From positions 1 to 64,000 of the forward strand of contig MCFH01000080.1 in the NCBI GenBank assembly GCA_002104945.1: a stretch of DNA of 64,000 nt. The letters are read 5' to 3'. Both the position numbers and the translations under genes were made by a program. Positions 1 through 64,000 of the stretch are shown here, piece after piece. The notes below the pieces were generated by a model, which was not told where the DNA came from, did not search any database, and was given only the letters and a program-made list of their open reading frames with translations. Position 1 is the first letter of the stretch. Every line of letters begins with the position of its first letter. The DNA comes from Piromyces finnis finn (Eukaryota > Fungi > Neocallimastigomycota).

Positions 1-66
1 TTCATTTCATTGTATAAAATATCTTTTAGTGGTATATTAATTTTTAGAATATATATATATATTAAA

Positions 67-1466
67 TTATTGATGTTGATGTCTATTATAAATATCCTTT
101 ATACTAGTACGATTTAAATATTTTATATTATCATTTCTATTAAAATTCATAGTATTTACATCTATATCTATTCCAGATGTTGGAGGACTTTCACCTGAGA
201 AATTACAATTATTTGTAGTATTGTTCATACTTGGTACTTCTATTTGACCAATAAATTTATTATAATAGTTATTTTTTGGTTGATTGGTATTTTTGTTTAA
301 AATATCATTTTTATTTATAATATTTGGTATGTTGCTTATTTCGCTTTTACTTTGTGATCCTCGATCATAAAGATCAATATTTTTTGTAGTAGATGTAGAT
401 GCGTCATCATATATTATATTCCTTACTATATTTGGATTATTATTTGCATTTCGCATATTCATGTAATTTAAACGTTTATTTAACATTATTCTATTATTTT
501 TGGCAAGTTTTTCCTATATAATAATAAAAAAAAAGTTATATAATTATATAATAGTATGTAGGTTAGTAAGAAATTTTGATTTTTATATTTATATTGATAA
601 TGATATTTGGTTACAAAATATACATTTAATTTAGGTTTAAAATTAACAATTCTATAGGAACAAAATATAACAATTACGGACAGTGAATCCCACCATATAT
701 CACCACCAGGATTTTTCTTGTTTGCCATAATAAATGAATATATAACAATTTTAGAAATAGTAAGAATAATAAATATAATGGTACTTTCATCTTTTAATGC
801 TTTTAATTTTTGATGTCTTAATTTATACTCTTTTAAATTAAGTAATGCTTTTCTAATAGATATAATAATAATAGCCAATGAATAGCTGGAATCTAATGTG
901 TCAGATATTTCCACCATAAAACTATCAAACTTATTATACACAGTACATCCAAAAAAACTGTTTTTTGATGCGCTAAATCCACTTAAGTTAATATAATAGC
1001 ATGTACAATATAGTATACTTAATGATACTGAACCTACAGTTATTATTCGATGCCAACGTGGTGTATAATAACCACTCGTTAGTTGATATAATCTTATTAT
1101 TTGAAGAAATGAAATGGGGGTCCAATTGAACATTGCAGTATATCTAAAGATTGTTAAAAAGGATTTTGAACAATTTTGTGAATTTTTTATTGGCGCAACT
1201 ATAGTATTCATTATATCATTAAAATTATTTGATAGTGCAAATAATGAAGCCGTCAATGGAAAAAAAAATTTTAAATCTTTTGTTTTTTTAAACCTTATAA
1301 TACATTTTATTAAGTAAGTAAAATATATAGTTTCAGACAACACTAAAAATGAAAATACCAATTTATTCATTAAAAGTTCTCTTTGCTTTTTTATTTGTAT
1401 TTCATCTATAGGATATTGTATCTGTTGTTGCACAACTTCTTCAACTGACAAAATCGAAGGATCCAT
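67..1466 (-). CDS. Orphan 7-transmembrane (GPCR-like) protein, 2 exons (1466-624, 513-67)
   Basis: About seven hydrophobic segments occur in the 326-aa ORF. A phase-0 GT..AG intron at 623-514 (AAT|gtatat ... tatag|GAA) joins KPKLN to EKLAKNNRIMLNKR, in frame with ORF 67..486, which gives an Asn-rich cytoplasmic tail. Confidence 0.7.
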
Positions 1467-3124
1467 TTTAATTATATATACTTTTTTTTCTCAAAATGAA
1501 TAGTTTTTTAACTTTTTTTTTTTAAGAGTAAATATGAAATTAATTTCTTTAAATTAAATATGGGTATAAAAACAATTTCAATAAAAAAATATAATGTAAT
1601 TTATTTCATTATAGTTTGAAATTACTCCTTTAATATGCTTTCATTATTATTATTATTATTATTATTATATTTTCTTGAATTTATTTTTGAATTTTATTAT
1701 TGTATATACATATACTTTTGTATTTTCTTTTCCTAAATAATTTTTGCTTTTATGCTTGTTTTAATAAGAATGGAAATTAACTATTTAAAAACAGAAATGA
1801 ATGAATTTATGTAACTATTGGATATAAGAAATTATTTTGTTTTACTATTTATCGGATATAGCATTTATTTGTTTTTACTAATTATTAAAAAAAAAAACTA
1901 GCTTTATAGTGTTTTATTCAAAATGATAATTCTTACACAAAAATAAAATAAAAAATAATATTAACAAAAAAAAAATTATTAATTTTTTTCAATGAAATTA
2001 TATTGTTTATTGTATTACAAGTAATAATCAATAGGATTATTATGTACTGACTTTATTTTTTTTTTTTTTTGTATACTATTTTCAATAAATAATTATAAAA
2101 GTTTCTCTATTTTTTTTTTAAAGAGAAAGAAATAAAGATAAAAAGGATATATATTTATTTTTAATTATAATAAATTGCACTAATATCATTTTTATTAGGT
2201 AGAAAAATACCTAAAAAAAAAAAAAAAATTTTGAATAATAGTAAACAACTATACGAATAATAATTAACAATCAAAACTTTATTTATATTATTCATTAAAA
2301 ATTATATCAAAAAATTATAGGATATTAAATTGATATTTATTAAATTTAAATACATTATTAGTTGTTATCATGCTATTTATTGGTTAAGTAAATGAAAATA
2401 ACTAATAATATATTCATTCATAAAAATTTAAATTTATTTTATTAATAATGAATTTATTATGACTACCTAAGAAATTTGGTAAAAATCATAATTGGATGAT
2501 TAATAAAACTCAAAGATTAAATATTAAAAATATTATAAATTAAAGTTTATTAATGTTAATATTATGGAATCAAAAAAAATTAATTTTTTTTTTTTTATTT
2601 TTCATATAAAAAATATATGTTCAACCCAACTAATTTTTCAATAAATATCGCATAAAAAAATGATCATTTATTAGTTTTAATAATATAAGCATTACAATTA
2701 TTAAACTTGGTCTTGTCTAAATTTATTTATATTTATTAAAATGATTAATTATTAACTTTCATAATTTTTATTCATCACGATAATACTGATGAATTTTTTA
2801 TATTTTTGTGAAACCTAAATATAATATCATTAAATTCTATATATTACATATTAATTTAATTTATAATTAATATATAAAATACAAAAATTTATTATTTCTG
2901 TTATTTTTATTAGAACTTTAATATATTTAAAATAATTTACATTACTTATTATTTAATAAAATAGTTACGTTAATAATACATTAATTGTATTATTAACTTT
3001 CATATACTTTTAGGATTAGAGGAAATAATGTCCTAACCTTTGGATAAAGATGGAGTTATTATTCATTGTTATATAATAGAAGAATGGTATAATATTATTT
3101 ATAACTTTATATTGTATAATCTTT

Positions 3125-3164
<40 letters not shown>

Positions 3165-3913
3165 TAATTAATATCATATAAAATGAATATATTTAAAAAA
3201 AAATGAACATACAAATATTTTCTATGATAATAATATATATTTTTATTTTTATTTTTATAAAAAAATTTATTGCACTTATACTGTATTTCTTTACATTTTT
3301 ACTTTTAACTTTCAAATGTTTAAAAGTTTCATAAATATCAAATGTTAAGAATGGAATTTTGTTTTTTAAATGAAAAAACTTGTAAAAAAATAAAAAAAAA
3401 ATAAAAATAAAAATAAAAATAAAAAATATTTAGTATTCGCTAATTTCACATATAAAATTTTCAGTTCCTCTTAAATTTATCATGTTGATAAAAATTAAAT
3501 GAATCCTACAAACTATTTATTTTACTAAATCCTATGTTTTTATATTTTTCATTTTTCCATTAATGCTAAAATAAAAAAGCAAAAATAATAACAATGTCAA
3601 ATAAACAAAATATATACACATATACATATTAATATACAGTCATCTATTATTCATATATATATTTTCTTTTTTAAAAAATATATAAAGTTATTTTTATATA
3701 CACATATTGTATTTATTTTTAATTTTTTTTTTTTTATTATTAGTATCTGTTATAATAATATAGTGTTTAATTATGTAAAATTAATAATAAATAATTTAAA
3801 TTAACTGATTAATTAATATATATATTTTTTCTTTCGTGGATTTTTATGTATTATTTATACAAAATAAAATGTAATTAATAAAACTATATTAACAATAAAA
3901 AGGATTAGATAAA

Positions 3914-5076
3914 TCATTCATCAGCTGGTTGTGCTCTAAAAATAAAGATATTATATATAAAATAAAATAAATTTAATTTAATATTGCAAAAATAAATAAT
4001 TATAATTTATATAAAACAAATACATACTTCCTAAAAGTCAAATAATAAAATAAATTATAGAATAATTATATATACACATATATAAAACACAATTAGAATT
4101 GTAATTGTAATAATAATATAATAATAATATATGTTAAAAATTTTTTTTATTATACATACTTTTTCTTTCCACGAGTTACTTTTGGTTTTGTTTCTTTTTC
4201 TTTTTCACTTTTAACATTACCAGAGTCATTTGTTTCTAGTGATTCGACTGGATCTGGGATATTTGAAACAACATCTTTTAAGAAATCAAATTTTTCTGTA
4301 TTCATAATGCAACGTTTTCTGTTATATATATAGGAAAATTTATTAAATAAATCATTTATTATTTTAATAACTTTTATCTAATTATTGGAATAAATAGATA
4401 ACTAAAATAAAATAACTTACAAATGTGAGACGGACATTTTCTTTGCTCCTCTATTTCTTGTTTCTTTACATGTTTCATCTATTAATGATTGCATGAATAA
4501 TTCTAAAGATTTCGCTTTATGTATAAAAAATTAAAAATATAATTTTGAATTAAATATATTTAGTAAATATAAATTAATAATAAATACGTTTAATTTCGTT
4601 TACTTTTATTATTATTATTTTTAAAATAGTAAAAATTTACATATTAATATTGGGGTAACTTGTGCAACTTTTCCGACTTCTTCATCAAGTCTCATAATTT
4701 TCTTTATACGTGCCTTTTGCAATTATAGTTAAATATATATTTTAATATTAAAAATGAAATTTAAAAAATTAATTTTATATTACTTATTTTAAATAAATAT
4801 ATATATATAAAATTATATAGCTATTATTCTTTCATCTTATAATATTCTTTAGAATTTAAATAAATAATTTAAATAATTTAATCAAATTTCATTTATATAT
4901 TAATATTAATTCTTCTTTCTTTTCTTTTATTATATATATATTATTATTATTAATTGATTTTAATAAATCATAATTCCTATTTTTTTAAATCTTCATTTGA
5001 TGAATATTCAATTATATATATATATTTTGATTGGCAAAAAAAAAAAAAAAAACTATTTTATTTTTATTAATTTAAT

Positions 5077-5109
<33 letters not shown>

Positions 5110-5200
5110 TTTAGTATATAAAAATATATTCTTTTCTTATATAATATAAAAAATAATTAATATTTACAATTGGAAATTTAGTTTTATAACGTTTGCCCAT
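3914..5200 (-). CDS. BUR6: NC2 alpha / DRAP1 / Bur6-like histone-fold transcription cofactor, 5 exons (not in ORF track)
   Basis: Hand-spliced exons 5200-5168, ~4713-4641, 4514-4421, 4318-4160 and 3935-3914 have GT-AG borders in consistent phase. They give MGKRYKTKFPI-ARIKKIMRLDEEVGKVAQVTPILISKSLELFMQSLIDETCKETRNRGAKKMSVSHLKRCIMNTEKFDFLKDVV..., the NC2-alpha histone-fold signature. Confidence 0.88.
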
Positions 5201-6295
5201 TTTTATTTATCTTTCTAGTAAAAAAAATATTGAATTAATGGAATATAAATTGAAAATAAAAAACAAAAAAATTTCTTCTAATCTTTTTGGTTATGTTGTT
5301 GTTTTTAATAAGAATTTTCTTGATAAATTGTTATATATTTTTTTTATTTTATTAGTCTAATATTATTATATTATTTCCTGTTATAAATATTTATGCGTTA
5401 TATTTATCTTTATTATTCGTTAAAATTCAAAACTGATAATTTGGTTTTATTACGCTTCTTTTCCATTTTTATAGCATACTAATAGTATGTATTTTTTTTT
5501 TTTTACAAAAAATTACTGAAAAATATCTACTTTTATAGTTTTTTTTTTTTTTTTTAATTTACAAAGAAATTAATTTATTATAATATATACTATTTATTAT
5601 GTTATATGATATATTAATTGAAATGCTTTATATTTTTTTTAATAAACAAAAATAAATGTATACATATTTGCAAATATATATACGATTGTATCTATCATTT
5701 TAATTAATCTATTACATTTTTTTTATAGTGTTTATACACATTACTATATATAATTGTATAATTATGTAATTTAGTAAAGCATAAAGTATAATTACTATTA
5801 TTTTTATTTTATTTTATTTTGTTTTATTTATTTTGTTTAAAGTTTTATTAGTAGATTTTTACATTATTGTATTTCCTTAAATGCATTCAAATATTTAAAT
5901 AATGTATTACATTATAATTTTATAATAAAATTTATCTAATAATTATAATTACCAAAATTTTATTATTTATTGATTTTATATTAATAAGTATTGTTTTTTT
6001 TTATATATTTATTTTTTGAATGTTTTAATTTTTACTTGCTGTTTTTCTTTTTCTTTTCTTTCTTTCTTTCTTTTCTTTTTTTTTTTTTTTGAATTCTGTT
6101 TTAATTATTTGTGAAGAAGTTTTTGTTTTGATAATAGAAATTTAAATGATTAACATCATTTTATTTTATTTATAATTTTTCATGATTGCTGCTAAAACCA
6201 TAAAAATAAAAAAAAAGGGATAAATAAATAAAATAAAAAAACTAAAGTGAAGAAAAAAAAATAATAATTTTTTTTTTTGTAACTTAAAAATCTAT

Positions 6296-8686
6296 TTAAA
6301 ATATATTTTGTCTAAGTTTGTAAAGATAACGGTCCAATAACATTTCAAAGTCTTTTAAAACAAATGTACAGATAACACGACCAAAGAAATAGGAAATACG
6401 TCCTAATAAATTATGAATATGAACATATTGTAATTCTGATTTATTAGATTTACCCATGGCCTCAAAGTGATTAATCCATTCTACCAAGAATTGTGAATGA
6501 TTGAATAAAGAGATTAAAACTTCTATATAACCAGAGATATCACCAACTTTTTCACCTTTTTTATTGGTAAATTTATCCATACTACGAGAAAGACGACTTT
6601 TTGTATGAGCTAATTTTGAAGATGAAGTGACATTTGAATTAATAGAAATTGAAGAAATACTATAAGAAGATGGCCCTTTCATAAATATTTCATCCTCAAT
6701 AATATTATCTTGAATTTTTCCATTTGCAATTTCAGTGACACTTTTTGTTGATTTAATGAGATCATCTTGCATAATTGATCTCATGCCAATAGTACTGTTA
6801 AATTCACCATTACGACTAGCAACATGGTCATCATGGAAATGTGAATGAGAAGCTACGGAATAAGATGGGTCTCCAAAATTATCTGATTTACCTCCAGTTT
6901 TACTTTTATCGTTTTCTAAAGGAGGTAGTTCACGCATTAAATTCAATTCAAAACCATACTTCCAAAGAAGGGACATATTAATTCTTTTATCTAAACTGAC
7001 AACTGCACCTAAATTCAGTATTTCATCAATATATTTTAATTTTTTTGCTAGCATATTTTGGATAGCAGATGTTTCGGTTTCTAATATCATAAGAACCTCG
7101 TATACCTCACTTGGATTCTCAAGACTTGTATCTTTAATCTTTTGTAAATGCTGAAGTAAATTGATACATGCTTGATATTTTGCTTCTATTGCTACATATT
7201 TTACACCTTTTTGATACCAAAGTTGTTTAGGAACGTATACTCTAGGTGTTAAATAACCTCCTTCATACATACTACGAGATAATAATCTCATTAACCAGAA
7301 AGGTCTTAGAATAATTTTTTGTGGTAACATTTCAGGTTTTGGAACATCATGAGGTTTTTCCAATAATAAATATTCGATAGAATAAGGCAATGAATTAGTT
7401 AAATTATCTTTATTAATAGCCATTTGATCATTAATTCCAAATGGTATAAAAGCAGTAGTAGGTGTTGTTGGTGTTGGTTGTGAAATAAGTTTTGAAGAGA
7501 ATGGCATAGAATTTTTTGGACCATTTTTTGACATTGATGGATCTCTTTTTGGAATTTGAACTTGTAATGGCTTTGGTTTTGATTGTGTAGTATTATTACT
7601 TGTAGCACTTGTATTATCATTTAAGTTATTATGATATGGTTTCTCTGCAATATTTGATGGTGAAATATTTGTTGGTGTTAATTTTGTTACTGGACTACCT
7701 TTATTATCTATATTTGCGGAATTTGGAGAAGTTATTGTGTTTAAGCTATTAGTACTACCGTTATTGTGAAGTGTTATTCCATTATTTTTATTCGCATTTA
7801 TTACCATATTTCTTGAAATACTTATTGGAGAATCATTTATAGAAAAATCATCCATATCATTATTGTTAATGCTTTTAATAAATATATTATTACTCTCAAT
7901 TGGATCAATACCATTTTTAGTTGGTTTACTAAAATTATTCATTTTATTTTCAGAATTTATTAAATCTAAATTCTTGAATATATTATTATTTGGATTGGAG
8001 GATAAATTTCCAATGTTATCTTCAGTGATATAATTGAAATTATTTTTTTCTTGAGGGCTAGTGTAACTGTCCATAGGGGAATAACTTGGAGGTTTATCAT
8101 CCGGGTAATACGACTCTTCATATAATCTTTCAGATGATAAATCATTTATATTTTGTGTTTTCTTTTGAATAGAATCATCTATATTTGTCATATTTTGCAT
8201 GTTATATAAATCCATTTTTTCGAATATTTCTAAATTAGTTTGATATTCCTGTATTTTCTTCATACGTTGAAATTCAATGTTATTTTGTGATATACCAAAC
8301 TCTTGTTGAATATTTGGTTGTCTCATATTGATATTATGAATTTTATTATTTCCTACTTCAATGTTTTTTAAATTACTAGTATAATTATTATCAGTATTAA
8401 CTTTTAAGAAATTTAATCTATCAAAATATGCACTATGAATATTTTGTAGAAGAATAAAGTCAGATTCGGAAATAACATTTTCAATTGGATTTTTTGATTT
8501 TTCAATTTCAACAATTTGTAATATTCTTCTTATTTCATTTATTGCTGTTTCATAAAGAATGATGGCTTCTTCGTAACAATGAAAGTTATCAGCTTTTACA
8601 GCATCTTTTGCAATTGTTTGAGCTTCGACGATTTGTTTTTTAATACTTCTTTTTGTTACTTGAGGATATTCGTTATAATTCATCAT
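6296..8686 (-). CDS. MIT-domain protein with long Asn/Ser-rich linker and conserved fungal C-terminal domain
   Basis: Single 796-aa ORF. The N-terminus (AQTIAKDAVKADNFHCYEEAIILYETAINEIRRIL) fits the MIT three-helix pattern, and a globular block RPFWLMRLLSRSMYEGGYLTPRVYVPKQLW lies C-terminally. Confidence 0.7.
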   Translation of the reverse strand: MMNYNEYPQVTKRSIKKQIVEAQTIAKDAVKADNFHCYEEAIILYETAINEIRRILQIVEIEKSKNPIENVISESDFILLQNIHSAYFDRLNFLKVNTDNNYTSNLKNIEVGNNKIHNINMRQPNIQQEFGISQNNIEFQRMKKIQEYQTNLEIFEKMDLYNMQNMTNIDDSIQKKTQNINDLSSERLYEESYYPDDKPPSYSPMDSYTSPQEKNNFNYITEDNIGNLSSNPNNNIFKNLDLINSENKMNNFSKPTKNGIDPIESNNIFIKSINNNDMDDFSINDSPISISRNMVINANKNNGITLHNNGSTNSLNTITSPNSANIDNKGSPVTKLTPTNISPSNIAEKPYHNNLNDNTSATSNNTTQSKPKPLQVQIPKRDPSMSKNGPKNSMPFSSKLISQPTPTTPTTAFIPFGINDQMAINKDNLTNSLPYSIEYLLLEKPHDVPKPEMLPQKIILRPFWLMRLLSRSMYEGGYLTPRVYVPKQLWYQKGVKYVAIEAKYQACINLLQHLQKIKDTSLENPSEVYEVLMILETETSAIQNMLAKKLKYIDEILNLGAVVSLDKRINMSLLWKYGFELNLMRELPPLENDKSKTGGKSDNFGDPSYSVASHSHFHDDHVASRNGEFNSTIGMRSIMQDDLIKSTKSVTEIANGKIQDNIIEDEIFMKGPSSYSISSISINSNVTSSSKLAHTKSRLSRSMDKFTNKKGEKVGDISGYIEVLISLFNHSQFLVEWINHFEAMGKSNKSELQYVHIHNLLGRISYFFGRVICTFVLKDFEMLLDRYLYKLRQNIF

Positions 8687-9891
8687 TTCGAATAAGAGTA
8701 ATGTTTAGTGTTTATTTATACCTAACAATAATTTTTTTTATTTTTGTTTATTAACAATTATTATTATTATTTAATATTTTATATATAAAACATTATAATA
8801 TAAATAAATAGTAATAAGCTAATAGTTATATCTTTTATTTTATCTATTCCCTTTAAAGAATGCCAAAGATTATTATAAAATAGAAATACTAAATAATTAT
8901 AATAAATAAAAAAAAAAAAAAATTCGAAATTTATAAATTACCTTAAATTAATATATATATTTTTATTTTATTTCTTTCTTTCTTTCTTTCTTTTTCTTTT
9001 TCTTTTTCTTTTTCTTTTTTTTTTTTTTTTTTTTTATTTGAGTATTTACTATTAATTTATTTTTAAATAAAATAATAATTATTAAAACTTTTTATAATTA
9101 AAAATTAATGAGTAATATAGTAGTGTGTTTATTATTTATTTAAAAACTAATTTAATAAAATACTTTTAAAATAAATAATAATTAATTTCTTTTTGATTTA
9201 TTTTTGTATTATATTATTATTAATACATTTTATTATTATTATTATTATTTTTTAATTTTTTTTAATTTATCTTTTTTGATGTTTTTTTTTTTTTTTTTTT
9301 TTCTTCACCAAAACCAAAAGAACAAATAAAAAAGATTATTATGAGGAATTAAAAATTATTTATATAATATATCTTTTTCATAATAATTTTGGTTTTGTAA
9401 TTTTTTTTATAGAAATAATATATTATTATACATAATTTAATGTATTTAATATATATTAATTATAATACCTTATTTTTTATCGAAATTTCATTTATATATA
9501 ATTAATATTAAAATTTCCATTATTTACAAATTCTAAAGTTTCATTATTTCATTTTTAATATTCACAACAAGATTAAAAGAAATATTAATACATTTATTTT
9601 TATTTATTAATTATACTTTTAAATAAATGTTTATTTATTTATAATAATAGATAAATGAATTTTGTATTATAATATTATAGTATTAATAAAATTAGATTAA
9701 TGTTGAATAAAAACTTTAAAATATTTATACATAATCAAAGAAATGGTTTAAAAATTTCATTTTTTTTTTTTAGTATAAATATTATACTATATTAAATATA
9801 ACTATTAATGCTATTAAAATAAACTGATAAAATAGATAATATATTTTAAAAATATTCTTGAAATTATATTATTAATAATAGTATGCAGTTT

Positions 9892-11731
9892 TTATGGTTT
9901 CCAATTAATGGTTCTTAGGGCCTGCTTTGCTGCATTAACAATATGTGGATTAGAATTATCAAGAAAAATTTCAATCTTGTTATGTATATAACATATAACA
10001 GTAAAGCATTATTATTATTATTATTATTGTAAAAAAAATAATATGAATATTAATAATAATTGTAATTACCTCGTCTAGTTTATGAATTAGTTGGTTTCTT
10101 GATGTATAATCTTCTGACATATTAGTTAGTGTCTATTAATATAAAAAATATATATAATTTATGTTAATATTGATATATGAAGTAATATATATCTATTTTA
10201 TAATTTAGTTCTTACTTTGAGACTGTACAAAATAGCATCTTGATGATCATCTTTTAATAAATCCAATAGATATGATAAGGCATTTGTTGAACTTAACAGT
10301 TTCTTAGCATCATCATTAATGCTAATACTTTTAATTGATATTTTATGAAATAATAATGTTAAATTATAAAATAACTAATTAAATATAAAATTTCTATAAT
10401 TATAATTTTTTTTACTAACTTCATTAATGCACCAGCTGCATTTGTTCGAACTTCTCTTTTTCTATTTATTAAAAGCTTAACCAATTTATTAATTAAACCA
10501 CATGCAATAGCTTTAGCATCATTATAAACACTAAATTAATTATTATTATAATAATAATAATATTATTATTATTATTGAATAATCATGATAATTATTATAT
10601 ATATGCAATAAAATGAAATATTATTAATTAACAGCAGTTTATGATATTATTTAAAAATTAATTATAAATTGTACCATAAACTCATGATACATTTTTCAGT
10701 AGTAATTTTAAGTTTTGCTGGTATATGAGGTTCAAGAAATGATGAAAATATTTCTAAGGAATTCAATTTAAGTGGTTGATAAGGTATAAATGGTGGTTTT
10801 CCTCTTAGAATACAATAATATATAGTATTTAAAATTAAATTCTGAATTTCATAACTTTCATATTTTAAATTCTTCATAAATATTGGTAAAAAATTCATTG
10901 ATAAAAACAAATTTACACCTTAAATTTTTTTAAAGTGTTTTTAAATAATACATACTTAGTATTATATATTTTTTTTTTAACATTTTTTTTCAAAAAATAT
11001 ATTTATCCGAAAATTTACCATCAATATCTTTAGAACATATCCAATAAAATATTTCATATATATTTTTTCGAACCGTTGCATCCTTACAATTTAATTCTTC
11101 TTTTAGAACGAAAAATGTTTTTTCATTAACACATGTGTGACCACTAACATACGTTGTTGAAAATAATATAAGACATTTCGAAGCTAATTGTTTCTCAATA
11201 ATTGAATCATCTTTAATTATTAATAAGAGAATATCTATAAGGTCTTGTATATACAGATAGATATTTATAAATGACATTTTATATGTAAATTATTTACGAA
11301 GTTGGAAAAATAATTTTTTATTAAGTATTCATTCATTTTATTATATAGTAATTAAAAAATATATTATACATATTTATATTCATGAATAATTTTATTACTG
11401 TATGCTAGTCCTTGTGCGGCAATTTCAGGTTTATGAAGTATTTTTGTTAAGAAAGCTAATGCATTTAATCTTGTTTCTCTTAATGGTGATGAAAGGTCAA
11501 AACTCTATTTTAGTATAAAGGATTTAATATTAATTTGAAATTTCATTAAAATAAATATCATGTAAGATTTAAAATATTTACTAATTTTGGAATGGCTCTG
11601 TAACCATATGCAGTTTGATTTTTTAGAGTAACTAATTCAATTGGTGTTTTTGGAGCTTTTGGATTGAGAATACTATTTAATATCTCTTCACTACTTGTAT
11701 ATGATGCTATATTTGGGGAAGGTGTTATCAT
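9892..11731 (-). CDS. RSPH14: Radial spoke head 14-like ARM/HEAT-repeat flagellar protein, multi-exon
   Basis: Exon 1 ends TAYGYRAIPKL (RSPH14-type AYGxRAxPKL). Later exons include EVRTNAAGALM, and the C-terminus is AAKQALRTINWKP* (stop 9892-9894). ORFs 10662..10910 and 10990..11277 are internal exons. The start codon is tentative. Confidence 0.72.
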
Positions 11732-13454
11732 ATTCAATGATGAATTGTTAACAAAAATTAAAAAAAAAAAAAAAAAACTATAGATACTATGGCTATTTTA
11801 CTAATATATAAAAAATAAATTTTTAAATAATATCTAATAAATATAAATATCGACTATACATTTATATACACTATTTTATAATAATATTTTAATAATATTT
11901 TAGCAATAATATAGGATGTATTTTAAATGGATTTTATATAACAACATAATTTTTTACTTTGAGCAGTTAGGTTTAAAATTTAAAATTTTTGTTATGAAAA
12001 GGTAAAAAAAAAAAAAAAAAAAAAGAATAGAAAAATAATTATTTAATCAAACTTTAACTAAAAATATTTTATTATTAAATTTAGTTTGTAATGATCATTT
12101 TTAAATATTTTAATATTTTTATTTTTGATAAAAAAAAAATTATATAGTTTTAATAAAGTAAACAATAATAAACAATATTATACATAACGTTAACAGTCAT
12201 ATTTAATTAAAAATGTTGGTATAATTATATAAATATTGACATTTATAAAATATTTAAAATAACAAAAAGTATCACATTTATTATAATTATTTTTAAGATT
12301 AGTAATTATTAGAAATAAAGTGGTTTATTGATTATTATATAATGTTGTAATTATATTATATATTATATTATAAAAAAATACTAAAAAAAAAAAAAAAATG
12401 CAAATGAAAGTTGAATACCTAACTTTCTATTTATAATATTACTGGAATATCTATTTTTTTTACTTTGGTTTGAATAATTATTAAAATTTCAAATCTATAA
12501 AATTAAAATTAAAAATAAGTATTATTTATACTTTCATATATATTTATAAAATTACTGAAAACTTTAAATTTTCATTGTAATTACTTTCTTTTTTTTTTGT
12601 TCTTTTGTTTAATTATTATTTTAATTATATAAAAATTACAGATAATATAAAAATAATGTTATAAATTTAGTAGAGAATTATAATAATAATAATAATAAAT
12701 GAAATAAATTATATCTAAAAAGATGCATAAAAATATTTTGTTAATTATTGTCCTAATAAAGTTTAAATTCTAATATATTATTAATCGAAAATTAGAATGC
12801 CAGTTTAAATAAAATATATATCAACATAAAACTATTTTAAAATTTATTAATGTAATTATGATACTTTTAAATGCCATTTGAAATATTGAAAAAAAATTAT
12901 TATTATACTTTTAATTCAAAAAAATGTTATATTTTATATTTATGAATATATTACTTAACTTTATACTTTTAGCAAAATTATATTATTATTCTTACAACAA
13001 TAGTAATGATAAATAATAATAATTAAATATAATTTTAGAGTGAAGCAATTGTAATATGTTTAATATTATTCAAATCAAAAATAAACGATCAATAATATTT
13101 GATAAATTATTGATTTTAATATATTTATATATTATTTCAACTGTTATCTCGAGTATTAATCTCCATTCTCTTTATCAAATGTTAGTACTAATATAAGTAT
13201 TTATAAATATTTAAATGATTCTGTAAATGTGTGAATATAGTTGATAATTTAAATCATATATATATAATTCTTTTTTAACTCTTAATTTACAAATATATAC
13301 TATATAAATTAATTTATATTAAAAGGTTTTATGTATAAAAATTTGATTTAAAATAAGGTTTATACAAAATTTCATTTTTTCTATAAGAAACAAGAGTAAA
13401 AATGAAAATATAATATGAAAAATTAATTATGAATATTGCATATCAAAGTATCAA

Positions 13455-13492
<38 letters not shown>

Positions 13493-13714
13493 TTTATTTT
13501 ATTTTATTAATTATACAATTGAATTGATTTATTTAAATTTAAAATTTATATTACATATAGTATTATACTTATTTTTTTTTAATTAGATATTAATGATATA
13601 AATAAATTCTATTAATAATCTTTTAATTTTATAATATTATAGTATACTATAATATCATTATATTTTAATTTTTATATTTAAAAATTAAAATATATTTTTT
13701 TTTGTAAACTAGAT

Positions 13715-14422
13715 TTATAATACTCTTCTGAGTTTACATGGTTTTCCATAGTAACTATTCTTATTAATGTTAGTATCTTCAACAATACCTCTCTTAGAAT
13801 TGGCAGCATGAACAATTTTGTAACTTCCTTCATAAAGAGCAACATGAGTAACTTTTCCATCAGTACAGTAGAATAATAAATCACCAGCTTTAGCATTACT
13901 TAAGGAAGAAACACTTGTTCCTGAATTAGCTTGATCAGAAGAAACTCTTGGAATGGTAATTCCAAAGTTTCCGAAAACAAGCTTTGTAAAACCTGAACAA
14001 TCACATCCATTAGTAAGACTATTTCCACCCCAAACATATGGATTACCTATATATTTTCTAGCAAAGTTAACAACTTCAGTTCCAGAAGGTTTTTTTACTG
14101 AACCAGGTGGTGGTGCAGTTACACAACATTTGAAGTTAGAGCCACCTGGACATAATCCTGAATAAGTAGTTCCGGTACAATCAGAGGTGAATTTGCATGA
14201 ACCAACAGCACCATTTGGAGCAACACATTTTGTTTTGTTACAACATTTAACATTGCTTGGATCATTTGGACATTTTCCACTAACATAAGTACCACCAGCA
14301 TTAGTACAACTTGTAGTTGAAACACAAACACCATTTCCAGAAGAGCATCTTCCGTTAACAGCAGCGAGAGCAGCTGGAACAGAAAGTAAAAGAGATAATA
14401 CAAGATTAGTATTGAAATGCAT
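13715..14422 (-). CDS. Secreted NlpC/P60 endopeptidase with two N-terminal 6-Cys repeats (array copy A)
   Basis: Signal-peptide-like N-terminus, two C..C..C..CP..CC repeats, a TAPPPGS linker, then YVWGGNSLTNGCDCSGF (catalytic Cys), HVALY (His) and VHAAN (His). Intronless. Confidence 0.92.
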   Translation of the reverse strand: MHFNTNLVLSLLLSVPAALAAVNGRCSSGNGVCVSTTSCTNAGGTYVSGKCPNDPSNVKCCNKTKCVAPNGAVGSCKFTSDCTGTTYSGLCPGGSNFKCCVTAPPPGSVKKPSGTEVVNFARKYIGNPYVWGGNSLTNGCDCSGFTKLVFGNFGITIPRVSSDQANSGTSVSSLSNAKAGDLLFYCTDGKVTHVALYEGSYKIVHAANSKRGIVEDTNINKNSYYGKPCKLRRVL

Positions 14423-15123
14423 GTTTAATCCGCGCTTATTTATATTTTTTTTTGTATAAATATTGCAATAACTATTGTAATTAATATATTGTATTTTTTA
14501 ATTAATTATTTTAAATTTTTTTAAATATATTTTTAAAATGTTATATTTTCTATGAATAATTAATCAGAAAATAATCGTACTATTTATACAGTTTTTTTTT
14601 TTTTTATCTTATTAAATAATGCATAGATCAAAGCATATATAAAAATCTAATGATGTTAAAATATTATTTTAATACATATTTTCTATATTTTTTATATTTT
14701 CTATATTTAGAATAATTAATATTAATAATTTATATATTATTTTTTAATTATGATTTCAAATTTTATATTAAAAAATATTTGTTTTTAAATGAATATTCAA
14801 AACAAACATTGATTATAATTATTGTTATTATTTAATAATAATAATAAAAAGGAAAATGTTTCAATATACCTATTCCAGCATAAAATGAAATATTTTATAA
14901 ATTTTATAAATTAAATAAACTTTTAAAATTTTTAATTTATTATTTAATTTATGAAATATTTGTGTAACCTCATATTAAAAAAGATTATATTAAATGTTTA
15001 ATGGAAACATATGAAAATTGTACAACTTGAAACAATTTTAAATTACATACTAATATTCAAATTTATTTATAGAATTAAAGCATTGTTAAAAAATAAAAAG
15101 TATTAAAATATAGTTTAATATCA

Positions 15124-15134
15124 TAGAAAAGTAG

Positions 15135-15137
<3 letters not shown>
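15124..15137. repeat. Target-site duplication, left copy (TAGAAAAGTAGAAT)
   Basis: Identical to 18499-18512 and abuts the poly(T). The last T is ambiguous with the tail. Confidence 0.9.
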
Positions 15138-15176
<39 letters not shown>

Positions 15177-18100
15177 GGCATCAAATATTTTAAACTTTAT
15201 TATTAATTTAATTAAAATTATAATACATGAAATATAAAAATTAAAATAAAATAAAAATAAAAAAAATATGTTTAAATAAACACAAATGAATAAAAATTGG
15301 GTATAATGTATTCTAGTAATTTTAATTAAAGTAAGAAAGCCACTATCATACTAAAGTATAATAATTGTATTTGACTTCCAATGGGACACCGAGCCAAAGA
15401 TCAAAATTTTATCATGGGACAAAATTATGATCTCCATTGGTTGCGCTGGCCCTCCTGGCCTGTCTTACTGTTTCTTCAGCATTGACGCTCTTGGATGTTG
15501 CTTCAAACCTTTTGAACATTGACCATTGCTGGCCAATAGCAAAAGGCATGATTTTGGTTAGAAGTTCCGCGGTTACCGTCAAGAATGGTGTTCCTTCATT
15601 AGTACCAGATTGAATCTGACGCTTACAAAGTTCTTTCCATTCCCTTGAATTGTAATTGATATTGTTAAAACTTCTTCCCCCAAGAAGGAATTTAAATATT
15701 TTACTGCACACACTAGAATAATCATACACATTAATATTCACCGGATTATTAGAACTATTACTATCATTAACTAAATTACTATCTAAATTAGAATTATTAT
15801 CTTCACTATTGCTATCATTACTAATATTATTATTTCTATTACTACTATTGTTATTATTACTATTGTTACTATTACTATTGTTATTATTACTATTGTTACT
15901 ATTACTATTAATATTATTACTATCTCTACTGATATTATCAATTTCATTATTATTGATAGGACTATTGGAATTACGTTGACTGAAAAAATTTAATAGCTGG
16001 ACTATGGAATCATAATGTTTAATACGGATATCTCTAAATGTTGGACAATCTAATAACCAATGTTTAATACTTTGATCTCCACACTTGCAACATGGACAGT
16101 AGTTAGGACAAACTGGATCAACAAATTTGGCAGCTTTGGCAACTCTAGCATCCAACTTGTATCCGCTTCTTGCTTTCAATAGCCAGTAGAAGCCATAGGC
16201 AAACTCTGGGTACTCATAACATAATTTAATAAAATCTTTAGTTTCAATAAACTTATTATCATCATAATATTGCGCTTTGATTGAATTCCCTTTGAGATCT
16301 TTCCAATAAAAGTTTTTAACTGCTTTAACATCTCCATGTTTCTTTAATTTTTTATCAAGTGTCCTACTTGATTTGCACCACGTGTATTTTCTAAATTTAG
16401 GAATGTAATTGACAAGGTATGAGATAATACAATTTGAGTTTTTCCATTTGTTAAAACATCTAACCTGAGCTAATGCACATTTGGCTGACAATGGAGGAAT
16501 ATTCAAATCTTTTGAAATAGAGTATAAAGATATAAACGATACAGCTTTATGAACTCCGGCAACCCATCGTATTCCTTTGTTAACATGCTTCTGTGCAATA
16601 CTAGACCTGGCTTTGTTGGATCCAAGTAATGGTGCAAAGTATGAAACTCTGCTAATCACTTGTGAGTTAAGTACTAGCTTTTTGAAGGGAATAGGAATAT
16701 TAGGATTTCTTAAGAATTTACTGACTGAAAAAAGCCCTTTCAAAACCTTGTTATTAAGAGCTTTAATAACTGGTTTAAGGGACAGATTCTTATCAAATGG
16801 AACACCAAGATAAGTATAACAATCAGTAGTTGGAATGGGTTGTCCTGCTAAGTAAAATGTTGGATCTCTCTTGTTCTGATTTTCTATTGATTCAGGACGA
16901 ATCACCATCGTTGAACACTTCTGGATACCAAATTCCATTTCATTATACAAGGCCCATTCATTAACTCTTCTAAGCATCTTTTTTAAGCATCCTCTTGTTG
17001 GAGCACAAATAACTATATCATCTGCAAAAAGTCCACCACAGCATCGAGTGTCACCTAAACTGACTCCGAGATCTTCACACTCTTTAAATATATCATTAAT
17101 AAAGAGATTAAAGAGAATAGGAGAAAGAGGGCATCCTTGACGGACTCCTTTCTTCACATCAAAAGATTTCGAGAATTGTCCATCTAATTTGACATTAGCC
17201 TTAGATGTTAAATATAAATTTTTGATGAATTGTAAACTCTTACCTCGGATTCCTAAACAATCTAATTTATGGAGAATATTACCGATTGGGACTGAATCGT
17301 ATGCTTTCCTGAGATCTAAAAAGGCCAAATATGTCTCTTTATTATCTAATTGACGTCTACGGCATATTTCTTGGATTGAAATGAAAAGACTAATACTTTC
17401 TTCCTTTTTTCGAAAACCAAATTGTTCAGGTCTAATGAAATTATTCTTTAGACCATATTCTGAGATTCTAGTGGTGACAATTTTGGAAATCAACTTAATA
17501 CCATTATTGATAAGTGATATACCTCGATAGTTATCACAATCTGTCAAATCTCCCTTCTTAGGAATAGAAACAATACTGGATTCATTCCATGAGTTGGGGA
17601 AGTCTCCATCCCAAATACGGTTGAATAATTTAAGAATAAAATTTAAACCATAAGCATCATTATCTGAAGTGGTATTACCGGAAGAATTATTATCTGTAGC
17701 ATTATTAGAATCATTACTTGATGGAATTAATGCTTTGTAAAATTCAATTGGAATACCATCCGGACCTGATGCTTTATAATTCGGAGTAGAGAGGATAGCT
17801 GACTTGACTTCATCAATACTAATATCTTGGTTGATATCCCATTCATCAAGCATAGGGAGTGAAAAACGTTTATTCGTTGGTTCTTCATACCAATGCTCCA
17901 AATCAAGACTTACGCCACTTGGATCTGATGCAAGATTTTCGAAATGATCATGCCACACATCTAGTTGTTCTTCCGTAGCAACAACTAATTCTCCATTTTT
18001 ATTTTTAATTGGTTGAGCAATAAAGAAAGAATCTTTTCCAATTTTTGCAGTTTTCTTGATCCATTTCCAGGCCTTCTTAGGATTATGACTCTTCATATAC

Positions 18101-18498
18101 TCACATCCTGTTTTAATCCAATGAAGATATTCTTGTTTCCTAAATTCATTACATCTTTTGTGGATGTAATCAATGAGCTTACGGTAGATTTTAATTCTTT
18201 TAATAAATTCATCTATATCATAAATTCTTTCTTTTTTAAATCTCTTATACAACTTCATTTTGATTTTTTGGAGATTAAAAATTTGTTGTGAAATATGAAA
18301 TGAAGACTTTATAACATTATTTGCTGAGGTAATACTGAGCTCGTCTGCAATTGAAAAAGCAGTTGAAGTAAACTCTTTGGAAAGTTCATCTGTAGAAACA
18401 TTAGGATCGTTGAATTTTGCTGAAAGTATTTGGAATTTATTATGACTGAGAATAGATTCCTTTTCCTCAATACATTTTAATCTATTCCATTTCAGAAT
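15138..18498 (-). mobile_element. 5'-truncated non-LTR retrotransposon (LINE) with poly(A) tail and 14-bp TSD
   Basis: The T-run at 15137-15173 is the poly(A) tail on the minus strand. The direct repeat TAGAAAAGTAGAAT occurs at 15124-15137 and 18499-18512. There is an RT ORF inside and no endonuclease domain upstream. Confidence 0.92.
15412..18258 (-). CDS. LINE ORF2 remnant: reverse transcriptase plus C-terminal CCHC zinc knuckle
   Basis: Motifs KASGPDGIP, YRGISL, FLDLRKAYDSV, GVRQGCPLSPILF, FADD, YTYLG and CPCCKCGDQSIKHWLLDC are present. The frame stays open upstream of the ATG to the 5' junction (~18498). Confidence 0.93.
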   Translation of the reverse strand: MKLYKRFKKERIYDIDEFIKRIKIYRKLIDYIHKRCNEFRKQEYLHWIKTGCEYMKSHNPKKAWKWIKKTAKIGKDSFFIAQPIKNKNGELVVATEEQLDVWHDHFENLASDPSGVSLDLEHWYEEPTNKRFSLPMLDEWDINQDISIDEVKSAILSTPNYKASGPDGIPIEFYKALIPSSNDSNNATDNNSSGNTTSDNDAYGLNFILKLFNRIWDGDFPNSWNESSIVSIPKKGDLTDCDNYRGISLINNGIKLISKIVTTRISEYGLKNNFIRPEQFGFRKKEESISLFISIQEICRRRQLDNKETYLAFLDLRKAYDSVPIGNILHKLDCLGIRGKSLQFIKNLYLTSKANVKLDGQFSKSFDVKKGVRQGCPLSPILFNLFINDIFKECEDLGVSLGDTRCCGGLFADDIVICAPTRGCLKKMLRRVNEWALYNEMEFGIQKCSTMVIRPESIENQNKRDPTFYLAGQPIPTTDCYTYLGVPFDKNLSLKPVIKALNNKVLKGLFSVSKFLRNPNIPIPFKKLVLNSQVISRVSYFAPLLGSNKARSSIAQKHVNKGIRWVAGVHKAVSFISLYSISKDLNIPPLSAKCALAQVRCFNKWKNSNCIISYLVNYIPKFRKYTWCKSSRTLDKKLKKHGDVKAVKNFYWKDLKGNSIKAQYYDDNKFIETKDFIKLCYEYPEFAYGFYWLLKARSGYKLDARVAKAAKFVDPVCPNYCPCCKCGDQSIKHWLLDCPTFRDIRIKHYDSIVQLLNFFSQRNSNSPINNNEIDNISRDSNNINSNSNNSNNNNSNSNNSNNNNSSNRNNNISNDSNSEDNNSNLDSNLVNDSNSSNNPVNINVYDYSSVCSKIFKFLLGGRSFNNINYNSREWKELCKRQIQSGTNEGTPFLTVTAELLTKIMPFAIGQQWSMFKRFEATSKSVNAEETVRQARRASATNGDHNFVP

Positions 18499-18512
18499 TA
18501 GAAAAGTAGAAT
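18499..18512. repeat. Target-site duplication, right copy (TAGAAAAGTAGAAT)
   Basis: Identical to 15124-15137 and lies at the point where LINE-like coding sequence gives way to AT-rich flank. Confidence 0.9.
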
Positions 18513-19026
18513 ATTATTTCTTATAAATTATTATAAACCAAATTTAATTAAATTAAAATAATCATCATAATGGCAATATATTAGATTAGTTTAGCTATAA
18601 TTAAATTTCCAATAATATTTTACTATATATTTGAATTAAAATATGTATAGTACAATATGAATAATTCATAATATTATTAATCATAATTTAATAATTTTCC
18701 TAATAATATTTTGTATAATGTATATTCATTATTTTTAGTATATATAACTATTTAATAATTTTAACATAATTTAAAAGTATTGTTTTATTATTAATAAAAT
18801 AAAGAAAAAAAATGAATAAAAAAAAAGTATATAATTTTTATTATTATTATTTTATTTTTTTATTTTAAAAAATTTACATTTTTCAATTTTTTTAGTGTAT
18901 AATGTATATTTATATTTTTATTATTATTATTATTTATTTCTTTTAGGTCTATTTAATTTACTTTTTTTTCTATTAATTACTTATTTTTTTAATATCATCT
19001 TATAACTGTAATAAAATATATTAGAT

Positions 19027-19719
19027 TTATAAGACTCTTCTAATTTTACATGGATTTCCATAGTAACTATTCTTATTAATGTTAGTATCTTCAACAATAC
19101 CTCTCTTAGAATTGGCAGCATGAACAATTTTGTAACTTCCTTCATAAAGAGCAACATGAGTAACTTTTCCATCAGTACAGTAGAATAATAAATCACCAGC
19201 CTTAGCATTACTTAAAGAAGAAACACTTGTTCCTGAATTAGCTTGATCAGAAGAAACTCTTGGAATGGTAATTCCAAAGTTTCCGAAAACAAGCTTTGTA
19301 AAACCTGAACAATCACATCCATTAGTAAGACTATTTCCACCCCAAACATATGGATAACCGATATAATTTCTAGCAAAATTGACAATTTCGGTTCCAGTAA
19401 CTTTTACTGGTGCAGTTACACAACATTTGAAGTTAGAGCCACCTGGACATAATCCTGAATAAGTAGTTCCGGTACAATCAGAGGTGAATTTGCATGAACC
19501 AACAGCACCATTTGGAGCAACACATTTTGTTTTGTTACAACATTTAACATTGCTTGGATCATTTGGACATTTTCCACTAACATAAGTACCACCAGCATTA
19601 GTACAACTTGTAGTTGAAACACAAACACCATTTCCAGAAGAGCATCTTCCGTTAACAGCAGCGAGAGCAGCTGGAACAGAAAGTAAAAAAGATAATACAA
19701 GATTAGTATTGAAACGCAT
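19027..19719 (-). CDS. Secreted NlpC/P60 endopeptidase with two 6-Cys repeats (array copy B, short-linker variant)
   Basis: Same architecture with an intact Cys-His-His set. The linker and domain start differ (TAPVKVTGTEIVNFARNYIGYPY) and the end is GNPCKIRRVL. Confidence 0.92.
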   Translation of the reverse strand: MRFNTNLVLSFLLSVPAALAAVNGRCSSGNGVCVSTTSCTNAGGTYVSGKCPNDPSNVKCCNKTKCVAPNGAVGSCKFTSDCTGTTYSGLCPGGSNFKCCVTAPVKVTGTEIVNFARNYIGYPYVWGGNSLTNGCDCSGFTKLVFGNFGITIPRVSSDQANSGTSVSSLSNAKAGDLLFYCTDGKVTHVALYEGSYKIVHAANSKRGIVEDTNINKNSYYGNPCKIRRVL

Positions 19720-21291
19720 GTTTAATTTGTGATTATTTAATTTTTTAATAATTAGTTTTATTTAAATATATTTATTTATTTTTTAGTTTGATTTATTTTG
19801 CAAGAAAAAAGAAAAATATATTTGCTATTTATACTTTTTTTTTTTTCTCCGATTCAAAATTCTGATTTTGAAAAGGCTTTGTAACCATTATATTAATTTA
19901 GAAATTAATATATCATCTTATTTTTATTATCAAATATATTTGAATCAATAAATAATTTTATTAATATTATATTAATATTATATTAATTCAGATGAATAGT
20001 AGTTATTCAAAAAAAAAAAAAAATTATTAAAGGTATTATTTTTCTTTTTCTTTAAATTAATTAAATTATAATTAAAAATATTATTAAGCATCCAATAAAA
20101 TAAAATAAAAGGCTTGGATAGAAAAAAAAGTCAAATAGGTATAGAAGTAGTTTAGAAAGCTATTTACCGTATTAAATTTCAACTTTTGGGAATACAATAT
20201 AAAATAAATTTTTATATATAATATTAATTTTAATTATCCTTTAAACAAATAATAATTGTGTATGTATTAGTCATATATATTAATTTGATTAAAAAAATCT
20301 TAATAAAGAAAAATTAAAATAAAAATTAATATAATTTTTTTAAATGTAAATTTATATAAATTTTTATGAAAATAGAAAATTCTATAGAATCTATTATTTT
20401 AAAATTTCCAAAAAGTTGAATGAACACAAAATGTATTTTTTTATATTAAAAAAAAAAAAAAAAGAGTGTTTAAGAATATTTTGAGAAATATTAAGATTTA
20501 ATAAAAAAAATAAAGTGTAATGATAAATAAATAATATATAAAAAATATGTTATAAAAATACTAATAATGTTTACTCAAATATCAAGGTTATTAAATTTAA
20601 AATATTCATTCTATAGAAAATTCAAAAAAGACAAAATAATCAGTCAGTAATATTTTTCTTTAAATGAATTTTTCGATATTAAAATAATATCAATTTAATA
20701 TTTATTTACTATTGTTTTGAAGATTTTTAAAAAATTTAAAAAAATATTATAATGAATAAAGTTTTTTTCTTATTATATAAAGTAGTAATAATAATTAGAA
20801 AAAAAAGAAAATTTTATAAATAATTAAACAATAGATGAAGTTTCAATTATATTATTTTATTATATAATATTACTAATATTTCATTTTTTTATCTAATATC
20901 TTTTTGTAACCAACCATCTTTTAATTATTGCATGATATATTTATATATTGTAATTATTATTATTTTAATACTATTTCTGTATAATTATCCTATTATATAT
21001 GTATATTTATCTTGATAATAGTAAATATTATTTCATTTTTTATAATCATCTAAATATGGAAATGCAATGTAATTATGGTGTACTAATTATCACATATATT
21101 GTTTCTATGATACATATTGTAATGGAAGTTATTATTGAATATTTAGAATACATAATGTATTTTAATAGCATTTAAATATATCATTTATTATTTAGCATGA
21201 TAATTTTCATTATTAATAAAACAATTTGAAATATCTAAATATATTTAGAGTTTAAAGATTTTAATTATAACATATAAAAAGAAGAAAAGTT

Positions 21292-21463
21292 TAATATATA
21301 TAATATATGATCATAAAGTATTATGAATATTTTTATAATTATTTTATTTTTTTTTTATTTTTTTTTTTAATTATTCATAATATATATAATATATGATCAT
21401 AAAGTATTATGAATATTTTTATAATTATTTTATTTTTTTTTTATTTTTTTTTTTAATTATTCA
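21292..21463. repeat. Tandem duplication, 2 x 86 bp
   Basis: The unit starting taatatatataatatatgatcataaagtattatg occurs at 21292 and again at 21378. Confidence 0.8.
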
Positions 21464-21629
21464 AAGTTTTATGTATTTTACAATTTACATAGTGTATTTT
21501 ACATTTTTTTTTTAATCAGCATATTAATAATTTTCATTGACAATTTTTATATGCTATGCTATTATTATTGTTATAGTATAATATTATTAATTTTAATTTT
21601 TAAATATAAAACTTAAAAATATATATATA

Positions 21630-22950
21630 TTTTTTTGTAAACTAGATTTATAATACTCTTCTGAGTTTACATGGTTTTCCATAGTAACTATTCTTATTAA
21701 TGTTAGTATCTTCAACAATACCTCTCTTAGAATTGGCAGCATGAACAATTTTGTAACTTCCTTCATAAAGAGCAACATGAGTAACTTTTCCATCAGTACA
21801 ATAGAATAATAAATCACCGGCTTTAGCATTACTTAAGGAAGAAACACTTGTTCCTGAATTAGCTTGATCAGAAGAAACTCTTGGAATGGTAATTCCAAAG
21901 TTTCCGAAAACAAGCTTTGTAAAACCTGAACAATCACATCCATTAGTAAGACTATTTCCACCCTAAACATATGGATTACCTATATATTTTCTAGCAAAGT
22001 TAACAACTTCAGTTCCAGAAGGTTTTTTTACTGAACCAGGTGGTGGTGCAGTTACACAACATTTGAAGTTAGAGCCACCTGGACATAATCCTGAATAAGT
22101 AGTTCCGGTACAATCAGAGGTGAATTTGCATGAACCAATAGCACCATTTGGAGCAACACATCTTGTTTTGTTACAACATTTAACATTGCTTGGATCATTT
22201 GGACATTTTCCACTAACATAAGTACCACCAGCATTAGTGCAACTTGTAGTTGAAACACAAACACCATTTCCAGAAGAGCATCTTCCGTTAACAGCAGCGA
22301 GAGCAGCTGGAACAGAAAGTAAAAGAGATAATACAAGATTAGTATTGAAATGCATGTTTAATCCGCGCTTATTTATATTTTTTTTTGTATAAATATTGCA
22401 ATAACTATTGTAATTAATATATTGTATTTTTTAATTAATTATTTTAAATTTTTTTAAATATATTTTTAAAATGTTATATTTTCTATGAATAATTAATCAG
22501 AAAATAATCGTACTATTTATACAGTTTTTTTTTTTTATCTTATTAAATAATGCATAGATCAAAGCATATATAAAAATCTAATGATATTAAAATATTATTT
22601 TAATACATATTTTCTATATTTTTTATATTTTCTATATTTAGAATAATTAATATTAATAATTTATATATTATTTTTTAATTATGATTTCAAATTTTATATT
22701 AAAAAATATTTGTTTTTAAATGAATATTCAAAACAAACATTGATTATAATTATTGTTATTATTTAATAATAATAATAAAAAGGAAAATGTTTCAATATAC
22801 CTATTCCAGCATAAAATGAAATATTTTATAAATTTTATAAATTAAATAAACTTTTAAAATTCTTAATTTATTATTTAATTTATGAAATATTTGTGTAACC
22901 TCATATTAAAAAAGATTATATTAAATGTTTAATGGAAACATATGAAAATT
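21630..22950. repeat. Near-identical ~1.3-kb segmental duplication of ~13697-15019 (gene plus ~600 bp upstream)
   Basis: The upstream non-coding sequence matches copy A almost base for base up to atggaaacatatgaaaatt (ends 15019 and 22950) and then diverges abruptly. Confidence 0.88.
21648..22355 (-). pseudogene. NlpC/P60 array copy C with premature stop (or truncated 130-aa Cys-rich protein)
   Basis: Same 708-bp span as copy A. The codon W of YVWGG is TAG (C>T at + strand position 21964). The downstream catalytic sequence is otherwise intact to TAA at 21648-21650. Confidence 0.85.
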
Positions 22951-23423
22951 ATATATAAAAAAATAAGTGACAGTAATTATTAAAAATTGATAGTAAATTT
23001 AAAATAAAAATCATTAAATAATTATTAATATTGTTTGATATTATAAAATGAAAATGTGTTATATATGGAATGTTATTTTTAATGGCAAAAATGAGAAATA
23101 CTTATGAATATATTGAGTACAAAAAAATATAAAGTTATTTTTTCATTAAATTAATAATATCATATATAGTTATTATATAAAGAATTTAAAACTTTTATAT
23201 TAAAATATATATTTTTATTTTACTAATATTTTTTTTTTTATAATTTTAAAATATATTTTTTTTACATTATTAATGATTTTCATTTAATAATAATCTTTAA
23301 ATTTTATAATATTATAGTATACTATAATATTATTATTTTTTAATTTTTTAGTATTCTATAATATTATTATATTTTAATTTTTAAATATAAAAATTAAAAT
23401 ATATTTTTTTTTGTAAACTAGAT

Positions 23424-24125
23424 TTATAATACTCTTCTGAGTTTACATGGTTTTCCATAGTAACTATTCTTATTAATGTTAGTATCTTCAACAATACCTC
23501 TCTTAGAATTGGCAGCATGAACAATTTTGTAACTTCCTTCATAAAGAGCAACATGAGTAACTTTTCCATCAGTACAGTAGAATAATAAATCACCAGCTTT
23601 AGCATTACTTAAGGAAGAAACACTTGTTCCTGAATTAGCTTGATCAGAAGAAACTCTTGGAATGGTAATTCCAAAGTTTCCGAAAACAAGCTTTGTAAAA
23701 CCTGAACAATCACATCCATTAGTAAGACTATTTCCACCCCAAACATATGGATTACCTATATATTTTCTAGCAAAGTTAACAACTTCAGTTCCAGAAGGTT
23801 TTTTTACTGAACCAGGTGGTGGTGCAGTTACACAACATTTGAAGTTAGAGCCACCTGGACATAATCCTGAATAAGTAGTTCCGGTACAATCAGAGGTGAA
23901 TTTGCATGAACCAACAGCACCATTTGGAGCAACACATTTTGTTTTGTTACAACATTTAACATTGCTTGGATCATTTGGACATTTTCCACTAACATAAGTA
24001 CCACCAGCATTAGTACAACTTGTAGTTGAAACACAAACACCATTTCCAGAAGAGCATTTTCCATTAATAGCACCGAGAGCAGCTGGAGCGGCAATTAAAG
24101 CTAATAAAATTTTGTTGAAACGCAT
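23424..24125 (-). CDS. Secreted NlpC/P60 endopeptidase with two 6-Cys repeats (array copy D)
   Basis: The protein is identical to copy A from CSSGNGVC to the C-terminus but has a different signal peptide (MRFNKILLALIAAPAALGAINGKC). Confidence 0.92.
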   Translation of the reverse strand: MRFNKILLALIAAPAALGAINGKCSSGNGVCVSTTSCTNAGGTYVSGKCPNDPSNVKCCNKTKCVAPNGAVGSCKFTSDCTGTTYSGLCPGGSNFKCCVTAPPPGSVKKPSGTEVVNFARKYIGNPYVWGGNSLTNGCDCSGFTKLVFGNFGITIPRVSSDQANSGTSVSSLSNAKAGDLLFYCTDGKVTHVALYEGSYKIVHAANSKRGIVEDTNINKNSYYGKPCKLRRVL

Positions 24126-24780
24126 TTTGAAGTTTTTCTTTTACTTTTAAAAAGTAATAAATGGGTATAACTATTGTTTTTTAAATAATTATTTTTAAAT
24201 TGTTTATTATAAACAATATTTTTCTAAAATAAAGAAACAATTCATTATTTATATAAAAAATGTAAATTAAAAAATAATTAAAGTATGTAAAATGTTAAAT
24301 TTAGATGTAACAAATTAAAATTAATATTTCAAAAATAATATATTTTTTGTGTAATTTAATTTTTATAAAATTAGTAAAATATGGAAATTAATTTATTAAA
24401 TTATTTTATTTCAAAAAAAATTATTGATTAAAAAATATAATTTTGACATGAATTAAATTAATAAATTAAAAGATATTTTATTTTTAGAAAATTTAATCAA
24501 TGATCAAATATGATATTATAATATTATAAGAAAAAGTAATATTATAATTTTATTTTTTTCATTTTTTTTTTATTTTTTTATATGAATAATTTACATTTTT
24601 TAATAATTAAATATGTATATTTCCATTTTATTATTATTTATAATATTTAAATTCTTAACTCTAAATTATAATATTTTATAATGAGTTTATTTTAATTTTT
24701 GTAGTATATTATTCAATAGTATTTCTAATATTTCTTTATATTTATATCTCTATAAATGTATAGAATGTATAAGAATTATT

Positions 24781-25035
24781 TTTATTTTTTTTAAATAAAA
24801 AATAATTACTATTTATAAATTGTATATAGCATAAAAAATAAAATATAAAAAAGTAATTAATAATATTGAAGTATTATAATTATTTTTGATGTAATATTAT
24901 TTTAAATTTTATTTTTTTAAATAAAAAATAATTACTATTTATAAATTGCATATAGAATAAAAAATAAAATATAAAAAAGTAATTAATAATATTGAAGTAT
25001 TATAATTATTTTTGATGTAATTATTTTAAATTTTT
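24781..25035. repeat. Tandem duplication, 2 x ~126 bp, 3' of copy E
   Basis: aaataaaaaataattactatttataaattg...gatgtaa starts at 24793 and again at 24919, with few mismatches. Confidence 0.75.
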
Positions 25036-25152
25036 TAAATTTTTATATTATATAATTAATACAATACTATATATTGAAAGAATCGCATTAATAAAAAAAT
25101 AACTCATATCCAATGAATTGATTTTAATAAAACATGGTAGTATTTTAAATGA

Positions 25153-25482
25153 TTATATTAAAACTTTTTTTTGTTTTGGTATACAGCATCTGAAGTCAGA
25201 ACCACCTGGACAATATCCTTTAACAGTAGTTCCTTCACAGTCAGAAATGAATTTGCATGTACCAACTAAACCTCCAGAAGTGACACATTTTTTCTTGTTA
25301 CAACATTTAATATTATTTGGATCATTTGGGCATTTTCCATTAACATAACTACCACCAGCATTAATACAGTTTGTAGTTGAAACACAAACTCCATTTCCAG
25401 AAGAGCATCTTCCATTAACAGCACCGAGAGCAGCTGGAACAGAAAGTAAAAGAGATAATACAAGATTAGTATTGAAACGCAT
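25153..25482 (-). CDS. Small secreted 12-Cys protein: stand-alone double 6-Cys module (array copy E, no NlpC/P60)
   Basis: The signal peptide is nearly identical to copies A/B, all 12 Cys are kept, and the protein ends IPKQKKVLI*. No NlpC/P60 remnant is visible downstream. Confidence 0.85.
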   Translation of the reverse strand: MRFNTNLVLSLLLSVPAALGAVNGRCSSGNGVCVSTTNCINAGGSYVNGKCPNDPNNIKCCNKKKCVTSGGLVGTCKFISDCEGTTVKGYCPGGSDFRCCIPKQKKVLI

Positions 25483-27279
25483 GCTTAATTTATGTTATTT
25501 TTTCTAAATGATTAATTTTTATTTAATTTTATTTAATTTTATTTATTTTTTTTTTAATTTGATTTACTTTTCAAGAAAAGTGAAGAATATTGAGGTATTT
25601 ATATTTTTTTTCTTCGAAGATTTTGATTTAATGAAAGACTTTGTCATTGGTGTAGTGTATAAATTATATTATTAATATATCGTTTTTTATTTATTTCATT
25701 GAAATAATTAAATTACTATTTATAATAAATAGATCTATTAAAATACTTTCATCAAACAATATAATAATGTAGTATATTCTAGTATAAATAAGATATGTAG
25801 TATTAGTTTAAATAGTATTTTTTTTACATATAATTATAGGTATGATGAATAATACAATATTAGTATTTTGATTTTCTAATTTTATGAAATATTATAGAAT
25901 ATCCAATTAAATTCAAGAAAATTAACGCTTTTTCAGTAAAAGGGAATTAAAAAGGTATAAAAATGTTTTAAAATATATTTTTAAAAATGTATGTAATGTA
26001 GTATTTTTTCATTTTTCCAATTGTATTTTCAAAACATTTTTATACCTATTTAATTTCTTCTTCTTTTTTTTTTTTCATACTTTACTTATGGTTTTATTGT
26101 ACTCTAATTGGTTATACGATGCTATTTTATAATATTTAAGTCAAAGTTTAACTGTAACTTTATATATATATATAAAGTTATAAATATATTATTTACAGAA
26201 TGATTTTTTAATTTAATGTTGAATCCATTTTTTCAAAATATTCCTTTTTTTTTTTTTTTCTTTTTCTTTTTTACTATTTAAATTTAATTGGATATATTTA
26301 ATTATGTATAATTAAATGTTAATTTATATAACAAAATGTGTCACAAAAAAAAAAAAAGGCTTATTAAAAAAAAAAAAAAAAAAAAGGTAATATGATAATA
26401 ATGGATTAAAGTATTTTATAAAATATTTATAATTTAAGACCTATTCATTTTATTGTTAATTGTATTTTTAAGAATGTTTACATATTTGACTATTTAAGTT
26501 TTTTTCCATTTTCTTAAGTATTTAATCATATTAGGCATTTAAAATTAGTTACAAGATGAATAAATATTAATTACAAACTTTTTTTTTTTTTTAATGTATA
26601 ATAAAAAAAAAAAAGAAAAAAATGATTGTGTATGGTCTTGCCATATAAATTAAAATTTAATGAATAATTATTGAACCAATAAAAAAATTTATTTTTAATC
26701 TATACTTTTTGATGGTTTATTCATAATATTGAGAAAATAGAAAATTCTATAATTCTAATTATTAAATTGTATGAAGAAAAAAAAAAATATCTGGTTTATG
26801 CCTAAACTTTATACAATTAAACCAAATATAAATATAAAAATATACTATAAATAAAAAAAAAATTTAAGAAATCTTAAAATTTCCTGTATTATTGTCTAAA
26901 AGATATGAATTTACTATATCTTAATATTTAATTAATAACAGTATATCTATATATGTACATAATAAGAAAATTATAAAACTATATATTTTTGTACTAATAT
27001 ATTTATTAACAGACATTTTGATCTTTTTTTTTTTTATTTTTATATTTTATGTTTTTAAATTTCATTTTATGCTTTTTTTTTTAATTTGACATAATTTTTA
27101 TAGTTGAAATGATTTATTAAATAAATTATAATTGCATTAATTTAAATGATAGATAAATAATAAAATACATTGCTTTTTTTTTTTTTTTTTTTTATAATAA
27201 ATATTAAAGAAAAATAAAAACATTAATGAACAATATAAATGATAATAATAATAATAATGATAATATAATATAAACAATA

Positions 27280-27338
<59 letters not shown>

Positions 27339-27653
27339 TAATAAAATATAAAATACAAGTGTAAGAATTTATTTTATTAGATTAGGATAAAATAGAATAA
27401 TAAGCTAATAAATATATTTTTTTTTATTTTCTATGGTGTTAATATAAAATATGTTTAATTTTTTTATAATAATTAAATAGTTATATTTGAAAAGAATTAA
27501 GGAAATTTAATAAATTTTATTGTAATCATTGGATATAATAATATTAAAAGATTTATATAAATTTTTTTGTAAATGAGTATGTTTTTATTTTAGTTCTTTC
27601 ATTTTTTTTTTTTTGTAAATGAGTATGCTAATTTTTTTTCTAGTCCTTTTCTT

Positions 27654-30600
27654 TTAAAGTAATGGATCGGTATCATTCCAATCAATATTAACATTTTTCC
27701 ATTTTGTTTTAATACAAAGATTTAATGGTGGGACTAATTTTTTATGATGATCAATAATTTCACCATTATCATCATCATGATAAGTATCATTTAATAAGGT
27801 AATAGTAAGTTTAATTTCATCTTGTTGATTTGACAATTGATCATAATAGAATAAATCAAACATACTAATTTTTCTTTTAGTGGAGACAACATCTTTATCT
27901 AAACTAAATAGAACGGTATAATGACTTTCACTACAAACAATGAAAATAGGATATTTTGGATTTTTATAATATGAACCGACAATAATGGATCGGTAGTGTT
28001 CAAATAATGATAAATGTCCAATATTTGGTTGACTTTTTATACCTTTTAAAATTTTACATTCCTCATCAGGTGCACCATCATCTCCTAATCTAATATCATT
28101 ATCATGAACGTTGGATATTGCTTTACCTGTAATCAATAGATTTACCAAATCCTAATTTATATTAATAATAATTATTATAATAATAAAAATAAAAAAAAAT
28201 ATATATATATAAATATCAATATTTTTAACAATTTAAAAGATGAAAAAATTTTATAAATATTAAAAAAAAAAAAAAATATAAAAAAAAAAAGATTTAAATG
28301 ATTATTCTTTTTGTTTTAATATATTACCTGTGTACAATAACCATGCATACCAATAAGGGTATTATTAGGTTCATCCATATCATTTCGAACATTATCTATA
28401 CCTCTACTAAGGATAGTAGAATATAAAAGTATTAAGAAAGCATGAACTTGCATCTTTTAATAAATCAATAATAAATTTTTTATAATATTTTATGAATAAA
28501 AAGGTATATAATTATTAATATTTCAAATTTTGGTATACTAAATGACATTAACATTAGTATATTATATATATATATATATATTTCTATGCTATTAACAAAT
28601 AGTTTTTATTACTTGATTTAAATTTTGAGATATAAAGTTATAACAGGCATCTCTTGAATATATATTATAAAGGGTTAGATTTTCAGCCAAATTTTTAGAA
28701 ATACTATTAGGTGATGGTCTATTTACGATTTCAGAATATATGTTAAATAACGAAATAACAGAAAAGTGGTAAAAGTATATGAAAAAAGAAAACAAAAATA
28801 ATAATGATTAGTATTATGATTGATTATTTTTTTTTATCATCAATAATCATTAGATATCAATTTTTATTAATAATAATTACAATGCAATAATACAACAATG
28901 ATTCCATTCTCCCGATTTCCATATAATATCTGCTAAAGAATTTATTAATGCATCTTCTTTTTCACCATCTGTAAATGAATGTAATACTTCTTCATCTACA
29001 CTTTTTATATTAAATATATATATTTTTTATAATTTAAATGTATATAGATAAATTGATATTAATGTTACACGATTAATGAAATCAAAATATATATAAAAAA
29101 AAGAGAAATAAAATGATATAATATATTTTTATATATATAGATAAAGGAAGTGTATTTTATACTTTTCATATTTAGTATTTTTAAAAGCAAGATGTAATAT
29201 AACATAAGCTTGAACGACAGATATTAAACCACACGGTCCTCCCTATCATTTTTAGTTTCCAAGTTAAAATAATAATTTTTAATATTATAATGAATAATAA
29301 GTTATTTATTTATGATTATATGTGTTATCAAATAATATTTTAAGTATATTATTTGTTCTATTTCTTTTATTATTTTATTTCTTTTTTTTTTTATGTAATA
29401 TTATTATTATGATAATTACTTTTTCTTGTATTAAACCGTAGCTAACACTTGAATTTCTGTTAAAACTTAATCTTTTTCCTTTCCATGAATCCTGATAATT
29501 TTCTTTGGTATCACCATAGACCAAATTTAACAGATTTTTGGATGTTTCTGTTGAAATTGGTTTTCCTTGATTTTTCCAAATATTCATACTACTATTATTA
29601 TTATTTAGGGTAGAAGAAGTGTAATTTATATTAATATCATTTTCTGCTAGATCAAAGTCTTGAATTTGAATATCTTCTATTAACATATCATCTTCTTGAA
29701 CAGATATTGAATGTGAATTTTTTTTATGAGATTTTGGTTTCATAAATCCGTTTATATTGGCTGTTGAAGAAGATAATTGTGAATCATATCCTAGATCATG
29801 ATTATGATTATGACTATTATGATGATTACTACTATGACTAGTTTTTTTAATATTTTGATTTAAATCATTTTCATTGGTGGTAAGTTTTGATCTACTATAG
29901 GAGGGATTACTTTTGGAAAATGAAAAAGAATAATTAGGGGCTGCAGGGGACGCCTTGGCTACAGAAATAGTGGTGGCAGTAATTTGTTGAGAAGAATGAG
30001 AATTTGATGAAGGTGTATTTACTGCTTTCGTCTTTTTACTTTCATGTTCTGAGTGATGTTCATTGGATAAAGATGTGGAAGATGTATAGGGATAATTATT
30101 TTTATCTGAATCTTTATTTTTTGATGAATGTGAATTTTTTTCTTTTGTTGTTGTTGTTGTTGAAATTGTGTTAGATTTACTACTATTTTTTTCTTCTTTT
30201 TGATTATTTGGTAATTCCAATAAAACTGCATTAATGGCAACTTCCAATAAAGACAAATATACTGTTTCTAAATATAATTTAATCAACCCAAAATTTATAA
30301 TATAATTATTTAATAAAATAATATTAATATTAAAACTAGTATAAGGAAAAAAAAAAAAAAAACTCTACGATATATTATTTATAATTTTATTTTATTTAAA
30401 TAATTTTAACAACTACAAGTATATATAAAAATTTTATTAAAATTTACTAGAGTTTTTATTTTGTTGAGCATGTTTTAATATTCCCAAAGATTTTGCCAAT
30501 TCAGTTCTACTATTATATGTTTTTTTTGAAGTTTCTGATAATTCCTATACCAATGTATATATATTATACAATAATAATATACAATATATAATCGTCAATT

Positions 30601-30983
30601 AATATATAATAAAAAAATAAAATTCATAATCTATTTTATTGTCTTATTGAATAGAAATATAGAATAAAGTAAAATTTTTAATTTTCTTTTTCTATATAAA
30701 TTTTTAAAAGTTTCTAAAATTAATGATAATCATTATTTACTTTTTCGTCATATTCTATTAATGCTGCTAATGATTTTTTACATCCATGTCTACTTAAATA
30801 TTCTCTTACTAGAGCATTTCCCAATTGAGTGACTAAATCACTATTATTAATATATTTTATTGAGGTTAATCCTTCACTTCCTACGACCTTTTTAGGGTGT
30901 CTTTTTTTTGTTTCTGAAACATTTTTCGTTGAAGTTGAAACTTTTTTTTGAACAACTGACATTGAATTTGTAGTACTAATCAT
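27654..30983 (-). CDS. MINDY4: MINDY4/FAM188B-like deubiquitinase (MINDY-3/4 family), multi-exon
   Basis: The N-terminus contains LVREYLSRHGCKKS. The catalytic Cys motif is GLIQEK|GGPCG (~29230), followed by GYCTQ, CSESHYTVLF (His), FDLFYYDQL and the C-terminus PPLNLCIKTKW...WNDTDPLL. Confidence 0.85.
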
Positions 30984-32139
30984 TTATTATTATCGTTATT
31001 ATTTTTAATAATGATTTTTTTTCTCTTGGCTTATAAAATATTAGTATAATTAATTCAATTGTAATTTATTAGATAGATTCTACACAAATCATAGAATATG
31101 TAAATATGTAAATATTTTATTTGTCTGATGAATAATTAGTATTAAAATGATAAATTGAGAGAAACTAGTATAAAATGGAATCACAATAACAAACAATTAT
31201 AATAATAGATAAGTTAATAACAATATATAATCTCAAAAAAAAGTGACAAATAAAATTTTCAACAACAATAAAAAGGATTTAAAATAAAAGATACTTTTTT
31301 TTTTTTTTTTTATATTTTAATTAGTATTTATTCATATCCTTTTTATTATATTTTTTTTCTCATATTATGATAAATAATAATTATAAATTTTATTTAATAT
31401 AATTTTTACAGTTTAAAAAAAAAGTTTGATTTTTTTTTTTTTGGATTTAAAATAAAATAACTTTAAAATTTTTAATTTGATTTTACTTTGCTTTGTTGTT
31501 ATATTTATTATTTCAACAACATAATGAAATAGAAAAATTATATATATATACATGGATTTTTTTAAAAAAAAAAAGCAATTTCTAACTTGATAATATAAAT
31601 AATATTATTATTTATGATTGTTTTTACCCATGAATATTACAAAATAAAATATATTCTTTCATAATAATTCAGTATTTTATATTTATAAGAAGTTTATTTC
31701 AATTTTTTTAAAATGTAGTTAATTAACATTTTTTATATTTTTCTTTTTTTTGTTAAAAGATTCAAAAGTTAAACTCTTTTTTTTTACCCTCCTTTCTAAA
31801 GTTTAAATAAAGTGCTATTGTGGATAATTGAAAATTTCAATCAATAGATAATAGTTCTATACTATTTCTTTTTTATATAGTAATGATATAATATGTATAG
31901 TATCATAAAGGTAGAGTTGCTTTTATTTTTGTAAAGGTAAAGCCTTTAGGTTTAAATTAGATTTATGAATAATTAATATTGAACAAATTTTTTATCTCTT
32001 AACCAAAAAATTCACAATTCTAATTACTATTATTAAATTGCTATTATATCTATTATATATAAATAAAAAATGTAATAACAAAAGTGATAATTAAATAAGG
32101 AAAAGAATATAATAATTTTATTATAAAAAAGTTATATAA

Positions 32140-32194
<55 letters not shown>

Positions 32195-32231
32195 ATAGAT
32201 ATATAAATAAATAAATAAACAAACAAACAAA

Positions 32232-32270
<39 letters not shown>

Positions 32271-32412
32271 AATAAATAAACAAATAAATAAAATAAATAA
32301 ATAAAATAAATAAATAAAATAAATAAATAAATAAATAAATAAATAAACAAACAAATAAATAAATAGATATATAAATAAATAAACAAATAAATAGATAAAT
32401 AAATAAAATAAA
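32140..32412. repeat. (AAAT)n microsatellite with AAAC/AGAT variants
   Basis: Direct reading of the sequence. It explains the spurious FIYL-repeat ORFs. Confidence 0.95.
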
Positions 32413-35400
32413 TACAACATTCCACTATTATTAATGATGATGACTTTTGATTGTGATTATTAATAATAATATACTAATATATTATTATTAATAATCAAAA
32501 GTCATCATCATCATCATCATATTAAATAAACTAATTGAACACTGTATGAATGATGGCTGTTAATCATAAATCATTTTTGGCCACAAGTTAAAGTTTAATA
32601 CTTATTAAAATAGATTGATGGCAATAATAAATATATATTTGTTAAAAAAGACTATAATGTCCAAAAAAAAAAAAAAAACAGTAATAAGCTCTATTCTTTT
32701 ATAAATACTATTATAACAGTTTTTTTGTTACACTTGTAGATAATAAAAAAAAAAAAGAGGTATAAATAACAAAAATCAAATATAAAATATTGATAGAATA
32801 AAACAAAAAATATATATTTTTTTAATTATTTGATAACTATTTTTCTTTTTTTTAATTTTTACATTTTTACACAAAAAATTCAATAAGACCTTTTTTGTAT
32901 AAATTATTAAATGTATTAAATTAAATGTTGTACAAATTCAATCTTTAAACTTTAATTAATAGAATTAAAAATAATTTTTAACCTTAATTTCTATAAAAAA
33001 AGTGAGTTGCGACCTTTTTTTTTTTTGTACTTGGCCTGCTTATAATGTAATGAGAATAGAGATTAGAAAAGACAACATAGAAAAAACATTATTTTAGTAT
33101 AATATTCTATTATGAAGGTTATCTTAGATCATGATGCATGTAAAAGAATTGTGATCATCATAGAATATATCATCATCATCATCATCATCATAATAATAAT
33201 AATAATTAAATTTTTAATAATATGATTCAAAACCTACAAAAATGTCCAATCATGATGACAATGATGATATATTTCGAAAGTCTTTTTTAAGCGAATATTA
33301 TAAATTCTTTATATATTTATAATAAAAATAAAATGTAAAATAAATAATAAAAGAAAAGAAAAAAATACATCAGTATCATTAATTTTTTGTTGGTTAATGC
33401 TTTGAATAGCTTTAATTTTTTTTTTTTTTAAAACAACATTATATATTTTATAGAAACTTGAATTTTTTTATTTTTCATTCTTAGTAATAAAACTACAAAC
33501 AAACAAATCTATTAATAGTCAAGCTTTGGTGAAAAACTGTTTACTTATTATGGACAATACTATTCAGCAAATTATACTATTAATTAGTTTTCGTTATATT
33601 TTATTTTAATTCTTTTTCTATATTTCAAAAAAGTCATTAATATTTCAATAAGCTATAATTATCATACTTTTCAAAATAATAAAAGAGATCATCTTTTTTT
33701 TTTTTCTTTTTATTTTTTAGTTCTATTCCTTCAAAAGGAATGAAGTGCCTTTTTGAATAAATTATGTATTCAAAAGAATAATGAATAATAGTAAAATAGC
33801 ATTTCTATTTTCTTTTCTTTTTTTTTAATAGTTTAATTATTCATCATTTTTCTATTTTTGTTCATCCATTTATTATATGTAATTAATAAATTTAATTAAA
33901 ATTTAATTTAAAAATAATCTAAAGTTAAATAAAGTATATAAAGTTTTATTATTACAATTGATTATAATATATACTAAATTAATTACATTTATTATTATTC
34001 ATTGTTTAAAAAGTTTAATTAAACTTTTTATAATATTTTTATTTTCCACTATAAAGAATGAAATAATAATTCTATTTTAGGTAATATAAAAATTTAATTA
34101 GTTCATCATTTTTTCAAAATGATAATAAATAAAGTTTAGATAAATAAGATAAAAGAGTTAATAAAAGCAATATAAAAAATTGAATCTATAATATATTAAT
34201 TTATACTACATTATATATTCAATTCTTTTATAAAAAATTTCAATTATTTATTAATTAATAAAATTAAATAATCCATTGTAATATATTTAATTTATGTATT
34301 GATCTAATTCATGAATTAGAAAAGATCAATTTCAATTAAATCAAAAATAAAGTCTAATTATTAATGAAATAAAATAATCATTCATAGTATTGAAGCTACT
34401 AAAATAATTATATGTAGAAAACTTGAAGTATCTAAGGAAAGTAATACTACTACTTATAATCATTACTATTTAATAAATACATTCTTGCTAAACACCTTAA
34501 ATGAATGGCTAAATACAACTAATATTTAATTAAAATGATTAGCTAATTTTTAATTTAATAATTTGTAGGATGCATGGATAGTAATAATAATGGAAAATGT
34601 ATACAAAAAAAATTGAAAAATTCCATTTTTGACATAATTAAAAGGGAATGAATTAGAAATTTATATAAATATATATATATATAAATTATAAATATAAAAT
34701 AATATATAATAACTATATATTACAATTATTTTAAAAACTATTATTTATTGAAAAGTTTTATCACATGTTATTAACTAGGAAGAAAAATTTTCATTCGATG
34801 AAGAATTGTTATTGGTAAAAATAAAGGTTAAAATAAATAAATAAATGAATAAATAAATAAATGAATAAATGAATAATAAATAAGTAAATAAATAAATAAA
34901 TAAAATAAAAACAAAAACAAACAAAAAAAAAAACAACAACAAAAAAACAAACAAAAACTTCATTTTTTTTAATTAATTATTATTTTATTATAATAATTAT
35001 TATTCCTAAAAGTATGTAATTTAATTAATTAATTAAATCCTCTTTATTCTATTAAAAAAAAGTTTAAATTTTAATCAAATAAAATTTTTGTAAACTTTTT
35101 TTTATATAAAATTTGATATAAAAACAATTTCTTTTAATGGCAAATGTTCTTTAAGACTTTTTTTTTTTAAAAAAAAAACTGATTATAAAAGAAAAAAAAA
35201 TAATTAAAAGTAATAATAAAGATTATTATCTATAAACGAAAATTACCTTTAATCGAATTTAATTCTCATTTTTCAATCTCTTTATTGATTTATGATCCAT
35301 TTTATTATTACTTTGATTTTTTATTCAATATGTTAGAGTTTGATTAATCATACCTTTATTTCACATTAGATTTTTCTTTTTTAGTTATTAATGCTTTTTT

Positions 35401-36638
35401 TTTTTAAATTTATAGAAATGACATATTATTTATCATCATTTTATTAAATACTAATATTAATGAACTTTTTTTTTAATCTTTATTGCTGAGAAGTAAAATA
35501 GTATTAAATAGATTTATGATACATTTATGATGTACTCTCTAGAACTATTATTGTTTTGTTTATCTTTTTATTATATACTTTTAAAAAATGTTAATTATCA
35601 ATTATTTATATTTGATTATCTTTGTCCCAATTTTACAATTGTATATAAAAAAAGTGGTAAAGTTTACCATTAGGAAAATAATAATATTCTCAATCCTCCT
35701 TTTTTTTTTTTTTTTTTTTACTTTAATTCTGGTATTCTCTTGTTAAATAAATAACACTATATATATTAAGCACAATTTATTAATTTGTTTATTAATCTTC
35801 TTTTAAATAATCATTAAAATAATTAAATAATATCTTTTTAATCATAATGATAAAAACTATTTTATATTTAATATATTGAAGAAAGATAATTACATCGTTA
35901 AAAATAGAGGTATATTGTTGGATTATTGAAAGAATATTTTTTAAAAGTTTAATGTGTATATTATGTTATTTTAATGAATATTTAATCATTTATCCCTGTC
36001 TTCTAGATTAATTCTATTGTTTTTTTTTTTTTTTTTTTTTTTTCATTTCTACTCTTTTTTTTTGATAACATGTTACATTCCAAATTATATTTTCGAGTTT
36101 TTTTCATTCATTATTAGATTATAAAGTGAGCTTATAAAAACATTTTTAACAATTAATAAATTCGTAATATATATATTTTAAAAAAAATAGTATTATTTTG
36201 AAAAAAAAAAAGATTATATTTTTTTTTTAGTTTATTTTTTGTGTTAAAAAAAAAATGAACGATACTAGTAACAAAATAAAATAATTTAGAAAGGTCACAA
36301 GTCTCTCTTTAATGGATTATCCTTTCTGTTTCCAACAAATTAAATTACTTTAAAATTTAAAAAGTAAACATAATTTTCGTACATTCATCACAAATAACGT
36401 AATGTATTCAATTTTTATAATATTTAAGCTTTTAAAACGACATTAAAATACATGTTTTTTAAAAAAAAGTAATGAAATCTATATTTTAATAATTTTAAAT
36501 TGATCACACCTACTAATATTCCAAATAGAAATATATTGTTATTAATATACATATAATTTAATATTAGTATTAAACCACATAATAAATAATATAATAAAAT
36601 AAAAAAGTAAAATATTATTTATATAATAAATGATCTAT

Positions 36639-37130
<492 letters not shown>

Positions 37131-39944
37131 AATAGTTTAACACTATATAATAAATGATTATAAATAATTAATTATATTAATACTATTTTAATGTAATAAA
37201 ATAACAGATTTTAATAATACATTAATTATATTAATAAAAGGTTAAAAACAAATTTGATATATTATATATATGTACGACATACTAGTTACTTATATTTTTA
37301 CTAAAATGAAAAATGTATGAAAATATAAGAGAATATATAATTAATTTACTAAATAAATTATTAATTAAAATGAGTAAATAATTATATTGTAAATAAATAA
37401 CTTTTTTTTAATTTTAGATTATAAAATTTATGAAACAAACTTGTTGAAACTTTTACTATTATGGTAAATGAAGTAATTAATTGAATCAATTTAGTTTATA
37501 TATTAAACTGTATTAAAATGTTAATTACTATTCGTTCAATATATTTATTATATATTAATCTATTTATTAATTTAATTTATCTATTGTATACATTTGAAAG
37601 AATAGTCAAAGATTAAGATAAAAGCCAGCATTTCATTTATTTATAGCTATTATAAAACATTTTACTTTCTCATCGTTCAACCACCAATGTTATTAAACAA
37701 ATAATTAAATTATTATTGATAATATGAAAATATTAATTTGTAGATTAATGCAAAGGGCAAACAATGATGATAAAGCTATATTAAAAATCCAATTGAATCC
37801 GATATTTACACTGCCTTTCCTATTTACATTTTACAGAATACGTGAATTTTAAAATGTAGCTATACAACCAATATTGCTTAATAATGTATTTAAGTTGTTT
37901 GTACTTTTTTTTTCTATTTTAAAATAGAAAGAATTTAATTTATTAATGAATATTTAAATATATTAATAATAATAAAAATAGCCATACTATCATATTTTAA
38001 AAGTTCTTTTTTTATATGAAATAAAGTTATTTAAATAAATTTAAATATATTTTAAATATCATTTAGAAATTTATTTAAATTAAAAATATATTGTAATTGT
38101 CTAATAATTAAAATTAGTTATAAAAAAGTATAAATTAAATATAAATTAGAGGAAGATAGAAAAACATTTATATGTGAATTATATTTTAATATATTATATT
38201 AATATACAAACAATAGATTTATTAACATATAACAATATATAACAAATATATAACATCTATAATAGATATAGTTTTTTTGAATCAAAATATTTTTATTAAA
38301 ATTGAAATTATTTTGGTTATTAAACATATATATATACTAATTATATTAATATTATATGAAAAACTTTTAAAAAAGATATGAAAAAGAGAAATAATATTTT
38401 AATATATGTTTATGTATACATTTAAATATCAATTAATATATTACCATTAAATAAATAATATATCAATGTATATTGTTTTATATATTATCAAAATACTAAA
38501 AATAATCTGATTATTATTATCATTAAGTATAATAATTAATTAATAGTTGTAATATATATTCGAAGTTTATATTTATATATATACATATATTTATTTTTTC
38601 AAAGTTTCTCTCATATATATTCCCTATTAACAATATATAAATAATTAATAAATACATTAAATATTTAATAAACCAATCAGTATTTAATAGAATAATATTT
38701 TAATATATATTTATCATATAATATAATACTATTTATTTATATAACTAATAAAAAGATGAAATATATCATCAATACTATTTTTTTTAGTTAATATTATTAA
38801 TTATTATTTTTTTTTTACAAAATTTTTTTATTATTTCCTATATACAATATCATTTATATCATTTATTATTTATTCTAATTATTAATATATATTATAAGTA
38901 ATTCTATTTATTATCAAAACCATATTATTCATATTAAAATTAAATTATTAAGAATATTTTTTTTTTATTTTATCTATTTTTTTTTTTTTTTTTTAATTTT
39001 ACTTTTTGAAAATATTTATTATTTTCTTTTTATTTTTAATTTAAAAAATAGATTGAATCTTTTTTTTTTCTTTTCCATTTGTATATTTTAAGATTTATAA
39101 AAATAATATATAAAATATATATATATATAGTTTTTATAAATATAAATGAAAAAACAAGTATATTAACAATAAAGAAAGAGAAAAAAAAGATATATTTTTT
39201 TAAAAAAGAAAAACAATATTATAAATATATAAAAGCGAAAACAAAATCAATTGTATTATAATCTCAAAAAAAAAAAAGTGATAAAAATATTCAAAAAGTA
39301 ACAACGTATAAATAATAAAAGCTAGATATTGTATTAAATAACATCAGCAAATCAACGAATATCAAAGAAAAACTTTTATATTTTCGTATATAGTAAATAT
39401 TAAAAATTAAATTTGTTTATATTTTTTTAATTTTTATTTATATTTTATAAATTATTAAAAAAAATAATAAGCTTGAAAAAAATTATAAAATTTGAATTAA
39501 AAGAAACAGTATGATATAAAAATCAATAAAGATATTTGTTTATATATTTTTAAAATGATGAATAAAATATTAAGTAAATTTAGTAGTAAATTTGGTATAT
39601 TTAATTAAGAAAATTAATGAAAAAATTACATTCAATTATAAACAATAGAATTTGAAAAAAAAACAAAAATAAAAAGATTTAACAGATAAACCGGTACAAA
39701 GTATAGATAAATAAATAAATGTTATTCTATAAAAAAATAATTTTACTCGACTAATAATAAACAATAAACAAAAAATCAGGTTTTTTGCGAAAAAAAGACA
39801 GAAAAAAAGAGAAATAATCTTGAATAAATATATTTTAAAAAGTTTTGAAAATAAATAATATAAAAAATTAAATATTCATTATTAACATATTCTTTTATTT
39901 ACGTATATAATAGTTAAATTATAAATATATTCTTGTAAGATAAA

Positions 39945-40934
39945 ATGACTTTATATCGTTTAGTAGTATTAGGTGATGGTGGTGTTGGTAAAACTGCCCT
40001 TACTATACAGGTAAACTACATTTATATATTGATGATAATATAGTATAAATCAATAAAATTAACTAAATAATATATTTTTATTTTTATAGTTATGTTTAAA
40101 TCATTTTGTTGGTATGTTTAAATTTACAATATAAAAGATATATTAGTAGATAAATAATAAAAATTAAAAAATGGATATTAATATTTTTATAATAATTATT
40201 AAAATCATTGATGTTGATTTGAATAAATAAATAGAAGTAAGTATATTTGTTTATTAAATTTATTTGAAAATTAATGAAACAGAAAATTAAAAATATTATT
40301 TTATTTTGTAGACTTATGATCCAACTATCGAAGACTCTTATAGAAAACAAGTGGTTATAGATGACCAACCTTGTATTTTAGAAGTTTTAGATACTGCTGG
40401 TCAAGAAGAATATACAGCGTAAATATAGTATTAAAATATCAAAGTTAACAATTAATAAAAATTGTATTAACTGAATATTATTACATTTTAATATTTATAA
40501 TGTTTGTAAATAAATAACAATTGAAAATCAAAATAATATTAATAAATATATGAAAAAACAGTTTAAGAGATCAATGGATTAGAGATGGTGAAGGTTTCCT
40601 TCTTGTATATAGTATCATTTCAAGGAGTACTTTTGAAAGAGTAGAAAAGTTTAGAAACCAAATTTTAAGAGTTAAGGAAACTGAAAGAGTACCAATGGTT
40701 TTAGTAGGAAATAAGTGTGATATAGTTAATAAAAGAGATATTACAAAAGAAGAAGGTTACTTCTTAGCTAAGAGATTACAATGTGAATTTATTGAAACAA
40801 GTGCAAAAACATGCCATAATGTTGAAAAAGCTTTCTATACTGTTGTTAGATGCATTCGTGCTCTAAATAATGGACGTTCTATGCAATCTCTTGGTAAAGA
40901 TAAAGATAAGAAGAAGGTCTGTGAAATTCTATAA
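39945..40934 (+). CDS. RAS2: Fungal Ras2-type small GTPase; exons 39945-40010, 40090-40111, 40235-40236, 40312-40418, 40562-40934
   Basis: The splice gives [43 protein letters not shown]...[21 protein letters not shown]...NKCD...ETSAK and ends in the CaaX box CEIL. Confidence 0.95.
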
Positions 40935-42392
40935 TTTACATGGTTTTCTATTTAAACATTAAACAGTAATACTAAACGAAACTCTATATTCACCATTATA
41001 AAAAAGAAAAAAAAATACAAATTTCTTATTCTTTTTTTTTTAAATATTAAATAATTTTTTACTTCATTTAACATACTTTTTTAAATCTTTATATTATTAA
41101 TATAAAAATATTCTTTTAAAATATCCATATATTTCTTATCAATAATTTACATTTTCATCTTTATATACTTATTTAACAATTTTTATAATTTATATTTTTT
41201 CATTGTAATATCGAAAGAAATTATTATGGAATAAATGAATATTTTAAAAAGGTTTAAAGTATTTTTTTTTTATTTTTTTATATATATATATATAAAAAAG
41301 AAAGCTTATAAAATTAAAATTTATTTAAAAAAAAAAGAATGATTAAAATCGTTTATTTTAACCACCAGTTTAAAAAATCACTTTATAAATATAACCATAA
41401 AAAATTAAAATGAATAGAACGATAAATGGAAAATGAAAAGAAAAAATAAGAAAGATATTAAGATCATAAAAAAAGTAAACAGACAAAATTAACAATGTAC
41501 ACATGAATTGTTTGTTTATATGATTTTTATAGCTATATTATTTTTATTTTCATATCTAATTATTATCATTTCCTTTATTTAAAAAAGAAATAATAAGTTC
41601 ATTTATTTTATATTTTATTTTTTTTTAAATATTTTTAAACTTAATCTAAAGCAAATCTCACTTTATAAAATAAAATAAAAAATTTAAAAAAAATCTTTTT
41701 TTTTTTTCATAGGTAAATATGTATATGTATATTTCAAAGAAGGGACAAACAAAAATTTATAAAAGTAAAACAAAAAACAAATTAAAAATAACAAAACAAA
41801 AACAAAAACAAAATAACAATAAAAAAAAAGAAAAAAAAAATTTAGGAAGATTATAATAATTTGTATATTTAGAAAGTTTTTTTTTTTTTTTTTTTTTCTC
41901 CTATATTTTTATTATATTTTATTATTTAATTTTCTTTTTAATGATATTAAATAATGCAATATGTAATTTTTATGCATTATTTTATAAATATAAATAATAA
42001 TATGAATGTTATAAAAATATGTAGTGAACGTCCCATAATTTTGTGTAGTGTCTATAAAATAAAAATAAAATGAAAAACAAACAAACAAACAAAAAAAAAG
42101 TCATTATTGTATTATCTTAGAAAATAAAAAAGAGAGAGAGAGAAAAAAAAAATTAGTATGGTTACATTTAATTATTCTATCCAAATAAAAATTAATATTA
42201 ATATAACAATGGCCTTCTTAATTTTAATAAACTGAAATACATTTTATTCATTTTTTTTTTCTTTTTTATTTGTTCTTGTTTAGTTTATTATATTTTATTT
42301 TTTAAACTTTAATACAAAATCATAGATCATCATATTAATAAACAAATAAACTAGTAATAATATTAGTAAATGTGAAGAACTTTTTAACTACA

Positions 42393-42432
<40 letters not shown>

Positions 42433-42829
42433 CGGATTTTCATTCTTTATTAGTATTATAACATTTTTGGACTATTAATTACTAATTTCTAAAGGGCTAA
42501 AAATCACTACCAAAGATGTAGCAATATTAACATAAATAAATCAAATATATTAATTTCTAATTTTTTAAAAATCCTATATACATTTATTAAATTTTTGGTT
42601 CTTTTCTTTTTCCTTAAAACTATAGTCTATATCTATTTTTTTTTTTTTATTCATCTTGGTTGGTAGTAGATTGATTTTTTTTATATTTTGTTAAATTTTT
42701 TTTTTTTTTAATTTTATTTTTTCTAAAAACCTCAATAATAACAACAACCTTATTTTTTACTTTTCTTTTTTCTTTTTGAAAATAAAAATAAATAAATAAA
42801 AAAAAAGTATTTATATTGGTGTAAAATGA

Positions 42830-42965
42830 AATAATAAACATAATAAACATAATAATAATAATAATAATAATAAACATAATAATAATAATAAACATAATAA
42901 TAATAATAAACATAATAATAATAATAAACATAATAATAATAATAAACATAATAATAATAATAAAC

Positions 42966-42997
<32 letters not shown>

Positions 42998-43052
42998 CAT
43001 AATAATAATAATAAACATAATAAACATAATAATAATAATAATAATAATAATA
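42830..43052. repeat. (AAT)n microsatellite with recurring AAC interruptions
   Basis: Direct reading of the sequence. It explains ORF 42647..43027. Confidence 0.9.
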
Positions 43053-43805
43053 AAAGAATATATTTATTTTATATTTAACTTTTATTGTAAATCCCTACAA
43101 TTTAATATAAAATCTTCTTTCCTATTTTATGATCCTTCACAAGATCATGTGACACTCTATATGATACGGGTTAATTTTATGTAGAAAGAATTAAACTTTA
43201 ATTAATATATATTTTATTAATAATTTTATTTATAACGTTCCAATATTTCTATTCTGTCTAAATACTAAAACGTTCTGTCGTTGTCAAATATTAAAATTCT
43301 AACTAAAACAAGAAGCCCTTTTTAATAATATTTATTCTAGTCTATTTATACTAATGAGACTTACTTAATAATTAATTGTCCAATTATAAGGCTGGAACTA
43401 TATGGATCATTCATTTACAATACTCTTTACATTACATGATATTACATTTGTCGTACATTTACATTATATTCTTATACATTGTAGAAACAATTAATATTAT
43501 AATAAAACTATATAAATTTAATATTAGGAAAAATTACTAATATAATAATATGTTCAAGTCACATATTATTTTTATATCATATACCAAAAAATGCTTAATC
43601 TTAATCCATATGAAAATTTTTATCATAGAATAGGTATAGTATCATCTTTTTATTAGTACATATATATTTTTAATTTTAAATATTATGATAAAATAACCAA
43701 TGCATGTAATTTTTTATTTATTTGTTTTATAATTTTTTTTTTAATATTTCATTTATTAGTAGTATTAGTTGTATTTTTTTATTTTTTTTTTTTTTTTAAA
43801 AGAAT

Positions 43806-44828
43806 TTATTCTGATTTAGAATCTTTATTTAAAATATCGTTAATCTCATTCATATACTCTTGTTGATCCTTTAAATTTAGGTCATCTTGAAATTCTAATT
43901 CTTGTTGTTTTTGCTTTTGCTTTTCTTTTTGTTGTTTCATTTTTAATAAATCTTCTTGAGTAATCACTATACCGGCCATTCTAAACATTTCTTGAATGGG
44001 TGCTAAACGATGCTTCAATTGTTTAAAGGATTTTGATGTTGGGTTCCATTCTTGATATTCTATCATAAGTTGCTTGAGATCATCCATTAATTCAGGATCA
44101 TCCTTGATTTTTGTAGAATTTTGTAAATTACTAATAATCCATGGAATGTAATAATCATTGAGTGCCTTTGGACTTTTGAAACGACGAATACGCTTACTTT
44201 GAAGTTGTTCCAATATCATATCAAGCTTATGAAGAGCGTTAAACTTACTCATGTTCATATTCATTCCTAATTTTGGAGACTTGCTGTCTTGTTCTGGTTC
44301 TGAGTGACTTTTTTGTGTCACTATTGTTTTTTGCTCGGAAGGAACAAATGGATGGTGTGGTTCATTAATCATCTTCGTTTCTTTTGGTGAGATAGTATTA
44401 GGAATGATATCTTGTATGGTAGTATCAGTTTTAGTGGTTAAAGTTGTTGTTGTTGTTGTTGTTGTTGTTGATGTCATAGGATGGGTAGAATCTAAGGCTT
44501 TTGGCTTATGAATATCTTCAAGTTTTGGTAAATCCTTTTGTGGAGGTAAAGTAGATGTTCCTAAATTTTGAGGTGTTGATCCTTCTGTAGTTGTATGGGT
44601 TGAGGCGTTAATAGATGAAGCGGATGTAGTATAAGTTGTTGGATTAAATAGATAACTTTCTTCTTCTTTATCATCATTTATACCACAAAGTTGAGTTTGA
44701 TCAAAGAATTTATTATATGGAATACGCTTAGTACTTGCTTTTGATGTAGTAATCCATGATAATAATAACCTATAGTTGTTATTATAAAAATAATAAACAT
44801 TTTTTATTATTTAATTTTACATTCTTTT

Positions 44829-44863
<35 letters not shown>

Positions 44864-47755
44864 AAACTTACTTATAGACATTATCAGATTCATAAATTGT
44901 GGAATGTCCTTGAGTCCCATGAACAAAACTACCAATAATTAAATCAGATAAATGAATTAATAAACCATAATCAGTTATACCATGGTTTCTTAATTTCATA
45001 ATAAATTCAATTAATTTTGTAAAGAAATCATCATTATAATCTTTTCTTTCAACATAAATGGCTCTGTAAAGATTTGGATGATTTATACCTTGAATAGTGG
45101 CTGAATATAACTAATATAAGATAAAAAGAAAATAAAAATAAACAAACGAGCAAAAAAAAAAAAAACATTTATATTATTAAAAATCTAATAAATGTAGATT
45201 TGCTTAATAATTATTACAGAGTAAAGAAATAACTTACTGGAACGACTTGATCAAACCAACTACCAACAGCACAAATTCTAACACCAGAATTCAAAACATT
45301 AAATAATGCTGCATGATAATATTTAGTAATTCTTTCATGTGGATCATTGAAACGGAATAGTTCTTCACCAGAATCTCTTGCAGCAAGATCACTATATATA
45401 ATAATAGTAATTTTAGTAATAATAACAAGATTACTCAATTTATTTATAAATTGGGTTTTTGTAAACTATTTATTATTAAAATAACTTAAACCAAAATCCT
45501 TTCCAACTTACTTTACATCATTACTGTTGAATACAAATTTTACAATAAAGTTTTCTCTCATAACTGGAATAGGTCCATGATGAATACCAGCCATAGACAA
45601 CATACCAACAGTTTGACGTTCAGGATCAATTTCTTTATTTTCTAATAAACGATTTAAAATAAACACTGAAACAGGGGTACCTTGACTATGAGCTGAGACT
45701 AAAACAATATCCGCAGATCGAACTTCATCCATTCTTTTTTCTAATTGCGCATAAAGCATGTTTACACGATTCTCTACCATACCTTCACCACTTAATGGAA
45801 TTTGAACAATATTTTCATTAGTAATGTCAATTCCAAGATCATTAAAATATGTAATTACAGAATAGGCCATTTCTTGACAGAATTTAACACTGGTACCAGT
45901 GGGGTCACCAAACATTTTTTGGATAGAACGTTTTGGGAACCAACCATGAACCCCTAAAATTACAATTTTTTTGGCATCCAATGGTGTTTTTGTGAAACGA
46001 TTAATTAATTTTAAAGTTCCAGATAGTCCTTCTTCATTTACTTTTTGGGAAAGGGGGAAAAAATATTGATATATTCTATGACATAAATCATTAAATTTAA
46101 ATGAAAATGTTTCCTTTGGTGGATTAGATAAAGGATTATTAGTTGGAAGAAGAATACCTTTGGTTGCATTATTAATAATATTTTCAACACCTGCAACAGT
46201 ATTATCATTCAAAATATCCATTAAATCATGTTCAATACTTAATTTATTAAATTCATTTTTTAAATCTAATAATTCTCTGTTTAAAAATTAGTAAGTAGTA
46301 GTAAATTAAAAAAAAAAAAAAAAGTTAATAAAATTAATCAGATATAAAAAATTTTGAAATTAATTATAAGTCATTATGAAAATTATAAATACAATAGATT
46401 TTTAAGTTTATAAATATATAAATTTGTATTTAATGGAAAAAATAAATATATATTATTTAAAATATTAATATTTGAAAATGAATACTATAATATTACCTAT
46501 TTTCTAAAGTTTCTAATTGGTTTTGTTTTTTAGGGTGTATTTTTTTATTAAACCAACTTTTAAAGTTTTTTAAAGTATGCTTTGAATCTTTTTCATCATT
46601 GTTATTAATATTTGAAGGTATATTTTGGTTTGAACTTTTTTCTTTTTCAATATTATTAATATTAACATTATTATCATTATCATTATCATTGTTGTTATTG
46701 GTTTGATTATCTTTATTTTCTGAAATAGGAATAGTATTATTTATATTCTTCATTTCTGGTATAGTGTTTGTATCTTGTTTTTCATTTACATTCGTACGCT
46801 CCATGGGTATTTCTTTTTTAGTAGTTGTAGTTGTAGTATTATCATTATCATCATTTATTTTTTTTCCATGGAAAAGAGCTGATATCCAACTAAATAATCC
46901 ATTAGTTTCTGAATCATTATTTCCTGTTTTTTCTTCTATTTTAAAAGTATTTTCAAAAATTTTTGGGTTCATTGATTCAAATTTAATTGTATCATCCTGT
47001 TCTAAATTATTTATTTCAGAAATGTGATTATCATTAACAGAAATATTTTCTGTTGAAGCAGTAGTTTCTACATTGCTTGAATTATTCATTTCATCTATTG
47101 TCTCATTTATGACATGGTTAATGCTCTCTTCAGATGAAATTGAAGATTGAGGTAATGATGATGTTTGAATAATTATATTTTCGTTTAAATTTACTTCATT
47201 TTTAATACTTATATCTATTTTTGGCTGACTTTCTGGACTTTCTTTTTTTATATTTTTTTTGAATAGTTTATTGAAAAATCCTGAATTTTTTTCTGATTTT
47301 GGAAAACTTTCATTTTTTTCGTTTACATGACTATTTGATAATATATCTTGAATAGGTTGTTGATTTTCTATTACATCCTGAATATGGTTTGTTGGATATT
47401 GATTTTCTATTTTTACATTATTTACTTGAGAATGTGATATTTTATGATTTTCATTAATTTCATTAACGTTCTTTAATATATCGTTTATTGAAATATTGCT
47501 ATCATTTTTTCCTATAAAATCTTGATTATCGTTGGAATAATATCTAAAAGATTTACATAAATTGTTACTGTGTTGGGTATAAATATCTATATATTGGGAA
47601 GGCTTTGAAAAAACTAATAAATTATTTAAGTTAAACTTAATTTTTAAATTAACATTTTTTGAATATTTTCTATTTGAAACATTCCAATTATATTTTAAAG
47701 TCCTACTTAAATTATTGTAATGACTTTTCTTATTAAATAGTATTAATGAACTCAT
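43806..47755 (-). CDS. YML020W-like alpha/beta-hydrolase-fold protein with long acidic/Asn-rich N-terminal region, multi-exon
   Basis: Conserved blocks are KKIVILGVHGWFP..MFGDPTGTSVKFC, SAHSQG (nucleophile elbow), MAGIHHGP, ELFRF and GSWFDQVVP. Checked junctions (46497, ~45512) are in phase. The basic N-terminus may be a mitochondrial presequence. Confidence 0.75.
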
Positions 47756-49271
47756 TTTTTTTTTTTTTTAAAAAAAAAAGAATTAATACATTTCTTTAAA
47801 ATTAAATATTTTTAATGTATGTTTATTATTGTGGTTTATTTGGATTAAATTGTAAAATTTATTTGGACTATATTATATTGTATTATTTAAATTTTCATTT
47901 CTTTTTTTTCTCCAAATGATTTATATTTTTGAAATTTAAATTTATTATTATTTTTATATTAATGAATTGGTATCTTACATTAACATCGTTTTAATTTTTT
48001 TTAATTTACTTTTAATGAATTGTTTTTATTATTATAATTATTATGAAATAATAAATTATTTATTAAAATGATTGGTTGAATAAATCAATTGTATACAATT
48101 ATTTTTTATGTTAATATCTTGGTTTTAACTCATCAGTCATGTTGAATTATACCTGTCTTGATAGTTCAATTTTTATTTCAGTTATTTAAGAGTATATTAG
48201 AATAACTCAGTGCTTTTTTTTTTTTTTATCCATGTTTGTTATCACTACATCATGATGTAAAATATAATATAGAGTTAATATGAATTAATAAGACTCATAC
48301 GTTATCCTATTTAATATTGATATCATTTTCAATACATTCTATATCAAGCAAATCTTATGTGTCCTTTGATATTATGCTATTAAATAAATAATTCTGTAAA
48401 GAACCACGTGTTTATGTAGTAACATATTTGAATTAAAAAGAATATATAAAAAATTTGATAAATTTTAATTTACAAAACAACTAAGGATTTTAATATAAAA
48501 AATAAAATCTTAAATACCTTAAATAAAAACTTTTATCTTAAAATTAATCATTATAAAAGCGTATAATAATAAAATAGAATTTAATGTATTTCAAAAAATT
48601 AAAAGTAATTATTTTCAAAAATAATTTACCCAAAGAATTCGAATCTTTTTTTTTTTTTTTTAAAAAAAAAACTATTTGAAATATATTATTGATTAAAAGT
48701 TTTAAACATTTCTACAGAATAAGCGGTTTTTGATAATATTTAAATATAAAAATGTTAAAAAAAATAAACAATAAAGATTAAATATTTTTTTTATTTTTTA
48801 TTTTTATTATTGTCACTTTTTAAATTATTAATTTTAAAAATATTGATATGAATGTAATAATTAATAAAAATTTAAATTTAAAATTGTTTATTTTATTTTA
48901 CTCTCATTGAGATAATATTCACAAAATGATTCACAAGATTAAAACTTTGTAAGTAGAATTAAATGAATTCTTTTAGAACAAAAAAAAAAAAAAATATGTA
49001 TATATATAATATTAAATAAATAAAAAAAAAAAAAAAAAGGAAAAAAAATAAAAAGCTAATAACATTAACAATTGAAATTATAAATAATTCAATGAAATTA
49101 TTATTATTTATAATATAGGATATAGAAATTATTTATCTTAAATAATTTAATAAATATATATAAAATGGAATAATGTTTTATATAGTGAAAAGAAAAGGAA
49201 AAAAAAAAAAAATTAAAATTAGATTGTTACATATTTATGTATAGATTTTATATATTTATTTCAAAATATTA

Positions 49272-52200
49272 TTAATCATCATCTTGTCCATTATTCATAT
49301 GTGAATTTCTAAAGTCCCTATTACTTTTGAAATCCCGATCTCTTCTTGAATAACGCATATCTCTTATACGTCTATCTCTCATATCTCTCATATTCATATT
49401 ATTACGAATATCACGTTGTGGATTATAACTTCTTCTCCAACGATTATTCATTATCATTGATTTATTATAATCATCTTTTTCACGATAGCGATAGCTATCT
49501 CTGTCGTTTCTTGAAGATGATTCCATTGATAAATCTGGATCGTTCATGTTATTATCAATATCCATGTCATCTCCATTTTTCATTGAACTATTTTTACTTT
49601 TATAGTATCTATTGTATGGACTATCATTATCCCAATAATCCCGTTCATGCATACTACTATACCTTCTAGCTATATATTTTTTATTATTTCCTGATGAGTC
49701 ATTATCCGGTTTTTGATCTTTGTTGTAACTACTATAGTTAGGTTCAATATCTTTATCATAAAGATTGGTATTTATATTGTATTTTGAATAAGATTTTGAA
49801 GAATCTAATACAGTTGTTGATGTTGATGTAGCATTATTATTATTAACTGGCTCATTTTTAGGTGTTGCAAAACTTGATATTTTTATTTCTTTTGTATCCT
49901 TATTTAACTTTTCCTCTGGGTTTTCATCAATTTTTGGATTTTTATCTGATAGAGAGTTATTAAGAATGTTAGTACTATTGTTATTTTTATTATCATCATC
50001 ATCAATATTATTATTAGTATTGCTGTTGTTTATTGAATCTAACATATTATTAATTTTTACTGTATTATTTATTTTATCACTCTCATCCTTATTATCGTTA
50101 TTTTTATTATTATTATCATTAACGGTAGTAACATTATTATTATCTTTGCTATCACTACTATTATCATTATTTTTAACATTAGTATTATTATTTTTCAATT
50201 TATCCTCATTATTCAAATTATTGTTGTTTTTATCTAGATTACTCTCAAGATTATTATTCAATTCGGATGGATTTAATACTTCAATATTGTTTTTTTGCTT
50301 ATCCGATATGTCTGTGGGCTTTTGTTCAACTTCTTTTTTTTTATTTTCATCTATTGAAGAGATAAGATCATTTTTACTACTATAATCATCTTTTAATTTT
50401 GAAGATTCATTTGTATTATTTTTAGGTGAATAAGAAATTAAGCTATGATTTTGACTTTGTGTATTATATTTACTGTTATTATTATTAATATTATTATTAT
50501 TATTTAAGGATGTAATTGGCTTAGATTTATTTGCAGTATTATAAGGCGTTTCTGATTCTTTGGAAGGTTCTTTAGTGAGTTTTCCTGGTGTGCTATAACC
50601 ATCATTTAGGTAACTTCTACTATCTCTTCCTTCACTCATTGATGAACTACGATGATCAATTCTAATATCTCTAGAAGTGTTATAATGATAAAAGCTTCTA
50701 CTTTCTCTAAAATCACGAACATCACGATAATTTCGATCACGATAATCCCTATTATTTCTGTAATCACGATATTCACGTTTGTCTCTTATATCCTGAATTT
50801 CTCTTTCTCTTTCACGATCTCTTTCATTTGATCTATAATCATAATCATAGTCATAGTCATAATAATCACTTCTGTATATATCTCTATCCCTATTATCCCA
50901 TGAACTTCTAAGATCTCTTGGATCTCTAAAATCTCTAATATCTTTACTACTTCTTATGCTTCTTCCTGATCTATAATTATTTTGATCTCGATAGTCACGA
51001 ATATGGGAATTTTTAATATATGAGGATGAAAATTCATTTGAATTTCCTATATTATTATTACTATAACTATTAAATTTATTATCATTTTCGTTATTATTTT
51101 TTAATGTGTTATCATCTTTTAATTTTTCACTATTATCTACTTCTTTTTTATTTAATTTTTTTTCTGAATCCTTAATTTCGCTTATTTTACTTTTTTCAGA
51201 ATTATCTGAGCTATTAATATTAATATTTAGTTTCGACGAGTTGTTAGTTTCCAATTTTTCTTCGGAATCATTCATTGCAATATCTTCATTTTTACTAGTA
51301 AGAGTATCTTCTTTATCTTTATCATTCATATTATTTTGATCATTGTTCATTACCTTATGGCTTATTTCATTGTCATGATTATTATTAGTATTTTCGGATG
51401 GTTTTTCTTCTTTAATTTCATTTGGAGCTTTTATAGTAGAATGTTGACTATTGTTCTTAGCTCTCATTTCTTGGTATTTTTGAGAAAGAGATATAGGTAA
51501 TTTATTTGGAAATTTTGGTGACAATGACGGTGATGAAACCTTTGTTAATGAATTATTATCAACTTTATTATTATATTCATTATTTTGTATATTAAGTAAA
51601 TATGATGATATACTAGGGGTATCTTTAAATAATAATAATATTAAAATAATAAAAACAAATAAACAAACATTATTAAAAAGTTAATATGTAAATTTTATAA
51701 TTTGATTTATTGTATATGCATATATATATTATTTTATTACTATAAGATAAATTCATAATTTTACACTATGTTACCTTTATTATTTGAAGATTCAATTTCC
51801 TTATAACGTTCGAAACGTTCTCTATCTTTTTCCTTTTCACTCTTTATTTCCTTTTCCAATTCAATATCAATATGTTCTCTGACAGGTTTACTTAATGTAA
51901 TACCATATAATTCTTGAGTACCATAATCAATTGGGAAATATGAATGTTCAGGGAAGTAAGAAGTGCTTTTCGATTTTGAACTATTTTCATATAAATTTGA
52001 TTTTTTATTAACTGAATTATTTTCTTCGTCGATTATTTCACCTTCTTCCTCTTCATTATTTCCTTCTTCATTCTTTTTATTTTCTATTTTATTTGTGATT
52101 AATGAATTATCTGATGATTTCAAACTTTCCATTATTTTACTCTTCATTATGAATGTTGGAGAAGCGGATAAGCTATTACTATTACTTTTATTTTCATCAA

Positions 52201-55200
52201 TATCCATCTTTGAGTTTGATAAATTTAATGTTTTATTTAAAGGCGAAGTAGTGGATGATAATGTGCTATTATTTGATTTTTCTTCTAAAATATTTTCTGG
52301 CTCAAAAAATATCAATTTATTTCGTTTAGATAATTCTTGATTATATGTTGATGAGTTGGCGGGTTTGAAAATTGGTGATTTTATTAAATTATCACGTTCA
52401 TATTTTAAATCCTTATCATCATTTGTCTTTTTCTGTGCCATTCTCATACCATATTCACGAAGTCCAATTCTTTTTTTGGTAAACGATTTATTCATTGATT
52501 TATTAGTTATTAAACTTTTAGAACCGCTTATTGAACCTGATTTTTCATTATTATCATTTTTATCAGTACTGTCAACTGATATATCAGTTGAATCTTTAAT
52601 ATCCGAAGTAATGGAATCTTTTTCATTGGTAACTTTATCTGGTAATACACTCTCTATTGATTCTTGAACATCTCCAATTTCATTAGCTATTTTTTCTTCT
52701 AATGCAATTTTTCCTTTGTCATTTTCATTTATTATATTAATATCATTAATAATTTTACTTTCCTCGTTAGATTTTACTACACTGTTATTATTTATTTCTT
52801 CATTTGTTGTTGAATTATCCTTTTCTTCATTAACCTGTTTATTATCATTATTTTTATTAATATCACTATTTTTAATATCAGTTTCATTAGAACTAGTGAT
52901 ACTATTTTCACTTAATTTATTAATGGGATCGGTTGAGGTTGTATTATCTTTTTTATTTTTGGTACTTTCTTCTTTATTTTGAGCAGATGAGGCAATTGTT
53001 TTATTACTATTTTCAACAACATTATCTTCAGATTCTAATATTTTTGATTCATTTATTACTACTTCTTTCACTGGTATTTTTATTTCAATAGAACTCATTT
53101 TAACTGAGTTTTCATTTATAGTTATCTTATTTTCTTTTTTTGTTTCATTATTACTACTTAAATTATTTTTAATTTCTAATGTTTCTTCCTTTGATGAAGC
53201 AATTTCATTCTTTTTATTGTTTTTATTGGTTATTTCATTTTCATATTTATGCTCTTTATTTTCCGTAAACTTCAAACGCTCATTATTATTTATATCTTTA
53301 TTGTTATCTACCTCTTTTTTATTGGTATCATTTTCTTGATTCTTTTCTTTAAACTCCTCTTTTCTTTTTTCAAAATCTTTATTTAAATCCTTAATAATAT
53401 TACTTTCTTTATCATTATCATTATTTTTTATTTCTTTTATTAATTGCTCATTATTAATGGTAGATTGTGTATTTTTTTTCTTTGAATTACTTGGTAATTC
53501 ATTTAATTCAATTTCTAACTCTCCTTCAATTTCTTTAACCAAACTATCTAATAATTCAGGATCTGAATTTTCATCATCATACATATCATTATTTGAACTT
53601 GACTGGGTATTCTCATTAATTTCTCCATCACTTTCTTTAGTGTCTTCGTATATTTTTTTATTTATATTTTCTTTATTAATATGGGTTTCTTGTTTTTTTA
53701 ATGGTATAGATGTTCTTTGCTTGTATTTTTCTGATGATACTATATTTTCATTTTCAGTTTTGATTTTTTCTTTGAGATTTCAATAGAATTTATAAATATT
53801 AATATATACATATAAAAGTTAATATATTTAATATAAAATTTGTTCATCGATTTATAAAAATCTTTAAAAAAAATTTACTTGATGAAAACTTAGTATAGTC
53901 TGGGTTTAGTGGATTGGAAATTGATCTAAATCTTTTCTTTTTAAATAATTCTTCATTACTTTTACTTTCATCATTATTTTTTGAATATATATATGAATTC
54001 CTTTCTTCTATCTTGACTTTATTAATTTCTTCTTGTAAGTTTTTATTTAATTTTAATACTGATTTTTCATTTTTATTTATATGTGATGAACCCATTTTAG
54101 TACTTGCTATTGTAGAACTAATTGGTAATTTTTCATAATTATCTTCTTCTGAAAAGTTTTTAATAGCATATTCTATTGCAAGTAAATATTGCACCATATT
54201 TTCATATTCTTCACATGCTTTTTTATAAATATCAATTTTTTTCCCAATGATTTTAGTAATATAATCTGATACCATTTTTTCTTTTTTAATAATCGAATCA
54301 GGAGGAAATGAGTTATAATTTTTTTCAAGTATTTTCTTTAGTTTTATATTGTCTTCTTCATCTTTTAAAATCCCTAAGAAAGAATTTTCATCATAATCCG
54401 TACAATATTGTAAACTTTATAATAATAATTATAATTTTATATATAAATATTGTTACTATCAAAATACATATTGAAAAAAAAAAGAAAAAACTTAGAATTG
54501 AATTGTATCTATATACCTTGATTTATCAATACATGAATTCAAATACTCAGATGATTGTCCATAAAGAATTTTTACTTCTGACAATGGAATTAATTGAACG
54601 TCATTTATTGATTTTATTAATTTTTTCTTTATTTAAAGTTAAAAAGTTAAGATTGAAATTTGAATAAAAATTAAAATAATTCAATTTTATGATTTATTAC
54701 ATACCTTTTTGTTAGAAATATTATTCTCATTATCATTTTTTCTTTTTTTATTATTTTGATTTATTATTGCTAATGGTCCTTCATTTGATAAATTGTTTTC
54801 CTTTTTTATAGGAAATTTTCTTTTATTATTAATATCAATTATTCCATCTGGATGAATATTATTATATAAAACATTTTCATTATTGATAATATTTATTATA
54901 TTTTTTATGCTTATATTTGGTGTATAATATGCATATATATTATCTAAAGTTTAAAAACGAATTTATTGAAATTTAAGTTAATGAGTAAAACTTAATTGAA
55001 AGATAAAAAAGAATATAAAAGTATTTAATATTTACCTGCGACTGAGCATATACCAACAATATTTTGTAAAATTGGATATGCTTTTTTTGAAATATGATTA
55101 AATATTTCTTGATTATATGCTAAAAATTAAAAATATATTATTAATATGAATAATATAATTTTTCGGATAATGTTAATAATAAAAGACTAATAATTACTTT

Positions 55201-55855
55201 TTTTTATTTTAACTGTATTAATAAATATTACATTTATTAATAATTGATGAAATTTTTCAAAATTCTTTAAAGAGAATTTTTGTAATATATTTTTTAATGA
55301 ATTGCTTTCTCCAATTTTTGAATGAATATAATTATATGTTATATTCTATTAAAAAAAAAGAAGAAGAAAAAATTAATAATCCTGAATAAATGAATTATAA
55401 TGTAATTTATATATATGGATTTACTGAAAACCAGCCAACAACTGTTTGCCCATTGTTATTTAAAAGGGTAGAAATTATAGTACTTTGATTAGAATCTTTT
55501 AAATTTACAGGAATAAAACCCTTTTATATTATGAAAATATATTAAGTATTTTTTATATATACTAATGAAAAAAATATTATAAAAATTTTCTAGATTTTAA
55601 ATTTATTACTTTAACATGAATAGTTATACTTCTATTTTCACATTCTTCTCTTAAACCATATAATATTGCTTGACTATATTTATCATTGCTATTTTCATTT
55701 AAAGCAACATATACATCTTTAAAACATTTTTTTTTTTTTTTTTTTTTTATAAATGAATTTATTATTAAAATTATTGTATAAAAATATATTAATATAAGAA
55801 AAACAAAAATATAATTATATTAATTACCTTTTGGTATAACAATTGTTGGTGCCAT
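49272..55855 (-). CDS. Very large multi-exon protein: small globular (possibly MPN/Abraxas-like) N-terminus, coiled coil, then long N/D/E/K- and RD/RS-rich disordered region
   Basis: The start reads MAPTIVIPK|DVYVAL..AILYGLREE..|GFIPV..TVVGWFS. In-phase introns join ORFs 53844..54275, 51761..53584 and 49272..51524 (TCA A|gtaaat..aag|AA AAA; AAA G|gtaac..aag|AT ACC). Some middle exons were not fully resolved. Confidence 0.6.
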
Positions 55856-55920
55856 GAAGAAAATAAATTATATACTTTGTTATATATTGCTTTTAATATG
55901 ATATTTAGTTAAATATAGAA

Positions 55921-55955
<35 letters not shown>

Positions 55956-56767
55956 CACTTTTATGAATATATACAAATTTAAGATTTTATTAATATTAAA
56001 TATATAATATATCTTTCTTTAAAACATTCTATTATGAAATACCTTCTTTTATTATACTTTTATTTTCATTTATATTTTTATTCCCTGATATATATTTATT
56101 TTGAGTAAATGGGTTAAAGATAGAAAAAAAAAAAAAAAAAAAAAAGATTAAATATAAAATGGATAATAAATTTAATGAATTGTTTTAAATATTTGTTAAT
56201 GAATATTTTAACAATATATTAAATGTGTATTAAAATTATAAAGAATCAATAATTCTTTAACAATGCAATAACAATTTAATTATAAAATGTGCATAATGAG
56301 CATTTATATAATGAAAATTAAATAATAATAATAATAATAGTAATAATAATAGTAATAATAAAAAGATATTTCTTATTATCAATATTTTAAAATAATAAAA
56401 ATTAATAAAAATAATTATTTAACTAATTATTATTAAAAGCTTAATTAATAATAATAAATTTTGTTGTTAATCTAATAAATTTTTTGTGTATAAACTATTA
56501 AATATATAAATAAACAAGTACAATAAAAACGCAAACTTATTTGTAACACTTTTTTTTATTATCAAGTATAATTTTTATACTACATATTTATATTTATACA
56601 TGTTTTATTTTTATTTTTAAAAGTTATTTTATATTATTATTCGCCCTTTTATTTTTATTATTTTAATTTATTTTTTTACTATGTTTTGTTTTTTTATTAT
56701 TTTTAATTGTATTAAATATTAAAATCAAAAAAAAAAAAGTAATCCATGATTATTTTCATGAATTTTA

Positions 56768-57199
56768 TTAAATATTTCTTTGACAATTATTGATTTCCAT
56801 GGTTTCATTGTTCAAATTTTGAATTAAATCATTTAATTTTGAATATATAGTTGGATCGTTATATTTATTATTATTTAGATTATCAATACTTGTTTGAAGC
56901 TTAGTGATATCTGATTTTAAATTTTCTAAATATTTCTTTTTATATTCTAATAGGTTTGAGTAATCTTCAAGGGAAGCTACATTTATTGCTGGTGTATTCA
57001 CGGGTTGATTACCAGAATTGTTAGATAGACTATTATTATTATTATTATTATTATTAAAGAATGAAGTTTCGTTATTGGTATTGTTATTTAAAGAATTAGA
57101 GAAATTATTATTTTTATTGTTGTTGTTGTTGTTATTGTTGTTAAAGAATGAAGTATTACTATTATTATTGTTGTTGTTGTTATTGTTGAAAAATGATGA

Positions 57200-57263
<64 letters not shown>

Positions 57264-58869
57264 GAATCGAAGAAGGATGTTGATCCTATACTATTGTTAT
57301 TAGTATTATTATTATTAGAATCAAAGAAGGATGTTGATCCTATACTATTGTTATTAGTATTATTATTATTAAAAAAATCATATTTGTTATTATCATTATT
57401 GTCATTTGAAGAAGACATCAAATTTGGTTCGGCTATTTTAAAAAATATTAAAAATTATTGAAATTTAATTCATTATTATAGTTTTTTATTATTATTATTA
57501 TTATTATTATCATTATTATTTGATTCATTAATAGAATATAATTAAATTACCTGGAACGGTTCTGTCTTCCATTTCATTTTCAGCTCCAACACTTTGAATA
57601 ATAGAATATGGTATTGAAGATGGTATAGCATCACCACCTTTACAACTTTCTAATATATGCATGAAAATAGTAAATTGGCCTTTTCTTATAATTTTGATAT
57701 TATATTTATCCAAAAGAGACCTATATATTTTTATATTATTATAATTAATTTTAATATTTAAAATTTGCTAAAATAAAAATATATTTCTTTTACCATATTT
57801 TATCTAAATCATTTTCATTTACAGGATCGTCTTTTACCAAGTCTTTTAAACTATTATCTATTTTCATTTTTTATTTATAATAAATATTTTAGAATCCTTA
57901 ATAAATATTAAACAATTTTTATATTATATATCCTTTTTTATTTTATTTTATTACTGTTTTTGCTTACATTGAAAAACTGTATTTTTTTGAAATTTTTCAT
58001 ATATATTGGAATATTCAATACGCTTTGCTTGTCTTATGAACCATTCTACAGGAGAGGTGTTATTACTAAATGAGCGCATTCCATTATTTACATTAGGCAT
58101 GTAAGAATTTGTTAATAAATTATGTTTTTGTGCAACAGGTTGAGAGTTCATACTGTTATATGATTGTTGATTAAACATTTTTTTATTTTGAAATTGTCTC
58201 AATACATTATCATAACCCATAAACATTGGTTGAGGAATTGCTTAAAATTATAAAATTATTAATAATTAATTATTTTTTTTATTAGCTCTAATAAAAATTT
58301 AAGTGAAAGATATTTTTTTTCTATATTTACTTATATTCATTGGCAAGTTTGATACATTATAGCCCTTTTGAGCCAATGCAATAAGTCTTACTCCAAGAAA
58401 GAATTCAGCTTTGCTTATTGATTTCACATTATTTGGATTTGATAATCTCCATATTTCTTCTAAACACTATTATTAAATATTTTATTTAATGTAATTACAA
58501 AAATATAATTATATTATCATTAATATAGTATCTGATGAAAATATTTTTTTAACATTATTAAGAATAAACAAATTAAACATAAATAACGAAAAATACAATC
58601 ATTTAGATTTTATTATTTTTAATATGTTTTTAGTTTTGATATAATATATATATATCAAAATAATCCTATATAAAGAGAGAGATAAAAAAAAATGTCAAGA
58701 AAAGAAAAGAATGTATTATATTAATATATACTTGATTATTTAAATTAGAAGCTTTAAAAAAATTAACAATTATATTATCTGGAATCACTTGAGTATTTGA
58801 ATTTCCGGAAAGTGTATTCCAGTACTCATTATAGAGATCTATTTCATCTTGTGAAGGTGGTGCTTGCAT
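56768..58869 (-). CDS. EH (Eps15-homology) domain protein with poly-Asn/SFF repeats and C-terminal coiled coil, multi-exon
   Basis: The spliced N-terminus contains VNFFKASNLNNQ|CLEEIWRLSNP..SISKAEFFLGVRLIALAQKG, matching the EH consensus. A second degenerate EH-like block reads KGQFTIFMHIL..GDAIPSSIP. Confidence 0.72.
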
Positions 58870-59282
58870 TCCGAAGATATTATTTAATTTAAATGTTAAT
58901 ATTTAAATTTATTTTATTATATTATATTTTTTTTAACAAGTTCGCTTTTATTGTTCTTATTTTTATTTACTATTACTATTATTATTTTTACTAAAATTTA
59001 TTTTTAAATTATTTTATTTTAAATATACATAATTTTATGTATGATACATGATTCAATTAAAATATACTTATTTTTTATTATTATATTTTATTTTATTTTA
59101 TTAACATTTAATATATGTTTAATTAAATTTGAAAAACTATAACAATTATTTTTTTTTAAAAAAAAAATAATAATTTACTTGAATATATGTATAAAATAAT
59201 TGGAAATTTGCAAAAGATTTTATAAAGAACATTTATATATTTTAATTGAAGAAATAAAAAAAAAAAAAAAAATAAAGAAAAA

Positions 59283-61077
59283 ATGATGCTGAATATTCAT
59301 ATGGAAAAAGGTTATTTAAAAAGAGACCTAACAGAAACTCAAAAAGAAATGTTAAAGTATTATAGTGAAAAACAATTAAAAGAAATTGAAGAACAACCAA
59401 ATAATGAAAAAAAATCAAAAAAAGTTATATACTTTTATAATTGTAAATATATTGGAACTTGCATCAGTATTTGTATAAATTAAAAATATTTTGAGATTAT
59501 CAGAACATTTCTAATAAATATATATATATTCTAAAAAATGATTCATTCATAAAAAATAGCTGATATTGGATATTATGATTTAGGATCGAATCATCCCTTA
59601 AAGCCATATAGATTACGTATGGCTCACAGTTTAATTATAGAATATGAATTAGGATACCACATGGATATTTTGGTATTTTGACTATAAAAATTTTAAAATA
59701 ATAAATTATTTTCAAAGTTTCTTTTATAATTTTTAACAACTGATAAAATGAAAATGTATAATAATAGAAATCCAAACCTGCAACAAATTTAGAATTAACA
59801 CAATTTCATTCAGATGAATATATAAACTTTTTATCAAGCATAACACCAGACAAAGTCCAACAAAATACAGAAAATTTAATTAAATGTAAATTTAATAAGA
59901 CTTTTAAATATTAATATTTTTTTAAAAATTTCGTAAAAGTCACTTCCTAATTAAAAAATTTTAATATAAAAGATAATTTAGGAATTGATAGTCCAATATT
60001 TGATGGTGTTTATAATTATGCAACCTGCATTGCTGGAGCCTCAATAGGTAATTTAGAAATTTCAATATAATTTAAAGTAATAATAAAGAAAATATATAGC
60101 ATAACATAAAAATATGTTATAATATAAAATAATAATAGAGGCAGCTGCAAGATTAAATCAAGGAAAAGCTGATATTGCAATAAATTGGTCGGGTGGACAA
60201 CATAATGCAAAAAAAAATGAAGCTAATGGTTGTTGTTATATCAATGATGTTGTATTGGCAATTTTAGAATTATTAAGGTATTTTTTATTTTATTTTATTT
60301 TTTTTTAATAAATATATAATAATTTAATATTAATATAATTTGAATATTATGAATAAATTATGTTAAATTAGAGTTCACAAAAGGGTATTATATATTAATA
60401 TGGATGTTCATCATTGTGACGGTGTTGAAGTAATTTAAAATAATATAATACAATAATAAAAAAAAAACAATGATTGGTTTAAGAATCTTAACAAATAATA
60501 TTGGATATTTATATAAATATTAGGAAGCATTTTATACAACAAATAGAGTTTTGACATTGTCATTTCATAAATATGGAAATGTATATCCTGGTACTGGAAG
60601 TATTGAAGTATGTTTTTTTTTTATTATTTTTTAAGTAAATGTAGAAAATAAATTATTAATTAGTTTATAAAATAGGATATTGGTTTAGATGAAGGAAAGG
60701 GATATGCTATTAATTGTCCTTTACAAGATGGTATAGATGATTTATCATACAGAAAAATATTTGAAGAGGTAGTATTGAATTGATAATTATGATTTATGAT
60801 TTCGAAAAAGCTATTAAATCATTTTCTTGTATAAACATTAGATAGTACAAAAGACAAATGAATATTACAAACCAGATTGCATTGTATTGCAATGTGGAGC
60901 AGATAATATATCAGGTGATAAACTTGGTGGTTATAACTTAACAATTAAAGGTATTGAGAAGATTCAATATTTTTATTACATATAACATATAATATAATTA
61001 TATTAATTATAATATTAATTTAAAATTTAAATATTTTATTAAAATTCTTTTTATATCTTATAATCATTATCAATTTT

Positions 61078-61112
<35 letters not shown>

Positions 61113-61941
61113 TAGGACATGGAGAATGTGTTAGATTTATAAAGAATTTAGATTTACCATTATTAGTTTTAGGTGGTGGAGGTTACACTTTAAAAAATGT
61201 AGCAAGAACATGGGCTAACAATACAGCAATTTTAACTGATTGTATAATAGATGAAGGTATTAATAAAAATAGTTTATATATTTTTAAGAATTAAAAAAAA
61301 AAAAAAAAATAAAAAATAAAAGTAAAAGTAAATAATAAAACATTTATAATGATTTTTAATTACTATTTAATTTTAGTATTACCTATTCATGAATTTATAA
61401 ATTATTATTATCCTGATTATAAATTGGACAATCAACCAAAAAATATGATTAATCTTAATTCAAAACAATATTTAGAAAATATAAAGTAAGGATATATTTC
61501 ATATAATTTCAATTAAAAAAAAAATAAAATAAAATAAAAAATAATTATTCTAATATTAATATTGTTATTACTTTGTTTTCTTCTCAAGAAAAACTATATT
61601 TGAAAATCTTGAAATGATTCATAAAAACCCAACCCATTTAAATATTGATAAAACATTTAAGAAATGTGGGTATAAAATTAACATAATTTTTATATTAGAT
61701 TAAAAATACAAAAAATAAACTAATTTTCAATAAATAATGTTTTGAAATAAAAAATATTATAGATGAATATAAAGTAATCGAAAATAAAAAAGATGATGAA
61801 AATAAGATAGAAGTTGAAAAAGATACTGAAAAAATGGATAATATATTTATTGACCCGGAAAAAATATATTCAGAATTAAATAGTATGCAATATTGTGAAT
61901 CAACAAGTTGGTGTAGAACACAAAATGTAAATAATCATTAA
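59283..61941 (+). CDS. Class I (Rpd3/Hos2-like) histone deacetylase family protein with atypical active site, ~13 exons
   Basis: The splice gives [26 protein letters not shown]...DSPIFDG...[25 protein letters not shown]...[32 protein letters not shown]...[13 protein letters not shown]...GGGGYT. No internal stop was seen, and the TAA is at 61939-61941. Confidence 0.9.
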
Positions 61942-63159
61942 ATTGGATTTATAAATATATCTATAAAAATAAACCATCATAACCTTATAAATTAATCTAA
62001 TATCATCAATAAATAATGTAAAAGGTTCAATAAAATATTGTATTAATATTTTTTCAAGCATTAAAATAAATATATATCGAATTAATCATTTATTTATTAT
62101 GTTGAAAGTATTTCTTTTTTTTTTTTTTTTTATAGTCACAATATCACCACAATACAATACTCAAAAAAATAAATTAAAATTTTAATTTAATAAATGTAAC
62201 AAATTTAGTTTATATTTAATATTTAATATATGTAATAATGTATATTGTAAAATTTGTAATATATATATTAATTTTAATACATTTAAACAATGTATTTATT
62301 TATTTTTTAATTTATATAAACTTTTTTTTTTTTATTTTATTTTCTTTTTTGAAATTTGAAATTTGAAATTTCTTTTTTCTTTATAATATAAATATATTTA
62401 AAATAGTAAAATTATCTAATTTCAATATTATTGTACCAAATAAAAAAACATCATTAATCATTTTAAAAATAAAATTTGATTTAATAATAATTATAAATAA
62501 AAAAAAATAATTATAAATAAGAATAAAAAAAAAAAAAAAAAAGAAAGAAAAATTAGAAATTATACCCAATTAATAAACCAATTTATTTAAACGATTTCTA
62601 TTATTGCTTTATCCTCTTGAATATACTTTACAAAAGATATTTATTTGCAATATTTATAAATATATATATATAAATAATATATAATATAATTATCGAGAAA
62701 TCTAAAAAGAAAAAAAAAAATAATTATTTGTTGATTCAAATAATATCAAAAATTAAATTTCTTGTTAAAAGTTCAATTAAAAAGTGTAAGCATAACTTGA
62801 TAATAGATTTTATTTATTTCAATGGATAGGAAAGAGTATACATTAATATATTGTAGTATATAAAATTATAAAATTTAATGATTGTATTATATAATAATAT
62901 TATATAAATAATAATAACTAATTTTAAAATCTGTTTAATATGTATAATGAAAAATCCTCATATTAATAACCTTATTTTTTTATTATTATTATTTTTATTT
63001 TTATTTCTTTATTATTATTTGTAAATAAAATTATATATAGAATAGAAATAATTGAAATTTGTTGTAACAAAATAAAAAATATATACATATACCATAAATA
63101 TATATAAATTAAACTTTTAATATTTTGAATAAAATTAAGAAAAAATACACATTTTTAAA

Positions 63160-64000
63160 ATGAAAAGTGGAATAATATTTTTCATATTTTCAATAATTTT
63201 TAGTATCAAGGTATTTTTATATTATGTATATATTATATCAATTAATTCTTAATACATATAAATATACTAATTATTTAATTGTAATGTTGAAAAATAAAAG
63301 ACAGTACAGAGTGTTGATTTTGCTTTTTATTGTAAATGCTATTGTCCTCCAAATAGTACAATTGTAAAGGTAAAAGATTGCTCTGTATGTAATAAAAATC
63401 TATGTATTGAACAAAAATTATGTGTTTTTCAAAATAGTACAACCACCACCGCAACATCAACAAATAATAACATTTCACAAAATAAACCAAGAAGTGTTCA
63501 AGATGACCAATATAGTGAAATTAAATCATCACTTGTAACATATACTGAATATTTATATGCATCATTATTTGGAAGAGTTAAAAGAAACTTTATGATAAAA
63601 GATAATGAAACTATTATGAATAAAGAAAAAAGAAAAGTAGTTCAAGAAGTTGATAAAGAATTAAATAATAATAATAATAATGAGGAAAATGATATAAAAG
63701 AAGATGATAATGAAAATAACAAGAATAATGTAAAAGAAGAGGATAATAATAATGAAGAAGAGAATAAAGAAGATAAAAGTGAAGAGAAGGAAACATCAAA
63801 TACAAATAATACAAGTAGTACTGATGCAAATAAACCTGAAGAAACAGAATCTGTCATTCATATTATTGAATCAGGAACAGATGATGGATATCAAAAAAGT
63901 GAAGAAGAAAATTGGATGACCGAATGTTTTAGTATGTATCGTTTTAATTTTTAATTTCATTCCATAAAATATTATAGTAGTATTAAAATGATAAATAATT
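63160..64000 (+). CDS. Secreted/membrane Cys-rich fungal hypothetical protein, partial (exons 63160-63210, 63301-~63931; continues beyond window)
   Basis: A phase-0 intron joins the signal-like MKSGIIFFIFSIIFSIK to TVQSVDFAFYCKCYCPPNSTIVKVKDCSVCNKNLCIEQKLC, in frame with ORF 63592..63954. A likely donor follows WMTECF (A|gtatgt). Confidence 0.6.

Follow-up and report, generated by a model that had tools for sequence, protein, structure and literature searches.

Among the bacteria of the rumen, anaerobic gut fungi make up only a small minority, and it is poorly understood how they persist there; earlier work on these fungi stressed secondary metabolites and plant-fibre enzymes. A locus of Piromyces finnis raises a question of a different kind: what might such a fungus do with a row of genes that pair a bacterial-type peptidoglycan hydrolase with a cysteine-rich module, and where did the parts come from? 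The locus lies in a 64-kb window—the whole stretch of DNA analysed, 64,000 nucleotides long—for which we computed gene structure, domain content, catalytic triad, fold, bacterial origin, synteny, amplification and gene conversion, and the family and partners of the module. Five co-oriented, intronless paralogs, A to E, are carried by the minus strand, and no introns need be invoked because each open reading frame (ORF) is contiguous with its homologs. The features are:

13715-14422, minus strand: copy A, intact, 235 aa
14363-14422, minus strand: copy A, signal peptide
14120-14362, minus strand: copy A, 12-Cys (2x6-Cys) module
14084-14119, minus strand: copy A, Pro/Lys linker
13718-14083, minus strand: copy A, NlpC/P60 domain
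13997-13999, 13844-13846 and 13808-13810, minus strand: copy A, catalytic codons of Cys142, His193 and His205, respectively
15412-18258, minus strand: reverse-transcriptase ORF of a non-LTR (LINE-like) retroelement, 948 aa (PF00078, E 9e-36)
19027-19719, minus strand: copy B, intact, 230 aa
21648-22355, minus strand: copy C, frame kept full length, with an in-frame TAG at 21963-21965
23424-24125, minus strand: copy D, intact, 233 aa
25153-25482, minus strand: copy E, 109 aa, signal peptide and 12-Cys module only
27657-29641, minus strand: exons of a flanking MINDY-3/4 deubiquitinase gene, the anchor for synteny

Copies A, B and D run from signal peptide to 2x6-Cys module to NlpC/P60 domain, all intact. 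In all five copies the N-terminus is hydrophobic and closes with A-x-A or A-x-G, and all five have in common twelve invariant cysteines, arranged as two 6-Cys units that each end in CC. Copy B has a linker five residues shorter, and six substitutions in the catalytic domain; the LINE-like element lies between it and A, on the same strand as both. The mature part of the D protein, from residue 26 onward, is that of A, whereas the signal peptide and the upstream region are not alike. In copy C, TAG replaces the Trp of the YVWGG found in other copies. Because of this stop the ORF ends at 130 aa (signal peptide, module, linker and 17 residues), and C is either a young pseudogene or the gene of a truncated, module-only product. 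Copy E goes no further than the module: its homology with A stops exactly at the module end, and tblastn found no catalytic remnant downstream, nor any sixth copy within the window. Mature E is a protein of 9.2 kDa with a net charge of +8 and a pI of about 9. One of four probable RNA runs (the kind of run is a guess, ‘RNA?’) holds 90% of E's sampled 31-mers, and the four hold 38–51% of the words of a 1301-bp stretch of which the ORF makes up 54%; E is evidently kept, and probably transcribed. ORFs, DNA identities and alignment thus bear out the preliminary description of five co-oriented intronless paralogs, each with a signal peptide and a 2x6-Cys module, one of them free of a catalytic domain. 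Its count of three intact NlpC/P60 genes also stands; its naming of A, B and E as the enzymes does not, the intact ones being A, B and D.

The catalytic domain is NLPC_P60 (PF00877; MEROPS C40), which Pfam detects in A, B and D with 78–79 bits against a cut-off of 23 (E about 1e-22). Cys142 (DCSGF), His193 (HVALY) and His205 (VHAAN) do not vary among 27 sequences, fungal and bacterial, in an alignment that included 12 bacterial homologs, and the triad also aligns to 7cfl and 3h41. Sequence matches in the PDB are Acd24020 of Clostridioides difficile (2e-21), SagA, LytE, MepS and the NlpC of Trichomonas vaginalis. An AF2 model (pLDDT 85.7; 87–96 in the catalytic part) is matched by Foldseek to NlpC/P60 DL-endopeptidases, 8er5, 7cfl and 6b8c among them, at TM 0.81–0.87 (on target) and E about 1e-9; i.e. 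it has the papain-like alpha+beta fold of NlpC/P60. Score, triad and fold agree in making this the bacterial-type Cys-His-His domain that had been proposed. The fungal domains have an extra pair of cysteines, Cys186 and Cys229, that is absent from the bacterial ones and probably forms a stabilizing disulfide. Judging by their nearest characterized relatives, the array proteins would be DL-endopeptidases, predicted to cut between gamma-D-glutamyl and the diamino acid. NlpC/P60 enzymes may have other substrates, e.g. poly-gamma-glutamate, or perform acyl transfer.

The closest bacterial relatives of this domain, at 45–61% identity, belong to Lachnospiraceae of gut and rumen. Among 185,579 prokaryote species genomes there were 460 relatives, and the best 80 of these come nearly all from Lachnospiraceae or Eubacterium, again of gut or rumen. 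In an unrooted tree built from the top 120 matches only, the fungal sequences fall together in one clade (SH-aLRT 97) within a supported bacterial clade (95), with the exception of P0010, a divergent four-module fungal sequence that falls outside the fungal clade. Where other fungi carry an NlpC/P60 domain on this module, its identity is no more than 29–30%. These comparisons support a Firmicutes origin, Lachnospiraceae-like, for the catalytic domain, and with one supported fungal clade among bacterial sequences, a single old transfer from bacteria likely lies behind the fungal NlpC/P60.

The gene that carries the domain is fungal: the domain nests in a bacterial clade, but the locus has a fungal context, as the preliminary description had supposed. 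The locus is AT-rich, and its codon and base composition are fungal. Anaeromyces robustus has a single NlpC/P60 gene with MINDY-3/4 upstream, syntenic with the P. finnis locus, and at least two copies lie in tandem in Piromyces sp. E2. Downstream, both A. robustus and Piromyces sp. E2 have a G-alpha gene; none was found within the 64-kb window, and synteny is limited to the MINDY side. Fungal flanks, composition and synteny led us to reject bacterial contamination. We also considered a conserved stand-alone partner at the locus, but the 105-aa ‘partial’ protein of Piromyces sp. E2 that suggested one is a mis-truncated model of the full-length enzyme. As we picture it, an ancestor of the Neocallimastigomycota would have taken the NlpC/P60 domain from a Firmicute of the gut, a close relative of Lachnospiraceae; this domain would then have been fused to a pre-existing eukaryotic cassette, made up of a signal peptide and two tandem 6-Cys beta-defensin-like units (the DLP domain), and would also have gained Cys186 and Cys229.

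At the DNA level, A is 96.7% identical to C over 1480 bp, 98.2% to D over 764 bp, 94.9% to B over 741 bp and 85.8% to E over 310 bp, in the N-terminal half only; the A–C duplication joins 21485-22950 to 13551-15019. These identities establish the tandem amplification that had been claimed; the amplification is recent. The DNA of the copies is a gene-conversion mosaic. The module DNA of B, for example, is 100% identical to that of A, and looks like a conversion tract. Values of dN/dS between copies range from 0.2 to 0.8, with very few changes underlying them. The array had also been called a diversifying set, which the sequences do not support: as mature proteins A, C and D hardly differ, dS among A–D is only 0.02–0.09, and conversion tracts run through the copies. 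On this sequence evidence the array is a case of dosage or concerted evolution, not of diversification. A single ancestral gene beside MINDY-3/4 would have given rise to four full copies in the P. finnis genome, held near-identical by gene conversion, and the outcome would be more dosage under upstream regions that differ between A/C, B, D and E, with no new specificities.

By profile comparison, the 12-Cys module is not specific to the array. A word-index search with E alone retrieved only nine proteins; the module family as a whole comprises at least 897 representative protein clusters at E<=1e-3, in fungi, a dictyostelid and a nematode, and probably in rotifers as well. Profile matches are strong to Agaricales (Mycena), where the proteins are stand-alone, GH24-fused or M15-fused. 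The partners of the module are mostly peptidoglycan hydrolases: GH24, Phage_lysozyme2, NlpC/P60, M15/VanY, C39-like, Amidase_2, GH25 and GH108, with PF11860 muramidase, PG_binding_1, RNase and PLA2 besides. Some members of the family contain 9–21 module repeats. Unannotated domains of ~200 aa occur in the module-bearing proteins P0019 and P0030, and another unannotated domain in P0122. Even at E<=10, no Pfam family matches the module; CBM14, CBM18, LysM, SH3b and PG_binding_1 are among the profiles without a match. The best explanation is that the module is a portable accessory that eukaryotes join to many enzymes that degrade bacterial envelopes. Most likely, we infer, it has a binding partner in the bacterial envelope or works as a cationic, defensin-like peptide. 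Copy E would be the module in free form; C, if real, would illustrate a route to free forms by truncation.

In structure, the module looks beta-defensin-like. The cysteines of unit 1 are spaced 6, 5, 11 and 8 residues apart and then CC, those of unit 2, 9, 5, 8 and 7 and then CC; both spacings are close to the beta-defensin consensus, not exact. When the model of the module was compared with 48,161 PDB chains, all six with Z>=2 were beta-defensin-fold peptides, although Z was only 2.0–2.9, far below significance; Foldseek returned nothing significant from the PDB. Structural neighbors in Swiss-Prot—gallinacin-11, the tick carboxypeptidase inhibitor (TCI), helofensins and CLIP domains—are weak, and protein-language-model neighbors, which score <=0.73, are leads only. 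Beta-defensin-fold peptides, of which gallinacin-11 and TCI are tandem forms, likewise have six cysteines per unit, a terminal CC and a cationic character. For the module, the predicted fold is a small three-stranded sheet, and there is no sequence homology between it and these peptides. A CSalpha-beta defensin of the copsin type can be set aside: CxxxC and CxC are missing in both units, and the only adjacent cysteines are those of the terminal CC.

The nearest known system is that of the mushroom Coprinopsis cinerea, whose LYS1-5 and DLP1-10 were described by Kombrink et al. (ISME J 2019, PMC6461984); the DLP-GH24 lysozymes and the DLPs are induced by bacteria, secreted and bacteriolytic. LYS proteins and array proteins alike comprise a signal peptide, a 12-Cys domain of ~80–100 aa and, beyond a linker, a phage-type or bacterial-type peptidoglycan hydrolase. 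DLPs, like E, are stand-alone secreted 12-Cys proteins of ~100 aa, and in both organisms the gene families are expanded and clustered. The systems differ in catalysis, NlpC/P60 acting on the peptide stem here versus a GH24 muramidase acting on the glycan in C. cinerea, and in host, an early-diverging anaerobic gut fungus versus a mushroom. The C. cinerea authors described the domain as CSalpha-beta-defensin-like and restricted to few fungi (PMC6461984), whereas the module halves here look beta-defensin-like and the family is very broad. The module matches the C. cinerea DLP domain by its 12-Cys architecture; the sequence link is indirect, by way of the Mycena homologs and a Foldseek match to A8P7Y8 (37% identity, E 2e-6) in which the organism is not shown.

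Three further comparisons are instructive. The NlpC/P60 proteins of T. vaginalis (NlpC_A and NlpC_B) came from bacteria, have expanded, carry signal peptides, are demonstrated DL-endopeptidases and outcompete bacteria (Pinheiro et al. 2018, 10.1101/320382; Barnett et al. 2023, PMC10461829). They share the fold of the array enzymes (6biq, 6bim and 8ev4 were matched), but the acquisitions were independent, with 18–29% identity in Foldseek alignments. Their accessory is a bacterial SH3 that arrived with the gene, while the Cys-rich cassette of the array is eukaryotic and was joined on after the transfer; and their activity was shown by experiment, whereas that of the array enzymes is predicted. 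The Firmicutes enzymes SagA (6b8c), Acd24020 (7cfl), LytE and CwlO have the same domain family, triad and fold at 35–39% identity (Foldseek), but are autolysins with coiled-coil, SH3b, LysM or Big_2 parts where the array has the 12-Cys cassette and Cys186/Cys229. The fungal SH3-like CWBD (73 aa, SH3 fold, four Cys) binds cells, and its removal lowered activity; it, too, is a small N-terminal non-catalytic module on several families of fungal peptidoglycan hydrolases, C40 included (PMC10394673), and can be used for ‘module walking’ by the same logic as the 12-Cys module. The two are not the same, for the PDB entries of the SH3-like domain were not retrieved with the module model. We found no paper on NlpC in anaerobic fungi, and the parts consulted of two surveys of horizontal gene transfer do not name PF00877. 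As an ‘undescribed system’, then, the array qualifies only in part: the blueprint was published for C. cinerea in 2018/19, and laterally acquired NlpC/P60 turned against bacteria is established in T. vaginalis. What is new is that anaerobic gut fungi have this design with NlpC/P60, and that the module family extends so widely.

What, then, is the array for? We consider it probable that it encodes secreted peptidoglycan endopeptidases, a laterally acquired domain on a eukaryotic cassette, amplified and homogenized by conversion, that cleave the walls of rumen bacteria. Secretion, enzymatic activity, bond specificity, antibacterial role and module function are what we infer here from the computed features. 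Once secreted, the enzyme would cleave the stem peptides of the bacterial wall, and this would kill or weaken neighboring rumen bacteria, mainly Gram-positive ones, or digest wall debris for nutrients. By analogy, we favor an antibacterial or bacteriolytic role, because the module occurs on many other peptidoglycan hydrolases and because the mushroom's lytic system is induced by bacteria.

A nutritional role is possible, if the less probable choice: the fungus might digest the peptidoglycan of dead or lysed rumen bacteria for amino acids and amino sugars, with the module doing no more than stabilize the enzyme in proteolytic, reducing rumen fluid. The enzymology would be equal to that of the antibacterial reading; the fungal-specific extra Cys pair points to selection for stability; and feeding on dead bacteria, not competition, is what Moroz et al. 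propose as a possible use of fungal muramidases. [quoted passage not shown] Yet in C. cinerea live bacteria induce the homologs along with defensins, and a mere stabilizer would not explain E, a free, cationic module that is kept and probably transcribed. It is unlikely that the Cys-rich module instead anchors the enzymes in the chitin wall of the fungus itself, as a surface shield rather than as diffusing, bacteria-targeted enzymes. Many small 6-Cys and 8-Cys fungal domains bind chitin, and repeats in the number seen in some family members are typical of wall-associated proteins; but the module has no Pfam match to the chitin-binding CBM14, CBM18 or LysM, its structural neighbors are only beta-defensin-fold peptides, and its partners are almost all enzymes that act on bacteria. 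That the array is an artefact—collapsed or expanded repeats in the assembly, contamination, or decaying, functionless relics, as the stop in C, the missing enzyme domain of E and the high similarity of the copies might suggest—is very improbable, since every copy is set apart by flanks, an upstream region and substitutions of its own, with a LINE between A and B, the locus is syntenic in A. robustus and present as two tandem copies in Piromyces sp. E2, codon and base composition fit a fungus, intact ORFs with all catalytic residues persist in three copies at the dN/dS values given, and probable RNA runs hold coding parts.

The reading of the array as secreted, bacteria-directed endopeptidases admits a bolder extension, which we offer as speculation and rather doubt: that the cassette consists of tandem true trans-defensins and is a general ‘capture and arm’ device for lytic domains, with antimicrobial free forms. 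To our knowledge, trans-defensins have been described only in animals. If the extension is true, their superfamily would reach from animals to fungi, amoebozoans and nematodes; the cassette, fused to horizontally acquired bacterial or phage lytic domains of at least 12 enzyme families, would serve in reaching or breaching the envelope; and E and other free forms would themselves be antimicrobial peptides, acting alongside the enzymes. Module walking with the cassette could then lead to new families of antibacterial enzymes, the domains of P0019, P0030 and P0122 being examples.

Together with relatives of GH24, GH25, GH73-like and phage-tail-lysozyme type that carry the same cassette, the locus points to a protein-based antibacterial or bacteriolytic toolkit in these fungi, built from genes of the very bacteria they live among. 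The module family ties the unexplained DLP domain of a mushroom to hundreds of eukaryotic proteins; its function thereby becomes a clearer and more general question, and the module a handle for finding new cell-wall-degrading enzymes. Disulfide-rich lysins, if stable in the rumen, could be of interest for feed-additive and enzybiotic work.

The array is real. The preliminary description had placed five ORFs, A to E, between 13715 and 25482, and these positions hold, all of them on the minus strand of a window that is strongly AT-rich (GC 12–34% per 2 kb). Three copies—A, B and D—are complete and carry an NlpC/P60 domain with Cys142, His193 and His205, in line with the three intact Cys-His-His domains described earlier; C is truncated, and E is module-only.

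A, minus strand: complete ORF, 235 aa
B, minus strand: complete ORF, 230 aa
D, minus strand: complete ORF, 233 aa
22355 to 21648: C, a single continuous frame interrupted by TAG at 21963–21965
E, minus strand: 109 aa, ending a few residues past the Cys module
15412–18258, minus strand: intact reverse-transcriptase ORF of a LINE-like element, 948 aa, between A and B
27657–29641, same strand as E: multi-exon MINDY-3/4 gene, upstream of E
13829–13867 and 13736–13738: Cys186 and Cys229 of copy A

The TAG of C replaces the Trp of the YVWGG seen in the other copies. Searches of the window by tblastn found no sixth copy and, downstream of E, no remnant of a catalytic domain. The LINE-like ORF bears a long Asn/Ser-rich insert.

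At the DNA level, A is 96.7% identical to C (across 1480 bp), 98.2% to D (764 bp), 94.9% to B (741 bp) and 85.8% to E, the last confined to the first 310 bp. Among A–D, dS is 0.02–0.09, and no more than 2–4 residues separate the mature proteins of A, C and D; B has six substitutions and a linker shortened by a five-residue deletion. Identity is distributed as a mosaic: A and B match at 100% across 240 bp of the module and ~94% in the catalytic part, and A and E at 97% in the signal peptide, ~91% in unit 1 and ~74% in unit 2. Taken together, low dS, near-identical proteins and mosaic identity mark the copies as recently duplicated and subject to gene conversion. Upstream, only A and C are related (~600 bp; 13551–15019 and 21485–22950). 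B, D and E have unrelated 5′ flanks despite near-identical coding sequences, and so the coding regions look to have been homogenised by conversion, and the promoters not. The set was earlier thought to be diversifying; its pattern argues instead for dosage or differential regulation.

Four runs from the same organism, labelled ‘RNA?’, contain 38–51% of the words sampled from a 1301-bp stretch of which the ORF makes up 54%, a share that fits transcript rather than genomic DNA. Words from E are present at 90% in one of these runs, and absent from the other three.

The neighbourhood points to genuine fungal genes at an old locus. The one NlpC/P60 gene of Anaeromyces robustus has, immediately upstream, a MINDY-3/4 gene whose exons are 70–91% identical to those in P. 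finnis, and Piromyces sp. E2 has at least two tandem copies with assembly gaps between them. Synteny thus places the NlpC/P60 gene here before these genera split, with amplification in P. finnis. Gene models mislead in both relatives: PIROE2DRAFT_34509 of Piromyces sp. E2 (L001:4491–5183, KZ151087.1), recorded as a ‘partial’ protein of 105 aa, turns out to be an NlpC/P60 ORF of full length (231 codons), and BCR32DRAFT_327279 of A. robustus (L002:8746–9483, MCFG01000117.1) wrongly splices away part of Cys unit 1 from a contiguous ORF.

The catalytic domain scores 78–79 bits against Pfam NLPC_P60 (cut-off 23). Solved structures nearest to it in sequence are Acd24020 of Clostridioides difficile (7cfl, 2e-21), Bacillus cereus 3h41, Enterococcus SagA (6b8c), Clostridium innocuum 8er5, LytE, MepS and the Trichomonas vaginalis enzymes. 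An AF2 model of A (mean pLDDT 85.7; 87–96 in the catalytic part) matches DL-endopeptidase structures at a target-normalised TM of 0.81–0.87 (E ~1e-9). Cys142, His193 and His205 are invariant in 15/15 fungal and 12/12 bacterial sequences. Cys186 and Cys229 occur as a pair in each of the 15 NlpC/P60 domains from gut fungi, and in 1/12 and 0/12 bacterial relatives, respectively; they probably form a disulfide that arose once the domain had moved into a secreted protein of a eukaryote.

Among 5.8 billion proteins searched, the full architecture was found in Piromyces sp. E2, A. robustus and rumen/gut metagenomes; after these, the catalytic half is best matched by C40 peptidases of bacteria (~50–55% identity). 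In a maximum-likelihood tree of 95 catalytic domains, one clade holds 16 fungal rows (SH-aLRT 97) and nests within a supported bacterial clade (95); P0010, a divergent four-module protein, branches elsewhere on a long branch. A prokaryote scan (one genome for each of 185,579 species) gave 460 relatives, of which the best 80 are nearly all from Lachnospiraceae or Eubacterium-type gut/rumen genomes (45–61% identity). Where other fungi carry NlpC/P60 on this module, the domain is just 29–30% identical to that of P. finnis. By tree, relatives and divergence, then, the gut-fungus domain is a separate, Firmicutes-derived acquisition.

Each half of the module has six Cys and a terminal CC, spaced 6, 5, 11, 8 in unit 1 and 9, 5, 8, 7 in unit 2. 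Mature E is 9.2 kDa with a net charge of +8. No Pfam family matched the module, nor did Foldseek find a PDB match for its AF2 model (pLDDT 80–88 in E). An independent structural aligner, run against 48,161 representative chains, returned just six at Z≥2, all of beta-defensin fold: helianthamide, platypus DLP, the big-defensin C-domain, HBD4, crotamine and APETx1. With Z≤2.9 being low, a beta-defensin-like fold is a consistent lead, rather than a demonstrated one. Weak Swiss-Prot neighbours are gallinacin-11, a tick carboxypeptidase inhibitor, helofensins and CLIP domains. Neither of the CSalpha-beta motifs (CxxxC, CxC) occurs in the module.

The cassette is not specific to the array. In gut fungi, signal peptide and module (55–72% identity) also precede:

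GH24 lysozymes
phage-tail lysozymes (PF18013)
C39-like peptidases
amidases, weakly NlpC/P60-like
a PLA2
an unannotated domain of ~200 aa

The last, in P0019, P0030 (Neocallimastix sp.) and P0041, runs from residue ~105 to the end, has no sequence match in Pfam or PDB, and contains the motif E-G-x-S-P-G...NNYWGIG. Its language-model neighbours are GH73 glucosaminidases (0.93–0.95); a divergent N-acetylglucosaminidase is its probable identity, and it offers a target for ‘module walking’.

Searched against 1.84 billion representatives, the module’s profile matches 897 representative clusters at E≤1e-3, of which 278 reach E≤1e-10. Pfam partners in the best 144 matches include Phage_lysozyme (7), Phage_lysozyme2 (7), NLPC_P60 (3), Peptidase_M15_3, VanY, M15_4, Peptidase_C39_2, Amidase_2, GH25, GH108, Muramidase (PF11860) and PG_binding_1, as well as ribonuclease, PLA2G12, papain and BSP. 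Carriers occur in Neocallimastix, Mycena, Aulographum, Xylariaceae, Podospora, Tuber, Serendipita and Trichophyton (Swiss-Prot ARB_07466, 41% identity), and in one dictyostelid and one nematode; further AFDB accessions are presumably rotifer proteins. Repeats number from 1 to 21 per protein. P0121 (1179 aa), P0122 (1244 aa) and P0123 (761 aa), from AT-rich, gut-fungus-like sources, are giant, putatively secreted proteins built of 9–21 6-Cys units in tandem. A phage-tail lysozyme forms the end of P0121, and no enzyme domain is recognisable in P0122 or P0123. P0238 and P0244, with several Cys units, begin with lipoprotein-like signal peptides (L-S-A-C-G and F-M-G-C-A) and may be bacterial, in which case the module would not be confined to eukaryotes.

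The array had been put forward as a candidate for an undescribed system, but its design is already published. Coprinopsis cinerea secretes ten 12-Cys ‘DLPs’ of ~100 aa, and five of its GH24 lysozymes carry the same domain at the N-terminus; E. coli and B. subtilis induce the system, which is lytic and represented in the secretome (Kombrink et al., PMC6461984). Lysis by LYS2 was unaltered when the DLP domain was removed, production of the DLPs did not succeed, and the authors regarded domain–enzyme fusion as limited to few fungi (PMC6461984). The SH3-like binding module of fungal GH24, GH184 and C40 enzymes (Moroz et al., PMC10394673) is different. T. vaginalis outcompetes bacteria through laterally acquired NlpC/P60 DL-endopeptidases, and candidate transfers in Aspergillus, Metarhizium and mites are cited in the same work (Pinheiro et al., 10.1101/320382). 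A passage in a survey of horizontal transfer in early-diverging fungi describes a P. finnis phage-tail lysozyme as ‘without a clear function’. Our literature search found no paper connecting NlpC/P60 with anaerobic gut fungi.

Most likely, then, the array encodes putative secreted peptidoglycan DL-endopeptidases of Lachnospiraceae derivation, joined to a widespread eukaryotic defensin-like cassette. Its amplification is recent, and gene conversion keeps it uniform. It is a variant of the C. cinerea design, with NlpC/P60 in place of GH24.
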